From an uncultured Clostridia bacterium (GTDB lineage: Bacteria; Bacillota; Clostridia; TANB77; CAG-508): a stretch of 64,000 nt of DNA. Position 1 is the stretch's first letter; each line of letters opens with the position of its first letter. This document shows, piece by piece, positions 1-64,000 of this stretch. The stretch spans positions 20,967-84,966 of the forward strand of contig CAKPNJ010000001.1 in assembly GCA_934168365.1 (NCBI GenBank). The letters are read 5' to 3'. The translations under genes were made by a program, and so were the position numbers. The notes beneath the pieces were generated by a model. That model had not been told where the DNA came from, searched no databases, and saw only the letters and a program-made list of their open reading frames with translations.

Positions 1-2
1 TA

Positions 3-647
3 AGTTATATATTCTTAGGAGGAAAATGTAGATATTGCAAACAAAAAATACGCCCAAGATATTTCTTATTAGAACTTACATCAGGCATAGTTTTTGTTTT
101 ATTTGCTGTATCTTTAAAACTTGATATATTACATACAAATATAAATACATGGATTCATTTTATATTTGCAATATTATATTTAGCAAGTTTATTTATTATT
201 GCTGGAATAGATAAGGAAAAAATCCAAATTCAAAAATCAGTTTTATTATTTGGATTCATAATACAAGCTATATATATAATTTATCTATATATAGTAGAAG
301 AAAACTTTAATATATATAGATATGTTATATATCTAATAATTATATGTATACTAATGATAATAGATATATGGATATTAAGAAAAAATGCAAAAAACAGTTA
401 TATTATAGAAAATTTATTACTTTGTATGCTTATATTGGGCTATACGTATGAAATAGTTACTATATTAACTATAATATATACATTACTATGTATAGCATTT
501 CAATTGCTATTAAAACAAATAAGTGAAAGAAGAAATAAAACCGTAAAAAAAGATGCAACTGTATCTCGAATTCCAATAGGCTTTTACTTATGTGTGACAA
601 ATATAATATGTTTGATAATAACTAATTTTTATATTTCTGGAATTTAA
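3..647 (+). CDS. pilD: Prepilin (type IV leader) peptidase, A24 family; 5' end cut by window edge
   Basis: The frame is open from the window start and reads ...GKCRYCKQKIRPRYFLLE (PilD Cys-rich / RYPxxE-like motif). The body is multi-TM, with first catalytic Asp context IIAGIDKEKIQI and C-terminal IPIGFYL (compare IPFGPFL). It lies directly upstream of the pilin-like genes and pilBTC. The ORF track shows only the part after an internal Met (354..647). Confidence 0.8.
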   Translation, partial: SYIFLGGKCRYCKQKIRPRYFLLELTSGIVFVLFAVSLKLDILHTNINTWIHFIFAILYLASLFIIAGIDKEKIQIQKSVLLFGFIIQAIYIIYLYIVEENFNIYRYVIYLIIICILMIIDIWILRKNAKNSYIIENLLLCMLILGYTYEIVTILTIIYTLLCIAFQLLLKQISERRNKTVKKDATVSRIPIGFYLCVTNIICLIITNFYISGI

Positions 648-687
648 GTAATTTTCAGAGACAATAAAAATATTATAAGAGGGAAAT

Positions 688-1104
688 ATGAAGAGAAAAA
701 TCATTTTAAAACTAAAGTCTTGTAAAGGCTTTACAATGGAAGATTTAACAATTGCAATTGCGATTTTTACCGTATTTGCAGGAATAGTTGGAGCCTTTAT
801 GTTAGCTACATTTAAAGTTCAGTCTAATAGTCAAGTAGATGAAGTGGCTACTATTTATGCAGTTCAAATAGCTGAATATATAGATAAAATTAGCTTTGAA
901 GAAGTAGAAAGTGGAATAGGAGATGAATTGGCTACTAGGTTTAATGTTCCAACTAATTTTACAGTTACTGTAGATGTTTCAGACTATCGACCTGTAGGGG
1001 AAACTGAGTCATATGTAAAAGATGTTGATATAAATGTAGAGTATAGCTTTAGAAATGATTCGAGAAATGTTAGATTTAAAAGATTAAAAATAAAAGAAAT
1101 GTAA
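688..1104 (+). CDS. Type IV pilin-like / pseudopilin protein
   Basis: The N-terminus KSCKG|FTMEDLTIAIAIFTVFAGIV resembles a class III signal peptide (KG|FT...E/D plus a hydrophobic helix). RBS agagggaaat lies upstream. It sits in the pilus cluster. Confidence 0.6.
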   Translation: MKRKIILKLKSCKGFTMEDLTIAIAIFTVFAGIVGAFMLATFKVQSNSQVDEVATIYAVQIAEYIDKISFEEVESGIGDELATRFNVPTNFTVTVDVSDYRPVGETESYVKDVDINVEYSFRNDSRNVRFKRLKIKEM

Positions 1105-1117
1105 GGAGAGTTTAGCT

Positions 1118-1552
1118 ATGAGATCAGAGAGTGGTGTTACATTAACGGCCTTAATTATATATATGATTATAGCTACAGTAATAATAACTGGCATGGCTAT
1201 GCTAAGTTCATACTTTTATAATAATATGAGTTTAATAAAGACTGATAGTACCTATGTTGTGGAATATAATAAGTTTAATATGTTTTTTATACAAGATGTA
1301 AAAACAAACCAAAAGGCAGATGTTGTTACAGATACTATTACTTTTGGTGACGGAACAGAATATCAATATAAAGAAGGAAAAATATATCGTAATAATGAAG
1401 AGATTGCAACAAACATAAAAAGTGCCATGTTTTCACTTGACACATATGTGGTAAAAAATACTACTAAAAGTGTAATAACTGTCAGCTTAGACATTGGAGA
1501 AAAAGACAAGTCATATAAAAAGACAATTGAGTATGTATTAAAATACTGGTAA
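1118..1552 (+). CDS. Minor pilin-like protein (no Glu at +5)
   Basis: N-terminus MRSESG|VTLTALIIYMIIATVIITG is followed by a soluble domain. RBS aaggagag lies upstream. Position is between a pilin-like gene and pilB. Confidence 0.45.
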   Translation: MRSESGVTLTALIIYMIIATVIITGMAMLSSYFYNNMSLIKTDSTYVVEYNKFNMFFIQDVKTNQKADVVTDTITFGDGTEYQYKEGKIYRNNEEIATNIKSAMFSLDTYVVKNTTKSVITVSLDIGEKDKSYKKTIEYVLKYW

Positions 1553-1644
1553 ATTAATGTAAATTAAAAAAATATATATGTATTTAAATAATTTTATAGT
1601 ATAATAAGTATAGACTAAGGAAAAAAGTGAAAGGAGAATTACGG

Positions 1645-3267
1645 ATGGATAAAAGACAACCAATAGGAATAGAGTTAGTAAAAAGAGGAATTGTAAAAGA
1701 AGATGATATAGAACAAGCTTTAGATTACCAAAAGACTCATCCAAATAAAAAGATAGGAGATATATTAGATATATTAGGCCTATGTGATTCAAATATTTTA
1801 ATAGCAGCTATTGGAGATATATTAGATGAAAAAGCTATATACTTGATAGAAAAAGATATTAGAATAGACATATTAGAATATATTTCATTAGATTTAGTAA
1901 AACAAAATAAAGCAATTCCATTTGAACTCTCATCAGGAAAAATTAAAGTTTGTTTTGCAGATACATCTAATAAGAGATCTGTAGATGTTATTAGACTTTT
2001 ATTACTAAATAAAGGCTTAGTAATGGAAAAATATATAACATTTGAAACAAATATTGATAGAATTATAGATTCATTAGAAGGAGCAGTTTCTGATAATATT
2101 GATACAAATGCAGATATTTCAGGATTAGTTGATAGTATTATAAAAACAGCTATGGAGAAAAGAGCTAGTGATATACATATAGAACCACTTGAAAAGTCAC
2201 TAAGGGTTAGATATAGAATTGATGGACAATTAGTTACTGCTGCTCAAATTGAAAAAGAAAAGCAAACCCAAATAATAGGAAGGTTAAAAGCAATTTCTAA
2301 TATGCATCAAGAGAAACAGGAATCACAAGATGGTAGAATACTAGCTTATCCAGATTATAATATCCGTGTTTCTTCACAAAAAAATGTATATGGTGAAAAA
2401 TTTGTATTGAGATTACTAAAAAAGAATGATGATATTCGTCAGATATTTGATTTAGGTTTCCCAAGTGATGAAAAGCTTGTTAAAAAATGTTTTAATAAGA
2501 GAAACAGTATTACAATTGTTGCAGCACCAACTGGAGAAGGTAAAACAACAACATTATATAGTATTATAGATTACTTAAATAGACCTCAAATAAACATTAC
2601 CACAATTGAGGACCCTGTTGAAATAAGAATAGATGGATTAAACCAAATAGAAATAGATGCCAAAACAACATTTTCGGATTCTTTAAGAACAGTATTAAGA
2701 CAAGATCCTGATATTATATTAGTAGGAGAAATTCGTGATAAAGAGACAGCTGAAATAGCTATGCAAGCTGGACAAACAGGTCACTATGTATTGTCAACTA
2801 TACATACAATTGATAGTATAGAGGTTATTACTAGACTTAGAAAAATGGGAATGTCAAATTACGATATTGCAAGTATTTTAGCTACTTCGGTATCACAAAG
2901 ATTGGTAAGAAAAGTTTGCCCATATTGTGCTAAAAAGAGAGATTTTACAGAAGAAGAAAAAGATATAATAAATAAAATAGGCGAAAAATATGATATAAAA
3001 TTTGACTTAACAGACAAGCAAACTTATGAAATAGTTGGATGTAAAAAATGTAATCAAAGTGGATATCTTGACAGAATAGGCATATTTGAAGTTTTAACTA
3101 TAGATGATGAAATAAAAGATTTGATTTCTAGAGATGCTTCTAGTATGGAAATTAGAAAAAAAGCACTAGAATTAGGATATAAGCCACTTTTAGTAGATGG
3201 AATAAATAAGGTTGTAAGGGGAATTACTACACTAGATGAAATAAATAATAAACTTATAATTTATTAA
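1645..3267 (+). CDS. pilB: Type IV pilus assembly ATPase PilB (GspE family)
   Basis: Walker A is AAPTGEGKTTTL. Asp/His boxes and the tetracysteine motif CPYC...CKKC are present, plus an N-terminal T2SSE_N-like domain. ATG at 1645 lies 6 nt after RBS aaaggaga, so the GTG at 1627 in the track is probably not the start. Confidence 0.9.
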   Translation: MDKRQPIGIELVKRGIVKEDDIEQALDYQKTHPNKKIGDILDILGLCDSNILIAAIGDILDEKAIYLIEKDIRIDILEYISLDLVKQNKAIPFELSSGKIKVCFADTSNKRSVDVIRLLLLNKGLVMEKYITFETNIDRIIDSLEGAVSDNIDTNADISGLVDSIIKTAMEKRASDIHIEPLEKSLRVRYRIDGQLVTAAQIEKEKQTQIIGRLKAISNMHQEKQESQDGRILAYPDYNIRVSSQKNVYGEKFVLRLLKKNDDIRQIFDLGFPSDEKLVKKCFNKRNSITIVAAPTGEGKTTTLYSIIDYLNRPQINITTIEDPVEIRIDGLNQIEIDAKTTFSDSLRTVLRQDPDIILVGEIRDKETAEIAMQAGQTGHYVLSTIHTIDSIEVITRLRKMGMSNYDIASILATSVSQRLVRKVCPYCAKKRDFTEEEKDIINKIGEKYDIKFDLTDKQTYEIVGCKKCNQSGYLDRIGIFEVLTIDDEIKDLISRDASSMEIRKKALELGYKPLLVDGINKVVRGITTLDEINNKLIIY

Positions 3268-3286
3268 AAAACATAGGAGGAAAATC

Positions 3287-4414
3287 ATGGTCGATATAGA
3301 TAAAATTTTAAAAATTGCAATAGAAAAGGATGCTTCAGATATACACTTAATAGGAGGAATAAAACCATATTTAAGAATAAGAAGAGATTTAGTTGATATA
3401 GAAGAGTTTGAAGTGCTAACAGATGAGGATATGTTTGAAATATATGATTATTTTGTTAGAGGAAATGTTGATAAAGATGGAGTATTTAAAGAAGAAAAGA
3501 AGTTAGATTCATCTTATGAATTTGAAGGTACCAGAATAAGGGTAAATATTTCAATGTCAGATGATTTACCAACAGTGGTATTGAGATTGATAAAAAGCAC
3601 TTTGCCAAGATATGAGGACTTGGGAGTACCAGATATTGTTAGAAGAATGATGAGTCAACCACAAGGACTAATACTTGTAACTGGAAAAACAAACTCTGGA
3701 AAAACTACAACATTAAATGCTTTAATAAATGAAGTAAATGAAAATGAAAATAAAAAAATATTATCACTTGAGAGCCCAGTTGAATATAAACACAAATGCA
3801 AAAAATCAATAATTGTTCAAAAAGAGGTTGGAGTAGGTAGAGACTGTCCAGACTATAGTAGCGGTGTAAAGAACTGTTTAAGAGAGGACTGTGACATTCT
3901 AATAATCGGAGAGATTCGTGATAGAGAAACAATGGATGCAGCAATAGAAACAGCAGAAGCAGGTCACTTAGTAATTGGAACACTACACACAAAATCTTGT
4001 GCAGAGACTATTGATAGAATGATAAACTTTTATGATATTAGAGATCAACAAACAATAAAATACTTAATTGCATCTTTGCTAAAATTAGTTGTATCACAAA
4101 GATTATTAAAAGGAAGAGATAACTCACTTGTTTTAGTTCCAGAAGTAATGGTAGTAGATAATACAATAGCTGGTGTAATAAGAAAAGACAAGCTTGGAGT
4201 TTCTGAAATTGAAGATGCTATACAAAGTGCTTCAGAAAAAGGAAGTATTGGTTTAATAAATTCACTTGCACAATTATTTGTAGATGACAAAATATCACTA
4301 GATCAAGCTAAAGCACAAATTGAAGAAAAGAATATTGAAGTTTTAAATAGAACGATCATGCAATTGAAAATAAAAAAAGAAAACGAGGGCAAAAGGCTTA
4401 ACATGCAAAGCTAG
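3287..4414 (+). CDS. pilT: Twitching-motility / retraction ATPase PilT
   Basis: N-terminus ASDIHL...; Walker A GKTNSGKTTTL; GEIRD motif; about 375 aa, as for PilT; RBS aggagga. Confidence 0.9.
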   Translation: MVDIDKILKIAIEKDASDIHLIGGIKPYLRIRRDLVDIEEFEVLTDEDMFEIYDYFVRGNVDKDGVFKEEKKLDSSYEFEGTRIRVNISMSDDLPTVVLRLIKSTLPRYEDLGVPDIVRRMMSQPQGLILVTGKTNSGKTTTLNALINEVNENENKKILSLESPVEYKHKCKKSIIVQKEVGVGRDCPDYSSGVKNCLREDCDILIIGEIRDRETMDAAIETAEAGHLVIGTLHTKSCAETIDRMINFYDIRDQQTIKYLIASLLKLVVSQRLLKGRDNSLVLVPEVMVVDNTIAGVIRKDKLGVSEIEDAIQSASEKGSIGLINSLAQLFVDDKISLDQAKAQIEEKNIEVLNRTIMQLKIKKENEGKRLNMQS

Positions 4415-4428
4415 AGAGGAGGTAGAAT

Positions 4429-5778
4429 ATGCCTGAATATGTATATAGAGCTGTAACTAAAAGAGGGCAGATTGTACGAAACAAGGTAGAAGAATCTAGT
4501 AAAAATAACTTAGTAAAAAAATTAAAATCAAATGATTTGTTACCTATAGAAGTTATACAAGTTAGCTACAAAAGTAGAAAAACTAAGGTGCCAAAAAAGA
4601 ATATTCTAGATATTGACGATATCATGAAAACAGCCAACTCTGCTAGTGTACTTCAAGGTAGAGAAGATTATAGGCCAAGCACTAGAGAAAAGATTAACTT
4701 AATTTTGGCGGCTGGACAAAAAATAACAATAAGAGATGTTATTATATTTACTCAAAATTTTTACTTGTTGAAAAGGGCAGATTTTAACAATATACATGCT
4801 CTAAGTACAATAATAAATAGTACAGAAAACTTATCATTTAAAGGAATATTAGAGGACATATTAGCAGGTGTAGAAAGTGGAGAATATATGTATACAACAA
4901 TGGAGTATTATTCTAATATATTTCCATATGTGTATATCAATATGATAAAAGTAGGAGAACTTTCAGGTTCACTTACCACTTCATTACAACAAGCAGTTGA
5001 ATATCTAGAAGATACAACTACAAGAAGCAAAAAGATAAAGAAAATCTTAATACCTAATTTGTTACAATTTGTGGGTATATTTCTATTATTGATTGGTGGA
5101 ACTATATTTATATTACCAGAAATTCAAAAAGTATTCCAATCAATAGGAAATGGTGTTGACTTGCCAGGACCAACATTATGGTTTATGGGAGTTGTAGATA
5201 ATCTGGGTAAAACCTGGTATATTCCTATAGCAATACTTGGAATTATAGTATTATTGATTATGGGATACATAAACACACCTAAGGGAAAATACAATTGGCA
5301 TTACTTTAAATATAAAGCACCGGTATTTGGAAGGCTTATATTTGGAATAGATTTCTCAAGACTTATGAGAGCAATGTTGTTAAACCTAAAGAACGGTATG
5401 AGAATACAAGAAGCATTAGAAGTTAGTAAATCAGTTATAAAAAATTACGTTTTACTATCTATTGTAGAAACATCTATAAACAATATCTTAATAGGTGCTT
5501 CATGGATTGAACCATTTGAAAAATCAGGATTATGTACTTCTATGGAAGTAGAAATGTTAAAAATAGGTATGCAAACTGATCTTCCAGATATGATGGACAA
5601 ATTATTAAACTATATGGATGTAGATATTCAAAATAGTTTAAATAGAATTATGAAAGTACTTCCAGAAATTTCGTATTTATTTGTTGGTGTATTATTGATT
5701 TTCCTTGTTATAGTTTTACTTGTACCATGTATCAACTTATATATGGGTGGATTTATGATGGAAGGTTTAGGAGTATAA
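4429..5778 (+). CDS. pilC: Type IV pilus inner-membrane platform protein PilC (GspF family)
   Basis: Two GspF-like repeats, three TM segments and the typical MEYYSNIFP / MLKIGMQTD regions. It follows pilT. Confidence 0.9.
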   Translation: MPEYVYRAVTKRGQIVRNKVEESSKNNLVKKLKSNDLLPIEVIQVSYKSRKTKVPKKNILDIDDIMKTANSASVLQGREDYRPSTREKINLILAAGQKITIRDVIIFTQNFYLLKRADFNNIHALSTIINSTENLSFKGILEDILAGVESGEYMYTTMEYYSNIFPYVYINMIKVGELSGSLTTSLQQAVEYLEDTTTRSKKIKKILIPNLLQFVGIFLLLIGGTIFILPEIQKVFQSIGNGVDLPGPTLWFMGVVDNLGKTWYIPIAILGIIVLLIMGYINTPKGKYNWHYFKYKAPVFGRLIFGIDFSRLMRAMLLNLKNGMRIQEALEVSKSVIKNYVLLSIVETSINNILIGASWIEPFEKSGLCTSMEVEMLKIGMQTDLPDMMDKLLNYMDVDIQNSLNRIMKVLPEISYLFVGVLLIFLVIVLLVPCINLYMGGFMMEGLGV

Positions 5779-5782
5779 GAGC

Positions 5783-5820
5783 AAAAGTGAAAATTTTAAT
5801 TTTCACTTTTGTTTTGTTTT
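5783..5820 (+). terminator. Rho-independent terminator after pilC
   Basis: aaaagtgaaaatt / aattttcactttt forms a 13-nt perfect inverted repeat followed by gttttgtttt. Confidence 0.75.
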
Positions 5821-5843
5821 TCAATATTATGAAGGAGAAATGT

Positions 5844-6731
5844 ATGAAAATAGGAATTGATATGGGCGGAAGCCATGTTGCTATAGGAGTAGTAAACGAA
5901 AATGGAGAAATTGTAGAAAAATTTGAAAAAGATATAAAAACAATAGGAGATGATGCTAAAAATGAAATATCAAGCTATGTTATAGAATGTGTATCTAAAA
6001 TTATAGAAAAATACAACATAGAAAAGATTGGAATTGGAGCACCAGGAACTCCTAGAAATGGAATACTAACATACCTTATAAACTTAGAAATAAAAGAATT
6101 TGATATTACATCTATTTTAAAAGAGCATTTTGACATACCTGTAAAGTTAAAGAATGACGCTAAATGTGCAGGTTTAGCTGAAAAAACATATGGAGCATTA
6201 AAGGAATATCAAGATGCAGTATTTTTATGTTTAGGAACTGGTATTGGAGCAAGTGTATTTATGAATGGTAAGGAATTACAACCAATACAAAATCCTGGAA
6301 TGGAAATAGGTCATATGATAATTGATAAGAATGGAATTAAATGTAATTGTGGAAAAAAAGGATGTTTTGAAACGTATTGTTCTATAAAAAGGTTAAAAGA
6401 TAAATTGATAAATGAAATGAATTTGTCAGAAAAAATATCTTCAAAAGAGTTATTAGAAATTTTGAAATTAAGATATCAGGAGGAAAATGTTAAGAGGATA
6501 TTAGACGAATATATGGATAATTTAAATATTGGATTATCAAATATTATAGACATATTCGCACCACAAGCAATATGCTTAGGTGGAGGATTTGTTTATTTTG
6601 AAGAGGTGTTATATAAAACATTTTTAGAAAAATACTATAATGAAAGAAAAGCTTTTTATAAAGATGAAATTCCAGATATAAAATTAGCAGTGCTTGGCAA
6701 TGATGCAGGAATTATTGGAGCAACTATTTGA
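5844..6731 (+). CDS. glcK: ROK-family glucokinase
   Basis: MKIGIDMGGSHV (ATP-binding DxGG); ROK zinc motif CNCGKKGCFETYCS; C-terminal GNDAGIIGA. RBS gaaggaga lies before the ATG at 5844. The track ORF start at 5727 overlaps pilC and the terminator. Confidence 0.8.
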   Translation: MKIGIDMGGSHVAIGVVNENGEIVEKFEKDIKTIGDDAKNEISSYVIECVSKIIEKYNIEKIGIGAPGTPRNGILTYLINLEIKEFDITSILKEHFDIPVKLKNDAKCAGLAEKTYGALKEYQDAVFLCLGTGIGASVFMNGKELQPIQNPGMEIGHMIIDKNGIKCNCGKKGCFETYCSIKRLKDKLINEMNLSEKISSKELLEILKLRYQEENVKRILDEYMDNLNIGLSNIIDIFAPQAICLGGGFVYFEEVLYKTFLEKYYNERKAFYKDEIPDIKLAVLGNDAGIIGATI

Positions 6732-6756
6732 CAAAGGTAAGAAAAAATAGTATAAT
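6728..6756 (+). promoter_or_regulatory. Consensus sigma-A-type promoter for rnj
   Basis: TTGACA, 17 nt, TATAAT exactly. It would give a 5' UTR of about 230 nt ahead of RNase J. Confidence 0.6.
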
Positions 6757-6988
6757 AATTAACAGTTGTTACCAATTATGGTAAAGAAGAGATTTATATT
6801 GTTTATTATAAGAGCGGATTTTAAATTAAAATAGAAACTTAAAAAATATATTTTAGAGCGGAAAAGGAAATATATTTAAAAGTTTTGGATAAAATATCTG
6901 TGCAAAAGCTACAGATATATTATTGTTGATGTAATAAATAAAATAATGAGAAAAACAACAATTTAAAAAAGAAGGAGAGAAATTTTTA

Positions 6989-8878
6989 ATGACAAATGAA
7001 TTAAAACAAAAGGATACTAGACAAAAAGAGAGTACTGAGAGAAGAGAGAAAAAAGGATACTCAGTTAGAAAAAACAACAGAGTTAATCAAAACAAAAAAG
7101 AAATAGAAGGAGAAAAAAAGGCCACAGTAGAAAAGAAAAGACCTACTACAAAAAGAAATACAAATACTAGAACAAGAAATAATAGGTCAACTAACAAAGA
7201 AATTATGCAATTTAATTTCAAAAAAACTAACTTGAAAATCATCCCATTAGGTGGATTACAAGAAATAGGAAAAAATATTACAGTTTTTGAATATGAAGAT
7301 GAGATAATATTAGTAGACTGTGGATTAGAGTTCCCAGGAAATGATATGCTAGGTGTAGACTTAGTAATACCTGATATAACATACTTACTAAAAAATCAGG
7401 AAAAGGTAAAAGGATTAGTTATAACACACGGACATGAGGACCATATTGGAGCAATACCATATATATTAAAACAAATTAACATTCCAATATATGCTACTAG
7501 ACTAACAGTATCGTTAATAAAAAATAAATTAGAAGAACATAATTTAGTAAATACTACAAAATTAAACATTGTAGAACAAGGTCAAACAGTTAAATTTAAA
7601 AATATGCAAGTAGAATTTATTAGCAGTAATCATAGTATTCCAGATGCTGTAATGCTTGCAATTAAAACCCCAGTGGGAACAATACTTCACACAGGTGACT
7701 TTAAAATAGATTATACACCAATAGATGATAAAGTAATTGACTTAAACAGAATTGCAGAATTAGGTAATGAGGGAATTTTAGCATTACTTTCAGATAGTAC
7801 AAACAGCGAAAGAAAAGGATTTACAATGTCTGAGAGCTCTGTTGGAGAAGTATTTGACAAACTATTCTTAAACAATTCAAAAAGAATAGTTGTTGCAACA
7901 TTTGCATCAAATGTGCATCGTGTGCAACAAATAGTAAATTCTTCAATTAAATATGGAAGAAAAATTGCTGTATGTGGTAGAAGTATGATGAATATGATAG
8001 AAGCAGCAATGGAACTTGGTTATATACAAGATGCCGAGAACGTATTTATTGATATTGATAATATCAAAAACTATAGAGATGATCAATTAGTTATTATAAC
8101 TACAGGAAGTCAGGGAGAAGCAATGTCTGCATTAACCAGAATGGCAAATGGAGACCATAAAAAAGTTACTATAACTCCAAATGATATGGTAATAATATCA
8201 GCTACTCCAATTCCGGGAAATGAAAAATACGTATCAAAAGTAATAGATGACCTTATGAAAATAGGGGCAGAGGTTATATATAGCTCACTAGAAGATGTAC
8301 ACGTATCAGGTCATGCATGTCAAGAAGAACAAAAATTGATAATCACTTTAGCAAAACCAAAATTCTTTGTACCAGTACATGGTGAATATAGACAACTTAG
8401 AGCACATGCAGAAACTGCTAAAAAACTAGGAATAGAAGCTAAAAATATATTTATGATGACAAATGGTAGAATATTAGAGCTAAACGAAAATGAAGCAACA
8501 CTTACTACTTCAGTACCAAATGGAAAAGTTTTAGTAGACGGCCTAGGTGTTGGAGACGTTGGAAACATAGTACTTCGTGACAGACAACACTTATCACAAG
8601 ATGGCTTAATAGTTATAGTTGTTGCAATGGATTCAGATACAGGAGAAATAGTATCAGAGCCAGATGTAGTATCAAGAGGATTCGTATATGTTAGAGAATC
8701 AGAAAATTTAATGGATGACATTAAAAGAGTAATTTATGAAGAAGTAAAAAAATGTGAAGAAGGTCACATTACAGACTGGTCAACAATAAAATCAAACCTA
8801 AAAGATACTTTAAGAGATTATATATTTGAAAAAACAAAAAGAAATCCTATGATACTACCAATTATTACCGAAGTTTAA
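6989..8878 (+). CDS. rnj: Ribonuclease J (beta-CASP metallo-beta-lactamase) with a basic N-terminal extension
   Basis: HGHEDHIGA motif, beta-CASP region and C-terminal domain are present. The conserved core starts near MQFNFKKTNLKIIPLGGLQEIGKN. A strong RBS gaaggagag precedes the upstream ATG at 6989. Confidence 0.9.
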   Translation: MTNELKQKDTRQKESTERREKKGYSVRKNNRVNQNKKEIEGEKKATVEKKRPTTKRNTNTRTRNNRSTNKEIMQFNFKKTNLKIIPLGGLQEIGKNITVFEYEDEIILVDCGLEFPGNDMLGVDLVIPDITYLLKNQEKVKGLVITHGHEDHIGAIPYILKQINIPIYATRLTVSLIKNKLEEHNLVNTTKLNIVEQGQTVKFKNMQVEFISSNHSIPDAVMLAIKTPVGTILHTGDFKIDYTPIDDKVIDLNRIAELGNEGILALLSDSTNSERKGFTMSESSVGEVFDKLFLNNSKRIVVATFASNVHRVQQIVNSSIKYGRKIAVCGRSMMNMIEAAMELGYIQDAENVFIDIDNIKNYRDDQLVIITTGSQGEAMSALTRMANGDHKKVTITPNDMVIISATPIPGNEKYVSKVIDDLMKIGAEVIYSSLEDVHVSGHACQEEQKLIITLAKPKFFVPVHGEYRQLRAHAETAKKLGIEAKNIFMMTNGRILELNENEATLTTSVPNGKVLVDGLGVGDVGNIVLRDRQHLSQDGLIVIVVAMDSDTGEIVSEPDVVSRGFVYVRESENLMDDIKRVIYEEVKKCEEGHITDWSTIKSNLKDTLRDYIFEKTKRNPMILPIITEV

Positions 8879-8935
8879 TTATTTCAAAATTAAACATTTA
8901 GAATTAAATTATTTTGAAAAGGGGAAGAGTAAAAA

Positions 8936-10588
8936 ATGGATTATAAAGATTTAGCAAATTTAATATTTCCAAATGCAAAACCAATTTCATATTATGAGGA
9001 AAAATATCCAGAAAGAAACTTACCAGAAGGAGCAATGGTAGTACGTTTTGCACCAAGCCCAACAGGTTATGTTCATATTGGAGGATTATACCAAAGCATT
9101 ATATGCACAACACTTGCAAAGCAAACTAAAGGTGTTAGTATATTAAGAATAGAAGATACAGACCAAAAAAGATTGATTGAAAATGGTGTAGTACAAATAG
9201 TAGAAGCAGTTAAAGATTTTGGCATTGTATTTGATGAAGGTATGATAAATGAAACCGAAGAAAAAGGTAATTATGGACCGTATAAACAAAGTGCTAGAAA
9301 GGACATATACCAAGCTTTTGCTAAATATTTAATAGAACAAGGTAGAGCATACCCATGTTTTGCAACACCAGAAGAACTTGATGAAATGCGTAAAAAACAA
9401 GAAGCAGCTAAAATTAGACCTGGTTATTATGGAGTATGGGCAACATACCGTAATTTATCAGTAGAAGAAGCGGCAGAAAAAATAAAAGCTGGTGAACCAT
9501 ATATTGTTAGATTTAAATCTATGGGAAATGAAGAAAGAAAAATAAGACATCATGATGTAATAAAAGGAAATGTTGAATTCCCTGAAAATGATCAAGATAT
9601 AGTTATTATAAAAGCAGATGGTTTACCTACATACCATTTTGCACATGCTGTTGATGATCATCTAATGAGAGTTACACACGTAATTCGTGCTGATGAATGG
9701 CTATCCTCAGTACCACTTCATTTAGAGTTATTTAAAGCACTAGGATTTGCAGTACCTAAATATGCACATACATCAGCGATATTAAAAGATGATGAAGGTA
9801 AAAAACGAAAAATTAGTAAACGTAAAGACCCAGAAGCAGCAGTTAGTTACTATCATGAAGAAGGTATACCAGCAGAAGCTGTATATCAATATTTATTAAA
9901 TATAGCAAATTCAAACTTTGAAACATGGAAAAGATCAAACCCTGATAAAAATATATCAGAATTTGATTTTGAGCTTAACAAAATGAGCGTAAGCGGAGCA
10001 ATTTTTGATATGATAAAATTATTAGACATATCAAAAAATGTTATATCTACATATTCTAAAGAAAGAGTATATGAAGATTCTTTAAACTGGGCAAAACGTT
10101 ATGACAAAGAACTTGAAGAAATGTTACAAGATAAAGAATATGCTTTAAAAGTATTTGGAATTGAAAGAGGAACAGCTAAGCCTAGAAAAGATATAGCTAA
10201 ATGGGCAGAAATAAAAAATGCAATTTATTATATGTATGATGAAAAATTCTTTAGTATAGACAATAGCTTTGAATATGCTAAAATAAATGATAAAGAAGAA
10301 ATCAAAAAAATATTATCATTATACCTAGAAAAATATTTTGATATAAATGATGATAAACAAACATGGTTTGATAAAATAAAAGATTTATCAGAAGAATTAG
10401 AATATGCTAGAGAAGTAAAAATGTTTAAACAAGAACCTGAAAAATGGAAAGCACATGTAGGAGATGTTAGTACAGTATTAAGAGTTTCATTAACAGGAAG
10501 ACAACAAACACCAGACTTATATGAAATTATGCAAGTATTGGGAAAAGAAAGCGTAGAAAAAAGATTTAAAAATATAATTGAAAAATAA
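8936..10588 (+). CDS. gltX: Glutamate--tRNA ligase (long clostridial-type form)
   Basis: RFAPSPTGYVHIGG (HIGH motif) and KISKRK (KMSKS motif), class I Glx-type catalytic core, 550 aa. Confidence 0.85.
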   Translation: MDYKDLANLIFPNAKPISYYEEKYPERNLPEGAMVVRFAPSPTGYVHIGGLYQSIICTTLAKQTKGVSILRIEDTDQKRLIENGVVQIVEAVKDFGIVFDEGMINETEEKGNYGPYKQSARKDIYQAFAKYLIEQGRAYPCFATPEELDEMRKKQEAAKIRPGYYGVWATYRNLSVEEAAEKIKAGEPYIVRFKSMGNEERKIRHHDVIKGNVEFPENDQDIVIIKADGLPTYHFAHAVDDHLMRVTHVIRADEWLSSVPLHLELFKALGFAVPKYAHTSAILKDDEGKKRKISKRKDPEAAVSYYHEEGIPAEAVYQYLLNIANSNFETWKRSNPDKNISEFDFELNKMSVSGAIFDMIKLLDISKNVISTYSKERVYEDSLNWAKRYDKELEEMLQDKEYALKVFGIERGTAKPRKDIAKWAEIKNAIYYMYDEKFFSIDNSFEYAKINDKEEIKKILSLYLEKYFDINDDKQTWFDKIKDLSEELEYAREVKMFKQEPEKWKAHVGDVSTVLRVSLTGRQQTPDLYEIMQVLGKESVEKRFKNIIEK

Positions 10589-10604
10589 AAAGGAGTGAGT
10601 TCCT

Positions 10605-10781
10605 ATGGAATATAATGTAGGTGATATTGTTAGAACCAAAAAACAACATCCTTGTGGAAGTAAACTGTGGGAATTGACTAGAGTAGGTGTTGATTTTAAA
10701 ATGAAATGTTTAGGATGTGGACATATAGTTGTTTTAGAACGTCCTAAAGCATTGAAAGCAATAACTAAAAAAGAAAGTTAA
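10605..10781 (+). CDS. Small DUF951-like protein (58 aa)
   Basis: MEYNVGDIVRTKKQHPCGSKLWELTRVGVDFKMKCLGCGHIVVLERPK: an HPCG...CxxC small-protein pattern. RBS aaggag. Not in the ORF track because it is under 60 aa. Confidence 0.6.
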   Translation: MEYNVGDIVRTKKQHPCGSKLWELTRVGVDFKMKCLGCGHIVVLERPKALKAITKKES

Positions 10782-10789
10782 AAAAACTT

Positions 10790-10818
10790 AGAGGGTGGTT
10801 TATTAAAAACCACCCTCT
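10790..10818. terminator. Bidirectional terminator hairpin
   Basis: agagggtggtt-tattaaa-aaccaccctct has A-run and T-run flanks and lies between convergent genes. Confidence 0.8.
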
Positions 10819-10835
10819 TTAAAAGGTTATTCGAC

Positions 10836-11075
10836 TTAGATGTGACACAAATAGGGTAAAGCCCCATCCAAAGACATCAAGAACTCCTTAATTTTATGAT
10901 CACGAGCACTATCTCTAGAGCTCATAAAAAACACGGTATTGCCCTTCACGTGATTAAAATCGTGAGCATTTGCACGAACTCCCTGATAAAAATTAGATTT
11001 CGTGGCAATTAAAGCGGCTTTGGCAAGTTTTTCGGATGCAAAACTTACCATTATAAAATTCCGGAGCTTACTCAT
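10836..11075 (-). CDS. Hypothetical small protein (79 aa)
   Basis: The Met in MSKLRNFIMVSF... is preceded by ggagg at 8-nt spacing. The upstream part of the 109-aa track ORF has no RBS. No family recognised. Confidence 0.4.
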   Translation of the reverse strand: MSKLRNFIMVSFASEKLAKAALIATKSNFYQGVRANAHDFNHVKGNTVFFMSSRDSARDHKIKEFLMSLDGALPYLCHI

Positions 11076-11198
11076 AGTCAAATCCTCCAATATAAAATTT
11101 GCTCTTATTAAGAGCGTGTACTTATTATAATACTTTAGGAGTAAATAGTCAATGAAAAACGACAAAATATGCTGTATTTTGTCGATTTTATTAAAAAA

Positions 11199-11780
11199 TT
11201 ATATATTTTTTTCTATTTCTTCCCAAACTCTGTCTGTATATATTTTTCTCTCGCTAGAACATGGAAGGAATGCAATATCTTTTAATGGATTTAAAACATT
11301 TTGCAAATTAGTTACAGCAGTATCCACCTTTGTAACAGCTATTTTATCTGCCTTATTTGCAATAACAATACAAGGTAAATTAGTTTTAAAAATGTAATCA
11401 TACATAAGTTTATCGTTAGCAGTAGGGTCATGTCGAATGTCTATTAAAAATATTATCAAAGAAATATTTTTACTTTTTTGTAGGTATTCTTCAATAAAAG
11501 TTCCAACTTTTGCTTGTTCCTGTTTAGACATTTTACTAAAACCATAACCAGGCAAATCAACTAAATAAAACTTTTCGTCCATATTATAAAAATTTATTTG
11601 TCTTGTTTTACCAGGTTCACTACTAGTTCTAGCCAACTTTTTACGATTAACTAATGTATTTATAAAACTAGACTTTCCAACATTAGACTTTCCAACCAAT
11701 ACAACTTGGGGTAATCCATCATCAGGATATTGCTTAGGACTAACTGCAGAAATTCTAAATTCTGGATTTTTAATGAACAT
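11199..11780 (-). CDS. engB: Ribosome-biogenesis GTPase EngB/YsxC (YihA)
   Basis: G1 GKSNVGKSS, DLPGYG and NKADK motifs; 193 aa from MFIKNPEF. The start overlaps the serS stop by 11 nt, which implies translational coupling. Confidence 0.85.
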   Translation of the reverse strand: MFIKNPEFRISAVSPKQYPDDGLPQVVLVGKSNVGKSSFINTLVNRKKLARTSSEPGKTRQINFYNMDEKFYLVDLPGYGFSKMSKQEQAKVGTFIEEYLQKSKNISLIIFLIDIRHDPTANDKLMYDYIFKTNLPCIVIANKADKIAVTKVDTAVTNLQNVLNPLKDIAFLPCSSERKIYTDRVWEEIEKNI

Positions 11781-13062
11781 TTTTAACCTCCAAAACCTTA
11801 GTTCCACCCATATATGGCCATAAAACTTCAGGAATTTTAACACTTCCATCTTCTTGATAATTATTTTCAAGTAAAGCAATTAACATACGAGGTGGGGCAA
11901 CAACTGTATTGTTCAAAGTATGAGCAAAATAATTTTGTTTTTCTCCCTTAATTCTAATACCTAAACGTCTAGCTTGAGCATCAGTTAAGTTAGAACAGCT
12001 ACCAACTTCAAAGTATTTTTGTTGTCTAGGGCTCCAAGCCTCAACGTCACAGCTCTTAGCCTTTAAGTCAGCTAAGTCACCACTGCAACATTCAAGAGTA
12101 CGAACTGGAATATCTAAGCTTCTAAATAATTCAACTGTATATGACCATAATTTATCATACCAATTCCAGCTATCTTCAGGCTCACACACAACAATCATTT
12201 CTTGCTTTTCAAATTGGTGAATACGGTAAACACCACGTTCTTCAATACCATGAGCACCTTTTTCTTTTCTAAAACAAGGAGAATATGATGTCATTGTATA
12301 AGGAATTCTATCTTTTGGAAGAATTTGATCTTTAAATTTGCCTATCATAGAATGTTCACTTGTACCAATTAAATACAAATCTTCTCCTTCAATTTTATAC
12401 ATCATAGCATCCATTTCCTCAAAGCTCATAACACCAGTTACAACACTGCTACGAATCATAAAAGGTGGAACACAATAAGTAAACCCTTTATTTATCATAA
12501 AATCTCTAGCATAAGAAATAACTGCAGAATGAAGTCTAGCAATATCACCCATTAAATAATAGAATCCATTACCAGCAACTCTACGAGCAGCATCCAAGTC
12601 AATGCCTTCAAATGCTTCCATAATATCTGTATGATATGGAATTTCATAACTTGGAACAACTGGCTCTCCAAACTTTTGAATTTCAACATTTTCACTATCA
12701 TCTTTACCAACTGGAACAGACTCATGAATAATGTTAGGAATTTTCATCATTTTCTCTTGAATTTTAGCAGAATATTCCTCTTCAAGTTTCTCATTTTCAA
12801 GTAATTTATTATTAATTTCTTGTACCTGAGCCTTTATACCTTCTGCCTCATCTTTTTTACCTTGTCTCATTAAATTACCAATTTCACTACTTAATGAATT
12901 TCTTTTGCTTCTTAACTCATCACCATTTAATTTTGCTTCACGATTTTTAGTATCTAATTCGAGAATTTCGTCAACCAATGGTAATTTGTAATCTTGAAAT
13001 TTCTTCTTAATATTTTCCTTAACTACATCCGGATTTTCTCTTAAAAATTTAATATCTATCAT
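11770..13062 (-). CDS. serS: Serine--tRNA ligase
   Basis: N-terminal coiled-coil arm MIDIKFLRENPD...; class II motifs; FEKQEM and TLNNTVVAPPR signatures; 430 aa. Confidence 0.95.
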   Translation of the reverse strand: MIDIKFLRENPDVVKENIKKKFQDYKLPLVDEILELDTKNREAKLNGDELRSKRNSLSSEIGNLMRQGKKDEAEGIKAQVQEINNKLLENEKLEEEYSAKIQEKMMKIPNIIHESVPVGKDDSENVEIQKFGEPVVPSYEIPYHTDIMEAFEGIDLDAARRVAGNGFYYLMGDIARLHSAVISYARDFMINKGFTYCVPPFMIRSSVVTGVMSFEEMDAMMYKIEGEDLYLIGTSEHSMIGKFKDQILPKDRIPYTMTSYSPCFRKEKGAHGIEERGVYRIHQFEKQEMIVVCEPEDSWNWYDKLWSYTVELFRSLDIPVRTLECCSGDLADLKAKSCDVEAWSPRQQKYFEVGSCSNLTDAQARRLGIRIKGEKQNYFAHTLNNTVVAPPRMLIALLENNYQEDGSVKIPEVLWPYMGGTKVLEVKNVH

Positions 13063-13094
13063 AACTTTACCTCTATAATATAAATTACCAATTT

Positions 13095-13123
13095 ATTATA
13101 GCAAACAATTTTGCAAAAATCAA
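13095..13123 (-). promoter_or_regulatory. Putative sigma-A promoter of serS
   Basis: The minus strand reads TTGATT, 17 nt, TATAAT. The leader is too short for a T-box. Confidence 0.45.
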
Positions 13124-13199
13124 TATTTCTTAAAGCATAACGCATAAATTGGAAATTAGTGTATATAATGTTTATGAGAAACCAAAAAGGAGACAAGTA

Positions 13200-13475
13200 A
13201 TGTTTGAAGAATATCAAAAAGAAACAAATATAAAAGACAAGACTGATGAAGATAAAAAGGTAGAACTTATAATGAGTTTAATAAAAGCAAAAAAAGAATT
13301 GAATTTAGCAACTAAAAATTTTGAAACAGCAGAAGAAGGTTTAGTGGACTATTATGTATATCAAATTAAAGCTAGTAAAAGTAAAGTGGATTTTTTAGTA
13401 AATAAAGCGAGGGATAGGGGATTATCATTAAATATGATAGAAGAAATTTATTTCAAAAAAAATCAAGTAGGATAA
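13200..13475 (+). CDS. YaaL-like protein (DUF2508)
   Basis: The ATG follows RBS aaaggaga. A helical 91-aa protein with the LVDYYVYQIKASKSK pattern, lying immediately upstream of bofA as in the Bacillus yaaL-bofA pair. Confidence 0.5.
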   Translation: MFEEYQKETNIKDKTDEDKKVELIMSLIKAKKELNLATKNFETAEEGLVDYYVYQIKASKSKVDFLVNKARDRGLSLNMIEEIYFKKNQVG

Positions 13476-13529
13476 GTAATATTTGTCCAATTTTTATCAT
13501 ACATATTACTAAAGGAATGGTGATAAAAA

Positions 13530-13790
13530 TTGGACTTTTCTAATGCTTTAGTTATTTTAGGATGTATAGTAGTTTTGTGGATTATTGGAAAAATATTTTC
13601 AGTTCCATTAAAAGCATTGTTTAAACTAATAGTAAACTCTGTTTTAGGTGGATTACTAATATTTATAATAAACTTAATAGGTTCAGCATGGGGATTTCAT
13701 ATAGGGCTAAATGTTGTTACAGCAGTATTAGTAGGCCTTTTAGGAATTCCTGGGGCGATACTGCTAATCATACTAAAACTATTCATCTAA
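13530..13790 (+). CDS. bofA: Pro-sigma-K processing inhibitor BofA
   Basis: 86-aa two-TM protein with the C-terminal ...GLNVVTAVLVGLLGIPGAILLIIL signature of BofA. TTG start. Confidence 0.7.
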   Translation: MDFSNALVILGCIVVLWIIGKIFSVPLKALFKLIVNSVLGGLLIFIINLIGSAWGFHIGLNVVTAVLVGLLGIPGAILLIILKLFI

Positions 13791-13794
13791 AAAA

Positions 13795-13835
13795 GGTGAC
13801 TATGGGGACGGGGTCAAAAAGCACCCATAGTCACC
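13795..13835. terminator. Bidirectional terminator hairpin carrying a copy of the GGGGACGGGGTCAAAAAGCACCC repeat core
   Basis: ggtgactatgg ... ccatagtcacc stem flanked by aaaaa / ttttt. The loop plus part of the stem (13802..13826) is identical over 25 nt to 56799..56823. Confidence 0.7.
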
Positions 13836-13843
13836 TTTTTAGT

Positions 13844-15676
13844 TTATTCAACTGTAACTGATTTAGCTAAGTTTCTTGGTTTATCAACATCTAATCCTTT
13901 ATTTTTTGCAATGTAGTAAGAAAGCAATTGAAGTGGAATAACAGAAAGGATAGGTGAGATAAGGCTATTAGTTTCAGGTATATTTATAACATAATTAAAT
14001 GAGCCACTTGCTAATTTTTGGTTTGTAACAACTAAAGTTTTAGCACCTCTTGTTATAACCTCTTGAATATTACTAATAGATTTTTCAACTAAATTAGGAT
14101 CTGTTAAAATACTAATTACAGTTATACCATTTTCAATTAAAGCAATAGGTCCATGTTTTAATTCGCCAGAAGCATATGCCTCAGAATGAATATATGAAAT
14201 TTCTTTTAATTTCAAAGAACCTTCCATTGCAACATTGTAATCAGTACCTCTACCTAAAAAGTACATATCATGCTCAGTATATACTTTGTTAGCAAACTCT
14301 TTAATAGCATCTGTTTCATCTAACATGGCTTCAACTTTAGCAGGTAAATCTAAAATATCAGCTTTTAATTTTTCAATTCCACCATATGATCCTAAAACTT
14401 CAGCAAAATACATAGCTAAAATTACCATTAACACAACTTGTGAAGTATACGCTTTTGTAGAAGCTACAGCAATTTCAGGACCGGCATGAGTATATATTGT
14501 ATAATCAGCCTCACGAGTAATTGAACTTCCAATTACATTCGAAACAGCTAATGTTTTAGCACCTTTAGCCTTAGCAAGTTTTAAAGCTGCAATTGTATCA
14601 GCAGTTTCGCCAGATTGACTAATATAGATACAAAGTGTTTTATCATCTATAATTGGGTCACGATAACGGAACTCAGATGCAATATCAACTACAGTAGGAA
14701 TTTTGCAAAGTTTTTCAATTGCATTTTTTCCGACTAAACCTGCATGCATAGCTGTACCACAAGCAACAATATATATCTTATTTATTTTCTCTAAATATTC
14801 TTTTGAAATGTCTATGTCATCAAAACTGCATTTTTCTCCAAGTTTAAATCTAGAACCAATGGTCTCACGAATTGCAGTTGGTTGTTCAAATATTTCTTTT
14901 AACATATAATCTTCATAACCATTTTTCTCTGCTGCAGTAGCATCCCATTCAATATTCTTAATAGCTTTGCTATGAGAAGTTAAGCTATTATCATAAAAAT
15001 CTATATGGTCTTTATAAACAACTGCATACTCTTGGTCATCTAACAAATAAAATTCCTTTGTATATTTTAAAACAGCAGGAATATCTGATGCAATAAAGTT
15101 TTCACTATTTCCTTTTCCTAAAACTAAAGGACTATCTTTTCTAACTACAATAACTCTATCAGGATGTAAGTTAGAAATAATTTCTAGTGCATAACTTCCT
15201 TTTAAATCATCGACTGCAGATTTTACGGCTCTTAAGAATTTGTCATCATCATTTATTCCATTTGTGTAATAGTAATGAATCAAATTAGGAATTATTTCTG
15301 TGTCTGTTTGTGATAAAAAGTAATATCCTTTAGAAGCTAAAAATTCTTTTAATTCATGGTAATTTTCAATAATACCATTGTGCACAACTGCAAATTCACC
15401 GCTATTATCCATATGAGGATGAGAATTTTCTTTTGCAGGTTTTCCATGAGTTGCCCATCTTGTATGTGCAATACCAATAGTAGATTTTAAATCATTTATA
15501 CCATCAATTGCTTCTAAATTTGCAACTCTTCCTTTATCTTTCATTACAGTAATTTTGCCGTCTTCGATAACAGCAATACCAGCAGAGTCATAACCTCTGT
15601 ATTCTAAACATAATAAACCATTTATTAAAACTGGAGTGGCTTTTTTGTCTCCTATATAACCTATAATGCCACACAT
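13844..15676 (-). CDS. glmS: Glutamine--fructose-6-phosphate aminotransferase
   Basis: MCGIIGY N-terminal nucleophile, two SIS domains and the C-terminal ...NLAKSVTVE; 610 aa. Confidence 0.95.
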   Translation of the reverse strand: MCGIIGYIGDKKATPVLINGLLCLEYRGYDSAGIAVIEDGKITVMKDKGRVANLEAIDGINDLKSTIGIAHTRWATHGKPAKENSHPHMDNSGEFAVVHNGIIENYHELKEFLASKGYYFLSQTDTEIIPNLIHYYYTNGINDDDKFLRAVKSAVDDLKGSYALEIISNLHPDRVIVVRKDSPLVLGKGNSENFIASDIPAVLKYTKEFYLLDDQEYAVVYKDHIDFYDNSLTSHSKAIKNIEWDATAAEKNGYEDYMLKEIFEQPTAIRETIGSRFKLGEKCSFDDIDISKEYLEKINKIYIVACGTAMHAGLVGKNAIEKLCKIPTVVDIASEFRYRDPIIDDKTLCIYISQSGETADTIAALKLAKAKGAKTLAVSNVIGSSITREADYTIYTHAGPEIAVASTKAYTSQVVLMVILAMYFAEVLGSYGGIEKLKADILDLPAKVEAMLDETDAIKEFANKVYTEHDMYFLGRGTDYNVAMEGSLKLKEISYIHSEAYASGELKHGPIALIENGITVISILTDPNLVEKSISNIQEVITRGAKTLVVTNQKLASGSFNYVINIPETNSLISPILSVIPLQLLSYYIAKNKGLDVDKPRNLAKSVTVE

Positions 15677-15694
15677 AAAAATATACCTCCTTAA

Positions 15695-15868
15695 AATTTA
15701 AAGTAAGGCATACAAATTAAAGCGTACTCATATTAAATTTGTTATATTATATTACTATAATTTTTTTGTTAATATGTAATGGCAGTAACGCATGCCATAG
15801 AGCCATCCGCCGAATCTTTCGATAAACTCTAACCTCGTCAACAGTGTATAAACACTGTCCTGGCGCTA
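15695..15868 (-). ncRNA. glmS ribozyme: glmS ribozyme (GlcN6P-dependent self-cleaving leader)
   Basis: The minus strand reads AGCGCCAGGACAGUGUUUAUACACUGUUGACGAGGUUAGAGUUUAUCGAAAGAUUCGGCGGAUGGCUCUAUGGCAUGCG.... This matches the conserved AGCGCCAG...GACGAGG...AUCGAA...UCGGCGGAUG core, directly upstream of glmS. The 3' boundary is approximate. Confidence 0.85.
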
Positions 15869-15923
15869 AATATATACAACCCTCCTAAAGGATATTTTTT
15901 TAATTTGTATTCCTAGTGCTAAT

Positions 15924-15952
15924 ATATTACTATAAAATGCAAAATGTGTCAA
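15924..15952 (-). promoter_or_regulatory. Putative glmS promoter
   Basis: The minus strand reads TTGACA, 17 nt, TAATAT, about 55 nt upstream of the ribozyme cleavage site. Confidence 0.5.
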
Positions 15953-15987
15953 ATTTTATTTTTTTATATCACAATAAGTAATATATA

Positions 15988-16016
15988 TTGAAAGCAAAAT
16001 AAAAATATGATATAAT
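15988..16016 (+). promoter_or_regulatory. Putative promoter of the LysR-radical SAM gene
   Basis: TTGAAA, 17 nt, TATAAT, about 40 nt upstream of the start codon. Confidence 0.5.
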
Positions 16017-16057
16017 GCAAAACAACAACATAAATAAAATTTATAAATAGGAGATAG

Positions 16058-17893
16058 ATGATGGAAGAATTAAATAATATAGATTTGAATCTATGTAAAT
16101 CATTTGTAGCTGTGGCAAAATCTGGTAGCATATCTAAAGCGGCAGATATGTTGTATGTATCACAACCGGCTGTCAGTCGTAATATAAAAATATTAGAGGA
16201 CAGATTGGAATGTAAATTGTTTAACCGTACAGCAAAAGGTGTTGAACTTACTGCTGATGCTCAGAAACTTATGTATTATATGGAAAATGCATACAATACA
16301 ATAAAAACTGGATTTAAAGTTCTAAATGATTCAAATGATTTATTAAAAGGAGAAGTTAGAATAGGAGTACCGACGCATATTTGCATCTTTTTAGTTTCAG
16401 ATATAATAGAAGCTTTTAATAAAAACTATCCAGGAATAAAATTTTCTATTGTTAATAGATCAACTACAGAAATGGTTGATATGTTAGAAAAAAGAGAGCT
16501 GGATGTAATAATAGATAGCTATCCAATAGAAAGTTCACGAGAAGACATTGTGGTGGATGATTTAATAGAGGTAGATAATTGTTTCGTAGCTAGTAATAAG
16601 TATGCAAAGTTAATAAGTAATAGTAAAGCAATAAGCATAAATGAACTATCACAATATCCTTTGCTGTTACAACAAGCTAAAACAAGTACAAGAAAAGCTC
16701 TGGATAATATATTAGGAGGTTCTCTAGAGATATTTGAACCTAACATTGAAGTTGCAACAACAGAAGTAATGTTGGATCTTGTAAAAAAGGGACTGGGAAT
16801 AGGGTATTTTACCAAGATGTCTGTTATGGATAAGTTACAATCAGGGGAACTTATAGAAATACCAATAAAAGAAGAATTACCAAAAACTAAAATTGGTATA
16901 GTATATATTAAAGAATTCCTAACAAGTGCACCTAAAAAATTTGTAGAAATAGTTAAAGAAAAAGCTAATATGTTAAATAGTCTTAAGCAAAAAACAATCC
17001 GCTTAATATTATTACAAGACTGTGTGTATAATTGTGAGTTTTGTCATAAAGAAGGAATAAGAACTAAGAAGGAATCTCTTATGACACCAGATGATATTGA
17101 ATACATGTATAGTGTACTAAACAATAGATATGGAATAAAAACAGTTCAATTAACAGGGGGAGAGCCACTATTAAAGGAAAACTTAAAAGAAATAATTACC
17201 AACTTAAAGAAACATGGAGCCAATATAAAAGTAACTACCAATGGATATCTTTTAGAAGATAATATGTGGATAGGGGAAATGGTAGACAAGCTTAATATTT
17301 CTTTACATAGTTTTGATAAAAATAAATATCAGAGTATTTCTACTGTTGAAAATTCATATGAAAAAGTGGTTTCTGCAGTTAAAAAAATGAGGTTTAAATA
17401 TCCAACATTAAAAATAAGCATAAATACAACATTATTAAGGGGAATAAATGATAATTATAATTCTATACAAGAATTGGTAGGCTTTGCTTCTTCAATAAAA
17501 GCAGATTTGAAAATTGTAGAGGTATATCCAAAAAATTCAAAATATTATACAAGTATATATAAAATAGAGCCTTTAATCAAGCAGATGGGGTATAAGAATA
17601 TAAAAGATAGTTTTAGAAAAAAATTATTTTCTAACGGAATTCACAACATTTTTTTACAAAGATGTACTTGCAGTATTATATCTGAACAAAGTGATAAAAC
17701 TGAACTTTGCAAGGAACATAATGATTTATATATTAGTCAAGATGGAAAAGTTAATTTATGTAGAGCTGCAAATGATACTATAGATTTATATTATTCTATA
17801 AAAGAGAGAGATGATAATGAACTTGCAAGTAAAATAAAAAAAGCCTACGAAGAAATGGGAGGTAGATGTATATGTCAGGTGGAACAGAAATAG
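16058..17893 (+). CDS. Fusion protein: LysR-family regulator (HTH plus substrate-binding domain) joined to a MoaA-like radical SAM domain
   Basis: Residues 1-300 carry the LysR HTH (SISKAADMLYVSQPAVSRNIKILE) and a periplasmic-binding-like effector domain. Residues about 315-611 carry CVYNCEFC (CX3CX2C), LTGGEPLL, a second Cys cluster CTCSIISEQSDKTELC, and LYISQDGKVNLC, which resembles the MoaA RLTADGKL..C tail. It is a single uninterrupted ORF. Confidence 0.8.
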   Translation: MMEELNNIDLNLCKSFVAVAKSGSISKAADMLYVSQPAVSRNIKILEDRLECKLFNRTAKGVELTADAQKLMYYMENAYNTIKTGFKVLNDSNDLLKGEVRIGVPTHICIFLVSDIIEAFNKNYPGIKFSIVNRSTTEMVDMLEKRELDVIIDSYPIESSREDIVVDDLIEVDNCFVASNKYAKLISNSKAISINELSQYPLLLQQAKTSTRKALDNILGGSLEIFEPNIEVATTEVMLDLVKKGLGIGYFTKMSVMDKLQSGELIEIPIKEELPKTKIGIVYIKEFLTSAPKKFVEIVKEKANMLNSLKQKTIRLILLQDCVYNCEFCHKEGIRTKKESLMTPDDIEYMYSVLNNRYGIKTVQLTGGEPLLKENLKEIITNLKKHGANIKVTTNGYLLEDNMWIGEMVDKLNISLHSFDKNKYQSISTVENSYEKVVSAVKKMRFKYPTLKISINTTLLRGINDNYNSIQELVGFASSIKADLKIVEVYPKNSKYYTSIYKIEPLIKQMGYKNIKDSFRKKLFSNGIHNIFLQRCTCSIISEQSDKTELCKEHNDLYISQDGKVNLCRAANDTIDLYYSIKERDDNELASKIKKAYEEMGGRCICQVEQK

Positions 17894-18444
17894 AAAGAGA
17901 AGTTAGATATAAGATAGATGAAGAAATTAAAAATAAAATTATAAATTCGTCTTGTTCAATAGAAAAAGCAACTCAATGTGTAGATTTATGTATGGGTCAA
18001 TATGGATTTGATTCATTAGAAAAATTAGGATACATTATTCGCCTTAGAAATAAATCAAATAAATGCATAATTGAGTCTAAAAGAAGATTAGATGATAATT
18101 CTTGGAGTGAGTCCAAAATTGTAATTCCTACAATGAAAGATGGGTATGATTTTTTAAAGAACATTGAATTACAGCCATATTTGTATATAAATAGAATTAG
18201 AGAAGTAAGAGAGATTGATATTGCAAAGGTATATATAGATGAGCTAGAGATACTGGGAGACTTTGTTGAGTTTGAATTAAAAGAGGGATATGAATTCAAA
18301 GATTTAGATGAATATTTAAAAAGAATTGGGATAAATAACAAGCCGGAAAAATTATATGGAGATATATTTAAAGAAAAAGCAAAAGATCCAAAATTTAATG
18401 AAATATTAAATAATACAATTAATAATTTTTTAGATGTAAAATAA
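17866..18444 (+). CDS. CYTH-domain protein (CyaB / class IV adenylyl cyclase / triphosphatase-like)
   Basis: N-terminal EIEREVRYKI (the ExExK signature), then IIRLRNKS...IIESKRR and VYIDELEILGDFVEFEL (compare V.LD.V..LG.F.EIE). It overlaps the upstream stop by 28 nt. The start may be the ATG at 17872. Confidence 0.75.
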   Translation: MYMSGGTEIEREVRYKIDEEIKNKIINSSCSIEKATQCVDLCMGQYGFDSLEKLGYIIRLRNKSNKCIIESKRRLDDNSWSESKIVIPTMKDGYDFLKNIELQPYLYINRIREVREIDIAKVYIDELEILGDFVEFELKEGYEFKDLDEYLKRIGINNKPEKLYGDIFKEKAKDPKFNEILNNTINNFLDVK

Positions 18445-18453
18445 TTAAGATTT

Positions 18454-18482
18454 GAAAATGCCAAATGGCATTTTCTTTTTTG
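18454..18482 (+). terminator. Rho-independent terminator after the CYTH gene
   Basis: gaaaatgcca-aa-tggcattttc followed by ttttttt. Confidence 0.75.
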
Positions 18483-18521
18483 ATATAAATTTCACTTATA
18501 TAATATATAAAATATTTGTAT

Positions 18522-18550
18522 TTGTATTTAAGGAATATTGCTAATATAAT
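18522..18550 (+). promoter_or_regulatory. Putative promoter of the oxidoreductase-Nudix pair
   Basis: TTGTAT, 17 nt, TATAAT. Confidence 0.45.
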
Positions 18551-18585
18551 ACTGCTATAGAGTTTTTACAAGGGAGGATACTCGT

Positions 18586-20001
18586 ATGAATGAATTTAAC
18601 GACTATAGTATTATACTTGTTGGACTAGGACCTCATGCTAAAAGAATTTATATGAATTTATTTAAAAAATACAGAATGAGTCCAAAAGTTATAGTAGACT
18701 TGAAAAGCAAAAGAAGAGAAATAGAGAGTTACTTGGAAGAAAACGATTTTAGGTCGGTAGATTTATACTTGTTGGATGACTACAAAAGAGATAACCTAGA
18801 ACTTACAAGTGAAGACAAGAAAGAAATACAAAAGTTGATTCTACAAAAGAACATAAAATATGCTATAATATCAACAGAGCCGAAATCGCATTTTGCATAT
18901 GCTAAATTTTTTCTTGAAAATGACATAAACATATTAATGGATAAACCAATTACAGCTCCAATTAATGTTAACTGTGATACAAAACAAGCATTAAAAATTA
19001 AAGAAGAATATGATATTTTATGTCAAATGTATAAAAAGAAAAAAGATAAAATAAGCTTCAAAATACAATGTCAAAGAAGATTTCATGAAGGGTATTTATA
19101 TGTGAAACGTTTATTAGAACAAGTGGTAAGAGAGTATAATATACCAATTACATATATAGATATATATCATAATGACGGAATGTGGAATATGCCTTCAGAA
19201 TTTCTAGAGAGAGAAAATCATCCATACAAATATGGATACGGAAAACTTTTTCACAGTGGATATCACTTTATAGATTTAATGGCTTGGCTTATGGAAGTAA
19301 ACCGTGAAACTAAGGGAAAGCAAATAAATAATGCGGAAATGTTTGTTTCTACATATAATCCGGTAGATTTTTTTAATACTTTTAACAATTATGATTATAA
19401 GAGAATATTAAAAACTAATAGATTTGAAAAATATATAGAAAACAAAGAAAAATTTATAGACTTTGGTGAAATAGATTTTCATTCAATAATTAATTTTAAA
19501 CAAGATGAAAAATTAATTACTAACTGTTCTATAAATTTAATGCAATCAGGATTTAGTAGAAGAGCTTGGTGTGAATTACCTAAAGATACATATAAGGGAA
19601 ATGGTAGAGTGAGACACGAAAGGCTTAATGTACAAGTTGGACCACTTATGAATATACAAGTTCATAGTTATCAGGCTTATGAAGTAAAAGATAGAGACCA
19701 AATACTTAATAATGGTGTGGGAAGTGTAGAACATTTTGATATATATGTATTTAGAAATAGTCAACTTATTGGAGGCAAAATATTTGAAACATTAGACATT
19801 GCAACATTATCTGAAAAAGATAAAAAATATTTTAACGGATATAACGAAAAAGCAAGAGAAAATTGTTTTATAAATTTTCTACTTAATATAGATGACAGTT
19901 CGGATTTGTTAGAACACAAAACAAGTATAGAAATAACAGAAAAAGCATATGAAATTATGAGTAGAAAAAATAGTATAGTTAATTTTGATATTAAAATATG
20001 A
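18586..20001 (+). CDS. Gfo/Idh/MocA-like NAD(P)-binding oxidoreductase, unusually long (471 aa)
   Basis: N-terminal Rossmann IILVGLGPHAKRIY, and ISTEPKSHFAYAKFFLENDINILMDKPI (compare the I.TP...H...A..AL.AGKHVL.EKP motif). The C-terminal half is not recognised. Confidence 0.55.
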   Translation: MNEFNDYSIILVGLGPHAKRIYMNLFKKYRMSPKVIVDLKSKRREIESYLEENDFRSVDLYLLDDYKRDNLELTSEDKKEIQKLILQKNIKYAIISTEPKSHFAYAKFFLENDINILMDKPITAPINVNCDTKQALKIKEEYDILCQMYKKKKDKISFKIQCQRRFHEGYLYVKRLLEQVVREYNIPITYIDIYHNDGMWNMPSEFLERENHPYKYGYGKLFHSGYHFIDLMAWLMEVNRETKGKQINNAEMFVSTYNPVDFFNTFNNYDYKRILKTNRFEKYIENKEKFIDFGEIDFHSIINFKQDEKLITNCSINLMQSGFSRRAWCELPKDTYKGNGRVRHERLNVQVGPLMNIQVHSYQAYEVKDRDQILNNGVGSVEHFDIYVFRNSQLIGGKIFETLDIATLSEKDKKYFNGYNEKARENCFINFLLNIDDSSDLLEHKTSIEITEKAYEIMSRKNSIVNFDIKI

Positions 20002-20011
20002 GGGAGGTAAT

Positions 20012-20542
20012 ATGAATATTATAACAGAAATAACAGATGATACGTTTGGAATTGAATCAATTCCTTTTGATAATCCAAAAATAAGGTATGGTGCAAGAGG
20101 AATTGTAAAAAAGCAAGATGGAACTATAGCTGTATTTTTTAAGAAAGCAAAAAATGAATATAAATTGCCTGGTGGTGGAGTAGAGCAAGGTGAGACTTCA
20201 GAGAAAGCATTTGAAAGAGAAGTTTTAGAAGAAGTTGGATGTGAAGTCAATAATATATTATTATTAGGAATAACAAGAGAACTAAAATCTCAAGAAAATT
20301 TTCAACAGATATCCTATGTATTTAGATGTGATGTGAAAAATGACACAAAAAATACCAAAATGACACAAAAAGAGATAGATGAGGGAGGATTAGTTATTTG
20401 GCTTACACCTGAGGAGGCTTTGAATAAAATTATAGAATGTGAAAGTCAACTTAAAGCTTCTGATTATGACAGTATATATAGAACAAAGTTTATGAATTAT
20501 AGAGATAGAGAAATACTTAAATACTATATTGAAAATAGATAG
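20012..20542 (+). CDS. Nudix hydrolase
   Basis: Complete Nudix box GGGVEQGETSEKAFEREVLEEVG (GX5EX7REUXEEXGU). RBS gagggagg. The region upstream of the start overlaps the end of the preceding gene. Confidence 0.85.
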   Translation: MNIITEITDDTFGIESIPFDNPKIRYGARGIVKKQDGTIAVFFKKAKNEYKLPGGGVEQGETSEKAFEREVLEEVGCEVNNILLLGITRELKSQENFQQISYVFRCDVKNDTKNTKMTQKEIDEGGLVIWLTPEEALNKIIECESQLKASDYDSIYRTKFMNYRDREILKYYIENR

Positions 20543-20597
20543 AAATAATTATTATAAAAAGTAAAAATTCTTTAAGGAATAGAACCTTGAGTTTACC

Positions 20598-20626
20598 TTG
20601 TAAAATGCAGCAAAATATGCTACAAT
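20598..20626 (+). promoter_or_regulatory. Putative uvrC promoter
   Basis: TTGTAA, 17 nt, TACAAT. Confidence 0.45.
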
Positions 20627-20655
20627 ATATATTATGCTAAGGGGGAAAATTAAAG

Positions 20656-22449
20656 GTGTTTAATATAGAAGAGGAACTAAAAAAGTTGCCTAGCAAACCA
20701 GGCGTATATATTATGCATGACAAAAATGATAAGATTATATATGTTGGTAAAGCAATTTCTTTAAAAAATAGAGTAAGGCAATATTTTAGAAAAAACAATA
20801 AAACAAAAAGAATTGAAAATATGGTGTCTTTAATAGACCACTTTGAATATATTGTTACAGATAATGAATCAGAGGCACTTATTTTAGAGTGTAACTTAAT
20901 AAAAAAGAATATGCCAAAATTCAATGTTTTATTAAAAGATGACAAAACATACCCATATATTAAAATAAACACAAAATTAGAATTCCCAAACATATACTTA
21001 ACTAGAAGAATACTAAATGATGGTGCAAGATATTTTGGACCATATGCAAATAGTGGCAGTGCAAAAGCAATGCTAGATTTTATAAATTCAAAATATAAAA
21101 TTAGACAATGTAAAACATTTAAATATAAAGGTAGAGCATGTTTAAATTATCATATTAAAAAATGCTCTGGACCTTGTATTGGTAAAATTTCAAAAGAAGA
21201 TTATAGAAAAGAAATAAATCAAATTATTAGCCTATTAGAAGGTAATACAAACCAAATAATGAAAGAGCTTGATAAAGATATTAAAGAAGCGGCAGATAAG
21301 TTGGAGTTTGAGAAAGCGGCAGAGTTAAGAGATAAAAAATATGCTATTCAAAGAATTACAGAAGAAAGACAAAAGGTTTCTAATATATCAGAGCATAATA
21401 TTGATGTAATAGGTATAGCTAAAGGACAAACTCAAGTATGTGTCGAAATATTTTTAATTCGTAATAGTAAAATGATAGAAAGACATCATTACTTTTTTGA
21501 AGGATTACAAGATGAATCAGATGCAGAAATTTTATCAAGTTTTATTAAACAATATTATATAAATGATGTATTTTTACCAAATAAAATTATGATAAAAGAA
21601 GCGATTGAAGATAAAGAAATATTAGAGCAATTGCTTTCAGAAAATTCAAGCCATAAGGTAGAAATAAAAGTACCTCAAAAGGGCGAAAAACTAAGACTAG
21701 TTGAAATGGCAGAAAACAATGCTAAAATTACTATAATGAATAAAGAAAAGGAAAAATATAGCGTTGTGAATGAATTAAAAGAAGTGCTAAAATTAGATAA
21801 ATTGCCTAGAAAAATTGAAGGTTATGATATATCAAATTTATCAGGGCAATTTATGGTTGCTTCAATGTGTGTATTAAAAGATGGAGAGCTAAAAAAGAAC
21901 TTATCAAGAAAATTTAAAATAAAAACAGTAATTAGTCAAGATGACCCTAAATGTATGCAAGAGGTAGTAAAAAGAAGGTTACTTCATTCAATAGATAACC
22001 CAAATGGAGCATTTGGTGACTTCCCAGATATAATATTTGCAGATGGTGGAATTACGCAAATAAGGGCAACTAAACAAGCTATTAAAGAGCTAGGCTTATC
22101 TATACCTGTATATGGAATGGTAAAAGACGATAAACATAGTACTAGGGCACTTATAGACGAGAACAAAAATGAATTTGAACTATCTGAAAATTTAATGAAA
22201 GTAATTACAAATTTTCAAGATAACATACATGATACTGCAATAAATTATCATAGACAATTAAGAGATAAACAAACAACACATTCAGTTTTAGACGAAATAG
22301 ACGGAATAGGAGAAGCAAAGAAAAAAGCTTTATTAAAGAAATTTAAAACTATAAACAACATACAAAATGCTAGTATAGAAGAATTGACAGAGGTATCAGG
22401 AATTACAGAAAAGCTAGCTAAAAGTATAAAGCAGAAATTAAGCGAATAA
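20656..22449 (+). CDS. uvrC: Excinuclease ABC subunit C
   Basis: GIY-YIG (PGVYIMHDKNDKIIYVGKA), a UVR domain (FEKAAELRDK), an endonuclease V-like domain and a C-terminal HhH2. GTG start after aagggggaaa. Confidence 0.95.
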   Translation: MFNIEEELKKLPSKPGVYIMHDKNDKIIYVGKAISLKNRVRQYFRKNNKTKRIENMVSLIDHFEYIVTDNESEALILECNLIKKNMPKFNVLLKDDKTYPYIKINTKLEFPNIYLTRRILNDGARYFGPYANSGSAKAMLDFINSKYKIRQCKTFKYKGRACLNYHIKKCSGPCIGKISKEDYRKEINQIISLLEGNTNQIMKELDKDIKEAADKLEFEKAAELRDKKYAIQRITEERQKVSNISEHNIDVIGIAKGQTQVCVEIFLIRNSKMIERHHYFFEGLQDESDAEILSSFIKQYYINDVFLPNKIMIKEAIEDKEILEQLLSENSSHKVEIKVPQKGEKLRLVEMAENNAKITIMNKEKEKYSVVNELKEVLKLDKLPRKIEGYDISNLSGQFMVASMCVLKDGELKKNLSRKFKIKTVISQDDPKCMQEVVKRRLLHSIDNPNGAFGDFPDIIFADGGITQIRATKQAIKELGLSIPVYGMVKDDKHSTRALIDENKNEFELSENLMKVITNFQDNIHDTAINYHRQLRDKQTTHSVLDEIDGIGEAKKKALLKKFKTINNIQNASIEELTEVSGITEKLAKSIKQKLSE

Positions 22450-22536
22450 TGTAATAATTTGTGTTACGATTTTTATCATAAAATCCGAATATGCGAATAT
22501 ATATTATTAGAAAATATATTAGGAGGATTTTATTTT

Positions 22537-22749
22537 ATGGAGTACACAAAAGATTTAATTTTAAATATACGTTATGATGAAAGTAGCAATACATTACGTT
22601 TGAAGACACCAAAGTGGACAAGCAAATTGATACAAAAAATAAAAAAACATAAATTATTAGTAACTACATTGGCAATATTTTTAACATTTGTAGTTATGGA
22701 TGTGATGTTGGTTACAAATTTTATGCATATTTTAACTGGAACTATGTAA
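22537..22749 (+). CDS. Small single-TM membrane protein (70 aa)
   Basis: RBS aggagga lies 7 nt before the ATG. One hydrophobic helix, LLVTTLAIFLTFVVMDVMLV. Confidence 0.4.
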   Translation: MEYTKDLILNIRYDESSNTLRLKTPKWTSKLIQKIKKHKLLVTTLAIFLTFVVMDVMLVTNFMHILTGTM

Positions 22750-22783
22750 TATTATATATGGAGAAGAGGAAGGATATTTAGAA

Positions 22784-23647
22784 ATGAATGTAGCAAAAGA
22801 TTGGCAAGATTACGAAATATTAGACATGGCAAATGGTGAAAAACTAGAGCGATGGAAAAATGTTATTTTAGTAAGACCAGACCCACAAATAATATGGACA
22901 CAAAAAAGTTTTCCAGAAAAGTGGAAAAATGTTAATGCTAAATACCACAGAAGTTCAACAGGTGGTGGAAACTGGGAATACAATAAAAAAATGCCAGATG
23001 CATGGCAAGTTAAATACAAAAATTTAACATTTAATATAAAGCCAATGGGATTTAAACACACTGGTTTATTTCCAGAACAAGCAGTTAATTGGGACTGGAT
23101 GATAGAAAAAATTCAAAAAGCAAATAGAGAAATAAAAGTATTAAATCTATTTGCATACACAGGAGGAGCAACAGTAGCGTGTAGCTATGCTGGTGCTCAA
23201 GTTTGTCATGTAGATAGTTCAAAAGGAATGGTTACATGGGCAAAAGAGAATATACAAGCTTCAGGATTACAAGATAGACCAGTTAGATATATAGTTGATG
23301 ATGTTATCAAATTTGTAAATAGAGAAATTCGTAGAGGCAACAAATATGATGCAATAATCATGGATCCACCATCTTATGGTAGAGGCGCAAATGGAGAAGT
23401 GTGGAAATTTGAAGAAAACTTGCCAGAGCTTGTAAATCTATGTGCACAAGTATTATCAGACAAACCTTTATTTTTCTTAATCAATTCATATACAACAGGA
23501 ATATCAAGTACAGTTTTGCAAAATATTTTAGAGCTTACAATATCAAAAAAATATAAAGGAAAAGTATCAAATGGAGAAATAGGTCTTCCTATGACTAACT
23601 CAAAAATGGTTTTACCATGTGGTATTTATGGAAGATGGGAGAATTAA
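22784..23647 (+). CDS. Class I SAM-dependent (rRNA) methyltransferase, RlmK/RlmI-C-terminal-like
   Basis: VLNLFAYTGGATVA (SAM motif I), IIMDPPSYGRG (DPP motif), and an FNIKPMGFKHTGLFPEQ region. Confidence 0.7.
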   Translation: MNVAKDWQDYEILDMANGEKLERWKNVILVRPDPQIIWTQKSFPEKWKNVNAKYHRSSTGGGNWEYNKKMPDAWQVKYKNLTFNIKPMGFKHTGLFPEQAVNWDWMIEKIQKANREIKVLNLFAYTGGATVACSYAGAQVCHVDSSKGMVTWAKENIQASGLQDRPVRYIVDDVIKFVNREIRRGNKYDAIIMDPPSYGRGANGEVWKFEENLPELVNLCAQVLSDKPLFFLINSYTTGISSTVLQNILELTISKKYKGKVSNGEIGLPMTNSKMVLPCGIYGRWEN

Positions 23648-24334
23648 ATGCAAAATTTAAAAGTAATATTTGAAGATAACCATATAATAGTAGTAGAAAA
23701 ACCAGTAAACATACCATCACAGGCAGATAAAACTGGAGATATAGATATGCTTACAATAATAAAAGCATATTTAAAAGAAAAATATAACAAACCAGGAAAT
23801 GTCTATTTAGGTTTAGTGCATAGACTAGATAGACCTGTTGGTGGAGTAATGGTATTTGCTAAAACTTCAAAATCGGCAGGAAGACTAAGTAATCAAGTGA
23901 GAGAAAAACAATTTCAAAAAGCATATTTAGTAATAGTAAATGGAAAGATGGAAAGCTCAAGAGGAACTTTACAAGACTATTTACTAAAAAATGAAAGAGC
24001 TAATATGAGCAAAGTTGTGAAAGAAGGAACGAAGAATAGCAAATTAGCAATATTAGATTATGAAGTTTTAAAATATGACGAAGAGTTAAACTTATCAGTC
24101 TTAAGAATAAACTTACATACAGGTAGACATCACCAGATTAGAGTGCAATTATCTAGCAGAGACCATAGTATATATGGAGATCAAAAGTATGGAGGGAGAG
24201 GACATGGAAAACAAATTGCACTTTGGGCATATGAATTAAAACTATATCATCCTATTACAAACGAACTAATGGAATTTAAAGATATTCCTCAAATGCTTGG
24301 AAGTTGGGCAATATTAAAAGATATTCAATTATGA
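23648..24334 (+). CDS. RluA-family pseudouridine synthase
   Basis: The catalytic HRLDRPVGGVMVFAKT motif and GRHHQIRVQL. The start abuts the stop of the upstream methyltransferase. Confidence 0.85.
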   Translation: MQNLKVIFEDNHIIVVEKPVNIPSQADKTGDIDMLTIIKAYLKEKYNKPGNVYLGLVHRLDRPVGGVMVFAKTSKSAGRLSNQVREKQFQKAYLVIVNGKMESSRGTLQDYLLKNERANMSKVVKEGTKNSKLAILDYEVLKYDEELNLSVLRINLHTGRHHQIRVQLSSRDHSIYGDQKYGGRGHGKQIALWAYELKLYHPITNELMEFKDIPQMLGSWAILKDIQL

Positions 24335-24500
24335 AACATTATATATTTGTAAAATTAAACTAAACTTTATGAAAATACAAAAATTGTGACTAAAACAAAA
24401 AACGACAAATTTTGCACACAATTTTTATATCTTTATAAAGTTTTTTTATTTTTGTGTTTTAAAAATATAAAATACAGATAACAAAGAACGAGGTAAGAAA

Positions 24501-25121
24501 ATGATTGATAAATTTTGTGATTTGATAACTGAAAAAATAAAATCAAAGGTTACAGACATAGATGAAGAAAGAGAATTAGTTATTAACTTTGGTGTGAGAC
24601 TGATTTTTGGAGAATTACCTAAAATTTTAATATTATTCATTATAGGATTTTTATTAAGTATGGGATGGCAAACTTTATTATTATTTTTCTTAATAGCACC
24701 TTATAGAAGTTTTACAGGTGGTATTCATCTAAAAACACATTTAGGTTGTATGATTACAACAAGTATTTTATATTTATTACCAATTATATTATCAAAATAT
24801 ATTTTAATATCAAATAAAAATATTCTTTATATATTAGCAGGATTGATAACAATATTTAGTATTATTATAATTGCTAAATATGCACCTGCAGATACTGAAA
24901 ATATGCCGATTTTGAGTAAGAAAGAAATAAAATCAAAAAAAATTAGGTCATATATAGCATTAGTAATTTTATTATCAATAATAATATTTAATCCATACAA
25001 ACAATTCTCATACATGATAATTTATGCAATGTTTTTGCAAAACCTAACAGTATTACCTATTTCATATAAAATAACAAATAACAAACATGGCTACGAAGTA
25101 TATACAGAGGAAACAATTTAA
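24501..25121 (+). CDS. agrB: AgrB-family autoinducer-processing membrane peptidase
   Basis: A multi-TM protein with YRSFTGGIHLKTHLGC, the conserved catalytic His/Cys context of AgrB. It is followed by a small AgrD-like ORF. Confidence 0.85.
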   Translation: MIDKFCDLITEKIKSKVTDIDEERELVINFGVRLIFGELPKILILFIIGFLLSMGWQTLLLFFLIAPYRSFTGGIHLKTHLGCMITTSILYLLPIILSKYILISNKNILYILAGLITIFSIIIIAKYAPADTENMPILSKKEIKSKKIRSYIALVILLSIIIFNPYKQFSYMIIYAMFLQNLTVLPISYKITNNKHGYEVYTEETI

Positions 25122-25184
25122 GATTATAACACATTGGCCGGCAATGTTTATGATATAAAAATAATAATATAAGGAGGAATAAAA

Positions 25185-25304
25185 ATGTTAAAACTATTAG
25201 CTAAAGTTGCAGAAAAATATGCAAAATCTACAAATACTGCATGCTTTGTTTTAGGTATCATTCATCAACCTAAAATGCCTGCATCATTAATCAAAAAAGA
25301 TTAA
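25185..25304 (+). CDS. agrD: AgrD-like autoinducing-peptide precursor (39 aa)
   Basis: MLKLLAKVAEKYAKSTNTACFVLGIIHQPKMPASLIKKD has an amphipathic leader, a single Cys and a C-terminal HQP..P.SL tail like clostridial AgrD. RBS aaggagga. Under 60 aa, so absent from the track. Confidence 0.7.
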   Translation: MLKLLAKVAEKYAKSTNTACFVLGIIHQPKMPASLIKKD

Positions 25305-25343
25305 TTATAATATAAATAAATATAAATATTTCCTTAAAACGAC

Positions 25344-25396
25344 AAGACAATTACAAAGAGATATCTTAAATCAAGATATCTCTTTGTAATTGTCTT
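25344..25396. terminator. Long perfect hairpin (24-bp stem) between agrD and the convergent kinase gene
   Basis: aagacaattacaaagagatatctt-aaatc-aagatatctctttgtaattgtctt. It ends immediately before the kinase stop codon. Confidence 0.7.
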
Positions 25397-26752
25397 TTAA
25401 TAATATATTTCAAATTGTTGTGAGAAAAATTCTTCACTTTTAGTAGTAAATAAATTTAAATTATTATTTTTCTTTAATATTTGTCTAACTTCCCATAAAC
25501 CAAGTCCACTATTAGTTTCCTTAGATTTAGTAGAAAAATCCTTTTCATAAATTTTATCTACATTTACATCTTTATTTTTATATGTATTATCAATTATTAC
25601 AAGTAATCTTCTACGATTTTGTTCTTTTCTAAAACTTACATGAATTATCTTGTTCTCACATTCGGAAGCAGCTTCAATAGCATTATCTAAAAGTATGCCT
25701 AATATTCTAGTAAATTCATAAATTTTCATATGTTTTTCAATTTCATTTAAATCTATAAAAATACCTAAATTTATTTGAACACCAATTTCATCAGCTTTAT
25801 GATATTTAGTAGCTAGAACATTGTATATAGCCGGATTATTAATAACTTCTGGATTTAATGCAGTTAAGTTATTAGTACGCCCACAATCTTGTAAAAGTTG
25901 TCTATAATAAACACGTAATCCTTCTAAGTCTCCTCTATCAGCATAACCACCAATACTTTGAACAATATTGTGAAAATCATGTTTAAAACCTCTAATACTA
26001 TCATGTAATATAGTTAAAGTTTTGTTATATAATTGTGCTTCTTCTAAATCTCTAGTTGTAGTATCTAATTTGTTTGTACTTAATAAACTATAAAAACTGA
26101 TAACAAAATATGCTAATATACTCAAAATACTTGTTATAGTAATATAAATTGGCATTTTGTCACTATAAAATACAATTAAATAAAATTGTGTACCAATTGC
26201 TAATATTCCAAGTAAAGTATTTACTACAAATAATATTTTGTTTTTTCTAGTCATACTTTCTAATTTTATATTAAATTTAAAATATCTAATAAGTCTATAA
26301 AGTAAATATACACACAAATAGATAGTTACAGAACAAATCCCTCTATATAAAGGAATATCTAATATTTGTTGCTGGGAAAGATTAAACACAGTTTGATAAA
26401 ATTTAAATATAAATAATTCCAGAACACTGCTTATCACGATTACAATAAACTCAGATAATAATGATTTTAACCAAGTCACTTTTAACACAAATTTAATTAA
26501 AAATATAATAACGATCATATTAATGAATGTACCATATGGGTCAGGCATAAATGTGCGTGTTAAAAAAGCTATTGTACCCATAGACAACATGTATATGATT
26601 TTAGATTTTCTTGAAGATGCAACACTGAAAATTGTAGTAAATAGTAACATATTTACAAAAGTGTCTATGTAATACATAGGAAAGAAAATAAAAGCTGAGA
26701 CAGTTTCATTCTGTGTCGTCATTGCTGTCCAAATTGTTTGAAAAATTTGCAT
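25397..26752 (-). CDS. AgrC-like (HPK10 / LytTR-associated) sensor histidine kinase
   Basis: The N-terminal half has 6-7 TM segments. FKHDFHN is the H-box, followed by N-box LLDNAIEA and G-box GLGLWEV. A LytTR regulator lies upstream. Confidence 0.85.
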   Translation of the reverse strand: MQIFQTIWTAMTTQNETVSAFIFFPMYYIDTFVNMLLFTTIFSVASSRKSKIIYMLSMGTIAFLTRTFMPDPYGTFINMIVIIFLIKFVLKVTWLKSLLSEFIVIVISSVLELFIFKFYQTVFNLSQQQILDIPLYRGICSVTIYLCVYLLYRLIRYFKFNIKLESMTRKNKILFVVNTLLGILAIGTQFYLIVFYSDKMPIYITITSILSILAYFVISFYSLLSTNKLDTTTRDLEEAQLYNKTLTILHDSIRGFKHDFHNIVQSIGGYADRGDLEGLRVYYRQLLQDCGRTNNLTALNPEVINNPAIYNVLATKYHKADEIGVQINLGIFIDLNEIEKHMKIYEFTRILGILLDNAIEAASECENKIIHVSFRKEQNRRRLLVIIDNTYKNKDVNVDKIYEKDFSTKSKETNSGLGLWEVRQILKKNNNLNLFTTKSEEFFSQQFEIYY

Positions 26753-27452
26753 AATTAAAAACCTCCATAATTTTATTTTTATATTTAGGACCTATAAAAC
26801 ATTTACAGTCCTCATTATCATTTAGGAAAATAACATTGTTAGAAAAGTCTACACTAGTTATTTTTTTAGTATTAACAATATATGATTTATGGCATTGTAT
26901 AAAAGTGTCTGGCAATTGTAACATTATAACTTTAAAAGAACTATAAGTCTCATATTCTCTTGTATCAGTATAAAAGATAGTTTTCATCCCCTCTTTTTGA
27001 ATATACAAAATGCTATCTTGCCTGATAATAGTTCTGTTATTATCAAGTCTTACAAACTTGGGTTCAGAACCCGAGTAGTCTTCAACTAACCTAGTTATAG
27101 TATCTTTTAATCTCTCTACAGTTATTGGTTTGGGTATATAATCAAAAGTTTTATACTTATATGCCATTAAACCATATTCTAAATGACCAGTTGTAAAGAT
27201 AATATAAATGTTTTTATCCTTTTTACGGATAATATCAGCTAAATCTAGTCCAGAAATGTTAGATTTTAAATCAATATCTAAAAATACAACATTAACCTTG
27301 TTAACTTTTACAAACTCAGTTAACTCCTCAGGATTTGTTGTACTTAATGCAATACGTGCATTAACTTTACATTCAATAAATAACGACTCTAGCATTTTCT
27401 CTAATTTTGTTAAAGCGTTAAAATTATCATCACATAATACAAAATCTAACAT
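26706..27452 (-). CDS. LytTR-family response regulator (AgrA-like)
   Basis: Receiver domain (MLDFVLCDDN..., FLDIDL) plus LytTR domain (FIQCHKSYIVNTKKI). RBS acggagg lies before the Met at 27452. The stop overlaps the kinase start by 47 nt. Confidence 0.85.
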   Translation of the reverse strand: MLDFVLCDDNFNALTKLEKMLESLFIECKVNARIALSTTNPEELTEFVKVNKVNVVFLDIDLKSNISGLDLADIIRKKDKNIYIIFTTGHLEYGLMAYKYKTFDYIPKPITVERLKDTITRLVEDYSGSEPKFVRLDNNRTIIRQDSILYIQKEGMKTIFYTDTREYETYSSFKVIMLQLPDTFIQCHKSYIVNTKKITSVDFSNNVIFLNDNEDCKCFIGPKYKNKIMEVFNYANFSNNLDSNDDTE

Positions 27453-27665
27453 ATATTTTTCCTCCGTATAATATAATAAATATAAATTAACACAACAAAA
27501 ACGTGCAACGGTAATTCGACAAAACAACATAAAATTACCCATTTTTTTCCAATTGCCTATATAAATATAATGCAAATAAATAATATTGTCAAGAAAAATT
27601 TTGCAAAAATTTATAAAATGTCGAAAAAAATGAAAGCATTGTTATTAAAAGGAAAGAGGGATAAG

Positions 27666-28470
27666 ATGAAGAGAAAGTCAAATTTTCTTATAGTTATATC
27701 ATCAATTTTATTAGTATTTATTTTTTCAATTTCTGTAATTAATTCAAATAATACGACAGAAACAAGTGCAAGTTCAGTTAGCGAAAAAAGAATTGGTTGG
27801 GGAATAAAAAGATCTAATAATAATGAACAACCAGATTTAGGAAGTGTAAATAAAAAAATAATAGATACATATGAAGGAATTGCTATGGGAAATAAAAATT
27901 CAAAATATGTTTATCTTACTTTTGACAATGGATATGAAGCAGGTTATACACCTAAAATACTAGCAGTATTAAAGGAAAATCAAGTTCCTGCTACATTCTT
28001 TATAACGGCTCATTATTTGAATACTGCATCAGACTTAGTAAAGCAAATGATAGATGAGGGCCATACAGTTGGAAATCATACAGTAAATCATAAAAGTATG
28101 CCAGATTTAACAAATGAACAAATACAAAAAGAAGTAATGGATTTGCATACAGCAGTTTATCAAAAATTTAATTATGAAATGAAATACATTCGTCCACCAA
28201 AAGGAGAATATAGTGAAAGAACTGTAGCATATACTAATACATTAGGCTATAAAACAGTTATGTGGAGTTTTGCTTATGATGATTGGGACAAAAATAAACA
28301 AGGTAGAGAAGATTATGGCAAAAAGATGGTTTTAAATAACATACATCCGCGGAGCAGTTATATTACTACATGCAACTTCAAAAGACAATAGCAATATTTT
28401 AGATTATTGTATTAAGGAAATTAAAAAGATGGGGTATGAGTTTAAAACTTTAGACGATTTTCAGAGATAA
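27666..28470 (+). pseudogene. pdaA: PdaA-like polysaccharide deacetylase (spore-cortex delta-lactam type), interrupted by a +1 frameshift near 28350
   Basis: Signal/TM segment then NodB motifs (YLTFDNGYE, GHTVGNHTVNH). After ...NNIHP the frame runs out (stop at 28391). The +1 frame continues GAVILLHATSKDNSNILDYCIKEIKKMGYEFKTLDDFQR to 28470, the normal family C-terminus. Confidence 0.75.
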
Positions 28471-28531
28471 TCAGTTGCCAAAATTTAATTCTTTGACAAC
28501 TATATAGAAATAGCATAAGGGAGATGAGAGT

Positions 28532-28834
28532 TTGCGAAAAGCTTCTAAGAAAAATAAAAGTATACAAAGCAGAATAAATCGTCTATTAGAAATCCCTCAA
28601 GAAATATCAACTAACTTACCAAAAATAACGGTAATAGGTTTTAAACAAATGCTGATTGAGAATTATAAAGGGATATTAGAGTATCAGGATTTTTATATTA
28701 GAATTAGTACACATATTGGAATTCTAAACATAAATGGATATGATTTGTACTTAGAAGAAATGACAACAGATGATTTATTAGTTACCGGAAAAATAGAAAG
28801 CATTGATTTTGAAACAATTACAGATGAAGAATAG
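28532..28834 (+). CDS. yqfC: Sporulation protein YqfC
   Basis: A roughly 100-aa protein with the ITVIGFKQMLIENYKGILEYQD pattern, immediately upstream of yqfD. TTG start after agggaga. Confidence 0.75.
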   Translation: MRKASKKNKSIQSRINRLLEIPQEISTNLPKITVIGFKQMLIENYKGILEYQDFYIRISTHIGILNINGYDLYLEEMTTDDLLVTGKIESIDFETITDEE

Positions 28835-28845
28835 GAGGGAAAAGC

Positions 28846-30027
28846 TTGTATTTTAAGATACTGTTAGGTTACATTTTAGGATATGTAAATATTGAAGTAG
28901 AAGGATATTTTATAGAACGCTTTATAAATATTTGTAATAGTAAAAAAATATTTTTGTGGAATATGAAAAGAAAACACTCCACAATTATAAGACTAAATAT
29001 TGGAATTAGAGATTTTAAAAGAATAAAAGAAGTAGCTAAAAAAACTAAATGTAGAGTAAAAATACAAAAGAAAAGAGGAATACCATTTATATTACATAAA
29101 TACAAAAAAAGAAAAATCTTCGCTATATTTTTTATACTTTTAATAATTGCAGTTATTGCATTATCAAACTTCATATGGAATATTGAAGTGACAGGAAATA
29201 ATAAAATTTCGACAGAAGAAATTATTAAAGACTTAGCAGATGATAATTTCAAAATTGGAACATCTAAAACAAATTTAAACACTAAAAATATAATTGACAA
29301 GATACGATTAAAAAGAAGTGATCTAGCATGGATGGGAATAGAGATAAAAGGAACAAACGCAGTTGTAAAAATAGTAGAAGCAGATTTGAAACCAGACATT
29401 ATAAAAGAAGAAGAGTATTGTAATATTGTTGCAACAAAAGATGCAATGATAGTAAAAATAAATGCTCAAAATGGCACAGCCGTAGTAAAAGAAGGAGATA
29501 TAGTTACAAAAGGAACTGTGCTAATACAAGGATGGCTTGAAGGGCAGTTTACAGGAATTCGATATGTGCATGCAAATGGCGAGGTTCAGGCAAAAGTATG
29601 GTATTCTCAAAAAGTAAGTGTACCTTTAAAACAGAGCAAAAAAATAAAAACAGGCAAGGAGGAAAATAAATATTCCGTAAAGATAAATAATTTTGAAATA
29701 AATTTGCCAAAAGGGGTTCCAAAATTTCAAAATTATGATACAATAGAGACGAGTAAAAAACTAAAACTATTTTCAGATTTTTATTTGCCAATAGAAATAA
29801 ATCAAAAAACATATCAAGAGTATGAAGAACAAGAAATTACATATAGTATAGAAGAAGCAAAAGAGCTTGGAATAGCACAAGCTGACGAGAGCCTAAAAGA
29901 GCAAATAGAAGGAAAACAAGTAACAAATAAAAAAATAAATACAGAACAAACAGGAGCAAATATTGAAGTTGAAGTTATTTACGAAGTGCTCGAAAGTATT
30001 GGGACAAAAGAAAAAATAGTATTTTGA
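28846..30027 (+). CDS. yqfD: Sporulation protein YqfD (stage IV)
   Basis: 393 aa with a central TM (IFAIFFILLIIAVIALSNFIW) followed by NIEVTGNNKIS..., as in YqfD. Gene order yqfC-yqfD. Confidence 0.8.
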   Translation: MYFKILLGYILGYVNIEVEGYFIERFINICNSKKIFLWNMKRKHSTIIRLNIGIRDFKRIKEVAKKTKCRVKIQKKRGIPFILHKYKKRKIFAIFFILLIIAVIALSNFIWNIEVTGNNKISTEEIIKDLADDNFKIGTSKTNLNTKNIIDKIRLKRSDLAWMGIEIKGTNAVVKIVEADLKPDIIKEEEYCNIVATKDAMIVKINAQNGTAVVKEGDIVTKGTVLIQGWLEGQFTGIRYVHANGEVQAKVWYSQKVSVPLKQSKKIKTGKEENKYSVKINNFEINLPKGVPKFQNYDTIETSKKLKLFSDFYLPIEINQKTYQEYEEQEITYSIEEAKELGIAQADESLKEQIEGKQVTNKKINTEQTGANIEVEVIYEVLESIGTKEKIVF

Positions 30028-30041
30028 AAGGAACAGATGCC

Positions 30042-31286
30042 ATGGAAGAAAGAAGTTTGAGGATATATCAAGAAAAAACATTTTTTTCAAAGATTAGTAA
30101 TACAATTACTAAAATACTAACTCCAACAAAAATTGGAATTAACGGAATGTTAATTTCAATAAAAAGAAACAATGCTCTAAAAGCTTATGAAGCATATAAA
30201 GCAGTAGAAAATATTGAAAACCAAGAAAAGCAAGAAGCAGTTACAAAAAAATTTGAAGACATTTATGCTTTATACTTAGAATCAATAGATAAATATATTA
30301 TGGATTCTATTTATAAAAAAGTAAAAAATGATGTAGCAAGTGATTTTGAAAGAAATGCATTATCTGAGTATTATTCAGTTGTTCATTTAAAAGAAACAGA
30401 ATATTTAGAATATAAATATAAAAAGCAAATGTACTTATTAAATTTAGATTATGAAACTGTTGATAATCTTAACAAGGAACAATTATTGCAAAAATACCAG
30501 ACATTATATATTTATCAAATGGAGTCATTGTATAAAGGTTTGTTAAAACATTATTCAATCAAACTTGCAGATAATTTAACTCCAGGAGCTAAAGATGAAG
30601 TATATAACAAAATATTTGATACATTAGGGAGATATATTGAAAATATATTACCATTAAAAATGAAACAAGACCCAGATAACAAAGTATATAAAGAAATACT
30701 TGAAGATTATCAAAACTTTGAAAGATTTACAGTTGGTAAATTGGATCAGAATGACACCATTGAAAAGAATATGATATTATTAAGTTTAAGTAGAAAACTA
30801 TTTACACATAGTTTACCACTTATAGTAGCAGAGCAATGCTATGAAAAATTATTAAATGATGTTAGAAGTTTAATAGTAGATACAAAAGTAATTAGAAAAC
30901 AAGAAAAAGCATATTCTCTACTTATTACCTTAATAGAAGAATATAATGTAAAATTACAATCAACTAAAGTATACTGGGATAAACCAGCGGAAAGAGAAGC
31001 ATATAAGGAATTTTACAAACAATATCAAGCAATTCAAAAAGGAAAAGAAAAAAATTATATTGAATATTCTAAAGATAAGCAAGTTCTATTTTTAAGAAAT
31101 GATTTGAAAAAATTAAGAAAAGAGCCAAATAGATATTATAAAATTATTCAATTTTACTGTGCAAAACTAGTAGAATTCAATGCTATGAAGAACTTAAAAA
31201 ATGCATTTATATCAGAAGGCACTTACACTAAAGAACCTAAAAAGGCTAAGAAAAGAGGTAGACCTAAAAAGGTTGTTAACGCATAA
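30042..31286 (+). CDS. Hypothetical K/E/Y-rich helical protein with a C-terminal AT-hook
   Basis: No recognisable enzymatic motif. The C-terminus is ...KEPKKAKKRGRPKKVVNA (canonical RGRP AT-hook core). The ATG at 30042 is preferred over the TTG at 30024. Confidence 0.5.
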   Translation: MEERSLRIYQEKTFFSKISNTITKILTPTKIGINGMLISIKRNNALKAYEAYKAVENIENQEKQEAVTKKFEDIYALYLESIDKYIMDSIYKKVKNDVASDFERNALSEYYSVVHLKETEYLEYKYKKQMYLLNLDYETVDNLNKEQLLQKYQTLYIYQMESLYKGLLKHYSIKLADNLTPGAKDEVYNKIFDTLGRYIENILPLKMKQDPDNKVYKEILEDYQNFERFTVGKLDQNDTIEKNMILLSLSRKLFTHSLPLIVAEQCYEKLLNDVRSLIVDTKVIRKQEKAYSLLITLIEEYNVKLQSTKVYWDKPAEREAYKEFYKQYQAIQKGKEKNYIEYSKDKQVLFLRNDLKKLRKEPNRYYKIIQFYCAKLVEFNAMKNLKNAFISEGTYTKEPKKAKKRGRPKKVVNA

Positions 31287-31308
31287 TATAGAATAGAAGG
31301 AATATATA

Positions 31309-31815
31309 ATGAATTCAGTAACAGAAATTGTTTGGAAAGATATCAAACAAAATGAAGAACTAGAAGCTATAATTGAAAAAGTAATACAAAAATGTTTTGA
31401 GGTAGAGCATATAAATCCTACCTCTTTATATATTTGTGTTACATTAACAAATCCTAAAAACATACGCGAAATAAATAAAGAATATAGAAATATAGATAAA
31501 GAGACAGATGTACTTTCATTTCCTATGTTTGAAAAAGATGAGTTGGACAAACTTGTTGACGAAACAGCTGACACTCAAGCAGAGACATTACAAGATATAA
31601 TGGGTGACATCATAATTTCTATTGAAAGAGTAGAAGAACAAGCAAAAGAATATGGACATAGTTTTGAAAGAGAATTTGCATATATGCTAGTTCATGGGTT
31701 TTATCACCTAAGAGGTTACGACCATATGGTAGAAGAGGAAAAAGCTCAAATGAGGGCAAAGGAGGAAAATGTTCTTTCTCAATTAAATATAACAAGGGGA
31801 GAGGTTGAAGAATAA
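31309..31815 (+). CDS. ybeY: rRNA maturation endoribonuclease YbeY
   Basis: Zinc motif HGFYHLRGYDH (HxxxHxxGxxH); about 168 aa. Confidence 0.9.
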   Translation: MNSVTEIVWKDIKQNEELEAIIEKVIQKCFEVEHINPTSLYICVTLTNPKNIREINKEYRNIDKETDVLSFPMFEKDELDKLVDETADTQAETLQDIMGDIIISIERVEEQAKEYGHSFEREFAYMLVHGFYHLRGYDHMVEEEKAQMRAKEENVLSQLNITRGEVEE

Positions 31816-31854
31816 TTCTTTTCAAACCTAATTAAGAAGGGAATAAAGTCAATA

Positions 31855-32592
31855 ATGAAAAAGGAAAACAAGGAACTGAAAAATCATAATTTTATAGATG
31901 CTTGGAAAAATGCATTTAATGGAATAATATATGCAACAACCACACAAGGAAATATACAAAAACAATTGATAATTGCAGTAATTGTAGTAATTGTTAGCTT
32001 ATTCTTTAATTTAAACCGCGCAGAATTTTTATGTTTTTTATTTACTATAGTGCTTATCATATTTGCAGAAATGGTAAATACAGCAATTGAAACAGTCGTA
32101 GACCTATATGTTGATGTATATCATCCAAAAGCAAAAATTGCTAAAGATGTTGCAGCAGGAGGAGTGGTAATAACAACCATAAATGCAATAATAGTAGCAT
32201 ACTTCTTATTCTTTGATAAAATTGCAGATATAGGTTTAGCATTTTTAAAAAATGTAACAAGCAATCCAGTACATTTATCTTTTTCAATTATGGTAATTGT
32301 AATGATTGCAGCATTGGCATTAGTTGCATATGCAAAATCTAATAAACATAAAGGATTAAACTCAAAGTTTGTACCAAGTGGACATGCAGCTATTGGATTT
32401 GCAGCAAATACATTGATTTGGCTATTGACAGATAACATAGTAATCTTAATGTTATCATTAGTAACTGCCATTTTACTAGCAGAAAGTAGAATTGCAGCAA
32501 AAGAACATAAATTATCAGAAATAATATTTAGCGGATGTTTTGCTACTGTATTAGTACTTGTGCTATATGGAATAGCAATGGCAATTGTTTAA
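31855..32592 (+). CDS. dgkA: DgkA-type undecaprenol/diacylglycerol kinase fused to a PAP2-like C-terminal membrane domain
   Basis: Residues about 10-120 carry AEMVNTAIETVVDLYVDVYHPKAKIAKDVAAGGV, a strong DgkA signature. Residues about 160-245 carry PSGH and SRIAAKEH (PAP2 motifs C2 and C3). No KX6RP motif was seen. Confidence 0.7.
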   Translation: MKKENKELKNHNFIDAWKNAFNGIIYATTTQGNIQKQLIIAVIVVIVSLFFNLNRAEFLCFLFTIVLIIFAEMVNTAIETVVDLYVDVYHPKAKIAKDVAAGGVVITTINAIIVAYFLFFDKIADIGLAFLKNVTSNPVHLSFSIMVIVMIAALALVAYAKSNKHKGLNSKFVPSGHAAIGFAANTLIWLLTDNIVILMLSLVTAILLAESRIAAKEHKLSEIIFSGCFATVLVLVLYGIAMAIV

Positions 32593-32610
32593 AAAAGGAG
32601 ATGTTTTCAG

Positions 32611-33696
32611 ATGGCAGGAAAAAAATCTAAAAAAAGTGCAAAGCCAGTAATAGTAATATTACTATTAGCAATATTAGCAGTAAGTGTATGGTTAGGAATT
32701 GAAAAATTTAAAAATAGTCAAGAAGTTGGAAGTACAGAAAACACAACAGAGACAGAAGCTCCTAAAGAAGAATTAAAGCCTAAAACTTTCGCAGGGACAG
32801 AAAGACCACTTGCATTTATGATAGATAATAATATAAATGCAATGCCACAGGCAGGTTTGGAAGAAGCAGATTTAATATATGAAATGATTGTTGAGGGCGG
32901 AGAAACTAGATTGATGGCAGTAATAAAAAATAAGGATATAAGCAAGATTGGACCATTAAGAAGTGCTAGACATTACTACCTAGATTATGTACTAGAAAAT
33001 GATGCTATTTGTATTCACTATGGACAAAGTCCACAAGCAAAAGCAGATATTACAAAATTAAAAGTTGATGATATAAATGGAATATATGAAAGTGCAACAG
33101 ACTTTTGGAGAGATAGTAGTAGATATGCTCCACATAATGCTGTAACCTCAACAGCTAAGTTAACAAAACTTATTGAAAACAAAGAATTTAGAACTACAAC
33201 TAGCAAAAAAACAGTACTTAACTATGTAGTTGACGAAGTAAATTTGCCAGATAAAAGAGAAGAACCAGCAGAAGGTGAAACAGAAGGAAAGATTACGAAC
33301 CTAGCAAATACAGTTACAATTCCATATTCAGCATATAACACAGTAAGATATGAATATGACGAAGAGAGCAAAGAATATGTTAGGTATTCAAGAGATAAAA
33401 AACAAACAGACTGGAATACAAAAAATACAGTAAAAACAAAAAATATTATTATAACAAAATGTAAAAATACTACTTTGGATGATGGCAGTGGAAAAGGAAG
33501 ACAAACATTAGATAATGTGAAAACATTAGACGGATATTACATTACAAATGGAAAATATATACCAATTAAATGCTATAAAACTTCAAGAAGCAGCCAAACA
33601 GTATATAAAGATTTAGAAGGAAACGAAATAAAAGTAAACGACGGAAAAACCTTCATTCAAATCTGCCCAATAAATAGTAAAATTAGTTTTAAATAA
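32611..33696 (+). CDS. DUF3048 (YerB-like) secreted / membrane-anchored protein
   Basis: N-terminal anchor, then LAFMIDNNINAMPQAGLEEADLIYEMIVEGGETRLMAV, which matches the characteristic DUF3048 N-domain pattern. Confidence 0.65.
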   Translation: MAGKKSKKSAKPVIVILLLAILAVSVWLGIEKFKNSQEVGSTENTTETEAPKEELKPKTFAGTERPLAFMIDNNINAMPQAGLEEADLIYEMIVEGGETRLMAVIKNKDISKIGPLRSARHYYLDYVLENDAICIHYGQSPQAKADITKLKVDDINGIYESATDFWRDSSRYAPHNAVTSTAKLTKLIENKEFRTTTSKKTVLNYVVDEVNLPDKREEPAEGETEGKITNLANTVTIPYSAYNTVRYEYDEESKEYVRYSRDKKQTDWNTKNTVKTKNIIITKCKNTTLDDGSGKGRQTLDNVKTLDGYYITNGKYIPIKCYKTSRSSQTVYKDLEGNEIKVNDGKTFIQICPINSKISFK

Positions 33697-34094
33697 ATAT
33701 ATGTAAAAAATGTCGAAATTTGACACACGATTTTACTTGCAAAATGCAATTAAGTATAGTATAACAATACTAACTTAGTTGCTTTTTTTGTACGGTAAAA
33801 CTGAATGAATTTACATATGCAATGCAATAATTATTTTCAAAACAATATTTAAATTATTTTTTAGTCTAGAGTTTCTAATTACTTAACTTTTATTTCATAC
33901 GATTATTTTAAATCAATACTGTTTAAAATCAATGTTATCTAAAATCTTCAATATTATTTGAAATGTTATTAACTCTATAAAATTTAAAATCTTAAAATTT
34001 CCACAAACAAAGAAAATATAAATTAGCAAGAAAGGGAGGCGTATTTTTGATGCAAAAATGTAACTAAAATACAAATTTGAAGGAGAAGTTATAT

Positions 34095-34931
34095 ATGGAA
34101 CAACAAAACAAAAAAATTAGGAGATATCCACCAAAGATGGATATAATATTTCAAGCAATATTTGGAGAAGTAGGGAGTGAGAATATAACAAAAGATTTTC
34201 TGGAAAAAATACTAAAAAGAAAAATAGAAAAGATATCACTAGACAAAAATCCAATATTAAGACGAGAACTAAAAGATGAAAAACTAGGAGTGTTAGATAT
34301 AGTAACAGAACTAGATGGAAAAGAAAAATGTAATATTGAAATGCAGTTAATAGACAAGAACAATATTATTGAAAGAATGTTATACTATTGGTCTAAAATG
34401 TATACAAAGCAAATTAAAGCAGGAGACGATTATAATAAACTAGAAAAGACAATAGTAATACTAATAGCAGATTTTAATATAAAAGGACTAGAAGAAGTAG
34501 AATATCATAGCACATGGAAGATAATAGAAACTAATAGTGTCAAAAAGTTAATATTGACAGATAAATTCGAGCTTGATATAATTGAATTATCAAAAATAAA
34601 GGGTAGAGAAAATGAAAAAGATCAGCTATTAGATTGGCTAATATTCTTAGAAAACCCAGAGAGTGAGAGGGTGGCACGAAAAATGGAAGAAAACGAAAAC
34701 CTAAAAGAAGCAGTAGAAAAACTAGATAGAATAAGTGAAGACGAAAAAATGCAAAGAATAATAGAACTAAGAGAAAAAGCAATAAGAGACGAACACGCAA
34801 TATATGCAAAAGGTGTAGATGATGGAATAATAAAAATAGCAAAGAATATGCTAAAAGAAAATATAGACATTGAAATGATTATAAAAGTAACAGGGTTAAC
34901 AAAAGAAGAAATAGAAAATTTAAGGGATTAG
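34095..34931 (+). CDS. Rpn-family / PD-(D/E)xK nuclease 'putative transposase' (PDDEXK_2-like)
   Basis: DIIFQAIFG..., GVLDIVTELDGKEKCNIEMQL (the D...E.Q/K nuclease core), YYWSKMY, and a C-terminal charged helical tail. RBS aaggaga. Confidence 0.7.
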   Translation: MEQQNKKIRRYPPKMDIIFQAIFGEVGSENITKDFLEKILKRKIEKISLDKNPILRRELKDEKLGVLDIVTELDGKEKCNIEMQLIDKNNIIERMLYYWSKMYTKQIKAGDDYNKLEKTIVILIADFNIKGLEEVEYHSTWKIIETNSVKKLILTDKFELDIIELSKIKGRENEKDQLLDWLIFLENPESERVARKMEENENLKEAVEKLDRISEDEKMQRIIELREKAIRDEHAIYAKGVDDGIIKIAKNMLKENIDIEMIIKVTGLTKEEIENLRD

Positions 34932-34971
34932 TATTTAGCTTAACAGAAATAAAAATATAATAAGAATATGA

Positions 34972-35003
34972 AAAATGAATGATTCGTTGTCATTCATTTT
35001 TTT
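34972..35003 (+). terminator. Rho-independent terminator after the Rpn-like gene
   Basis: aaaatgaatga-ttcgttg-tcattcatttt followed by a T-run. Confidence 0.75.
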
Positions 35004-35014
35004 GTCGTATTTTG

Positions 35015-35043
35015 TTGTATAAAAACTAACGGTTTGATATAAT
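35015..35043 (+). promoter_or_regulatory. Putative promoter of the hydrogenase operon
   Basis: TTGTAT, 17 nt, TATAAT. Confidence 0.5.
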
Positions 35044-35090
35044 AAACTCGTAAAAGTAAAATACAAATATACAAGGGGGACTTTTATTCA

Positions 35091-35567
35091 ATGAATTGTG
35101 TAGAACAAAAATTAAAGCAAGAAGTAAAAAAAATTCTAGAGCAATATACAACTGCCAAAGATAATTTAGTACCAATATTAAATGATGTGCAAGTAAAATA
35201 TGGATATATTCCACAAATTGCACAAAATGAAATATCAGAATACTTAAACATTCCAATGGCAGAAATTTATGGAGTAATTACTTTTTATTCTAGATTTACA
35301 TTAAAACCAAAGGGAAAATATGCAATTTCAGTATGCTTAGGAACAGCATGTTTTGTAAAAGGTTCTGAGAAACTAATGAATAGATTAAAAGAAAGACTAG
35401 GCATAAAAGAAGGAGAAACAACAGAAGACGGAAAGTTTTCAATTGATAGCACTCGTTGTTTGGGTGCATGTGGAATAGCACCAGTATTTACCGTGAATGG
35501 AGAAGTTTATGGAAGAGCTACTGTAAAAAAACTTGATGAAGTTTTAGATGAATTGATGACCAAATAG
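35091..35567 (+). CDS. hydC: NuoE-like [2Fe-2S] subunit of bifurcating [FeFe]-hydrogenase (HydC/HndA)
   Basis: Thioredoxin-like ferredoxin with the C..GTAC...C.GAC cysteine pattern (VCLGTACFVKG...RCLGACGIAP). Confidence 0.85.
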   Translation: MNCVEQKLKQEVKKILEQYTTAKDNLVPILNDVQVKYGYIPQIAQNEISEYLNIPMAEIYGVITFYSRFTLKPKGKYAISVCLGTACFVKGSEKLMNRLKERLGIKEGETTEDGKFSIDSTRCLGACGIAPVFTVNGEVYGRATVKKLDEVLDELMTK

Positions 35568-35582
35568 GAAGGGAGTAATGAT

Positions 35583-37439
35583 TTGAGAACCTTAGAAGAG
35601 ATAAGAAAAATAAGAGAAGAAAAGCGAAAAGAACTAAATATTAGAGTAGATACATCAGTTGGAGGAAGAGAAAAACATATTTTAGTATGCCATGGAACAG
35701 GATGTACATCTTCAAAATCTACACAAGTTATAGAGAATTTTAAAAGAATAGTAAAAGAAAAAAATTTAGAAAATGTACGTGTAATTCAAACAGGATGTTT
35801 TGGGTTATGTGCCAAAGGACCAATAGTAATCATTAGACCAGAAGACACATTTTATGCAATGGTAAAGCCAGAAGACTGTGAAGAAATTATACAAAAGCAC
35901 ATTATAGATGGTGAAATAGTTGAAAGACTATTATGCAAAGACATTGATGGAACTAGAGTAAACAAACTAGACGACTTGACTTTTTATAAAAAACAAAAAA
36001 GAATTGCTCTTCAAAACAGTGGGAAAATTGATCCTGAAAATATTGATGAATACATAGCTTTTGATGGATACAAAGCATTAGAAAAAGTACTTTTAGAAAT
36101 GATACCAGATGAAGTAATTAAAACAATAGAAGATTCTGGGCTAAGAGGACGAGGTGGAGCAGGATTTCCGACAGGCAAGAAATGGGCATTAACTAAGGCA
36201 GTAGAATCAGAACAAAAATATGTGGTATGTAATGCAGACGAAGGTGACCCAGGAGCATTTATGGACAGAAGTATTTTAGAAGGAGATCCACATTCTGTAT
36301 TAGAGGCAATGATAATTGCCGGTTATGCAATTGGAGCAAATCAAGGGTATATTTATGTAAGAGCTGAATATCCAATTGCAGTAGATAGATTTAGAGTAGC
36401 AATAAAACAAGCAAGAGATTATGGGCTACTTGGAAAAAATATATTTGGAACAGACTTCAGCTTTGATGTAGATATTAGATTAGGTGCAGGAGCATTTGTA
36501 TGTGGAGAAGAAACAGCACTTTTAGAATCTATTGAAGGAAAACGTGGTCAACCAAGATTAAAACCACCATATCCTGCAAATTCAGGTTTATGGGGTAAAC
36601 CAACATTAATAAATAATGTTGAAACTTATGCGAATATAACGAGAATAATATTAAATGGAGCAGAATGGTATTCAAGTATTGGGACAGAAACCTCAAAAGG
36701 AACAAAAGTATTTGCGTTAGGTGGAAATGTTGTAAATATTGGGTTAGTTGAGGTTCCAATGGGAACAACCTTAAGAGAAATTGTTTATGATATTGGTGGA
36801 GGAATACCAAACAACAGAGAGTTTAAAGCTGCACAAACTGGCGGCCCATCAGGTGGATGTATTCCAAAAGAGCATTTAGATACACCAATAGATTATGAAT
36901 CATTAAAACAAATAGGTTCAATGATGGGTTCAGGAGGACTTATAGTAATGGATGATACAAAATGTATGGTAAACATTGCTAAGTTCTACTTAGAATTTAC
37001 TGTGGATGAGTCTTGTGGAAAGTGTACGCCATGCAGAATTGGAACTAAAAGAATGCTTGAAATACTAGAGAAAATAACTAATGGAGAAGCAACAAAACAA
37101 GACTTAGAAAAATTAGAAGAATTGGCGAAAATTATACCAAAGACTTCGGTATGTGGATTAGGACAATCAGCACCAAATCCAGTAATTTCAACACTAAAGT
37201 ATTTTAGAGAAGAATACTTAGAGCATATAGAAGAGAAGAAATGCAGAACAGGAGAATGTAAAGCATTAGCCAAAATACAAATTGATCCTGAAAAGTGTAG
37301 AGGATGTACAAAATGTAGTCGTAATTGTCCAGTTGGAGCAATTACAGGAGAGCTAGGTAAAACACACCATATTAACGAGGAGAAGTGTATTAAGTGTGGA
37401 ACGTGCTTAAGTGTTTGCCCATTCCACGCTATTGGTTAA
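35583..37439 (+). CDS. hydB: NuoF-like NAD(P)H/FMN subunit of [FeFe]-hydrogenase (HydB/HndC)
   Basis: N-terminal 2Fe-2S thioredoxin-like domain, GLRGRGGAGFPTGKKW (FMN/NADH site), SLBB, ESCGKCTPCR (N3 cluster) and two C-terminal CxxCxxCxxxCP ferredoxin motifs. TTG start. Confidence 0.9.
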   Translation: MRTLEEIRKIREEKRKELNIRVDTSVGGREKHILVCHGTGCTSSKSTQVIENFKRIVKEKNLENVRVIQTGCFGLCAKGPIVIIRPEDTFYAMVKPEDCEEIIQKHIIDGEIVERLLCKDIDGTRVNKLDDLTFYKKQKRIALQNSGKIDPENIDEYIAFDGYKALEKVLLEMIPDEVIKTIEDSGLRGRGGAGFPTGKKWALTKAVESEQKYVVCNADEGDPGAFMDRSILEGDPHSVLEAMIIAGYAIGANQGYIYVRAEYPIAVDRFRVAIKQARDYGLLGKNIFGTDFSFDVDIRLGAGAFVCGEETALLESIEGKRGQPRLKPPYPANSGLWGKPTLINNVETYANITRIILNGAEWYSSIGTETSKGTKVFALGGNVVNIGLVEVPMGTTLREIVYDIGGGIPNNREFKAAQTGGPSGGCIPKEHLDTPIDYESLKQIGSMMGSGGLIVMDDTKCMVNIAKFYLEFTVDESCGKCTPCRIGTKRMLEILEKITNGEATKQDLEKLEELAKIIPKTSVCGLGQSAPNPVISTLKYFREEYLEHIEEKKCRTGECKALAKIQIDPEKCRGCTKCSRNCPVGAITGELGKTHHINEEKCIKCGTCLSVCPFHAIG

Positions 37440-37565
37440 AATTTCCAAAATAATAGTCATCTTGCGTTGTTACTGCGAATTAAAAATGAAATCAACGTAC
37501 CAAAAGTACGCCTCATTCATTTTTAATTCTTGTTCATAGCAATATAACTATTCTTTTGAAAATTT
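37439..37565 (+). repeat. Long imperfect-palindrome intergenic element, copy A1
   Basis: Outer arms aaatttccaaaataatagt / actattcttttgaaaattt match at 17 of 19 positions. Inner perfect 13-bp stem aattaaaaatgaa (37478..37490) / ttcatttttaatt (37516..37528). The apical mini-hairpin is cgtac-caaaa-gtacg. It starts inside the hydB stop codon. Confidence 0.7.
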
Positions 37566-37581
37566 AAAGATATACAAGGAA

Positions 37582-37695
37582 TTGATTAGAAATTAAACAT
37601 CAAGATTTTTTGCTAGTTTTCCTCGTAATATACTACTTTAAATTGAAATTAAGAATACTAAAAATTATTCTTTTGAAAATTTAAAGATACATAAG
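37582..37695 (+). repeat. Degenerate second copy (A2) ending in an exact 23-nt duplication of the A1 right end
   Basis: attcttttgaaaatttaaagata occurs at 37550..37572 and again at 37667..37689. The left part, gattagaaattaaacatcaag, resembles the left end of copy B1 (aattagaaattatatgtatcac). Confidence 0.55.
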
Positions 37696-37744
37696 GGGAT
37701 TTTTGGAAATTTGTGATGAATAATAAAAAAAAGGAGAAATGATT

Positions 37745-38311
37745 ATGAAATATTTTAAGAAATTAGTTGGAGAAAGAATATATTTGTCTCCAAGAAATGC
37801 AGAAGATGTGGAACAATTTACAGAATGGATGAATGATTTTGAAGTAACAGATTATATTGGTAGAACTGCTCAAATGATAAGCTTGAGTGGAGAAAAAGAA
37901 TTTTTAGAAAAAAATGCAAATCCAGAATCAACATTTGTAATTGTTGATTTGAAGGATGACGTTATGGTTGGCACAGTTTCATTAGAAAAAATTGATAGAA
38001 CAGATAGTAAAGCAACTCTAGGAATTTTTATAGGGAGAAGTGAGTATAGAAGTAAAGGCTATGGAGCAGAAGCTATCAATTTAATTCTAGATTTTGGCTT
38101 CAATTACATGAACTTAAATAGTATTAATCTTATTGTTTTAGATTGTAATGAAAGAGCAAAAGCATGTTATAAAAAATGTGGATTTAAAGAAATGGGAAGA
38201 GAAAGACAAGGTAAGTTTGTAAATGGTAAATACTATGATGCAATTATGATGGACATTTTAAGGGAAGAGTTTAAAGGAAGAGAGTATATTAAAAATAAAA
38301 ATGTGAAATAG
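37745..38311 (+). CDS. GNAT-family N-acetyltransferase (RimJ/RimL-like)
   Basis: RIYLSPRN..., the acetyl-CoA motif RSKGYGAEAINL, and FKEMGRERQGKFVNGKYYDAIMMDIL. RBS aaggaga lies 7 nt before the ATG at 37745. Confidence 0.8.
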   Translation: MKYFKKLVGERIYLSPRNAEDVEQFTEWMNDFEVTDYIGRTAQMISLSGEKEFLEKNANPESTFVIVDLKDDVMVGTVSLEKIDRTDSKATLGIFIGRSEYRSKGYGAEAINLILDFGFNYMNLNSINLIVLDCNERAKACYKKCGFKEMGRERQGKFVNGKYYDAIMMDILREEFKGREYIKNKNVK

Positions 38312-38366
38312 GAAGTGGTTGAAAAATAGATTTCCACTTAATATACCTATAGGAAGGATAATAGAT

Positions 38367-40100
38367 ATGATAAACCTAACAATAGATGGTAGAAACATAG
38401 AAGTACCAGAAGATACAACAATTTTACAAGCTGCAGCAAAATTAAATATAGATATTCCAACATTATGCTATCTAAAAGAAATAAATGAAATTGGAGATTG
38501 TAGAATGTGCCTTGTAGAAGTGGAAGGTAAAAGAGGCTTTGCTACTTCTTGTATTCAAAAGGTAGAAGAGGGTATGGTTGTACACACCAAAACACCAGAA
38601 GTTTTAGAAACTAGAAAAACTATGTTAGACTTAATATTATCTAACCATCATCAAGACTGTGATAATTGTGTAAGAAAAGAAAATTGTGAATTACAAGACC
38701 TTATAAAACAATTTGATAAGGAGAAAACTGTATATGAGGGAACAAAAAACATATATGAAATAGACGATAAATCTCCATCTATTGTACGTGATCCTAATAA
38801 ATGCATATTATGTAGAAGATGTGTTTCAATGTGCAATAAAGTACAAAAAATAGGTGCTATAGGTGTAACAGAAAGAGGATTTAATTCATGTGTTTCAACA
38901 GCTGGACACAATAGTTTAAATGATGTGAATTGTACTTTTTGTGGTCAATGTATAGAGGTGTGCCCAACAGGAGCCTTAAGGGAAAAAGACTCTACACAAA
39001 TTGTATGGGACAAAATAAATGATAAAAATACATATGTAATAGTGCAAACAGCTCCTTCTGTAAGAGTTGCATTAGGAGAAGAATTTGGAATGCCAATAGG
39101 TACAAATGTAGAAGGGAAAATGGTAAATGCATTAAAACAAATGGGATTTGATAAAGTATTTGACACAAATACTGGGGCAGATTTTACAATTGTTGAAGAA
39201 GGAACAGAATTCATAAAAAGACTACAAAATAATGACAACTTACCAATGATAACTTCATGTTGCCCTGGCTGGGTAAAATATATTGAAATGAATTATCCAG
39301 AAAATATAGGACATTTATCTAGTTGCAAATCACCACATGAAATGTTTGGAGCATTATTAAAAACATATTATGCTAAAAAACAAGGAATTGATCCAAGCAA
39401 AATGTTTGTAGTGTCTGTGATGCCATGCATTGCAAAAAAATATGAAGGACAAAGAGAAGAAATGAAGCAAGATGTTGATGCAGTTATTACTACAAGAGAA
39501 CTTGCAAGAATGATTAAACAGGCTAAAATAGATTTTGTAAATCTAGAAGATGCTAAATTTGATGACCCAATGGGAGAAGCAACTGGTGCAGCAGCTATTT
39601 TTGGAGTAACTGGTGGTGTTATGGAAGCGGCTCTTAGAAGTGTTTCTGAAATTGTAACAGGAAAACCTTTAGATAAAATTGCATTTGAACAAGTAAGAGG
39701 AGAAAGTGGAATAAAAAGAGCCGAAATAGAGATTGGAGATAAAAAAGTAAAAGTTGCAGTAGCACATGGATTAGCAAATGCACAAACTATTATGGAAGAG
39801 ATAAAATCTGGCAAAGCAGATTATCAATTTGTTGAAATTATGGCTTGCCCAGGTGGATGTATTACAGGTGGAGGTCAACCTATAAAAAATGCTAAAATTC
39901 AAGAAGAGGTCGATATACATAAAAAACGTGCTGAAGCAATGTATTCAATTGATGAAAAAAGCGTTATTAGAAAATCACATGAAAATCCTGTATTGAAGCA
40001 AATTTACAAAGAATTTTTAGGAGAGCCTAATGGAGAATTAGCTCATAAATTATTACATACTCATTATTCTAAAAAAGAAAAATATAAATTTGTCAAGTAA
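38367..40100 (+). CDS. hydA: [FeFe]-hydrogenase catalytic subunit HydA (M3-type with N-terminal 2Fe-2S and 4Fe-4S domains)
   Basis: H-cluster motifs TSCCPGW, MPCIAKKYE and EIMACPGGCITGGGQP. An N-terminal 2Fe-2S ferredoxin fold and two CxxCxxCxxxCP motifs are present. The ATG at 38367 follows aggaagga. Confidence 0.9.
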   Translation: MINLTIDGRNIEVPEDTTILQAAAKLNIDIPTLCYLKEINEIGDCRMCLVEVEGKRGFATSCIQKVEEGMVVHTKTPEVLETRKTMLDLILSNHHQDCDNCVRKENCELQDLIKQFDKEKTVYEGTKNIYEIDDKSPSIVRDPNKCILCRRCVSMCNKVQKIGAIGVTERGFNSCVSTAGHNSLNDVNCTFCGQCIEVCPTGALREKDSTQIVWDKINDKNTYVIVQTAPSVRVALGEEFGMPIGTNVEGKMVNALKQMGFDKVFDTNTGADFTIVEEGTEFIKRLQNNDNLPMITSCCPGWVKYIEMNYPENIGHLSSCKSPHEMFGALLKTYYAKKQGIDPSKMFVVSVMPCIAKKYEGQREEMKQDVDAVITTRELARMIKQAKIDFVNLEDAKFDDPMGEATGAAAIFGVTGGVMEAALRSVSEIVTGKPLDKIAFEQVRGESGIKRAEIEIGDKKVKVAVAHGLANAQTIMEEIKSGKADYQFVEIMACPGGCITGGGQPIKNAKIQEEVDIHKKRAEAMYSIDEKSVIRKSHENPVLKQIYKEFLGEPNGELAHKLLHTHYSKKEKYKFVK

Positions 40101-40213
40101 AAATAGTAGAAAAAAAGTGTAAATTTGTTTACATTTTTCTACAAAATTTGTATTATAATAGTAATATAATTTTGCTATAATAAATAGCTAAAAGATTATA
40201 TTAGTTTCAAATT

Positions 40214-40379
40214 AGAAATTATATGTATCACTTGCAACTGTCAGACTGCACTGCGAAAGAAATTGTATTATTCGGCTCGTAGCGCCCTCAGTACAACCGA
40301 GATTCCCTACTCGCCTCAAGACAATTTCTAATACTCGTTCTGCATAGACGAAGTTGCCTGCGTTCTACATATAATTTCT
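40214..40379 (+). repeat. Long imperfect-palindrome intergenic element, copy B1
   Basis: Perfect 14-bp outer stem agaaattatatgta / tacatataatttct. Inner 9-bp stem agaaattgt (40258..40266) / acaatttct (40321..40329). A GC-enriched apical segment of about 54 nt separates the inner arms. The left-arm motif tcacttgc...actgcgaa is shared with copy A1. Confidence 0.7.
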
Positions 40380-40403
40380 ATGTTGTAAAGTAATATAATC
40401 TTA

Positions 40404-40446
40404 AAATTGTATGTGTATCAGTTGCAAGTGGCACATATAATTTCTA
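40404..40446 (+). repeat. Short derivative (B2) of the same element
   Basis: tatgtgtatcagttgcaagtggcacata is a hairpin followed by taatttct. It repeats the B1 left motif (tatgtatcacttgcaa) and the B1 right end. Confidence 0.5.
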
Positions 40447-40488
40447 GGTACGAAAATAGTAAAAAATATAATTATATTAGGAGAAGAT

Positions 40489-41394
40489 ATGGAAAAATTT
40501 AAATCAGGATTTGTAGCAATTGTTGGAAGAACAAATGTCGGAAAATCAAGCATATTAAATGATATGGTTGGTCAAAAAGTAGCTGTAGTTGTTAATAAAC
40601 CACAAACTACAAGAACAGCTATTAAAGCAATAGTAAATAGAGAAAACTCACAAATAATATTCACAGATACACCAGGAATTCATAAACCAAAATCAAAATT
40701 AGGTAACACTATGAATGACACAGCTTGGGGCAGTATTCCAGATGCAGATGTGCTTTTATTTGTTGTGGAAGCTACCTCAGATGGAATTGGCAAAGGTGAC
40801 CAAATGATTTTAGACAAAATTAAAGAAGCGAAGGCTAATACAATTTTGATAATAAATAAAATCGATTTGGTTAAAAAAGAGCAAGTTTTTAAGCTAATAG
40901 AAACTTTTAAAGATGAGTATAATTTTAAAGCTATTATTCCAATTTCTGCTTTAAAAGCAAAAGACACAGAAGTTATACTTGAAGAAATCGAAAAGAACCT
41001 TAAAGAAGGTCCTGCATATTATGATATAGATGAATATACAGACCAAACTTTAAGAGATATAGCTTCTGAAACAATTCGTGAAAAGGCTTTAAAACTTTTA
41101 CAAGACGAAGTGCCACACGGAATATTTGTAGAAGTTGAAAAAATGAAAAGAGGTAAAACAAGAGATAATGAGCCAATTTTCAATATAGAAGCTACAATTT
41201 ATTGCTTAAGAGATTCGCACAAAGGTATAATCATTGGAAAAAATGGTGCTATGCTTAAAAAAATTGGAACTTATGCAAGAGAAGATTTAGAAAAAGAACT
41301 ACAAGATAAAGTTAATTTACAATTGTGGGTAAAAGTACGCGAAGACTGGATAAATAATGATAAATTTGTAAAACTATTTAAAAATACAGACTAG
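40489..41394 (+). CDS. era: GTPase Era
   Basis: GRTNVGKSS, DTPG and NKID motifs, with a C-terminal KH domain (IIIGKNGAMLKKIG). Confidence 0.95.
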   Translation: MEKFKSGFVAIVGRTNVGKSSILNDMVGQKVAVVVNKPQTTRTAIKAIVNRENSQIIFTDTPGIHKPKSKLGNTMNDTAWGSIPDADVLLFVVEATSDGIGKGDQMILDKIKEAKANTILIINKIDLVKKEQVFKLIETFKDEYNFKAIIPISALKAKDTEVILEEIEKNLKEGPAYYDIDEYTDQTLRDIASETIREKALKLLQDEVPHGIFVEVEKMKRGKTRDNEPIFNIEATIYCLRDSHKGIIIGKNGAMLKKIGTYAREDLEKELQDKVNLQLWVKVREDWINNDKFVKLFKNTD

Positions 41395-41481
41395 TTTTAC
41401 AAATTATACCAGTATAAAATTTAAAAAGAAGCGAAAGATAAAGTTAGAAGTAAAACTTCTAGAACAGGAGATGATGTGTAA

Positions 41482-41670
41482 ATGATGGAAAAGCAAATTA
41501 AAGACCTAGCATGGAATACTTTTAAACAAACAGGAAACATTGACACATTTATGGAACTAATGCAAGTAGAAAATATAGAAAAAAATGCAAAGCAAGATAT
41601 AGCTAAAAATGTAGAGGAAACACAATATGGGAATATTAAAAACGAAGGGGATCATCCTTTCAGAAAGTAA
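41482..41670 (+). CDS. yqzL: YqzL-like small protein
   Basis: 62 aa with LAWNTFKQTGNIDTFMEL. It lies between era and recO as in Bacillus and overlaps the recO start by 44 nt. Confidence 0.55.
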   Translation: MMEKQIKDLAWNTFKQTGNIDTFMELMQVENIEKNAKQDIAKNVEETQYGNIKNEGDHPFRK

Positions 41671-42352
41671 CATGAATGATTTTGATAAAATGGTAACTAT
41701 ACTTACTCCAAATGGTAAAATTGGGTGTGCGGCAAAAGGGGCTAGAAGACCAAAAAGCCTTTTAATGTCAGGCACTCAATTTTTGTGCTTTGGAGAATAT
41801 TTGCTATATCAAAGTAGTAACAGTTATCATATGAACTCATGTGACACAATTGAAGTTTTTTATAATATTCGCACAGATTTAGACAAGCTTAAATATGCTT
41901 CATACATTACAAAAATAATAAATGATGTAACAGATGAAAATCAAAATACATATAAAATTTTGCAATTATACTTAAACACTTTATACATGATATCAGAAGA
42001 AGAAAAAAACTTGGACTTCGTAATATCAGTATTTAAACTAAGACTTTGTTGTTTACTTGGTTTTATGCCAGAGATAAGAAAATGTGGCAATTGCAAAGCG
42101 CAAGAAGAATTGAACTATTTTAGTTTAAAAGATAATTGTTTGAAATGTACAGCATGTGGTAAAATAGACAAAAGTGCAATACAAATATCAGATTCAACTA
42201 GAACTGCAATCCAATATATAGTATTAGCAGATGCTAAAAAAATATTTTCATTTAACATTTCAGATGAAAGCTTAAAAGAATTAGAACTAGTTACAAAGCT
42301 ATATCTAAATGATAAATTAGAAAAAGAATACAAATTAGAAGAGCTATTTTAA
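41627..42352 (+). CDS. recO: DNA repair protein RecO
   Basis: N-terminal OB fold (GIILSESNMNDFDKMVTILTPNGKI) and zinc motif CGNC...CTAC; 241 aa. Confidence 0.9.
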   Translation: MGILKTKGIILSESNMNDFDKMVTILTPNGKIGCAAKGARRPKSLLMSGTQFLCFGEYLLYQSSNSYHMNSCDTIEVFYNIRTDLDKLKYASYITKIINDVTDENQNTYKILQLYLNTLYMISEEEKNLDFVISVFKLRLCCLLGFMPEIRKCGNCKAQEELNYFSLKDNCLKCTACGKIDKSAIQISDSTRTAIQYIVLADAKKIFSFNISDESLKELELVTKLYLNDKLEKEYKLEELF

Positions 42353-42362
42353 AGGGGATTTT

Positions 42363-43757
42363 ATGAGTAATAATCAAAAGGTAAAATGGAGAAAATTAGA
42401 TAATTCAGCAAAATTATTTCCGATAATATCAACAAAAAAATTTAGCACAATATTTCGTGTATCTGTTGTGTTAACAGAAACTATAGATCCAAAAAAATTA
42501 AAAAAGGCAACGGAAAAAGCCTTAGCTACTTTTGCAAATTTTAAAGTTAGACTAAGAACAGGATTTTTTTGGTATTATTTAGAGGAAAACAATAGAGAAA
42601 TTATAGTGTATCCAGAGGATAGGTATCCTTGTAGATATATAGGTTATAGAACAAATAATGGATACTTATTTAGAGTTTCTTATTACAACAATAAAATAAA
42701 TGTAGAAGTGTTTCATGCCTTAACAGATGGCACAACAGCTACAGAATTTGTAAAAACAATAGTATATGAATATTTGAATTTATGTCATGATTTTAATGAA
42801 AAATTTTCAGCAAAACAAATACAGCTACAAGTGCAAGACATAGAAGATAGTTATTTGAAAAATTATGATAAAAGCTTACATTTTAAAGACAATACAGGAA
42901 GAGCATACATTTTAAAAGGCAAAAAATTATTGCCATATCAAGCAGGAACTACTCAAGTATTTATAGACTTAAAACCAATAATTAAAACCTGTAGAAGTCT
43001 AAAGGTTACAGTAACTGAGTATTTTACAGCTGTGCTAATATATTGCATATATCAACAACAAAAAAACACTAAAGATAAGAAAAGTATAAAAGTATGTATA
43101 CCAGTAAATTTGAAAAAATTTTTTCCGTCTAATACAATAACAAACTTTTTTACATATATGACTGTTGTTGCAGAAGCAGAAAAAATAGATTTGAATAATT
43201 TTGAAGCGATATTAGAATATGTAAGAGAATTCTTCCACGATAACTTACAAAAAGAAAGCTTAGCTAAAACTATGGCACATAATGTTAAATTGGGAAATCA
43301 AATACTTATAAGAATAATACCACTTTTTATAAAAAAATTGATATTGAAATTAGTATATGGAGAAATACAAAAATACACAACCACAACATTTTCAAACTTA
43401 GGAAAAGTGAACTTTCTGCCAGAATATGAGCAATATATACAAAATTTCTTTTTTATAATCGCACCGGAAAAAGCAGAAAAAATAAAATGTACAATATGCT
43501 CATATAAAGACAATATTGTGTTTTCAGTGGGATCTATTTTACAAGAAAATGATATTGAAAAAAGCTTTGCCGAATTCTTAGAAAAGAAAGGAATTAAAAC
43601 TAAAATCATAACAAATGACATTTATGCAAAAGAGGCAAATGAATTATATCCTAAAATTGATAGTTCACCACTAATGAATATAATTAAACAAAGAAAACAA
43701 AAAGTAAAAAATGGAGTGACATTTAAGGAGACATTTAAAAGAAAATTCCACATATAA
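42363..43757 (+). CDS. HxxxD-motif acyltransferase (condensation / alcohol-acetyltransferase-like superfamily)
   Basis: VFHALTDGTTA carries the HxxxDG catalytic motif, and the N-terminus WRKLDNSAKLFP is typical of AATase/WS-DGAT-like proteins; 464 aa. Confidence 0.55.
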   Translation: MSNNQKVKWRKLDNSAKLFPIISTKKFSTIFRVSVVLTETIDPKKLKKATEKALATFANFKVRLRTGFFWYYLEENNREIIVYPEDRYPCRYIGYRTNNGYLFRVSYYNNKINVEVFHALTDGTTATEFVKTIVYEYLNLCHDFNEKFSAKQIQLQVQDIEDSYLKNYDKSLHFKDNTGRAYILKGKKLLPYQAGTTQVFIDLKPIIKTCRSLKVTVTEYFTAVLIYCIYQQQKNTKDKKSIKVCIPVNLKKFFPSNTITNFFTYMTVVAEAEKIDLNNFEAILEYVREFFHDNLQKESLAKTMAHNVKLGNQILIRIIPLFIKKLILKLVYGEIQKYTTTTFSNLGKVNFLPEYEQYIQNFFFIIAPEKAEKIKCTICSYKDNIVFSVGSILQENDIEKSFAEFLEKKGIKTKIITNDIYAKEANELYPKIDSSPLMNIIKQRKQKVKNGVTFKETFKRKFHI

Positions 43758-43776
43758 AATAGTTAGGAAACGGAAT

Positions 43777-44652
43777 ATGAAGAAAGTAATAAAAATAATT
43801 GTAATAATATTTATAGCTATATTACTAGGAGCGATAATTGAAGCGATTTATTGGCTTAATGGCAACATAGAAGCTAAACCAAGTGAAGAGAAAAACTATA
43901 ATATAGCTGAAGAAAAATTTGCACAAAGGAAAGTATTTGTTCTTACACCAAAGACTGAGAAATCAAACAAAGTGATATTGTATTTACATGGTGGAGCTTA
44001 TGTTGGAGAAATCGAACAGGAACATTGGCTATTTTTCAATGAAGTAATAAAAGACACAAATGCTACTATAATAGTGCCAGATTACCCTTTAGCACCACAG
44101 TATAACTATGAAGATGCATTTAATATGGTTTTACCACTATATGAAAAAATATTAGAAAAAGTTAAACAAGAAAACTTAATACTAATGGGAGACTCAGCAG
44201 GAGCAGGAATGAGTCTATCACTTGTACAAAAAATAGCAGAAGATAAGCTTGTACAGCCAAGCAAAACAATTCTAATTTCACCATGGTTAGATGTAACTAT
44301 GTCAAATAAAGAAATAGATGAAGTTCAAAAAAGAGATACAAAATTAAACAAAAACATTCTAAAAATAGTGGGAATAGTTTATGCAAAAACAGAAGAAAAT
44401 ACAACAAATTATCTAGTAAGCCCAATTTATGGAAAGCTAGAGGATTTAAAGAATATAGTTGTATATACAGGAACAAACGATATTTTAAATCCAGATGTGC
44501 ATATATTAGAACAGAAATTGGATGGAATTAAAATAAATGAATATGAAGGAGCAATACATAACTGGATATTAGAAAAATATGTTGACGAGAAATACAATAA
44601 TGAACTGTCACAGAAAGCTTATGAAAATTTAATTTATGAATTAAATAATTAA
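43777..44652 (+). CDS. Alpha/beta hydrolase (HSL / Abhydrolase_3-type esterase) with an N-terminal membrane anchor
   Basis: YLHGGAY (HGG oxyanion motif), GDSAGAG (GxSxG), and a late His (AIHNW). Confidence 0.75.
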   Translation: MKKVIKIIVIIFIAILLGAIIEAIYWLNGNIEAKPSEEKNYNIAEEKFAQRKVFVLTPKTEKSNKVILYLHGGAYVGEIEQEHWLFFNEVIKDTNATIIVPDYPLAPQYNYEDAFNMVLPLYEKILEKVKQENLILMGDSAGAGMSLSLVQKIAEDKLVQPSKTILISPWLDVTMSNKEIDEVQKRDTKLNKNILKIVGIVYAKTEENTTNYLVSPIYGKLEDLKNIVVYTGTNDILNPDVHILEQKLDGIKINEYEGAIHNWILEKYVDEKYNNELSQKAYENLIYELNN

Positions 44653-44712
44653 AGCTTAAAAAATCAATGTTAAAGTACTTGCAAAGTGCTATAAATCAAC
44701 AAAAACTAGAAA

Positions 44713-44741
44713 TTGACACAGAACGCAAAATATGATATAAT
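44713..44741 (+). promoter_or_regulatory. Consensus sigma-A-type promoter
   Basis: TTGACA, 17 nt, TATAAT exactly, about 50 nt upstream of the 44792 gene. Confidence 0.6.
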
Positions 44742-44791
44742 TTTATAGTTAGATTTTGTGATTTTATAGTACGAATGTTAAGGAGAAGAGC

Positions 44792-46027
44792 ATGGGCAAG
44801 ACGATTCAATTTGGGTTGGGTTTTGTAACAGGAAGACCTAATGTATGTAAAGTAATAAATAATACTTATGAACAATTAGTAAACCAATTTAAAGATTTAG
44901 ATGACAAAGTTGAACTAACAGCCTTTGTTTTATTTGATTTAGGGTATCAATATACAACAAGGGTTGATTTTTATGGCTTAATGCCGAATGTATATAAAGA
45001 TATAAAAATTAAATATATTACTCCAGAAGACATTGAAGAAATGAAAAAAAGGTTAATAGGAAGAGAAAGGCTAACTAAGGAAGAAGCAGAATTGTTTTTT
45101 GGACATGGACATGCAAAAGGCAGAAACACTTTAATGTATTATGCACTATTAAGAGGTATGGACTATTTGCTATTTTGGGATGATGATGAATATCCTGTAG
45201 CTTGTATAAAAGATGAAGGTGCAAAAGAAATTACATGGAAAAAGCAAGATAATGTGCGTATGCATTATAACTATATACAGGATGCAGATGTAACAATAGG
45301 ATATCATTGTGGATATATATCACCTATTCCATATGTTGAACTAAATGAAGATGTTGACGAAAGACTATTTAGGCAATACATAGAAGCAATTAGTAATGAT
45401 ATAATTTCATGGGATTCAATAAAAGAAAAATTTACAAAATATAATGGAGTTACATATGCAAATAATGAAATTAGTAATGGAGAAGGAGCATATGAACTTG
45501 AAAGTGATGGAATAGGGAAATGGGTTGCAGGTTCTACCTTATGTTTAAACCTAAAACATATTGATAAAATACCAGCATTTTATAACCCAGAAGGTGCAAG
45601 AGGAGAAGACACATTCTTTTCTACTAAATTAAATGACTCAAAGGTAGTAAGAGTACCTGTTTATCATTTCCATGATGGATTTTTAAAATATACAAATATA
45701 TTAAGGGAAAAATACCCAAAAACTTTAAGAAAAATAAAAGTTGAAGATGAACAAATTGCTAAGAGATTTATTCAAGCTTCAAGAGGCTGGATTAAATATA
45801 AACCACTATTTCAATACATAACACATAAAGAAATATATAAAGAGAAAATTAAAGAGACATACGAAAAATTAAAAACAGGAATTATAGAAGTAAATAAATT
45901 ATTTGAAAATGAAGATTGTAATGTATTGTTAGAAGACTTAACTAAGTATGACAAAAATGTAAAAAAACATTATAATGAATATTTAAAAACAAATGAGATT
46001 TGGGACAAGCTAAAATCAGAAATATAA
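44792..46027 (+). CDS. Hypothetical protein, possibly a GT-A-fold glycosyltransferase
   Basis: LLFWDDDEYP is DxD-like and ARGEDTFF is ED-like. No closer family was recognised. It is co-directional with the TagF-like gene that follows. Confidence 0.4.
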   Translation: MGKTIQFGLGFVTGRPNVCKVINNTYEQLVNQFKDLDDKVELTAFVLFDLGYQYTTRVDFYGLMPNVYKDIKIKYITPEDIEEMKKRLIGRERLTKEEAELFFGHGHAKGRNTLMYYALLRGMDYLLFWDDDEYPVACIKDEGAKEITWKKQDNVRMHYNYIQDADVTIGYHCGYISPIPYVELNEDVDERLFRQYIEAISNDIISWDSIKEKFTKYNGVTYANNEISNGEGAYELESDGIGKWVAGSTLCLNLKHIDKIPAFYNPEGARGEDTFFSTKLNDSKVVRVPVYHFHDGFLKYTNILREKYPKTLRKIKVEDEQIAKRFIQASRGWIKYKPLFQYITHKEIYKEKIKETYEKLKTGIIEVNKLFENEDCNVLLEDLTKYDKNVKKHYNEYLKTNEIWDKLKSEI

Positions 46028-46041
46028 AGGAAATTGTATTT

Positions 46042-47661
46042 ATGAAAAAAAGTGTTAATTTAGTTAATGTTAAAATTGTTGAAGATAGAATTGCAAACAT
46101 TGAGATTTTATATAAAACAAATAATGAAACTCATAATATAAAAGCATATTTAAAAACTGAACATCAAAACTATGATTTTGATGTTCAAACATATTCATTT
46201 TCACAAGAAGTGAATTATAATAAACTTACTTTAAATATAAAAATTGACACCGAAAATATATACAAATTTATCTTAGAGGATAATAACCAAAAGTTTGAAG
46301 ATGTAGAATTCTTAGACAACAAAGACAAAAAAATAAATGAACTAGAAATACCATATAAAGTTTTTATAAAAGGCTCTACTCTAGCTATAGACGGTGAAAC
46401 GGCAACATTTACTGTGACAAAATACAAAATATTTGGAAAACTTAAATATGAATTATCTAAAATATTTAAAGCTAGAAAATTATATCACAAATGGTATATT
46501 CTAAATTTGTTTAAAACAGGAGAAAAATATTATTTATTAAATGACAGAATTATGTATGGAGACGATAATGCAGAGCAATTGTTTAGATACATAAATCAAG
46601 AAGACAAAAATTTTAGTAAATACACGTATTTCGTGTTAGATAAAAATTCCCCTAATTTTAAAGATATTAGCAAAGCTGGAAAAGTGCTAAAATATGGGTC
46701 TTTAAAGCATAAATTAAAATACATAAATAGCAAAATGATAATGTCATCACATGCTAGTTATTATGACAGAGTATTTAATCCATTTAATGAACAAGAAATG
46801 TCAGTTTATAAAGATAAAATAAATAAACAATTTGTATTTTTACAACATGGAGTTATAATGAATGATGTTCATAACTTTTTGAACAGAGAGCACATTATAG
46901 CAGATTTATTTATTACAACTACAAAGCCAGAATATGAGGATATAGCACAAAACTATATGTATGATAAAAATGCAATTGTATGTACTGGACTTGCTAGGTT
47001 TGATAGACTAAAAGATGAAAGAAAAAAGATAATTTTAATAGCACCTACTTGGAGAGCGTTTTTAGAAAATGTAGAATACTCAAATGACAAAGAAAACTCA
47101 CTAGAGGAGTCAGAGTTTTATAAAAAATATCAAAGCTTATTAAACAAAAAAGAAATATTAGATGAAATAAAAAAATATGGATACAAAATTCAGTTTTTGT
47201 TACATCCAGCATCAGAAAAATATAAGCAAAGCTTTTTAAATTTACAAAATGAAAACGTAGAGGTTTTATCAACCAAAGATATAAGATACTCTACATTATT
47301 TAAAGAATGTGCATTATTTATTACAGACTATTCAAGCACACATTTTGATGTAGCATTTTTACAAAAACCAATTATATATTATCAATTTGACCAAGAAAAA
47401 TTCTTTACAGCACATTATAATAGAGGCTATTTTGACTATGGAAAAGATGGATTTGGAGAATTGATTAAAGATGAAGACGATATAGTAAACAAAATTATTT
47501 TTTACATAAAAAATAATTGCCAAATAGAAGAAAAATATAAAAACACTATAGAAAACACATTTCATTATTTAGATCATAATAATTCAAAAAGAACTTTAGA
47601 AGAAATAAAAAAAATAAGTAAAAAACATGAAAAAAATTATAGATTTAATTTAGTACACTAA
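46042..47661 (+). CDS. CDP-glycerol glycerophosphotransferase (TagB/TagF family) with an extra N-terminal domain
   Basis: The C-terminal roughly 370 aa show the TagF pattern (LLNDRIMYGDDNAEQLFRY, ILIAPTWR, LHPA, LITDYSS..FD). The ATG at 46042 follows aaggaaa. Confidence 0.7.
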   Translation: MKKSVNLVNVKIVEDRIANIEILYKTNNETHNIKAYLKTEHQNYDFDVQTYSFSQEVNYNKLTLNIKIDTENIYKFILEDNNQKFEDVEFLDNKDKKINELEIPYKVFIKGSTLAIDGETATFTVTKYKIFGKLKYELSKIFKARKLYHKWYILNLFKTGEKYYLLNDRIMYGDDNAEQLFRYINQEDKNFSKYTYFVLDKNSPNFKDISKAGKVLKYGSLKHKLKYINSKMIMSSHASYYDRVFNPFNEQEMSVYKDKINKQFVFLQHGVIMNDVHNFLNREHIIADLFITTTKPEYEDIAQNYMYDKNAIVCTGLARFDRLKDERKKIILIAPTWRAFLENVEYSNDKENSLEESEFYKKYQSLLNKKEILDEIKKYGYKIQFLLHPASEKYKQSFLNLQNENVEVLSTKDIRYSTLFKECALFITDYSSTHFDVAFLQKPIIYYQFDQEKFFTAHYNRGYFDYGKDGFGELIKDEDDIVNKIIFYIKNNCQIEEKYKNTIENTFHYLDHNNSKRTLEEIKKISKKHEKNYRFNLVH

Positions 47662-47688
47662 AATATGTAAAAAGGGATGATGTAATAA

Positions 47689-48151
47689 ATGGAAAACTAT
47701 ATTGTAAAAAGATATGAAGAAAATGCTCAATTAGAAAAAGCAATAAAAAGTTTAACTAATCAAGTTATGGTTGTAGAAAATCGGCTTTGAAATTTTTAGC
47801 AAGAACTATTTAGAAAAAAACTACAATGACGAGGATTTATACATATGGTATATAGAGCAAGAAGGCAAAATACTAGCGACAATGATGCTTAAGAAGTTGG
47901 AAGACAGTGTTGGCAGAATTGAAAATGTTTGTTGTGATATAGAATATAGAGGAAAAGGTTTGGCAAAACAACTGTTAGATGAAGTATTTAGTTTTGCAAT
48001 TCAAACTCTCAATTTAGAGAAGTTACAATTAGGAACTTATGAAAGCTTAGGTAGAGCAATTAATTTTTATTTAAAAAACGGTTTTGTTGAAAAAGAGGAG
48101 TTGAGAGATTCTACCACACATGCTAGATATTATGAAATGATATTAAATTAA
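47689..48151 (+). pseudogene. GNAT acetyltransferase interrupted by a frameshift near 47777-47780 (A-run)
   Basis: Frame 1 reads MENYIVKRYEENAQLEKAIKSLTNQVMVVE... and stops at 47888..47890. The +1 frame continues KIGFEIFSKNY...IENVCCDIEYRGKGLAKQLL...LKNGF (acetyl-CoA motif). Total length is 463 nt, which is 3n+1. Confidence 0.65.
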
Positions 48152-48164
48152 AGAGGAAAATTAA

Positions 48165-48722
48165 ATGTATTTAATAGTAGGACTAGGAAATCCTGAGCCA
48201 GAGTATAGCTACACAAGGCATAATATGGGATTTGACGTAATTAATAAAATAGCAAGAAAATGTGAAATTGATATTTCAAGAACAAAATTTAATGGTTTAT
48301 ATGGAAGTGGGATTATAAAAGACGAAAAGGTTATTTTATTAAAACCACAAACGTATATGAATCTAAGTGGTCAATCCATAAAACCATTTGTGGACTTTTA
48401 CAAAATACCATTGGAAAACGTAATAGTTATATATGACGATATGGATGTTTCAGTAGGAAGTATCAAAATAAGAAAAAAAGGCGGACCAGGAACACATAAT
48501 GGTGCAAAGTCTGTAGTACATGAGCTTGTATCAGAAGACTTTCCAAGAATTAGAGTTGGAATTGGTAAGCCAGTGGATGAATATGATGCAATTGATTATG
48601 TTATAGGAAAATTAGATGAAGAAAAATATAAGGCATTAGAAGTGGGAATAAATAGGGCTGCAGATGCAACTATTTATTATATAGAACACGGAATAGATAA
48701 TGCAATGAATAAGTTTAATTAA
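48165..48722 (+). CDS. pth: Peptidyl-tRNA hydrolase
   Basis: MYLIVGLGNPEPEYSYTRHNMGF and GGPGTHNG(AK)S signatures; 185 aa. Confidence 0.95.
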   Translation: MYLIVGLGNPEPEYSYTRHNMGFDVINKIARKCEIDISRTKFNGLYGSGIIKDEKVILLKPQTYMNLSGQSIKPFVDFYKIPLENVIVIYDDMDVSVGSIKIRKKGGPGTHNGAKSVVHELVSEDFPRIRVGIGKPVDEYDAIDYVIGKLDEEKYKALEVGINRAADATIYYIEHGIDNAMNKFN

Positions 48723-48742
48723 CAGCTATAGAAAGGGAAAGT

Positions 48743-49948
48743 ATGCAAGAGGTAATAATTAGTCAAGACAAGCAAAACAATAAAATAGTTGCTCTAGTAG
48801 AAAATGGAAAATTAGTTGAAAAATATGAGGAAAGACCAGAGCAAAAAAGACTAGAAGGAAATATATATTTAGGAAAAGTAGAAAATGTATTAGTTGGTAT
48901 GCAAGCTGCTTTTGTTGATATTGGAGTAGAAAAAAATACTTTTATACATATAAAAGATATTATTCCAAAAGTAAGCAATGAAACAGGTAACAAAAACGAA
49001 ACATTAAGCAAATATGATATAAAAAATTATATACACACAGGAATGCCAATATTAGTACAAGTAAAAAGGGACAGCACAAATAAAAAAGGTGCAAGAGTTT
49101 CTACACATGTTACTATCCCAGGCAGATTTGTAGTGTTAATGCCAAATTCAGAGTTTATTACAATTTCTAAAAAAATCGAAAAAGACCAAGAAAGAAAAAG
49201 ACTTACAGACTTAGCAAAAAGTGTTTTACCACAAGGCTTTGGACTTATTATAAGAACTTCAGCAGAAGGAAAAGAAAAAGAACTAATACAAAAAGATATA
49301 GAGGGAGTTATACAACAATATAACGAAATAATTAAAAAGGCTCAAGCTCTTGAAAAATCAAGCAACTTTAATCCAGTAGATCTATACTCAAACAATGGAA
49401 TTGTAGAAAAAATATTAACTGATATTATTGACCAAGATTTACAAAGAATAATAACTAACAATTTAGAAATAAACAAATATGTTCAAAAGTTTTTACAAGA
49501 TACAGGACTTGAATCAAAGATAAAATTAGAGTTAAAACAAAATGAAAATGTGTTAAATATATATGATATAGAAGATCAAATAGAAAAATCGAATAATCGT
49601 AAAATCTGGTTGAAATGTGGAGGTTTTATAACTATTGATAAAACAGAAGCTTTAACAGCAATTGATGTGAATTCAGGTAAATATGTAGGTAGCAAAGATT
49701 TAGAACAAACAGTATTTACAGTTAATAAAGAGGCAACTATTGAAATTGCAAAACAACTACGATTAAGAGATATCGGCGGAATTATAATTATAGATTACAT
49801 AGATATGGAGAAAAAAGAAACAAAACAAAAAATACTAGAAATATTAGAAGAACACGTAAAAAAAGACCGTTCAAAAATCCAGATAGTAGGGTTCACACCA
49901 TTAGATCTACTTGAAGTTACAAGAAAGCATATGTGTAGTAATGATTAG
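48743..49948 (+). CDS. rng: RNase E/G-family ribonuclease (RNase G-like)
   Basis: S1 domain (GNIYLGKVENVLVGMQAAFVDIG), then the DNase I-like catalytic region (TEALTAIDVNSGKY, IIIIDYIDM). Confidence 0.85.
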   Translation: MQEVIISQDKQNNKIVALVENGKLVEKYEERPEQKRLEGNIYLGKVENVLVGMQAAFVDIGVEKNTFIHIKDIIPKVSNETGNKNETLSKYDIKNYIHTGMPILVQVKRDSTNKKGARVSTHVTIPGRFVVLMPNSEFITISKKIEKDQERKRLTDLAKSVLPQGFGLIIRTSAEGKEKELIQKDIEGVIQQYNEIIKKAQALEKSSNFNPVDLYSNNGIVEKILTDIIDQDLQRIITNNLEINKYVQKFLQDTGLESKIKLELKQNENVLNIYDIEDQIEKSNNRKIWLKCGGFITIDKTEALTAIDVNSGKYVGSKDLEQTVFTVNKEATIEIAKQLRLRDIGGIIIIDYIDMEKKETKQKILEILEEHVKKDRSKIQIVGFTPLDLLEVTRKHMCSND

Positions 49949-49964
49949 TGAAAGGGATGTATAA

Positions 49965-50559
49965 ATGAAAAAAGTACCAGAGTGGAATTACAAATTTCTA
50001 AGACCACTAGCAATAGTATTATTAAAAATTATATATCAACCTAAGGTAATAAATAAACAAGCAATACCCAAAGAGGGACCAATAATTTTAGCAGGAAATC
50101 ATAAAGCATATCCAGACCCAGTATTAGTAGGAAGCTGTACTAGGAGAGTAATACACTTTTTCATAAAAGATGTATATACAAATAGCATATTAGGTCCATT
50201 TTTCAAAAGTTTGCGGAGTATTGCCAGTACATGTAGGAAAATTGCATAAGGAATCTTTTGAAAATGCAATAAATCTACTAAAAGAAGAGAAATCGATAGG
50301 TATATTTCCGGAAGGAACTAGAAATAAGACAGACCAATTACTATTACCATTAAGAAAAGGAACTACATTATTAGCTAAAAAAACAAATGCAAAAATAATA
50401 CCATTTGCAATTACAGGAAAATACAGACCATTTGGAGGTTTGACAATAGAATTTGGAGAACCAATAGATGTGACGAATATGGATACGACAGAAGCAAATA
50501 CAGTACTAACTGAGAAGATAATGGATTTATTATTAAAAAGAATAGGTGATAAAAAATGA
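49965..50559 (+). pseudogene. plsC: 1-acyl-sn-glycerol-3-phosphate acyltransferase interrupted by a +1 frameshift near 50214
   Basis: The first frame has NHKAYPDP (the HX4D acyltransferase motif) and ends ...FFKSL, then runs out of frame. The +1 frame continues GVLPVHVGK...IGIFPEGTRN (the second conserved block). Length is 595 nt, which is 3n+1. Confidence 0.75.
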
Positions 50560-51425
50560 AGTATATATTTATAGTTAATCCTGAGTCAGCAAAAGGTAAT
50601 GCAATGAAAATAATAGGAAACATTGAAAAGGTATGCAAACAAGAACATATAGAATATGAAGTATGCTATACTTTAGCACAAGGAGATGCCACTAGATTAG
50701 CCCAAAGTTATAAAGACGATGAAAACATTATATATGCTGTTGGAGGAGATGGAACATTATCTGAAGTGTTAAATGGGGTAATAGGAACAAAAAACAAAAT
50801 CGGTATAATACCAGCAGGTTCAGGTAATGACTTTTATCGTACAGTAAAAGAGCTTGCCAAAGCAGAGATAGAATCAGATGTTGGGGTGGTAAATGGAAAA
50901 TACTTTTTAAATATTGCATGTGTTGGAATTGATGCAGAAGTTGCTAACAATGTACCTTTAATGAAAAAGAAAAATGTTAAAGTGAAAAATCTATATACAG
51001 CAAGTATTTTATACACTTTTACACATTTTAAATTTAAACAAATACACTTCAAATCACAAGAAAAGGATGAAAAAGGAAACTTTACAATACTTAGTATTTG
51101 TAATGGTAGGTATTATGGTGGAGGCTATAACATATCTCCAAAAGCAAGTTTAGAGGATAACTATTTTGATGTATATTATATAAATAAGCTAAGATTACCA
51201 TCAATTATAAACTTACTTTTGAAATTAAAAAAAGGAAAACTTGAACAAGATAAAAGAACAAACCATTTTAAAACAAACAATATTACAGTAACATCAGAAG
51301 AACCAATTAGATTTAATGTTGATGGAGAAACAATAGAAAATACAAAATTTGAAATAAAAATCATACCAAAAGCAATAAAAATATATCATAATGCAGAATT
51401 AGAAAGTAAATTTTTGTCAGTTTAG
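50556..51425 (+). CDS. dagK: DAGK-family lipid kinase (DagK/YegS-like)
   Basis: IYAVGGDGTLSEV and IIPAGSGNDF motifs. ATGA start/stop overlap with plsC. Confidence 0.85.
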   Translation: MKYIFIVNPESAKGNAMKIIGNIEKVCKQEHIEYEVCYTLAQGDATRLAQSYKDDENIIYAVGGDGTLSEVLNGVIGTKNKIGIIPAGSGNDFYRTVKELAKAEIESDVGVVNGKYFLNIACVGIDAEVANNVPLMKKKNVKVKNLYTASILYTFTHFKFKQIHFKSQEKDEKGNFTILSICNGRYYGGGYNISPKASLEDNYFDVYYINKLRLPSIINLLLKLKKGKLEQDKRTNHFKTNNITVTSEEPIRFNVDGETIENTKFEIKIIPKAIKIYHNAELESKFLSV

Positions 51426-51450
51426 AGTTTATAACTCTAACTGACATTTT
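51416..51450 (+). terminator. Terminator hairpin overlapping the dagK stop
   Basis: gtcagtttagagtt-tat-aactctaactgac followed by atttt. Confidence 0.6.
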
Positions 51451-51466
51451 GTTAAAGGAGAAAACA

Positions 51467-52135
51467 GTGAGAATCAGATATAAGCCATGGGCTAGAAAAG
51501 AACTAGAAGAAAGTAAATTTTATAGAGAACATCCAGAAGAAATAATAGGAAACTGGAAGAATGAATATACAAGACCAGACCAACCTTTATTTGTTGAGCT
51601 AGGTTGCGGAAAAGGTGGATTTATATCACAAAAAGCATTTTTACATCCAGAAAATAACTATTTGGCAATTGATTTAGTAGACCCAATGCTAGGTTTGGCA
51701 AAAAGAAAAGTTGAAGAAGTATATACTCAAGGCAATAGAGATATAGACAACATTATACTTACTCGTTTTGATATTGAAAGAATTTTATTGATTTTAAATA
51801 AACAAGATTCAATTGAAGGAATATACATAAATTTCTGTAACCCTTGGCCAAGAGGTAAACATCACAAAAAAAGATTGACATATACCAGACAACTTGAGCA
51901 CTATAAAGAGTTCTTAAAAACTGGTGGAAAAATTTATTTTAAAACAGATGATGATAATTTATTTGAAGAAAGCATACATTACTTTGAAAATGCAGGTTTT
52001 GAAATTGAAAAACTTACAAGAGATTTACAAAAAGAACCAGACTTTTGGGAAAACATTGAAACAGAACACGAGAAAATGTTTTCAGAACAAGGAATAAAAA
52101 TAAAAGCACTTATTTGCAATTTGACAGAAAAATAA
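51467..52135 (+). CDS. trmB: tRNA (guanine46-N7)-methyltransferase
   Basis: FVELGCGKGGF (SAM motif), NFCNPWP and HKKRL signatures. The GTG at 51467 follows aaaggaga. Confidence 0.85.
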   Translation: MRIRYKPWARKELEESKFYREHPEEIIGNWKNEYTRPDQPLFVELGCGKGGFISQKAFLHPENNYLAIDLVDPMLGLAKRKVEEVYTQGNRDIDNIILTRFDIERILLILNKQDSIEGIYINFCNPWPRGKHHKKRLTYTRQLEHYKEFLKTGGKIYFKTDDDNLFEESIHYFENAGFEIEKLTRDLQKEPDFWENIETEHEKMFSEQGIKIKALICNLTEK

Positions 52136-52189
52136 TATATAATAACATTCGTAAAGTAAAAAATAATTAAGAGAAAAAGGAGAATAATA

Positions 52190-52612
52190 ATGAAAATTGA
52201 TAAGATAATGACAATTATAATAATTATTATATCTGTTATTAATATAATACTTATAGTATTAGGAAATATAGAATATGCGAATCAAAAAGGCTTTTTCGAT
52301 ATATATGGATCAATAGTATTATTAGTTGCTCAATGTTTTAATATAGTAGCAATTATATTGAAATATATAAAAGGTAATTTATTTGTAAAAGGACAGAGAA
52401 AGATATTAGTGAGTATAATACTAATTATTTTAGTTACAGCATTTATACCTGTTAAGAAAGAAGAAACTATAGTACGATATCCAATAGCTGATATGGCTAA
52501 CGCAACGCTTATAGAAAAAATGTATGCATCTGGAGTAACGAAAGTTTCTCATAAAAATTTATATGGAATTACTATATATGAAGATACTGAATATTTGAGC
52601 TCTTATACATAA
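52190..52612 (+). CDS. Hypothetical membrane protein (3 TM segments plus a short tail)
   Basis: RBS aaaggaga. Hydrophobic segments IMTIIIIIISVINIILIVL, IVLLVAQCFNIVAIIL and ILVSIILIILVTAFI. Confidence 0.45.
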   Translation: MKIDKIMTIIIIIISVINIILIVLGNIEYANQKGFFDIYGSIVLLVAQCFNIVAIILKYIKGNLFVKGQRKILVSIILIILVTAFIPVKKEETIVRYPIADMANATLIEKMYASGVTKVSHKNLYGITIYEDTEYLSSYT

Positions 52613-52622
52613 TATGCTATTT

Positions 52623-52640
52623 GGTGCCAATGGGGACGGA
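52623..52640 (+). repeat. Partial copy of the GGTGCCAATGGGGACGG repeat
   Basis: ggtgccaatggggacgg is identical over 17 nt to 56792..56808. It lies between convergent genes. Confidence 0.6.
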
Positions 52641-52726
52641 GAATTTTGGAACGTTTCAAATTGATTTTAAATAAAGATAAATCGATTATTAAAACATGCC
52701 GAAATTTCCTATCTCCACTTGCATAT

Positions 52727-54454
52727 TTATTTTTCAACTACTGGTGGGATAAAATTCTCAATAGCATCTTTTAATTTAGGGTGATGAATTACAAAATGTA
52801 TAGAAGGACTACTAGCCTTTGAAATCATAACCCATTCCTTTCCACAAAATAGAATTTGTATATTTCTAAAAGTATGGTAACAATTAGTATTTAATTTATA
52901 GTTATCAACTTTTTTCTCATAATTTTTAGTTAGTTTTAAATGTTCTAAATATTCCTCATAATTATAGCAGATTTTGCCTTCATAAAAACTATCTGAAAGA
53001 GAAAGAGTAGGAGGAAATGCCTCAAAATCTTCTTTTGAAAGTTCTGTTATCTCATCTTCAAAAGTATTTTCTTTTAACACCATTTTTATCAATTTTTTCT
53101 GCCCATTGACTGCATTTAATATATTTTCAGTGTCCTGTTTAGAAAGGTTATTACGTTTTAAAATCTTTAAAAGCAACTCTTCTGATATAGTGTGAATTGG
53201 TAAAGAAGACACTATTCTTCTACGAGGGTAATTGATTTTGGCACTTGAAGCCATAAATACAGAAAATGCATTTTTTGATTCTGCTCTATAAATTTCCATA
53301 AGAGGAGTAGCTTTACTAAGTAAGCACTTTGCCTTTTCTTTATAGTATGCAATTTCAGACTTAGAACTTGTTAAATAATATTTTCCTTTATTATGGTATC
53401 CGTTTATACATTCTCCTGTAAGAGCAGCAGCTCCTGAAACATAATTAAAATGGCAGTATATTGAATTTGGAATACCTTTTAGAAAATATGGAGAAACTTG
53501 GCCTGTCATATAAATAGGAATCCAACTTTCTAAACCTAACATCATCTCATTAAAAGGTCTATCTAAGTTATGAATAATATTCAAGTGTAAGCCTTTCTTC
53601 AAAGTCATTGCAATGGCGAACATCCACTTTTTACCGAAATCTACATCTTCAGCCATATCTTCCATAGGCATGTCACTACACATAAAAACAGGTTCTTCTG
53701 ATTTTGAAAAAACTGTAGCTTTAAAAAAGTCTAACTCTCCTTTTTTCATTTCCTCTATACCATAATAATTTTTAGAAGAAGATTTATAAAAAGGTACAAA
53801 AGGAACCTTCATTTCATCAAAGTGAATAGCTTTTATATATTGACCTAAATCAAACTCATCTAAATTTTTAAGAAAATTACTAATAGAATCTAAATCGGGA
53901 GAAGTATTAGTAGAAAACCAACTCTCCAACTTAGATAAATAGTTAGCATCTTTTAAATCTTCAACTTCACAACCAATAAGCAAAGCAATAGTTTCTTTAT
54001 TAGCCTGAGATGTATATTTGGTAACTATAAATTTACAAACAGACTCAATAAAATCTTTTGGTTTTGCTGGGCTTCTATTACCTGTACGAATTTTAGATAA
54101 GAAAGAAGCATCATAACCAATAGAACGAGCTAAATCAGCAACACTAATATTTAAAGCAGAAATTATTTCATTGAAATTTTTACTTAATTGTTCAAAATCA
54201 ATAAATACAGCATTTAAAGTATTAGCTAAATTGTTATAAATTTCATCTTGTGAAACATCAATTTTCTTATCAGTAGCAACAGAATGAAGACCTTTTACTA
54301 ATTGCTCAAGTTGTTTACTTTTTATACTAGGAGTTCTATCTCCATTACGATAACGGCTAACAACTGTAGAAGATAAACCAGATGCTGTTACTAGTTCTTG
54401 AGAAGAACAATCAAATTGTTCTAAATATTTGTTTAATTGTTCACTAAAAGTCAT
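52727..54454 (-). CDS. Large transcriptional regulator with two N-terminal XRE-type HTH domains and an unrecognised roughly 400-aa C-terminal domain
   Basis: HTH 1 is SSQELVTASGLSSTVVSRYRNGDRTPS. HTH 2 is SVADLARSIGYDASFLSKIRTGNRSP. The remainder has no recognised motif. Confidence 0.6.
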   Translation of the reverse strand: MTFSEQLNKYLEQFDCSSQELVTASGLSSTVVSRYRNGDRTPSIKSKQLEQLVKGLHSVATDKKIDVSQDEIYNNLANTLNAVFIDFEQLSKNFNEIISALNISVADLARSIGYDASFLSKIRTGNRSPAKPKDFIESVCKFIVTKYTSQANKETIALLIGCEVEDLKDANYLSKLESWFSTNTSPDLDSISNFLKNLDEFDLGQYIKAIHFDEMKVPFVPFYKSSSKNYYGIEEMKKGELDFFKATVFSKSEEPVFMCSDMPMEDMAEDVDFGKKWMFAIAMTLKKGLHLNIIHNLDRPFNEMMLGLESWIPIYMTGQVSPYFLKGIPNSIYCHFNYVSGAAALTGECINGYHNKGKYYLTSSKSEIAYYKEKAKCLLSKATPLMEIYRAESKNAFSVFMASSAKINYPRRRIVSSLPIHTISEELLLKILKRNNLSKQDTENILNAVNGQKKLIKMVLKENTFEDEITELSKEDFEAFPPTLSLSDSFYEGKICYNYEEYLEHLKLTKNYEKKVDNYKLNTNCYHTFRNIQILFCGKEWVMISKASSPSIHFVIHHPKLKDAIENFIPPVVEK

Positions 54455-54616
54455 ATTAAACCTCCGTTAATTTGCTTATTTATATTAGCACAAAATCACA
54501 CAAAAATCAACTACCGGATAGTCACGGAAAAATTGGTAAAAATACTATAAAATCTAGATTTTTATATTAGCATTGTAGTATAATAAACAAAGAAAATAAG
54601 AAAAGGAGAAGTAACT

Positions 54617-55732
54617 ATGGATAAAAACAAGAGAAATTGGATAATAGCTATTGTAGTAGTTTTTATACTTGTATTTGGAGGAGGATATCTAATGACAAGA
54701 AATAACAATACAAAGCAAAATAACAATAATGGAGGAACAGCTAAAGGACAAGACAATGTTAAAATAGTGACAAATGCAGCAAGTCAATTAACACTTGAAG
54801 ATTACTCAACAGCAGAATTTTCAATGAAAAAACCAAAAGGTTGGAAAGTTGAAACTGGTGGAACAGGAATGTATTATGCAATTAAAGTATATGATCCAAA
54901 TGAAACCAATAATCAAATATTTTTAATGTTAAAAATGCAACCACTACTAAAGAGCACAGCGGGAAAAGCTTTTTGGCAAAATTACTATAAGCTAAGTGGA
55001 AACAACAGCCAATACAAAGTATTTGCAGATGCTGTGGTATTAGAAAAACCAACAACAGAAGTTTTTTACAAAAAGTTTAGTGAAATAGGTTCATATATGA
55101 ATTCGATTGAAACAACATTAAGTACATTTAATTTTCCTAAATTTAACAACTTTACAAAATTGGAAGAATCTGATTCTAAAGCATCTATGAAAAGTGTTGC
55201 ATTAGATAGCAAAGTATTGAGAGCTACATTTACAGGAGATAATGACAAACAAGGTGAAGGTATGTTTATGGCATCTATTGTAAATTTTGGAAACCAATAT
55301 CAAGGTGGAACAGACATGCTATACTATATGGTTTATGACATAATGTCAATAACTTCAGCTAAAGATGAGTTTATAGACTACAAAGATATTTTGTTACAAT
55401 CAGCTAATTCAATTGAATTTAGTGATGCTTATGTAAAAAAGACAATAGATGATGGAAATGCACAAACAAAACAAGCTTTAGCTTTAAGTGCTTCAATTCA
55501 AGCAGCATTTGACTCATATATGCAAGCATGGGAAAACAGACAAACAACTTATGATATCATGAGCCAAAAACAAAGTGACGCAACATTAGGATATGAAAGA
55601 GTTTACAATACTGATACAGGTGAGATATATAAAGCATATAACGGATTTACAGATGACTACAAAGGAGAAACATACAAATCAGTAACAGACGAAATGTACA
55701 CTCAAAAAACAAGTGGATATATTGAAAAATAA
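54617..55732 (+). CDS. Hypothetical membrane-anchored extracytoplasmic protein
   Basis: N-terminal TM (WIIAIVVVFILVFGGGYL), an N-rich linker and a 300-aa soluble domain. RBS aaaggaga. Divergent from the double-HTH regulator. Confidence 0.5.
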   Translation: MDKNKRNWIIAIVVVFILVFGGGYLMTRNNNTKQNNNNGGTAKGQDNVKIVTNAASQLTLEDYSTAEFSMKKPKGWKVETGGTGMYYAIKVYDPNETNNQIFLMLKMQPLLKSTAGKAFWQNYYKLSGNNSQYKVFADAVVLEKPTTEVFYKKFSEIGSYMNSIETTLSTFNFPKFNNFTKLEESDSKASMKSVALDSKVLRATFTGDNDKQGEGMFMASIVNFGNQYQGGTDMLYYMVYDIMSITSAKDEFIDYKDILLQSANSIEFSDAYVKKTIDDGNAQTKQALALSASIQAAFDSYMQAWENRQTTYDIMSQKQSDATLGYERVYNTDTGEIYKAYNGFTDDYKGETYKSVTDEMYTQKTSGYIEK

Positions 55733-55786
55733 AAACTGAATAATCATTAAATGTTGGGCAAGAATATGTTTAGAGGTGATTTAAAT

Positions 55787-56791
55787 ATGTTCTTGCCTAA
55801 AGTTATTTATTACGAAAAAGAAAGTGAAAATTATGAACTAGGAAGAGAGCTTTTAAAAAGATATAGAGATAAAGGAATACAATGTATTGAAATAGAAAAT
55901 CATAATAATATAGAGGAAATGAGAAAAAAGCAAAACAGTGAATTTCCACAAATGAAACAAAATTTAATAATAGGAGTTAGAAAAACACATAAATTTGTAC
56001 CAAACCATAAAACATCAGATTTTCTAGTCCCATATACTTCATCAGGATGTATAGCAATGTGCCTATACTGCTATTTAGTATGCAACTATAACAAATGTGC
56101 ATATTTAAGGTTATTTGTTAATAGAGAACAAATGTTGGAAAAAATAATAAAAGTAGCAAATGAGGCAGAAAAAGATTTAACCTTTGAAATAGGAAGCAAC
56201 AGTGATTTGATTTTGGAAAATACCATTACAAATAATTTAGTATGGACAATTGAAAATTTTAAAGATAATCCAAAAGGACTACTAACATTTCCAACTAAAT
56301 TTGATATGGTAGACCCAATTTTATCACTAGACCATAAAGGAAAAGTAATAGTAAGAATGAGCGTAAACCCAAGAGAAATAATTAGAACAATTGAAATAGG
56401 AACATCACCATTAGAAAATAGAGTAAGAGCAATAAAAAAATTAAAAGATGCAGGATATAAACTAGGAATTTTAATAGCACCTGTGATTCTAGTAGAAGAC
56501 TGGAAAAAGCAATACACAGAACTAATTCAATATCTAGCAGAAAACCTATCAGAACAAGTAAAAAAAGATGTATTTTTTGAAATAATATTTATGACATATA
56601 GTTATGTGCATAGAATGATAAATCAGGAAGCATTTCCAAAACAAACAAGTCTATATAATCAAGAAATAATGACAGGCAGAGGAAAAGGAAAATACACATA
56701 CAACAAAGATGTAAGACAAGAAGCAGAAATATTTTTAAGAGACTTAATGAGAAAATACTTCCCGCACAATGAAATTAAATATATAGTTTAG
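55787..56791 (+). CDS. splB: Spore photoproduct lyase (radical SAM)
   Basis: CIAMCLYC (CX3CX2C), typical SplB length and layout, and an N-terminal IYYEK... region. The ATG at 55787 follows agaggtga. Confidence 0.8.
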   Translation: MFLPKVIYYEKESENYELGRELLKRYRDKGIQCIEIENHNNIEEMRKKQNSEFPQMKQNLIIGVRKTHKFVPNHKTSDFLVPYTSSGCIAMCLYCYLVCNYNKCAYLRLFVNREQMLEKIIKVANEAEKDLTFEIGSNSDLILENTITNNLVWTIENFKDNPKGLLTFPTKFDMVDPILSLDHKGKVIVRMSVNPREIIRTIEIGTSPLENRVRAIKKLKDAGYKLGILIAPVILVEDWKKQYTELIQYLAENLSEQVKKDVFFEIIFMTYSYVHRMINQEAFPKQTSLYNQEIMTGRGKGKYTYNKDVRQEAEIFLRDLMRKYFPHNEIKYIV

Positions 56792-56878
56792 GGTGCCAAT
56801 GGGGACGGGGTCAAAAAGCACCCTTTTAGTTTTTTTAAATTTTTGGGGTGCTTTTTGACCCCGTCCCCATTGGCACCC
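56791..56878. repeat. Perfect 33-bp inverted repeat (GC-rich palindromic element); probable terminator of splB
   Basis: gggtgccaatggggacggggtcaaaaagcaccc (56791..56823), a 22-nt AT spacer, then gggtgctttttgaccccgtccccattggcaccc (56846..56878). The arms are exact reverse complements. Confidence 0.85.
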
Positions 56879-56963
56879 ACTTTTTTCTTTTTTTGTTCAC
56901 AGTCTAGACATAAAACCTTTGTATAATATATAATAGTTATGTAATATTTAGGAGGAAAAATAC

Positions 56964-57641
56964 ATGAACAATATTACCGTTTTAGTAGTAGATGACGAAT
57001 CAAGAATGAGAAAATTGATAAAAGACTTTTTGGCACAAAAAGGTTATAGTATATTAGAAGCAGGAGATGGAGAAGAAGCACTTCAAGTATATGAAGAAAA
57101 CAAAAGCCATATTAACCTTATATTACTAGATGTAATGATGCCAAAACTTGATGGATGGTCAGTACTTAGACAAATAAGACAAAGTTCAAAAGTGCCAATT
57201 ATAATGCTTACAGCAAGAGGTGAAGAACAAGATGAACTATTTGGATTTGAACTTGGAGTAGATGAATATATAGCAAAACCATTTAGTCCTAAAATCTTAG
57301 TAGCAAGAGTTGAAGCAATACTAAAGAGGACAATGGGAGATAAAACAGAGGTAAAGGACTATGGTGGTATTGTTATAGATCCAGACGGAAGAACTGTTAA
57401 GGTAGATGATAGACAAGTTGAAATGAGTCTTCGTGAATATGAATTATTAAAATATTTGGTAGATAATGAAGGAATTGCATTATCTAGAGATAAAATATTA
57501 AATAATGTATGGAATTATGACTATTATGGAGATTCAAGAACTATAGATAGCCATATAAAGAAAATAAGACACAAGTTAGGCAAAAAAGGTAAGTACATAG
57601 AAACTATGAGGGGCGTAGGCTACAAATTTGAAGTTAAATAA
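56964..57641 (+). CDS. OmpR/PhoB-family response regulator
   Basis: Receiver domain (VLVVDDE, LLDVMMPKLDG, MLTARG) plus winged helix (RTIDSHIKKIRHKL, RGVGYKF). Confidence 0.9.
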   Translation: MNNITVLVVDDESRMRKLIKDFLAQKGYSILEAGDGEEALQVYEENKSHINLILLDVMMPKLDGWSVLRQIRQSSKVPIIMLTARGEEQDELFGFELGVDEYIAKPFSPKILVARVEAILKRTMGDKTEVKDYGGIVIDPDGRTVKVDDRQVEMSLREYELLKYLVDNEGIALSRDKILNNVWNYDYYGDSRTIDSHIKKIRHKLGKKGKYIETMRGVGYKFEVK

Positions 57642-57655
57642 AACGGAGTAGAATA

Positions 57656-59146
57656 ATGTTAAAAGAAAAATTAAAATCAGTAAGAGTTAGGCTATTTCTA
57701 ACACTTTGTGTAGTTGTTATAGCATTGGTAATATGCTTAATAGCTGTAAATAGTTTAGTATTAGAGAACTTTTACATATATAGTAAAACAAATACAATAA
57801 AAGAGCTATATAATAAAATAAATGACTATTATGAGAAGCCAAATTTAGATATTAGTTTGGAAACAGAATTAAAAAAAGTAGCATTTAGAAATAATTTTGA
57901 CATATTGATAAAAGCAGATACAGATTTGATTTTATTTTCAACTAATAAGGACTTTTTATCAAACATAACAGCAGTTGAAAGCAAAACCAAAACACCTTTT
58001 GAAGAACGAAAAAATCTATTATATAGTGATGAGAAAATGACTATAAAAAAAATTGATGATACTAGTAATAGCTTAAACTATATTTTGCTATATGGAAAAT
58101 TAGACAATGGATATAGCCTATACATAAGAATTCCTATTGCACCAATTGAAGAGAGTGTAAGAATTTCAAACACAACATTAGTTACAATAGGAGCAATAAC
58201 TATACTAATATCAGCTTTTGTAGCATCTTTAATATCACGTAAATTTACAAAACCAATTTTACAATTGAATGATATTACAAAGAAAATGGCTAAACTTGAT
58301 TTTGAACAGAAATATAGAATAAATGATTCAGATGATGAAATAAATGAACTTGGAAGAAACATAAATACTATGTCAGATAAGCTAGAGGCAACTATAAAAC
58401 AGCTAAGAGAAACAAACAGTGAACTTGAAAAAGATATTGAAGAAAAATCTAAAATAGACGAAATGAGAAAGCAATTTATATCAGATGTATCACATGAGCT
58501 AAAAACACCAATTGCGCTAATTCAAGGATATGCGGAAGGCTTAATAGAAAATGTAAATACTGATGATGAGTCTAGAAAATTTTATGCAGAAGTAATACTA
58601 GACGAGTCAAATAAAATGGATGTATTAGTAAAACAATTACTAGAGTTAATGAAGCTTGAATATGGAAAACGTGAATTCACAGACGAAAAATTTGATGTTG
58701 TAGAATTAATAAATGAGGTTATTAGAAAATGCAATGTAATGCTAGAGGAAAACCACATTCAAGTAATATTTGAAGAAAAAGAACCTATATATGCATATGC
58801 AGATGACTTTTATATAGAGCAAGTAATGACTAACTATTTTACAAATGCCATAAAACACGCAAAAGAAGTAAATGGCGAGAAGCAGATAAAAATAACTATA
58901 CAAAATGTAAATGACAAAATAAGAGTAACTGTATTTAATACAGGAGATAAAATACCTGAAGAAGATTTAACCAGAATATGGGGAAGATTCTACAAAGTGG
59001 ACGATTCGCGTAACCGTGAAAATAGTGGAAGCGGAATAGGGTTATCAATAGTAAAAGCTATACAAAATAATTATCAAAATGAATACGGCGTACAAAATTT
59101 TTCTAATGGGGTAGAATTTTATTTTGACATCTCTACGAAAAAGTAG
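57656..59146 (+). CDS. Sensor histidine kinase (2 TM segments, HAMP, HisKA, HATPase_c)
   Basis: H-box FISDVSHELKTPI, N-box TNAIKHA, and G-boxes FNTGDKI and GSGIGLSIV. Confidence 0.9.
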   Translation: MLKEKLKSVRVRLFLTLCVVVIALVICLIAVNSLVLENFYIYSKTNTIKELYNKINDYYEKPNLDISLETELKKVAFRNNFDILIKADTDLILFSTNKDFLSNITAVESKTKTPFEERKNLLYSDEKMTIKKIDDTSNSLNYILLYGKLDNGYSLYIRIPIAPIEESVRISNTTLVTIGAITILISAFVASLISRKFTKPILQLNDITKKMAKLDFEQKYRINDSDDEINELGRNINTMSDKLEATIKQLRETNSELEKDIEEKSKIDEMRKQFISDVSHELKTPIALIQGYAEGLIENVNTDDESRKFYAEVILDESNKMDVLVKQLLELMKLEYGKREFTDEKFDVVELINEVIRKCNVMLEENHIQVIFEEKEPIYAYADDFYIEQVMTNYFTNAIKHAKEVNGEKQIKITIQNVNDKIRVTVFNTGDKIPEEDLTRIWGRFYKVDDSRNRENSGSGIGLSIVKAIQNNYQNEYGVQNFSNGVEFYFDISTKK

Positions 59147-59296
59147 TTTTATATTTTGTAATACTAGTTTAAAGTACTTGTAGATAAGTAGTAGAGTAGC
59201 CACAGCGACTTTGACATATATTTTTTCGTGATTTAGTCTAAGAAAAAATATATTAAAGTGCAAACGACGTGGAGGACAGAATAAGGAGAAAGTCAA

Positions 59297-60160
59297 ATGG
59301 AACAACAATACAAAATAGAAAACAACGGAAGCTTTGTGTTGAAGCACATATTTGAATGTGGACAATGCTTTAGATGGAATGAAGAGCTAGACGGAAGCTA
59401 TACTGGAGTTTTCAAAAATAATGTATTAAATGTAAAAGAACAAAACCATCAAATTATATTTGATGGTATTTGTGATGGAGATATAAAAGAAATAGTGACT
59501 CAATATTTTGATTTAGATAGAGACTATGATGATATAAAAAACAAACTATCTAAAATAGATGAACCACTAAAAAATAGTATTGATTATGGAAGCGGAATAA
59601 GGTTACTAAATCAAGATTTGTGGGAAACAACTATATCTTTTATAATATCGGCTAACAATAATATTCCAAGAATAAAAGGCATAATAGAAAGAATGGCAAG
59701 AAGATATGGAAACAAAATTGAATGGAGAGGAAATGAATATTATACATTTCCAACACCAGAACAATTGTCAAAAGCAAGTGTAGAAGACCTAAGAGCATTG
59801 GGCCTAGGATTTAGAGATAAAAGAATATATGATACGACAAAACTAGTTGTATCAAAGCAAATAGATTTAGAAAAATTAGAACAAGAAAAAGACAGCCAAA
59901 AAATAAAAGAGACTTTGTTAACATTACCAGGAGTTGGACCTAAAGTAGCAGATTGTATAATGTTATTTTCAACATTAAAATGTTTAGATGTATTTCCAGT
60001 AGATGTTTGGGTAAGAAGAGTTATGAATGAGTTATATTTTAAATTACCAGACGAAACAAAACTAAAAAGAGATCAAATAGAAAAATTAGCGACAGAAAAA
60101 TATGGAGACTTAGCAGGATTGGCACAGCAGTATTTATTCTATTGGAAACGTGAAGCGTAA
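59297..60160 (+). CDS. ogg: 8-oxoguanine DNA glycosylase / AP lyase (Ogg, HhH-GPD)
   Basis: HhH-GPD region LPGVGPKVADCIMLF carries the catalytic Lys, with the downstream VDVWV Asp. N-terminal OGG_N-like CGQCFRW. Confidence 0.8.
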   Translation: MEQQYKIENNGSFVLKHIFECGQCFRWNEELDGSYTGVFKNNVLNVKEQNHQIIFDGICDGDIKEIVTQYFDLDRDYDDIKNKLSKIDEPLKNSIDYGSGIRLLNQDLWETTISFIISANNNIPRIKGIIERMARRYGNKIEWRGNEYYTFPTPEQLSKASVEDLRALGLGFRDKRIYDTTKLVVSKQIDLEKLEQEKDSQKIKETLLTLPGVGPKVADCIMLFSTLKCLDVFPVDVWVRRVMNELYFKLPDETKLKRDQIEKLATEKYGDLAGLAQQYLFYWKREA

Positions 60161-60165
60161 GTTTT

Positions 60166-60289
60166 GTTCAAAAAATAATCATCATTTGACGTCGTTAGAC
60201 TTTATTTGAAACGCGGTTACATACAATACGTATGCGCCCTTGCCTTTCAAATAAAGTCTGCCTAGTCAACTAATAATTCTTTTTTGAAC
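60166..60289 (+). repeat. Long imperfect-palindrome intergenic element, copy C
   Basis: Outer arms gttcaaaaaa / ttttttgaac. Inner perfect 15-bp stem agactttatttgaaa (60197..60211) / tttcaaataaagtct (60245..60259). The apex is GC-enriched. Both ends resemble copy A1 (caaaaaataat..catcatttgacg versus caaaataatagtcatcttgcg; taattcttttttgaa versus ctattcttttgaa). Confidence 0.7.
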
Positions 60290-60326
60290 AGTAAATGATT
60301 TTTACAAATTGAAAGGGGAGAGAGTT

Positions 60327-63300
60327 TTGAGTATTCAAATTGTATATGGAACATCAGGTACAGGAAAAAGTACATATATTTTTAATCAAATAAATGAACA
60401 AATAAAACAAAAAAGTCCATATAAAATAAAAGTAATTACACCAGAGCAATTTTCATATACAGCAGAGCAAAAATTACTTGAAACTTCTTTTTCACAAAGT
60501 ATGATTTCAGCAGAAGTAATTACATTTGCACGTATGGCATATAGAATTTTAGGAGAAGTAGGCAAAAAAACAAGAATAAATTTATCTGGTTCGGGCAAAG
60601 CAATGCTTATAGACCACATTTTATTAACAGAAAATAATAAGTTTTCATTTTTAGGCAAGTCGGATGAAAATGTAGAAATGATATCAAGACAATTGACTGA
60701 GCTGAAAAAACATCAAGTTCAGCTAGATACATTAAAAGAAGTTACTAAAAATACTCAAGATAAATACTTACAAAAAAAGCTTGAGGATATTACAAATTTA
60801 TATGATTTATATAATAATTCAATTCAAAACCAATATATTGATGAAAACGATGGACTAACTCTTTTGGCAGAAGAATTAGAAGAATCAAATGAATTTAAAA
60901 ATTGTGATATATATATTGACGAATTTGCCGGTTTCACTTTGCAAGAATATGAAATTTTAAGAAAACTTATGAGAATATCACATAAAATTACAATAACGAT
61001 TTGTGCAGATAATTTACAAGAAAACACAAATGCTGATATAGACACATTTTATAGCAATAAACAAACAGTAAAAAGGATTTTAGAAATTGCAAATCAAGAG
61101 CAAATAGAAGTAGAAAAACCAATTTTTTTAAATACACCATACAGATTTAAAACTGAAGAATTACAACATCTAGCAGAAAATATGGCATCACCTTTTTATA
61201 AAAAATACAATAAACCAAATGAAAATTTATCAATATTTTTGGCAAGTAATCCATATTCTGAAATAGAAAATGTTGCAATACAAATAACAAAACTTGCAAA
61301 AAAAGGCTATAAATATGAAGAAATGGCTGTAATTACAAAAAATATAGATACATATTCAAGTTTGTGTAAAGCAATTTTTGAGCAATATAATATACCAGTT
61401 TTTATAGATGAGAAAAAGGACTTAGGAAGTAATATTTTAGTAAGATATGTATTATCTTTATTAGAAATATTTGCAAAGAACTGGTCTTATGAATCTGTTT
61501 TTGGTTATATAAAAACAGGATTACTAGATTTAGATACACAAGAAATAGCAGTATTAGAAAATTATTGCTTAAAATGGGGTATAAAAGGAAGTAAATGGTA
61601 TGCAAAAGAGTGGAGTTTTTACAATGAAACAGAAGAGCAACAAAAACAAATAATATATGCAAGAGATAAAGTTATAGAACCTCTTTTGAAATTCAAAAAA
61701 CAGTTAGCAGGATTAAAAACAGTAAAAGAAATAACAACTGGATTATATGAATTTTTAGTACAAAATAATATATATGAAAAACTAGAACAAAAAATTGAGG
61801 AATTGAAACAAAATAATGAATTAGAAATTGCAAAACAATATGAATTAAGTATTAAAATTTTAACCGATTTATTTGATGAAATAGTACTAGTTTTAGGCAA
61901 TAAAAATATAACCTTTGATAGATATGCAAAAATATTAAAAATGGGCTTTAACCAAAGTGACTTAGGCACAATTCCTGCAACTGCAGATCAAGTAATAGTA
62001 GGAGATGTAGACCGTTCAAGATCACATAAAGTAAAGGCAGTATTTATTATAGGTCTAAATGATGGAAGTTTTCCAAGTATACAAAAAGATGAAGGATTTT
62101 TAGATGATAAAGATAGAAATATATTAAAAGAGCAAGGAATAGAACTTGCAAAAGGAACAATAGAGCAAATTTATAACGACAATTTTAATATTTACAAGGC
62201 ATTTACAACAGCAGAAGAAAAACTTTATTTATCTTATGCTTCATCAGATGCAGAAGGAAAATCTTTAAGAGCGTCAATATTAATAAATAAAATTAAAAGA
62301 ATATTTCCTAATATAAAAGAACAAAGTGATGTAATAGAAAGAAAAAGCGAAGTATTACTTTCTAAAACTACATTTGACGAATTATTAGTAAATTTAAGAA
62401 ATTTTACACAGGGTGAAGAAATAGAACCTATTTGGTTTGATGTATACAATTATTATCAAGCTAATTATAAAACAAAATTAGAGTCAGCAATAAAAGCTTT
62501 ACAATATAAAAATGAGCCAGAAAAATTAAAGCAAAATAAATTGGAAAAATTATATGGCAATACTTTAAAAACAAGTGTGTCAAGACTAGAACAATATCAA
62601 GCTTGTGCTTTTTCATATTATTTAAAATATGGATTAAAATTAAAAGAAAAAGATAGCTTTAATGTTGAGGCTGTTGATACAGGAAACTTAATGCATGAAG
62701 TAATAGACAGTTTTTTTGAAAGACTAGATGAATTAAACATATCTGTAAAAAATATTGAAGAAGAACAAATAAAACAAATTACAGAAGATATTGTTGAGGA
62801 AAAACTAACATTAAAAAAATATGATATATTTAATAGTATTCCAAAATACAGAATATTAGCTCAAAGGCTAAAAAAGGTAATTACAAAATCTATGAAATAT
62901 ATTGTAGATAGCTTAAAATATAGTGACTTTGAAGTGCTAGGGCATGAACTTGAATTTAAACAAGGTGGTCAATATGAGCCAATTATATATGAATTGAAAG
63001 ATGGCAAAAAAGTTGAGATAACTGGAAAAATTGATAGACTAGATATAGCAAAAACTGCAGATGGAAATTATATTAGAATAATAGATTATAAATCATCAAT
63101 AAAAAATATAAATTTAAATGAAGTGTATGCAGGTTTGCAACTTCAATTATTAACATATTTGGATGCTGCTTGTGAAAACGAAGAGGTAACGCCAGCAGGA
63201 GCATTATATTTTAACTTAATAGATCCAGTGTTAAATGCAAATCCAAATATGACTGATGAAGAAATTACAGAAGAACTAAGAAAACAATTTAAAATGCAAG

Positions 63301-63671
63301 GGCTTATACTTGCAGATAGTAATATTGTAAGAAAAATGGACACGAATTTAGTATCTGGTAGTTCTAATATTGTTCCAGCATATATAGGCAAAGACGGAGA
63401 GGTTAGTGACAAACCAAATACATTAAATAGAAAGCAATTTGAAAACTTGCAGAATTATATGGAAAAAATCATAAAACAAATTTCAGAAGAAATTTTAAAT
63501 GGAAACATTGGAATTGAACCATATTATAGAACTAGGGATAAGAAAACACCTTGCGAATATTGTAGTTATAAAGCTATTTGCCAATTTAATCAAACTACAA
63601 AAAATAATTATAATTACATACCAAATGTTAATAAGGAAAAGGTTCTGGAAAAAATTTCAAATGTTCGCTAG
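60327..63671 (+). CDS. addB: ATP-dependent helicase/nuclease subunit AddB
   Basis: N-terminal GTSGTGKST Walker A, about 1115 aa, and a C-terminal RecB-like nuclease (IDRLD, IIDYK) with Fe-S cysteines (YQACAFSYY ... CEYCSYKAIC). The TTG at 60327 follows aaaggggagag. Confidence 0.9.
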   Translation: MSIQIVYGTSGTGKSTYIFNQINEQIKQKSPYKIKVITPEQFSYTAEQKLLETSFSQSMISAEVITFARMAYRILGEVGKKTRINLSGSGKAMLIDHILLTENNKFSFLGKSDENVEMISRQLTELKKHQVQLDTLKEVTKNTQDKYLQKKLEDITNLYDLYNNSIQNQYIDENDGLTLLAEELEESNEFKNCDIYIDEFAGFTLQEYEILRKLMRISHKITITICADNLQENTNADIDTFYSNKQTVKRILEIANQEQIEVEKPIFLNTPYRFKTEELQHLAENMASPFYKKYNKPNENLSIFLASNPYSEIENVAIQITKLAKKGYKYEEMAVITKNIDTYSSLCKAIFEQYNIPVFIDEKKDLGSNILVRYVLSLLEIFAKNWSYESVFGYIKTGLLDLDTQEIAVLENYCLKWGIKGSKWYAKEWSFYNETEEQQKQIIYARDKVIEPLLKFKKQLAGLKTVKEITTGLYEFLVQNNIYEKLEQKIEELKQNNELEIAKQYELSIKILTDLFDEIVLVLGNKNITFDRYAKILKMGFNQSDLGTIPATADQVIVGDVDRSRSHKVKAVFIIGLNDGSFPSIQKDEGFLDDKDRNILKEQGIELAKGTIEQIYNDNFNIYKAFTTAEEKLYLSYASSDAEGKSLRASILINKIKRIFPNIKEQSDVIERKSEVLLSKTTFDELLVNLRNFTQGEEIEPIWFDVYNYYQANYKTKLESAIKALQYKNEPEKLKQNKLEKLYGNTLKTSVSRLEQYQACAFSYYLKYGLKLKEKDSFNVEAVDTGNLMHEVIDSFFERLDELNISVKNIEEEQIKQITEDIVEEKLTLKKYDIFNSIPKYRILAQRLKKVITKSMKYIVDSLKYSDFEVLGHELEFKQGGQYEPIIYELKDGKKVEITGKIDRLDIAKTADGNYIRIIDYKSSIKNINLNEVYAGLQLQLLTYLDAACENEEVTPAGALYFNLIDPVLNANPNMTDEEITEELRKQFKMQGLILADSNIVRKMDTNLVSGSSNIVPAYIGKDGEVSDKPNTLNRKQFENLQNYMEKIIKQISEEILNGNIGIEPYYRTRDKKTPCEYCSYKAICQFNQTTKNNYNYIPNVNKEKVLEKISNVR

Positions 63672-63703
63672 ACATTTATGAGTAAATGTTGTACTATATA
63701 ATC

Positions 63704-63735
63704 ATAGGAAATGAAATAAGCAGATGTGGTTTGCC
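63704..63735 (+). repeat. Left arm of an imperfect inverted repeat flanking the small hydrophobic ORF
   Basis: ataggaaatgaaataagcagatgtggtttgcc is preceded by TATAAT (63697..63702). The right arm is ggcaaaccacatttgtggtttttcatttcctat at 63939..63971. Confidence 0.6.
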
Positions 63736-63756
63736 TCCTACAAGGAGGTGAGGCGT

Positions 63757-63879
63757 ATGGTAGAAATACAATCATTAATTGCAACAATATACATATTATA
63801 TTATTCTTTAATTGGAGTAACTATCATTACGTTTACCTTAATTATAGCATTAGTTATAGTTTTGAGTAAACAAAAATAA
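63757..63879 (+). CDS. 40-aa hydrophobic peptide, candidate type I toxin
   Basis: MVEIQSLIATIYILYYSLIGVTIITFTLIIALVIVLSKQK has a single TM helix and a Lys tail. A strong SD ggagg lies 8 nt upstream and can pair with cctcc 5 nt further upstream (cctcc-tacaa-ggagg). Not in the track because it is under 60 aa. Confidence 0.55.
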   Translation: MVEIQSLIATIYILYYSLIGVTIITFTLIIALVIVLSKQK

Positions 63880-63887
63880 ACCAATAA

Positions 63888-63926
63888 AAAACACATCTGT
63901 AATTTGACCGTTGTAGATGTGTTTTT
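63888..63926. terminator. Bidirectional terminator after the small ORF
   Basis: aaaacacatct ... agatgtgtttt forms an 11-bp stem with a 16-nt loop, with A-run and T-run flanks. Confidence 0.6.
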
Positions 63927-63938
63927 CGCATTTTATAT

Positions 63939-63971
63939 GGCAAACCACATTTGTGGTTTTTCATTTCCTAT
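63939..63971 (-). repeat. Right arm of the inverted repeat; on the minus strand it follows a TATAAT box
   Basis: The minus strand reads ttgttaTATAATaataataggaaatgaaaaaccacaaatgtggtttgcc. This mirrors the plus-strand promoter and leader at 63697..63735 and suggests a convergent short transcript. Confidence 0.45.
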
Positions 63972-64000
63972 TATTATTATATAACAAATATTTGACATTT

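Follow-up and report, generated by a model that had tools for sequence, protein, structure and literature searches.

A LysR-radical SAM fusion gene and its CYTH, oxidoreductase and Nudix neighbours: a putative nucleotide-modifying cluster in an uncultured Clostridia bacterium

Introduction

In the puromycin pathway, the NAD-dependent ATP dehydrogenase Pur10, the aminotransferase Pur4 and the Nudix hydrolase Pur7 convert a nucleoside triphosphate (NTP) into a 3′-amino-3′-deoxy nucleotide (PMC11641026, PMC9239236). Among CYTH proteins, class IV cyclases are recognised by three signatures, and those of triphosphatases are distinct (Vogt et al. 2021, PMC8233210). Here we describe a cluster, located in a 64 kb stretch of DNA (the window) of an uncultured gut bacterium, in which a LysR-type regulator fused to a radical SAM (rSAM) domain is encoded beside a CYTH protein, an oxidoreductase and a Nudix hydrolase. 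The earlier note on this DNA did not recognise the gene combination, and searches of the accessible literature turned up no account of it or of its pathway. Two modules make up the cluster, A (LysR-rSAM and CYTH) and B (oxidoreductase and Nudix), and the explanation we favour, with a probability of about one half, is that these are two cooperating nucleotide-acting modules.

Gene Organization

ORF calling identified four genes on the positive strand, encoding products of 611, 192, 471 and 185 aa: the LysR-rSAM fusion (16058..17893), the CYTH or triphosphate tunnel metalloenzyme (17866..18444, likely start 17872), the Gfo/Idh/MocA-fold oxidoreductase (18586..20001) and the Nudix hydrolase (ORF 19985..20542, likely 20012..20542). 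The interpretation in the earlier note stands in part: four co-directional genes with the claimed domains are real, as seen in the ORFs spanning 16058-20542 and their profile matches, and all four are plausibly nucleotide-directed, whereas several details of gene structure and chemistry were revised as set out below. The reported 28 nt overlap of the rSAM and CYTH genes was borne out, shortening to 22 nt if CYTH begins at the ATG at 17872, which is better spaced than 17866 from the GGGAGG at 17857-17862. A terminator between the CYTH and oxidoreductase genes was also found on the positive strand (18454..18482), where a hairpin with a perfect 10 bp stem (18454-18475; GAAAATGCCA/TGGCATTTTC) is followed by a T-run and divides module A from module B; four terminator-like sites occur in 5.2 kb, where shuffled sequence gives 1.1 ± 1.1.

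The new promoter proposed ahead of the oxidoreductase gene did not rise above chance, the scan giving 36 promoter-like sites where 39.7 are expected for DNA this rich in AT; a perfect -10 box (TATAAT, 18545-18550) and a weak -35 are all that can be seen 5′ of that gene. The claimed overlap of the oxidoreductase and Nudix genes depends on a TTG start at 19985 (the 185 aa ORF), and an ATG at 20012 preceded by GGAGG is far likelier; Nudix orthologues of 176-178 aa align from ORF residue 10-13 onward. With the start at 20012, a gap of 10 nt separates the two genes in place of an overlap.

LysR-rSAM Fusion and Promoter

Profile searches place HTH_1 (72.9 bits), LysR_substrate (112 bits) and Radical_SAM (74 bits) in one protein, arranged as an HTH (aa 10-69), an effector domain (aa 95-302), a linker helix (about aa 290-310) and the rSAM domain (aa 312-611). 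The fusion is genuine, and it is conserved: 377 homologues of 598-614 aa, from hundreds of independent assemblies, each carry all three domains, and C322, C326 and C329 of the rSAM cluster are invariant, together with C536, C538, C551, C568 and C604. In an AF2 model (pLDDT 78), the N-terminal half matches full-length LysR-type regulators by Foldseek (E 1e-18 to 1e-19).

Upstream of the gene is a sigma-A type promoter (15988..16016, positive strand; TTGAAA, 17 nt spacer, TATAAT, extended -10 TG), which at 11 of 12 matches is the best site of the region. The -35, spacer (ATAAAAATA) and -10 are kept in four further loci (L010-L013), with fusion proteins of 64-82% identity. A palindrome without strand (16030..16044; ATAAAT-AAA-ATTTAT, T-N11-A type) follows the -10 box and precedes the ribosome-binding site; L010 and L011 keep it, L012 and L013 to a lesser degree. 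Since AT-rich DNA commonly contains palindromes of this kind, it is named here by inference only as a candidate LysR operator.

rSAM Domain: A Sister Family of MoaA

The best NCBIfam match of aa 312-597 is archaeal MoaA (152.6 bits). With cut-offs of 325, 231 and 284, the three MoaA models score 152.6, 140.8 and 127.1 bits, at most half of the cut-off for two models and about 60% for the third. Mob_synth_C reaches 16.8 bits (cut-off 37.4). A profile built for the family separates its members (221-379 bits, without PF06463) from true MoaAs (at most 188 bits, with PF06463), and ten of ten unfused members fall under the MoaA cut-offs. Members carry a CX3CX2C cluster and a second cysteine-rich C-terminal "twitch" domain, whose cysteine pattern in the rSAM domain is unlike that of MoaA. 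By these sequence comparisons the domain is not MoaA and falls in an undescribed family, of about 300 aa, that is sister to it.

That the domain could nonetheless be a canonical MoaA (GTP 3′,8-cyclase) fused to a regulator of molybdenum cofactor (Moco) genes, with unrelated neighbours, is highly improbable. Its whole-domain best matches are MoaA models, its closest solved structure by sequence is MoaA, and the fusion clade has C-terminal cysteines spaced CX1CX12C, near the CX2CX13C motif of MoaA. However, the alignment to the solved MoaA is limited to the barrel core, Mob_synth_C is missing family-wide, conservation across the wider family extends to a fourth cysteine (C604) but not to the second one of the motif, and the partners in every lineage examined are Nudix, CYTH, HD, aminotransferase or kinase proteins. 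Searches of the 64 kb window by tblastn for moaC, moaB, moeA and moaE gave a best E of 0.8 with approximate E. coli queries; those for MoeA and MoaE hit a Polaromonas locus strongly as positive control, and those for MoaC and MoaB had none. The absence of these genes from the window, which the earlier note reported for moaC, moaB and moeA, agrees with the scores, and the suggestion that this is not a Moco-pathway MoaA is upheld.

GTP as the substrate, proposed solely from the resemblance to MoaA, fares less well. The positions aligned with K69 and R71 of S. aureus MoaA, presumably the GTP triphosphate contacts, show no conservation and are T and Q in the rSAM domain. Family fusions comprise cytidylate kinase-rSAM, rSAM-DegT aminotransferase, rSAM-Nudix, rSAM-HD and LysR-rSAM, and those with cytidylate kinase would point to CTP at least as much as to GTP. 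For unfused members, a Nudix, HD or CYTH gene is directly downstream or fused in nearly all loci with flanks (L088-L090, L092-L097, L099, L101, L104 and L106); in L093 two genes intervene between rSAM and phosphohydrolase, and in the fragment L103 a Nudix gene is upstream. Aminotransferases occur at four rSAM loci (L093, L099, L100 and L106). The family is thus linked throughout to phosphohydrolases, aminotransferases and kinases, and as an unstudied family with this phosphohydrolase association it probably makes or processes a modified nucleotide rather than Moco.

CYTH Protein and Related Loci

The 192 aa protein matches the CYTH profile at 23.6 bits (cut-off 23.2). It contains the ExExR, RxR and ExE motifs and lacks the HF motif, and its family profile matches the SaTTM triphosphatase (7NS8), the best solved relative, over the full length (E 1.9e-9). 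The earlier note had proposed a cyclase in place of MoaC, but none of the three class IV cyclase signatures (PMC8233210) is found and the triphosphatase ones are present. The protein is therefore a predicted triphosphatase and not a cyclase, and a MoaC-like cyclisation is not supported.

A CYTH orthologue is encoded beside the fusion in 9/9 species genomes carrying it. In more distant Bacillota and Bacilli, a related LysR gene (38-46% identical) also adjoins a CYTH gene, at loci that hold Ham1 or HD as well and, in one case, a viperin-like rSAM. The latter bears on a viperin-type antiviral or antimetabolite system, in which the rSAM would make a chain-terminating or otherwise toxic nucleotide analogue, kinases would supply substrate, the LysR half would switch on upon an infection or stress metabolite, and CYTH, Nudix, Ham1 and HD would curb self-intoxication or make an exportable nucleoside. 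We regard this as unlikely. At L017-L019 a LysR 38-40% identical to the fusion's LysR half accompanies a viperin-like rSAM (NF038283, 130 bits), a CYTH-like protein, Ham1 and a WYL-HTH regulator, and PADLOC pVip models match the window rSAM domain (E 1.9e-20). Cytidylate kinase fusions, and the guanylate kinase and AAA_28 kinase at L004, resemble the partners of kinase-associated viperins; accessory genes differ strongly among lineages, serine recombinases adjoin the L001 cluster, and 3′-amino-3′-deoxyguanosine, from Pur10/4/7 homologues, is a GTP-mimic antibiotic. However, the clusters sit amid core housekeeping genes (glmS, uvrC, the mraZ/PBP cluster, murT) at the GC content of their flanks, with no match to defined defence systems, and IMG/VR viral contigs yielded no member of the family. 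The rSAM domain is also much closer to MoaA (117-168 bits) than to viperin (42-72 bits), and it carries a second cysteine-rich domain that viperins, to our knowledge, lack.

Oxidoreductase and Nudix Hydrolase

The 471 aa oxidoreductase (GFO_IDH_MocA, 32 bits) belongs to a distinct, highly conserved family with the motifs GLGPHA, STEPK, DKP, QCQRR and HSGYHFxD, and its 1638 homologue matches are often a single protein fused with Nudix. Its AF2 model (pLDDT 86.7) matches GFOR, a glucuronide 3-dehydrogenase (8TDI), an NAD-dependent glycoside hydrolase (8QC5) and DgpA with Foldseek probability 1.0; the fold is of the sugar-3-dehydrogenase type. The Nudix hydrolase (54 bits) has the complete Nudix box described previously (GGGVEQGETSEKAFEREVLEEVGC), and shares 47-50% identity with the Nudix half of 650-aa oxidoreductase-Nudix fusions (L173, L174) and 50-60% with the neighbouring Nudix of L172 and L175; these similarities make it the oxidoreductase's Rosetta-stone partner. 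A single four-enzyme pathway, as first envisaged, is too simple, given that this pair is an autonomous and far more widespread module, often with no rSAM or CYTH gene beside it, and this at identities as high as 71-77% (71% in L172, 77% in L258).

Linkage of the Modules

All four genes are neighbours in at least three genomic contexts, in the order A-B in L008-L011 and in the order B-A in L256, from another lineage. With CYTH beside the fusion in all nine species genomes, chance does not account for the neighbourhood, which is conserved, and the modules are co-inherited. Each is also found alone, and the prospect that A and B are independent neighbours, each with its own substrate, is a tentative one. 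A terminator lies between them, B stands alone in L172, L174, L175 and L258 and beside a different CYTH in L173, and A is without B and has differing partners in L012, L014 and L015; thus, contrary to the favoured explanation, A and B may serve different pathways. However, unless linkage is under selection, it is hard to see why adjacency would persist over at least three flanking contexts and a swap of order, and other branches of the rSAM family pair with their own Nudix too.

The neighbours could instead reflect nucleotide-pool sanitation or salvage, with Nudix, CYTH, Ham1 and HD clearing a damaged or non-canonical nucleotide, rSAM and oxidoreductase repairing or degrading its sugar or base, and the LysR half sensing it, which we consider decidedly unlikely. 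House-cleaning is the classic role of the Nudix, Ham1 and HD families, the L001/L015 version includes an NMT1-type ABC importer and an orotate-PRTase-like protein fused to a kinase-like domain, and L175 has an NT5C nucleotidase and a HAD phosphatase besides. DNA-repair genes are neighbours in six contexts (uvrC in the window, uvrB in L004, addA in L006, uvrA in L175, uvrA-uvrB in L258 and recA-recX in L174), but this may be ordinary core-gene synteny. The aminotransferase fusions suggest biosynthesis, with a new amino group, rather than clean-up, and repair of free nucleotides is not known to us from any rSAM enzyme, which also counts against sanitation.

Proposed Pathway and Comparison with Known Systems

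We infer, for the chemistry by analogy only, that the two cooperating modules are best read as a ligand-regulated pathway modifying the sugar of a nucleotide, with the following putative substrate, chemistry, product and role. The rSAM domain would take a hydrogen from the sugar of an NTP, or possibly a nucleotide-sugar, yielding an oxidised or dehydrated (keto or ene) nucleotide; alternatively, rather than acting as a catalyst, it could mainly serve the regulator as an Fe-S or SAM sensor. CYTH, likely translationally coupled to the fusion, would then hydrolyse, and not cyclise, the triphosphate tail. The LysR half would bind near its own conserved promoter and tie transcription, perhaps also catalysis, to a pathway metabolite. 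DegT-family proteins usually act on NDP-sugars, so their partnership with the family suggests that the substrate may be a nucleotide-sugar rather than an NTP.

Since an aminotransferase and a monophosphatase are missing from the window, the analogy with the puromycin pathway is incomplete. Module B may be likened to Pur10 and Pur7 by their described reactions: its oxidoreductase would act on a hydroxyl or keto group of the sugar, by oxidation or reduction, and its Nudix would cleave the pyrophosphate, as Pur10 and Pur7 serve 3′-aminonucleoside biosynthesis.

Organization of the locus

Four co-directional open reading frames (ORFs) make up the cluster, which lies on the positive strand between glmS (negative strand) and uvrC in a window of approximately 28% G+C and clostridial appearance, the composition of the cluster being that of its flanks. 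The first ORF encodes a 611-aa fusion of a LysR regulator with a MoaA-like radical SAM (rSAM) domain (16058-17893), followed by a 192-aa CYTH protein (17866-18444), a 471-aa Gfo/Idh/MocA-type oxidoreductase (18586-20001) and a 185-aa Nudix protein (19985-20542), all on the positive strand; the domains that the earlier note had read in these ORFs are borne out by Pfam and NCBIfam. The 28-nt overlap described for the fusion and CYTH genes is present, amounting to 22 nt from a better-placed ATG at 17872, and the described terminator was found as a hairpin (18454-18475) with a T-run between the fusion and CYTH genes (module A) and the oxidoreductase and Nudix genes (module B). Two further claims fared less well: the most probable start of the Nudix gene is an ATG at 20012, preceded by GGAGG, from which it does not overlap the oxidoreductase gene, and the new promoter placed 5′ of the oxidoreductase gene is indistinguishable from chance in AT-rich DNA. 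The promoter of the fusion gene (15988-16016) is retained in relatives down to 64% fusion-protein identity and is followed by a T-N11-A palindrome (16030-16044), a candidate that could serve as a LysR operator. As previously stated, no moaC, moaB, moeA or moaE gene occurs in the 64-kb window.

No riboswitch or other known RNA was detected in the operon leaders, except for the glmS ribozyme of the neighbouring gene. This glmS ribozyme/riboswitch (RF00234; 97 bits, full length) is located at 15719-15878 on the negative strand, lies in the leader of glmS (13844-15676, negative strand) and takes up the greater part of the intergenic region between the two divergent genes, in which the fusion-gene promoter is also located. 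Elsewhere in the window, a 206-aa multi-pass membrane ORF (24501-25121, positive strand) with the motif ...FTGGIHLKTH... resembles, by eye only, AgrB-type proteins that process quorum-sensing peptides.

The LysR-radical SAM fusion protein

Pfam analysis identifies HTH_1 (72.9 bits), LysR_substrate (112.3 bits) and Radical_SAM domains in a single chain, and the best NCBIfam model for residues 312-597 is archaeal MoaA (152.6 bits). The same architecture is found in 377 homologues of 598-614 aa, 51-100% identical and drawn from very many assemblies; its recurrence in hundreds of independent assemblies rules out a frameshift or misassembly artefact. The full fusion occurs in only nine of 185,579 species-representative genomes, all from uncultured Clostridia or Clostridiales, and the index of the assembly collection lists one variant of 51% identity in 3107 blocks. 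A contig (L008) of an uncultured Clostridia metagenome-assembled genome (MAG) from Hadza gut samples shares 99% identity with the window.

An AlphaFold2 model of the fusion (pLDDT 78) predicts a complete LysR-type regulator, a long helix and an rSAM barrel. Foldseek searches with the full model return almost exclusively LysR proteins and so speak for the N-terminal half only, which resembles full-length CcmR, OxyR, BenM, CbnR and CysB (E 1e-17 to 1e-19). By sequence and predicted structure, this half has the winged HTH, linker helix and two-lobed effector-binding domain of a LysR-type regulator. In the rSAM domain, the cluster cysteines C322, C326 and C329 (CX3CX2C) are invariant in the nine fusion proteins and in 28 members of the rSAM family, which comprises the fused domain together with its unfused and otherwise fused relatives. 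C-terminal cysteines C536, C538, C551, C568 and C604 are invariant in the nine fusion proteins, with a CX1CX12C spacing of the first three in the fusion clade; four of them (C536, C551, C568 and C604, not C538) are conserved family-wide, suggesting a second Fe-S cluster. The auxiliary-cluster motif of MoaA is CX2CX13C, with an open iron site.

A sister family of MoaA

MoaA is the nearest family to the rSAM domain by sequence, and to this extent the description of the domain as MoaA-like stands; orthology to MoaA is contradicted by curated cut-offs, domain content and gene context. The fusion rSAM scores 152.6 bits against a cut-off of 325.25 for TIGR02668, 140.8 against 231 for NF001199 and 127.1 against 284.05 for TIGR02666, reaching approximately 60% of one MoaA cut-off at most and less than half of the other two, and ten unfused family members likewise fall far below these cut-offs. 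The Mob_synth_C domain (PF06463) scores 16.8 bits in the fusion against a cut-off of 37.4 and is absent from the precomputed Pfam annotation of all rSAM family members, while true MoaAs in the same search possess it. An exhaustive search with the rSAM domain alone recovered 75 representative clusters at E < 1e-30, and a profile built from 28 of these gives a clean split between family members, at 221-379 bits without PF06463, and true MoaAs, at no more than 188 bits with it. Of the Staphylococcus aureus MoaA residues that contact GTP (R17, with K69 and R71 at the triphosphate; S. aureus numbering), the R17 equivalent is invariant, and K69 and R71 align with T and Q, respectively, at positions that are not conserved. 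A solved MoaA structure aligns with the fusion rSAM over the barrel core only, and in every related locus the neighbouring genes encode CYTH, Nudix, HD, kinase or aminotransferase proteins. Judged by these sequence criteria, the rSAM domain is not MoaA; that it is a true MoaA after all, despite its affinity to that family, is extremely improbable, and a role in Moco biosynthesis is rejected on HMM cut-offs, domain content and gene context. The automatic annotation of family members in some sources as 'cyclic pyranopterin phosphate synthase' is on this evidence an over-annotation, which the present analysis corrects.

Fusions and gene neighbourhoods of the family

Family members of unusual length proved to be fusions: cytidylate kinase-rSAM, rSAM-DegT/DnrJ/EryC1 aminotransferase, rSAM-Nudix, rSAM-HD and LysR-rSAM. 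For unfused members, neighbourhoods were drawn from Alphaproteobacteria, candidate phyla and gut metagenomes, and nearly every locus with flanking sequence has a Nudix, HD or CYTH domain encoded directly downstream or fused; an aminotransferase is often nearby. Guilt by association of this kind argues strongly for a substrate with a nucleoside di- or triphosphate and for a product whose carbonyl is open to amination.

Fusions or adjacent pairs of rSAM and DegT aminotransferase, followed by Nudix, occur in four of the loci collected from relatives and metagenomes (L006 11946-15002, L099 130-3251, L106 4929-7613 and L093 7634-9784), and L093 encodes a 716-aa Nudix-aminotransferase-Nudix triple fusion. 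A conserved protein of approximately 145 aa that matches no family follows the rSAM-aminotransferase and Nudix genes in L006/L014, L016 and L099. A search of IMG/VR viral contigs found no rSAM family member, only partial matches of at most 37% identity to the rSAM core, and a phage origin of the family was rejected on this basis.

Around the LysR fusion, an orthologous CYTH gene (33-79% identical protein) is present in the cluster in nine of nine species genomes and usually overlaps or abuts the fusion gene, while the other partners vary by lineage. In the window clade (L008-L011) these are the oxidoreductase and Nudix proteins; in L004/L012 a guanylate kinase, a variant rSAM, Nudix, a second CYTH and an AAA_28 kinase; in L006/L014/L016 a paralogous rSAM-aminotransferase, Nudix and a 143-aa protein; and in L001/L015 an orotate-PRTase-like protein with a kinase-like N-terminus, Ham1 and an NMT1-type ABC importer. 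Unfused LysR proteins that share 38-46% identity with the regulator half of the fusion also adjoin CYTH: in a Bacilli MAG the pair is neighboured by an HD protein, and in three Bacillota MAGs it is accompanied by Ham1, a WYL regulator and, where the MoaA-like rSAM would stand, a viperin-like one (NF038283, 130 bits). As CYTH stands beside LysR with or without the fusion, the regulator-CYTH pair is the deepest conserved link, to which, on this distribution, rSAM enzymes of two different nucleotide-directed types have been recruited.

Several of these clusters have further features of their own. The Bacillota cluster at L017 6849-11645, found also in L018 and L019, encodes, besides Ham1 and a WYL-HTH regulator, an unknown protein of 333 aa, a CYTH-like protein of 280 aa, a viperin-like rSAM of 257 aa that scores 130 bits for NF038283 (cut-off 180), and a LysR sharing 38-40% identity with the corresponding half of the fusion; it may be an undescribed viperin-type system. 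In L004, a 416-aa protein without a Pfam match (13179-14429) is assigned to NCBIfam 'variant_rSAM' NF045502 (146 bits against a cut-off of 125), so that two distinct radical SAM proteins are encoded in this cluster. The fusion-cluster variant of highest abundance, at L001 11933-16315, encodes a 418-aa protein with a kinase-like N-terminus and an orotate-PRTase-like C-terminus, Ham1 and an NMT1/THI5-type ABC importer, followed by two serine recombinases; its predicted content suggests that an unusual base is imported and phosphoribosylated. The 471-aa oxidoreductase shows no BLAST similarity to the unannotated 416-, 439- and 353-aa proteins of the L004 and L006 clusters, and homology to them was rejected.

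The CYTH protein

The window CYTH is a borderline Pfam match (23.6 bits against a cut-off of 23.2), and its orthologue in L020 scores 48 bits. Class IV adenylyl cyclases are recognized by an HF motif four residues before ExExK, a small residue where xRxR would have its first arginine, and ExA instead of ExE on strand beta-8 (Vogt et al., PMC8233210), and none of these three signatures is present in the window CYTH or its ten orthologues. The N-terminus, MYMSGGTEIEREVRYK, lacks the HF motif, and several orthologues begin directly at MIEREVRYK; R57 and R59 (IIRLR) and E133 and E135 (VEFE) are invariant in the 11 proteins. The window CYTH scores 16.8 bits against the TIGR00318 (CyaB) cut-off of 57.95, and the family profile matches the SaTTM triphosphatase (7NS8) over its full length (residues 5-177, E 1.9e-9), with the Yersinia cyclase behind (E 1e-3). 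The proposal that CYTH acts as a cyclase in place of MoaC is thus not supported, and its identification as a class IV cyclase or MoaC analogue was rejected because the cyclase motifs are absent; the protein is instead predicted to be of the triphosphatase type. It keeps the RxR and ExE of the two-metal SaTTM/CYTH triphosphatases (PMC8233210) and differs from SaTTM in its N-terminal ExExR motif, instead of ExExK, and in a reading frame that overlaps an rSAM-regulator fusion.

The oxidoreductase-Nudix module and its linkage to the fusion

The oxidoreductase is a weak match to the GFO_IDH_MocA N-terminal Pfam domain (32.2 bits against a cut-off of 24), with GLGPHA and DKP, a variant of EKP, invariant in 18 homologues. 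Its AlphaFold2 model (pLDDT 86.7) is predicted to have the Gfo/Idh/MocA fold (Foldseek probability 1.0), with TM-scores, normalized to target length, of 0.61-0.74 against GFOR, 8TDI, 8QC5, DgpA and others, and appears closest to enzymes that oxidize sugar hydroxyls: GFOR, glucuronide 3-dehydrogenase, an NAD-dependent glycoside hydrolase, DgpA and GenD2. The family is large and tightly conserved (1638 matches), and many members are 650-aa oxidoreductase-Nudix fusions whose Nudix half is the orthologue of the window Nudix (47-50% identical). The latter has a complete Nudix box, GX5EX7REUXEEXGU (GGGVEQGETSEKAFEREVLEEVGC), and scores 54.2 bits for PF00293 (cut-off 21.1) and below every NCBIfam subfamily cut-off. 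Module B is found without rSAM or CYTH nearby in L172 and L258 (71% and 77% identical), with an unrelated CyaB-like CYTH in L173, with an acetyltransferase in L174, and with an LDH-NT5C fusion and a HAD phosphatase in L175. Judged by this distribution, the oxidoreductase and Nudix form an autonomous module.

Conservation of the four-gene neighbourhood, which the earlier note had put forward as a check, holds in part: fusion and CYTH are together in nine of nine genomes and modules A and B are adjacent in at least three contexts, yet each module is also found alone. The genes run fusion-CYTH-oxidoreductase-Nudix in L008-L011, with two kinds of flanks, and oxidoreductase-Nudix-fusion-CYTH in L256, whose fusion protein belongs to a lineage of approximately 64% identity and whose cluster occupies a third context, flanked by a PBP gene and murT/gatD. 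That the modules stay adjacent after being moved and reordered favours selection for linkage, while the separate occurrence of each module and the terminator between them here speak for functional independence, which on balance is considered somewhat unlikely.

Module A or B adjoins DNA-repair genes in six contexts: uvrC in the window (20656-22449), uvrB in L004 (6927-8885), addA in L006 (15780-19313), uvrA in L175 (3077-5908), uvrA-uvrB in L258 (17-5188) and recA-recX in L174 (861-2529). Such proximity may reflect no more than the usual synteny of core genes, or it may hint that the modules have to do with nucleotide damage. Sanitation of the nucleotide pool, for which repeated adjacency to uvrA, uvrB, uvrC, recA and addA is suggestive, and perhaps itself ordinary synteny, is distinctly unlikely as the function of these genes.

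Proposed function

The domain identities, triphosphatase motifs and linkage pattern shown here are the basis on which we infer a series of reactions. The rSAM enzyme would take a hydrogen from the sugar of an NTP, or perhaps of an NDP-sugar, to give an oxidized or dehydrated nucleotide; in other lineages a DegT aminotransferase would aminate this product, and in the window the Gfo-like enzyme might handle its carbonyl or hydroxyl. CYTH and Nudix would then take off the gamma-phosphate or pyrophosphate, and the LysR half may autoregulate on a pathway metabolite. The nearest worked-out logic is that of Pur10/Pur4/Pur7/Pur3 and AdgB-E.

In a farther-reaching interpretation, given a probability of roughly 0.3, the rSAM family would be a new anaerobic enzyme class that oxidizes or dehydrates nucleotide sugars, a radical counterpart of Pur10, whose keto products are aminated, reduced or dephosphorylated by DegT, Gfo-like, Nudix, CYTH and HD partners to yield new nucleotide or nucleoside analogues, made by abundant gut Clostridia and acting as antimetabolites, antivirals or signals, with the LysR fusion as a ligand-sensing 'regulator-enzyme' that performs the committed radical step. 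An rSAM nucleotide-modifying enzyme with phosphohydrolase partners is of an already known kind; what sets this case apart is that the enzyme belongs to an uncharacterized sister family of MoaA and is covalently joined to a LysR regulator. Searches of the accessible literature, mostly non-subscription with few subscription journals covered, returned no description of the gene combination, which the earlier note had not recognized, and nothing relevant on the LysR-rSAM fusion, the rSAM-CYTH link or the Gfo-Nudix link. If true, the 'regulator-enzyme' would be without described precedent; the covalent fusion is a tractable system in which transcription control and radical catalysis are coupled directly. 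Each of the rSAM enzymes that act on free nucleotides (MoaA, viperin, QueE and OxsB) opened a new area of biology or pharmacology, and the present family is a coherent, unstudied sister of MoaA whose substrate class can be guessed from more than 12 independent fusions and neighbourhoods. One subfamily abounds in the gut metagenomes of humans and animals, and the identity of the product could reveal a new gut-made nucleotide analogue.

Comparison with known systems

The rSAM family shares with MoaA the CX3CX2C cluster, the GGEP and TNG motifs and a cysteine-bearing C-terminal extension, and with the MoaA/MoaC pair a second enzyme acting on the product triphosphate, as predicted for the rSAM partner here. 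It differs in scoring below all curated cut-offs, in lacking Mob_synth_C, in its four conserved C-terminal cysteines, in the lack of conservation at positions aligned with K69 and R71 and in the absence of moa genes nearby within the 64-kb window; its partner is a triphosphatase-type CYTH or Nudix instead of MoaC, and the enzyme here is covalently joined to a LysR regulator.

Viperins, including the prokaryotic pVips, produce ddhNTPs, are often encoded beside nucleotide kinases and contain a single Fe-S cluster. A viperin-like antiviral or antimetabolite role would fit a small rSAM enzyme proposed to act on an NTP sugar, the linkage of the family to cytidylate, guanylate and thymidylate-like kinases, and the viperin-like rSAM found instead in the related LysR-CYTH-Ham1 cluster. 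The PADLOC pVip models match the fusion rSAM at E 1e-20, with only 67-71 bits, whereas family members score 42-72 bits for NF038283 against a cut-off of 180, have an extra cysteine-rich domain, are systematically paired with Nudix, CYTH, HD or aminotransferase, and lie among housekeeping genes rather than in defence islands. PADLOC analysis of the window returned weak pVip and PDC-S07 domain matches only and no known defence system, and such a role is regarded as rather unlikely. For the proposed oxidation or dehydration of nucleotide sugars, oxetanocin A biosynthesis offers a parallel in which the rSAM enzyme OxsB remodels the sugar of a purine nucleotide and the HD-domain phosphohydrolase OxsA trims its phosphates; rSAM-HD fusions and adjacent HD genes occur in the present family. 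OxsB is a cobalamin-dependent enzyme of another subfamily, whereas no B12 domain is found here. BtrN, an rSAM 'twitch' dehydrogenase, is able to replace an NAD-dependent one in anaerobes.

Pur10, an NAD-dependent ATP dehydrogenase, acts with the aminotransferase Pur4, the Nudix protein Pur7 and Pur3, and their homologues AdgB-E convert GTP into 3′-amino-3′-deoxyguanosine (PMC11641026, PMC9239236). These pathways (puromycin, A201A, cystocin) combine an NTP-sugar dehydrogenase with a Nudix NTP pyrophosphohydrolase, as module B may do, a likeness of the oxidoreductase to Pur10 that is drawn at the level of described and predicted function. DegT-type aminotransferases and Nudix also occur near rSAM family members elsewhere, as does a HAD/NT5C phosphatase in L175. 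The window has just the dehydrogenase-like and Nudix genes, without an aminotransferase or monophosphatase, and aminotransferases are fused or adjacent to rSAM paralogues in lineages other than its own. The hosts here are anaerobic gut Clostridia, in contrast to actinomycetes or Photorhabdus, and in several lineages an rSAM enzyme stands in the place of the dehydrogenase.

Follow-up and report, generated by a model that had tools for sequence, protein, structure and literature searches.

A peptide gene and a convergent small RNA gene downstream of addB: a candidate new family of type I toxin-antitoxin-like modules in uncultured gut Clostridia

What is the compact unit that lies directly 3' of addB, close to the right end of a 64-kb stretch of DNA from an uncultured Clostridia bacterium (the window, 64,000 nucleotides, with positions counted from its first letter)? 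An initial annotation had offered two answers, a type I toxin-antitoxin (TA)-like module or a mini inverted-repeat mobile element, and had listed a set of promoter, leader, peptide, terminator and repeat features. All of these features are present where they were placed, and chance is an unlikely source of any of them. Comparison with about 120–130 related loci (labelled L below) delimits a conserved cassette of about 390 bp, of which the window holds one copy with its right edge cut off by the window end. As far as sequence comparison can tell, the cassette is widespread and unnamed in uncultured gut Clostridia, and the reading of it as a new family of type I TA-like modules is favoured here with a probability of about 0.62.

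Parts of the cassette and their conservation

At the centre of the cassette is an open reading frame (ORF) of 40 codons on the plus strand (63757..63879; ATG at 63757, stop TAA at 63877–63879), which encodes the candidate toxin MVEIQSLIATIYILYYSLIGVTIITFTLIIALVIVLSKQK. It had been described as a single hydrophobic helix with a lysine tail. The helix holds up well, with a GRAVY value of 1.63 and an AlphaFold2 model that consists of one helix over residues 2–39 (pLDDT 94), but the tail comes down to SKQK, and the corresponding C-terminal tails in relatives are SKSE, CKSK or just SK. Homologues of the peptide are numerous (58 in one search; 1405 clusters at E ≤ 1, and 158 clusters at 50% identity with E ≤ 0.001) and fall into at least three subtypes of 32–43 amino acids, in which the frame is preserved and length changes are in frame, while more than 50% of the residues differ between subtypes. 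The dN/dS ratio lies between 0.45 and 0.65, and the entropy at the three codon positions is 0.74/0.48/0.79, with position 2 the least variable. On this comparative evidence the ORF is a real gene under purifying selection. The peptides matched nothing in Pfam, NCBIfam, PHROGs or PADLOC, nor in a profile search of the PDB.

These properties bear directly on a further idea, in which the cassette would act only as RNA or DNA structure (an intergenic terminator or insulator, for instance) and the ORF would be incidental. Strong conserved hairpins, the intergenic site and the high nucleotide conservation of the arms would suit such an element, but an incidental ORF would hardly stay open, with in-frame length changes, across subtypes that differ at more than half of their residues, nor would it show codon-periodic variation with dN/dS below 1 behind a conserved Shine–Dalgarno sequence (SD) and AUG. 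Loss of the ORF with retention of the hairpins, the pattern named beforehand as pointing to a structural element, is confined to a few decayed copies, and the ORF is otherwise conserved as a protein. A structural element with an incidental ORF is scarcely credible.

Upstream of the ORF, the probable promoter of the peptide mRNA (63669..63697, plus strand) was found by a scan as a −35 box TAGACA (63669–63674), a 17-nt spacer and a −10 box TACTAT (63692–63697). The addB stop codon TAG (63669–63671) lies inside the cassette's conserved TGTTCGCTAGACA, and TGTTCGCT is found upstream of the cassette in many unrelated contexts. Among 64 distinct copies, the promoter reads TAGACA, TTGATT or TTGTTT, a 17-nt spacer and TATACT or TATAGT, and matches the consensus at 9.5 of 12 positions on average; the distance from the −10 box to ATAGG is usually 7 nt and is 6 nt in the window. 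The TATAAT at 63697–63702 that had been taken for the promoter does exist, but it overlaps the TAGACA/TACTAT promoter and has no family-consistent −35 box, which argues against such a role. Transcription would start near 63704, at the left arm (63704..63735, plus strand), which forms the 5' leader of the mRNA and consists of block 1, ATAGGAAATGAAA (63704–63716), and block 2, CAGATGTGGTTTGCC (63721–63735). Motif counts for this arm exceed those in shuffled sequence, and the same arm occurs in about 120 loci.

The leader is predicted to fold into a hairpin (63724..63758, plus strand; −16.1 kcal/mol, z = −2.6 against dinucleotide shuffles) in which 63724–63728 pairs with 63754–63758 and 63730–63739 with 63743–63752, covering GGAGG (63744–63748) and the start codon up to its second base. 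Block 2 provides the strand that closes the ribosome-binding site. The earlier proposal that CCTCC (63734–63738) masks the SD is thus well founded in that both sites are present and an equivalent occlusion is predicted in 54/54 distinct leaders; the predicted pairing is, however, not just 5 bp, as it spans 63724–63758 and reaches the AUG. In subtype A the predicted occluding pairing is GCCUCC:GGAGGU; subtypes B and C have GCCACCU:AGGUGGU instead, together with an inserted hairpin. The loop base that follows CCUCC varies (U/A/G/C) with the stem retained. Two different SD-pairing solutions are predicted to reach the same closed ribosome site, which counts in favour of the TA reading. An upstream ORF in the leader, starting at the AUG of AGGAAAUG, was considered and dropped, as neither frame nor length is kept among relatives (MK* in the window; elsewhere 13 amino acids or fused frames).

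Downstream of the ORF, a hairpin common to both strands, T1 (63887..63926), has the stem ACACATCTG.../...TAGATGTGT, an A-run on its 5' side and a T-run on its 3' side, and a folding z of −5.1 on the same scale; a scan for terminator-like hairpins returned 2 sites where 0.1 were expected. The T-tract always holds at least 5/8 on the minus-strand side; on the plus-strand side it is 5/8 in the window and poor or lacking in some relatives. In the comparison of stems, restricted to loci with the canonical CACATCTG stem, compensatory changes were seen as ACGCATCT/AGATGCG and GACACATC/GATGTGTC. The bidirectional terminator of the initial annotation is well supported by the hairpin and its flanking A and T runs.

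T1 would also end a second, convergent transcript, a predicted antisense RNA of about 85 nt and the candidate antitoxin (63884..63969, minus strand; −23.1 kcal/mol, z = −4.0), whose ends would lie near 63969 and 63884. Its predicted fold comprises a single-stranded 5' end, hairpin 1 (63959–63953 with 63948–63942), an AU-rich linker and T1, and the same two-hairpin architecture recurs in 51 distinct relatives at 82–92 nt. The 5' part of this RNA is the right arm (63939..63971, minus strand; ATAGGAAATGAAAAACCACAAATGTGGTTTGCC), an inverted near-copy of the left arm. The antisense promoter (63976..64000, minus strand) has its −10 box TATAAT at 63981..63976, 4 nt before ATAGG, and a predicted −35 box at 64005..64000, of which the last base alone is inside the window, where the unit is cut. 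The missing −35 box was read from two relatives (L103 and L118) that share with the window both the addB context and the flank acaaatatttgacattt, which there continues as gtcaataag and gives TTGACA, an 18-nt spacer and TATAAT. Across the family, 11–12 of 12 consensus positions are matched in 53/54 distinct copies, and the opposite-strand TATAAT followed by a near-copy of the leader, as first described, proves to be a conserved near-consensus promoter.

A convergent RNA gene of this kind stands beside 70/72 distinct intact ORFs, with a strict convergent promoter, arm and T-run in 65 and variant arms in 5 more. Most loci were collected with a DNA pattern based on the arms, and arm conservation is in part an effect of that ascertainment; the same layout is seen in loci ascertained through the peptide (L004–L011, L224 and L225). 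Searches of the region against Rfam at permissive thresholds returned sub-threshold, terminator-like noise only. A peptide encoded within the antisense RNA was dropped as a candidate, as frames and lengths vary among relatives.

Genomic contexts and decay

The cassette has a patchy, insertion-like distribution, with at least 40 different genomic flanks (about 42–50). It follows addB here, spo0A in L004–L010 and a gene for a type IV secretion system (T4SS) coupling protein in L225; the L012 copy is close to the end of a prophage, and L003 carries two copies within 2.3 kb. The earlier suggestion to look for copies and empty sites among relatives was productive as regards the copies (about 120–130 loci) and an empty site, which was found in L136/L137 as a junction of 20 nt; this junction joins addB to pgeF, not addB to addA. 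The expectation that addA normally follows addB directly was not borne out, since in relatives the next gene is a Cu-oxidase_4/PgeF-like gene, followed by one for an LD-carboxypeptidase. The cassette interrupts a junction that is tight in a relative, and may in this way affect expression of the downstream cell-wall genes. No BLASTN match to the cassette was obtained in the phage and plasmid collections. Copies are present on three IMG/VR contigs, and when viral contigs were scanned with TATAATNNNNATAGGAAATG, just 2 of the 86 loci recovered were family members.

Within the window there are no further copies, and a peptide HMM matches the single copy only. A match to ATAGGAAATGAAA at 31514 was rejected as a second copy, as it lies within coding sequence, on the opposite strand, and has no partner, and a match at 53744 was rejected as a lone chance match.

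Such a distribution invites the alternative raised at the outset, a MITE-like non-autonomous element whose arms would be terminal repeats for a transposase acting in trans, with the ORF and hairpins as cargo. The arms are indeed inverted repeats of about 33 nt, the contexts number in the dozens, an empty site exists, and the L224 copy is flanked on each side by a 27-nt direct repeat. Against this, the arms are not terminal, as conserved promoters reach about 55–65 nt outside each of them, and flanking direct repeats average 8.8 nt compared with 8.6 nt in mismatched controls, leaving no target-site duplications beyond chance. The arms also have explicable roles in RNA, in that block 2 closes the ribosome site of the mRNA and forms hairpin 1 of the small RNA; no transposase is associated with the cassette, and the 64-kb window holds a single copy. 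The mobile-element reading is very unlikely.

Decay of the cassette gives the one indirect hint that the peptide may be toxic. At one orthologous locus, six contigs are intact, while L032 has lost the ribosome site and 26 codons and retains the RNA gene, and L122 has lost the 3' end of the ORF together with the body of the RNA in a single deletion. Solo remnants of the RNA gene were found in L049, L061, L064, L083 and L123. This pattern fits what is expected for a toxin–antitoxin pair, and the distribution as a whole looks selfish and accessory.

The same decay pattern bears on the notion that the peptide is a harmless small membrane protein (e.g., a modulator of a transporter, sensor or spore-related complex) tuned by a cis-antisense RNA, with no addiction involved. 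Its anatomy would equal that of a TA module, the weak charged tail and the lack of likeness to known toxins suit it, and many copies adjoin spo0A in sporulating Clostridia. It sits poorly with the patchy, multi-context distribution, with several copies in some genomes, the empty site in a relative, the copies next to conjugation and prophage genes, and an antisense promoter far stronger than that of the mRNA. Moreover, the ORF can be lost with the RNA gene kept, and hardly any intact ORF lacks the RNA gene, which is the pattern expected of a harmful rather than a helpful product. A harmless regulated protein is considered unlikely.

Relation to known type I systems and a possible mechanism

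The traits of the cassette match the hallmarks of Gram-positive type I systems at the level of sequence (PMC6563280). The peptide is small (below about 60 amino acids), hydrophobic, membrane-directed and conserved, and a small RNA gene complementary to the putative toxin mRNA can be read from the DNA. The first proposal of a type I TA-like module is favoured by the comparative results taken together (dN/dS, occlusion in 54/54 leaders, the promoter in 53/54 copies and coupling in 70/72), and the comparison with an fst-like organisation fails.

Many features are shared with the par system (fst/RNA I–RNA II of Enterococcus faecalis pAD1; Fst/Ldr), namely convergent promoters with one shared bidirectional intrinsic terminator, a toxin mRNA of about 230 nt whose terminator stem-loop is complementary to that of a short regulatory RNA, a 5' stem-loop that hides the SD (predicted here), repeated elements at the 5' ends of both genes and a one-helix toxin of 30–40 amino acids (PMC7472228). 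The par repeats, DRa and DRb, have a direct orientation in the DNA and give complementary RNAs, and RNA II covers the toxin start site (PMC7472228), whereas the repeats here are inverted and the RNAs have the same sequence, with no pairing there; the defining feature of an fst-like organisation thus fails. The peptide also lacks the Fst motifs, with neither the PXXXG(C) motif nor the conserved Trp, a family consensus without Pro or Trp and no Pfam match, and the small RNA is about 85 nt long compared with about 40 nt in par. By these sequence criteria, the cassette is not a par/Fst member.

The bsrG/SR4 and txpA/RatA pairs of Bacillus subtilis resemble the cassette in that a convergent antitoxin RNA binds the toxin mRNA at its 3' end (predicted here), and in that a helix over the SD, albeit a weak one, limits translation. 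The 3' overlap that had suggested such a relationship is present, but there is no sequence similarity of toxin or RNA, and homology of the peptide to TxpA or BsrG was not found in the Pfam, NCBIfam and PDB profile searches. In txpA/RatA the overlap is about 75 nt and in bsrG/SR4 it is 123 nt, compared with only about 48 nt here, all of it terminator; those systems have none of the duplicated promoter–leader seen here. SR4 makes first contact through its terminator loop and, once bound at the 3' end, has two effects, stimulating decay and tightening the helix over the SD (PMC3834814). In the cassette, by contrast, the SD helix is predicted to be 9–10 bp long, AUG included, already without the antisense RNA, and folding gave no antisense-dependent change at the ribosome site.

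The pairs CD2517.1–RCd8, CD2907.1–RCd9 and CD0956.2–RCd10 of Clostridioides difficile are likewise convergent, overlapping genes in Clostridia (PMC6563280). The toxins of that species are small membrane peptides of 34–59 amino acids, present in several copies per genome, some of them in prophages (PMC6563280), and at least two copies of the cassette occur in one genome (L003). There is no sequence similarity to those toxins, and a tail of 2–4 residues stands in place of their Lys-rich C-terminal region; both promoters here look SigA-type, unlike the C. difficile promoters, which are often SigB-dependent. No association of the cassette with CRISPR was seen.

If the TA reading is right, a weak sigma-A-type promoter would give an mRNA of about 225 nt for the 40-residue single-helix membrane peptide, and this mRNA would be made translationally closed, with leader block 2 (GAUGUGGUUUGCCUCC) pairing with the SD and start codon. 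The much stronger convergent promoter would yield the antisense RNA (about 85 nt), terminated by the same hairpin. Its complementarity to the mRNA is perfect and confined to the terminator, over the final ~48 nt of the mRNA (~63884–63931). Pairing would begin at the complementary terminator loops, and in cofolding predictions the 3' ends form a 48-bp duplex and the leader hairpin remains closed. By analogy with RatA/txpA and SR4/bsrG, the duplex may mark the mRNA for double-strand-specific cleavage and decay. The peptide would be produced only once the short RNA runs out, whereupon its insertion into the membrane might cause arrest or death of the cell.

Some traits weigh against the TA reading. 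The charged tail (SKQK, SKSE, SK) is minimal compared with many type I toxins, the peptide resembles no toxin family in the databases searched, the RNA–RNA complementarity is short, and the identical 5' arms, which are conserved more than any other non-coding feature, are not explained by a simple 3'-overlap mechanism.

Should the peptide be toxic and the RNA protective, the cassette would represent a large type I TA family of commensal, uncultured gut Clostridia, a class in which the validated type I systems, as of a 2019 review, were those of C. difficile only (PMC6563280). The family is invisible to current annotation, every copy being "hypothetical" or uncalled. With its own promoters, closed ribosome site, terminator and regulator RNA, it is also portable and, like other type I systems, could serve as a part for counter-selection or RNA devices.

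The inverted arms

The two arms match as a 19-nt segment (63698–63716/63959–63977, 95%) and a 15-nt segment (63721–63735/63939–63953, 93%), and an arm of 19 nt was reached in 0/300 first-order simulations of the 400-nt region. Because the arms are inverted in the DNA, both RNAs carry identical, not complementary, 5' sequence and cannot pair with each other there. When left and right arms were aligned for 60 distinct modules, they were found to co-vary within a module. The identical 5' arms are a real and conserved feature that the proposed TA mechanism leaves unaccounted for, and they pose the testable question of how convergent RNAs that start alike might regulate each other.

Inverted repeats flanking about 240 bp with inward promoters of unequal strength could in principle mark an invertible, phase-variable segment, whose flipping would swap the weak and strong promoters before the peptide gene, and gene conversion between the arms would keep them alike within a module, as they are. 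Yet across about 120 loci the strong promoter with its 4-nt gap always goes with the antisense-type arm and the weak promoter with its 6–7-nt gap with the mRNA-type arm. No clear flipped orientation was seen in shared contexts, as judged from consensus assemblies in which minor subpopulations are invisible, and no recombinase gene is linked to the cassette. An invertible segment is extremely unlikely.

The arms might instead be a working part of the control, in that a fold-back of a read-through transcript closes the toxin mRNA and the antisense RNA mimics the 5' arm. In a plus-strand transcript that passes T1, predicted helices of 10–13 bp and 16 bp could join the 5' arm to the complement of the right arm. 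Read-through past T1 would be obligatory in some relatives because T1 there has no plus-strand T-tract, and would be likely at the window locus because the cassette sits between addB and pgeF, two genes separated by just 20 nt in a relative that lacks it. In the RNAalifold prediction the arms form a 25-pair helix in which 5 of 975 cells are broken, in loci whose ascertainment by arm limits the visible variation, and differences between the arms are mostly G·U-compatible on the plus strand. The long-range 5'–3' fold-back suggested for a read-through transcript is compatible with these predictions and gains some support from the RNAalifold helix, the G·U pattern and the T-poor plus side of T1. 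In such a scheme the antisense RNA would compete for, or displace, the fold-back besides forming the 3' duplex. As a control mechanism it is a tentative and rather improbable reading; if true, it would be a type I control logic built on identical, not complementary, 5' ends, for which we know of no described precedent.

A comparison with hok/sok is natural here, as control of the full-length hok mRNA involves a long-range 5'–3' fold-back, and pairing that encloses the ORF is possible in the cassette if the transcript passes T1. There is no similarity to Hok, however, and Sok pairs with the hok 5' leader, whereas the antisense RNA here is predicted to pair with the 3' end of the mRNA. Predicted ribosome-site accessibility showed no consistent difference between the short and long forms. 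A strand-displacement switch was considered and dropped, as equilibrium folding gave SD-to-AUG accessibilities of 0.09–0.31 for the short mRNA and 0.11–0.33 for the long form, with a return to short-form values in the presence of the antisense RNA and no consistent opening. The change in the window goes the wrong way, and folding alone lends such a switch no support.

Pairing between the antisense RNA and the mRNA leader was also considered and dropped; RNAduplex gave no clear localised interaction. By eye, AAACCACA, a segment within the 5' strand of hairpin 1 in the antisense RNA, is complementary to UGUGGUUU in the leader over at most 8 bp.

A peptide cassette downstream of addB

All of the elements that the initial annotation had placed downstream of addB, in an AT-rich window (28% G+C), were found again, and the cassette is real. 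The addB ORF (1120 aa, plus strand) ends at 63671 and is followed on the same strand by a TATAAT (63697-63702), a CCTCC (63734-63738) facing a GGAGG (63744-63748) and a 40-codon ORF (ATG at 63757, end at 63879), and then by a hairpin, T1, with an A-run on its 5' side and a T-run on its 3' side (63887-63926). Beyond it lies a second, inverted copy of the leader, with 63698-63716 matching 63959-63977 (19 nt, 95% identity) and 63721-63735 matching 63939-63953 (15 nt, 93% identity). In 300 simulations at matched composition, no arm as long as 19 nt arose. The three predicted RNA structures fold better than shuffled controls, the z values being -2.6 (leader), -4.0 (minus-strand RNA) and -5.1 (terminator).

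An exact search with a 50-mer from the ORF matched three MAGs, labelled "uncultured Clostridia bacterium" and from the human gut. The peptide has 58 close homologues, and a wider-family profile gave 1405 clusters at 90% identity (E<=1) and 158 at 50% identity (E<=0.001), with no informative name on any profile-matched cluster. A DNA pattern built from the two conserved arm blocks collected 120 metagenomic loci, mostly from the human gut, and one IMG/VR contig; 57 modules have both arms, 261-282 nt apart, and many others are cut by contig ends. Sequence conservation ends about 55-65 nt beyond each arm, so the cassette measures about 390 bp and its last ~20 bp are missing from the window. The same layout recurs across loci; the family to which the window cassette belongs is large and unannotated, and its architecture is unusual. 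The inverted arms had also been read as those of a mini inverted-repeat or mobile element (MITE), which is unlikely, as the arms are internal to the conserved unit rather than terminal and direct repeats in the flanks do not exceed those of mismatched controls in length. At one diverged locus, L224, a 27-nt direct repeat, TGTCAATACTTTTTTCAAACTTCCTA, does flank the cassette (420-447 and 823-849), its right copy including the antisense -35; the repeat was not seen at other loci, and it may stem from a former tandem neighbour and not from target-site duplication.

Judged by its substitution pattern, the ORF is a real gene. Its product, 32-43 aa long, comes in three or more subtypes: the window peptide (MVEIQ...) belongs to A, and B and C read MIEAVLLEIIYLLLFGLVVETIIVFALIILVIILSK and MVDFLLFLIIGFITSITINVALLTIIYIICTNKE. 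Length changes are in whole codons. Pairwise dN/dS is 0.45-0.65, and entropy at the three codon positions is 0.74, 0.48 and 0.79, the lower variation at the second being expected if hydrophobicity is preserved. This coding signal, in dN/dS and in-frame length changes, contradicts a purely structural element. AlphaFold2, run on a 22-sequence alignment, predicted the single helix that had been proposed, uninterrupted from residue 2 to 39 (pLDDT 94); the peptides begin with M-[IV]-E. The proposed Lys tail is weak: lysine is present, but only in a short polar stub (SKQK, SKSE, CKSK or SK). Searches of Pfam, NCBIfam, PHROGs and PADLOC and a profile search of PDB gave no match to the peptide.

Masking of the Shine-Dalgarno sequence by the leader, an early suggestion made for the window CCTCC, is predicted in all 54 distinct leaders and extends to the start codon, both being paired with arm block 2 and the bases that follow it. 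Subtype A would pair GAUGUGGUUUGCCUCC against GGAGGUGAGGCGUAUG, and subtypes B and C would pair GCCAC(C/U)U against AGGUGGU with an extra hairpin in the loop, two different predicted solutions with the same outcome, a closed ribosome site. The base right after CCUCC, the first of the loop, varies among U, A, G and C, and the stem is constant. The mRNA promoter is mediocre: copies match the consensus at 9.5 of 12 positions on average, the usual form having TAGACA or TTGATT as -35 and, after a 17-nt spacer, TATACT or TATAGT as -10. In the window it reads TAGACA (63669), 17 nt, TACTAT (63692-63697) on the plus strand. The TATAAT at 63697-63702, listed in the initial annotation, overlaps this promoter and lacks a -35 that would fit it. 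Within 63659-63674, addB ends (final three codons and stop, aat gtt cgc tag) inside the conserved -35-region motif TGTTCGCTAGACA, which also precedes cassettes in unrelated contexts, so AddB seems to read into the inserted unit as far as its TAG; its C-terminal length is normal compared with relatives.

Predicted convergent transcripts and the type I reading

A second TATAAT and a convergent short transcript sharing the terminator had been proposed for the opposite strand, and sequence signals for both recur across the family. Of 54 distinct copies, 53 have a convergent promoter that agrees with the consensus at 11-12 of 12 positions, with TTGACA or TTGACT, a 16-18-nt spacer, TATAAT and 4 nt to ATAGG. 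In the window its -10 is at 63981..63976 on the minus strand and its -35 is predicted at 64000-64005, running past the window end; L103 and L118, contigs with the addB context and the same flank as the window, read TTGACA, 18-nt spacer, TATAAT. The predicted transcript, 82-92 nt in 51 distinct versions, is built alike throughout: an unpaired 5' end leads to hairpin 1 (AAACCAC/GUGGUUU), which an AU-rich linker joins to a terminator hairpin whose T-tract is always at least 5 of 8. Compensatory changes in T1 (ACGCAUCU/AGAUGCG in L003, another addB contig; GACACAUC/GAUGUGUC in L009, a spo0A contig) were also found. These signals point to a conserved small-RNA gene behind a strong predicted promoter on the opposite strand. 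The cassette is unlikely to be an invertible segment, one whose orientation would switch, since the strong promoter is always found with the antisense-type arm and the weak one with the mRNA-type arm, and no clear flipped copies were found.

By its promoter and terminator positions, the window cassette would produce an mRNA of about 228 nt (63704-63931, plus strand) and, from 63969 to 63884 on the minus strand, a small RNA of about 86 nt. They would overlap by about 48 nt, and cofolding predicts a perfect 48-bp duplex at the 3' ends that leaves the leader hairpin intact. This anatomy matches the type I hallmarks summarised for Gram-positive bacteria (PMC6563280). An abundant small RNA would pair with the 3' end of the mRNA, probably first at the complementary terminator loops, the pairing would trigger mRNA decay, and the leader hairpin would hold surviving mRNA untranslated. 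We put the probability of such type I toxin-antitoxin-like control by a 3'-pairing small RNA at roughly three in five; the steps beyond RNA complementarity are drawn by analogy with RatA/txpA and SR4/bsrG (PMC3834814). The likeness to fst that had been suggested holds in part. Like par (fst) of pAD1, the cassette has convergent promoters that share a bidirectional terminator, repeats at both 5' ends and a 5' stem-loop that covers the Shine-Dalgarno sequence; however, the par repeats are direct and make the RNAs complementary there (PMC7472228), whereas those of the cassette are inverted and give both RNAs the same sequence, and its peptide lacks the PXXXG(C)/Trp signature of Fst. The cassette is somewhat par-like in its working but is not a par member. 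By anatomy, conservation, distribution and decay pattern, the best available interpretation of these sequences is a type I toxin-antitoxin-like module with convergent RNAs that have identical, co-evolving 5' leaders. New type I families are found fairly often.

Genomic contexts and decayed copies

The sample holds about 42-50 distinct cassette flanks. Cassettes follow addB in the window, L001, L003, L103 and L118, and spo0A in L004-L010. One lies directly after a TraG/VirD4-type T4SS coupling-protein gene (L225, 1-509) and another near the integrase end of a prophage-like IMG/VR contig (L012, 84-7990), where a siphovirus tail protein, an amidase and a serine recombinase are encoded about 2 kb before it. 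Some copies therefore ride on mobile elements. The search for an empty site after addB succeeded in L136 and L137 (AddB 62% identical), where the addB stop is followed, after 20 nt and without a cassette, by a Cu-oxidase_4/PgeF-like gene (L136, 4816-4840) in what looks like an operon. In the window lineage (63671-64000), a cassette with a bidirectional terminator lies between addB and pgeF; neither L003 nor L103 has a convincing plus-strand promoter ahead of pgeF, and pgeF may depend on read-through across the cassette. The closest AddB relative without the cassette (76% identity; L133, 4890-5311, and L134) has a different insert after addB, in which a short prepilin-like ORF (MLKNKGITLIALVV...) accompanies inverted repeats of ~25 nt (ttctttaaggtttatacttaaagaaaa...).

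L003 has a second, diverged cassette (1-470, minus strand) 2.1 kb downstream, after an LD-carboxypeptidase gene, with peptide MSLILFLVIALMTSITINVALLTILYIKYVNMIIDKE, its own variant arms and a convergent TTGACA-TATAAT promoter; by this contig, a second cassette is expected ~2.1 kb past the window end. L028 and L132 also hold two copies each, and the window only one. Minus-strand matches to the arm block ATAGGAAATGAAA at 31514-31526, within coding sequence, and at 53744-53756 have no partner arm, promoter or peptide ORF and were judged to be chance.

Of the distinct intact ORFs, 72 are followed by enough sequence to be scored; 65 of these are accompanied by a strict convergent promoter, arm and T-run, and five more by variant arms. 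The only two without the RNA gene, L017 (~870-1100) and L024, both on the minus strand and of different peptide subtypes, have the terminator and antisense gene replaced by a shared foreign sequence, aaccacacgtaaaacgtgtggtttgttcttagcctagaaggctttt..., which has no Rfam match, adjoins ORFs of unrelated housekeeping genes and may mark where another repeated or mobile element ends. Remnants that keep the RNA gene and have a destroyed ORF occur in L032, L049, L061, L064, L083 and L123. At one orthologous locus, intact in six contigs and decayed in L032 and L122, L032 lost the ribosome site and 26 codons and kept the RNA gene, by a deletion between the leader GTTTGCC and a GTTTGCC inside the ORF (L032 5798-5830, against L020/L030; window counterparts 63729-63735 and 63833-63839). 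The internal copy encodes a conserved F-A-L and reads GTTTACC in the window; RNAalifold pairs it with the Shine-Dalgarno sequence in the long transcript form. In L122, a single deletion took the ORF 3' end, terminator and RNA body. The ORF is thus lost alone in some copies and the RNA gene only together with the ORF, an asymmetry that a toxin-antitoxin pair predicts, from few events. Distribution and decay look like those of a selfish two-gene module.

Identical arms

The arms differ at few positions across canonical modules, and in diverged modules both arms of a module are altered together. In L224 the two arms share ATAGAAAACA as block 1, and in L225 they share AGAAAATGAGAAA; both loci were found through the peptide and not through the arms. 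Block 2 variants are at least partly common to both arms in L132 copy 2, L149, L028 copy 1 and L003 copy 2. At nearly all positions where the arms differ, the left arm has G or T and the right arm A or C, which would give G.U pairs in a plus-strand RNA with both arms and A.C mismatches in its minus-strand equivalent. When 39 read-through sequences were run through RNAalifold, the arms fell into helices (25 pairs, 5 of 975 cells broken), the variation being one-sided and pair-preserving throughout. These patterns suggest the long 5'-3' fold-back of a read-through mRNA that had been proposed, yet fall short of proof, because block 2 is G/U-rich and right-arm transitions are automatically wobble-compatible, because the left arm is under its own constraint and because most loci were ascertained by an exact arm pattern. 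That plus-strand RNAs spanning both arms exist is suggested by the absence of the plus-strand T-tract from T1 in some relatives (L009, L011, L072, L022), by a weak terminator-like hairpin that the right arm itself forms on the plus strand (63942-63959), and by read-through toward pgeF, made plausible by the 20-nt addB-pgeF gap in a relative.

Gene conversion between close inverted repeats is an alternative, neutral source of the co-variation. A displacement model, in which the antisense RNA, through its identical 5' sequence, would release the 5' arm of the mRNA from the fold-back and this arm would then shut the ribosome site, was unsupported by folding alone: predicted accessibility from the Shine-Dalgarno sequence to the AUG showed no consistent change across the short, long and long-plus-antisense states. 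The identical, co-varying arms are unexplained by the type I-like mechanism proposed here. The leader segment CAGATGTGGTTT (63721-63732) is complementary over 12 nt (92%) to the ascending T1 strand AAAACACATCTG (63887-63899), which is nearly invariant across the family, the opposite T1 strand tolerating changes; the two may form a long-range or anti-termination pairing.
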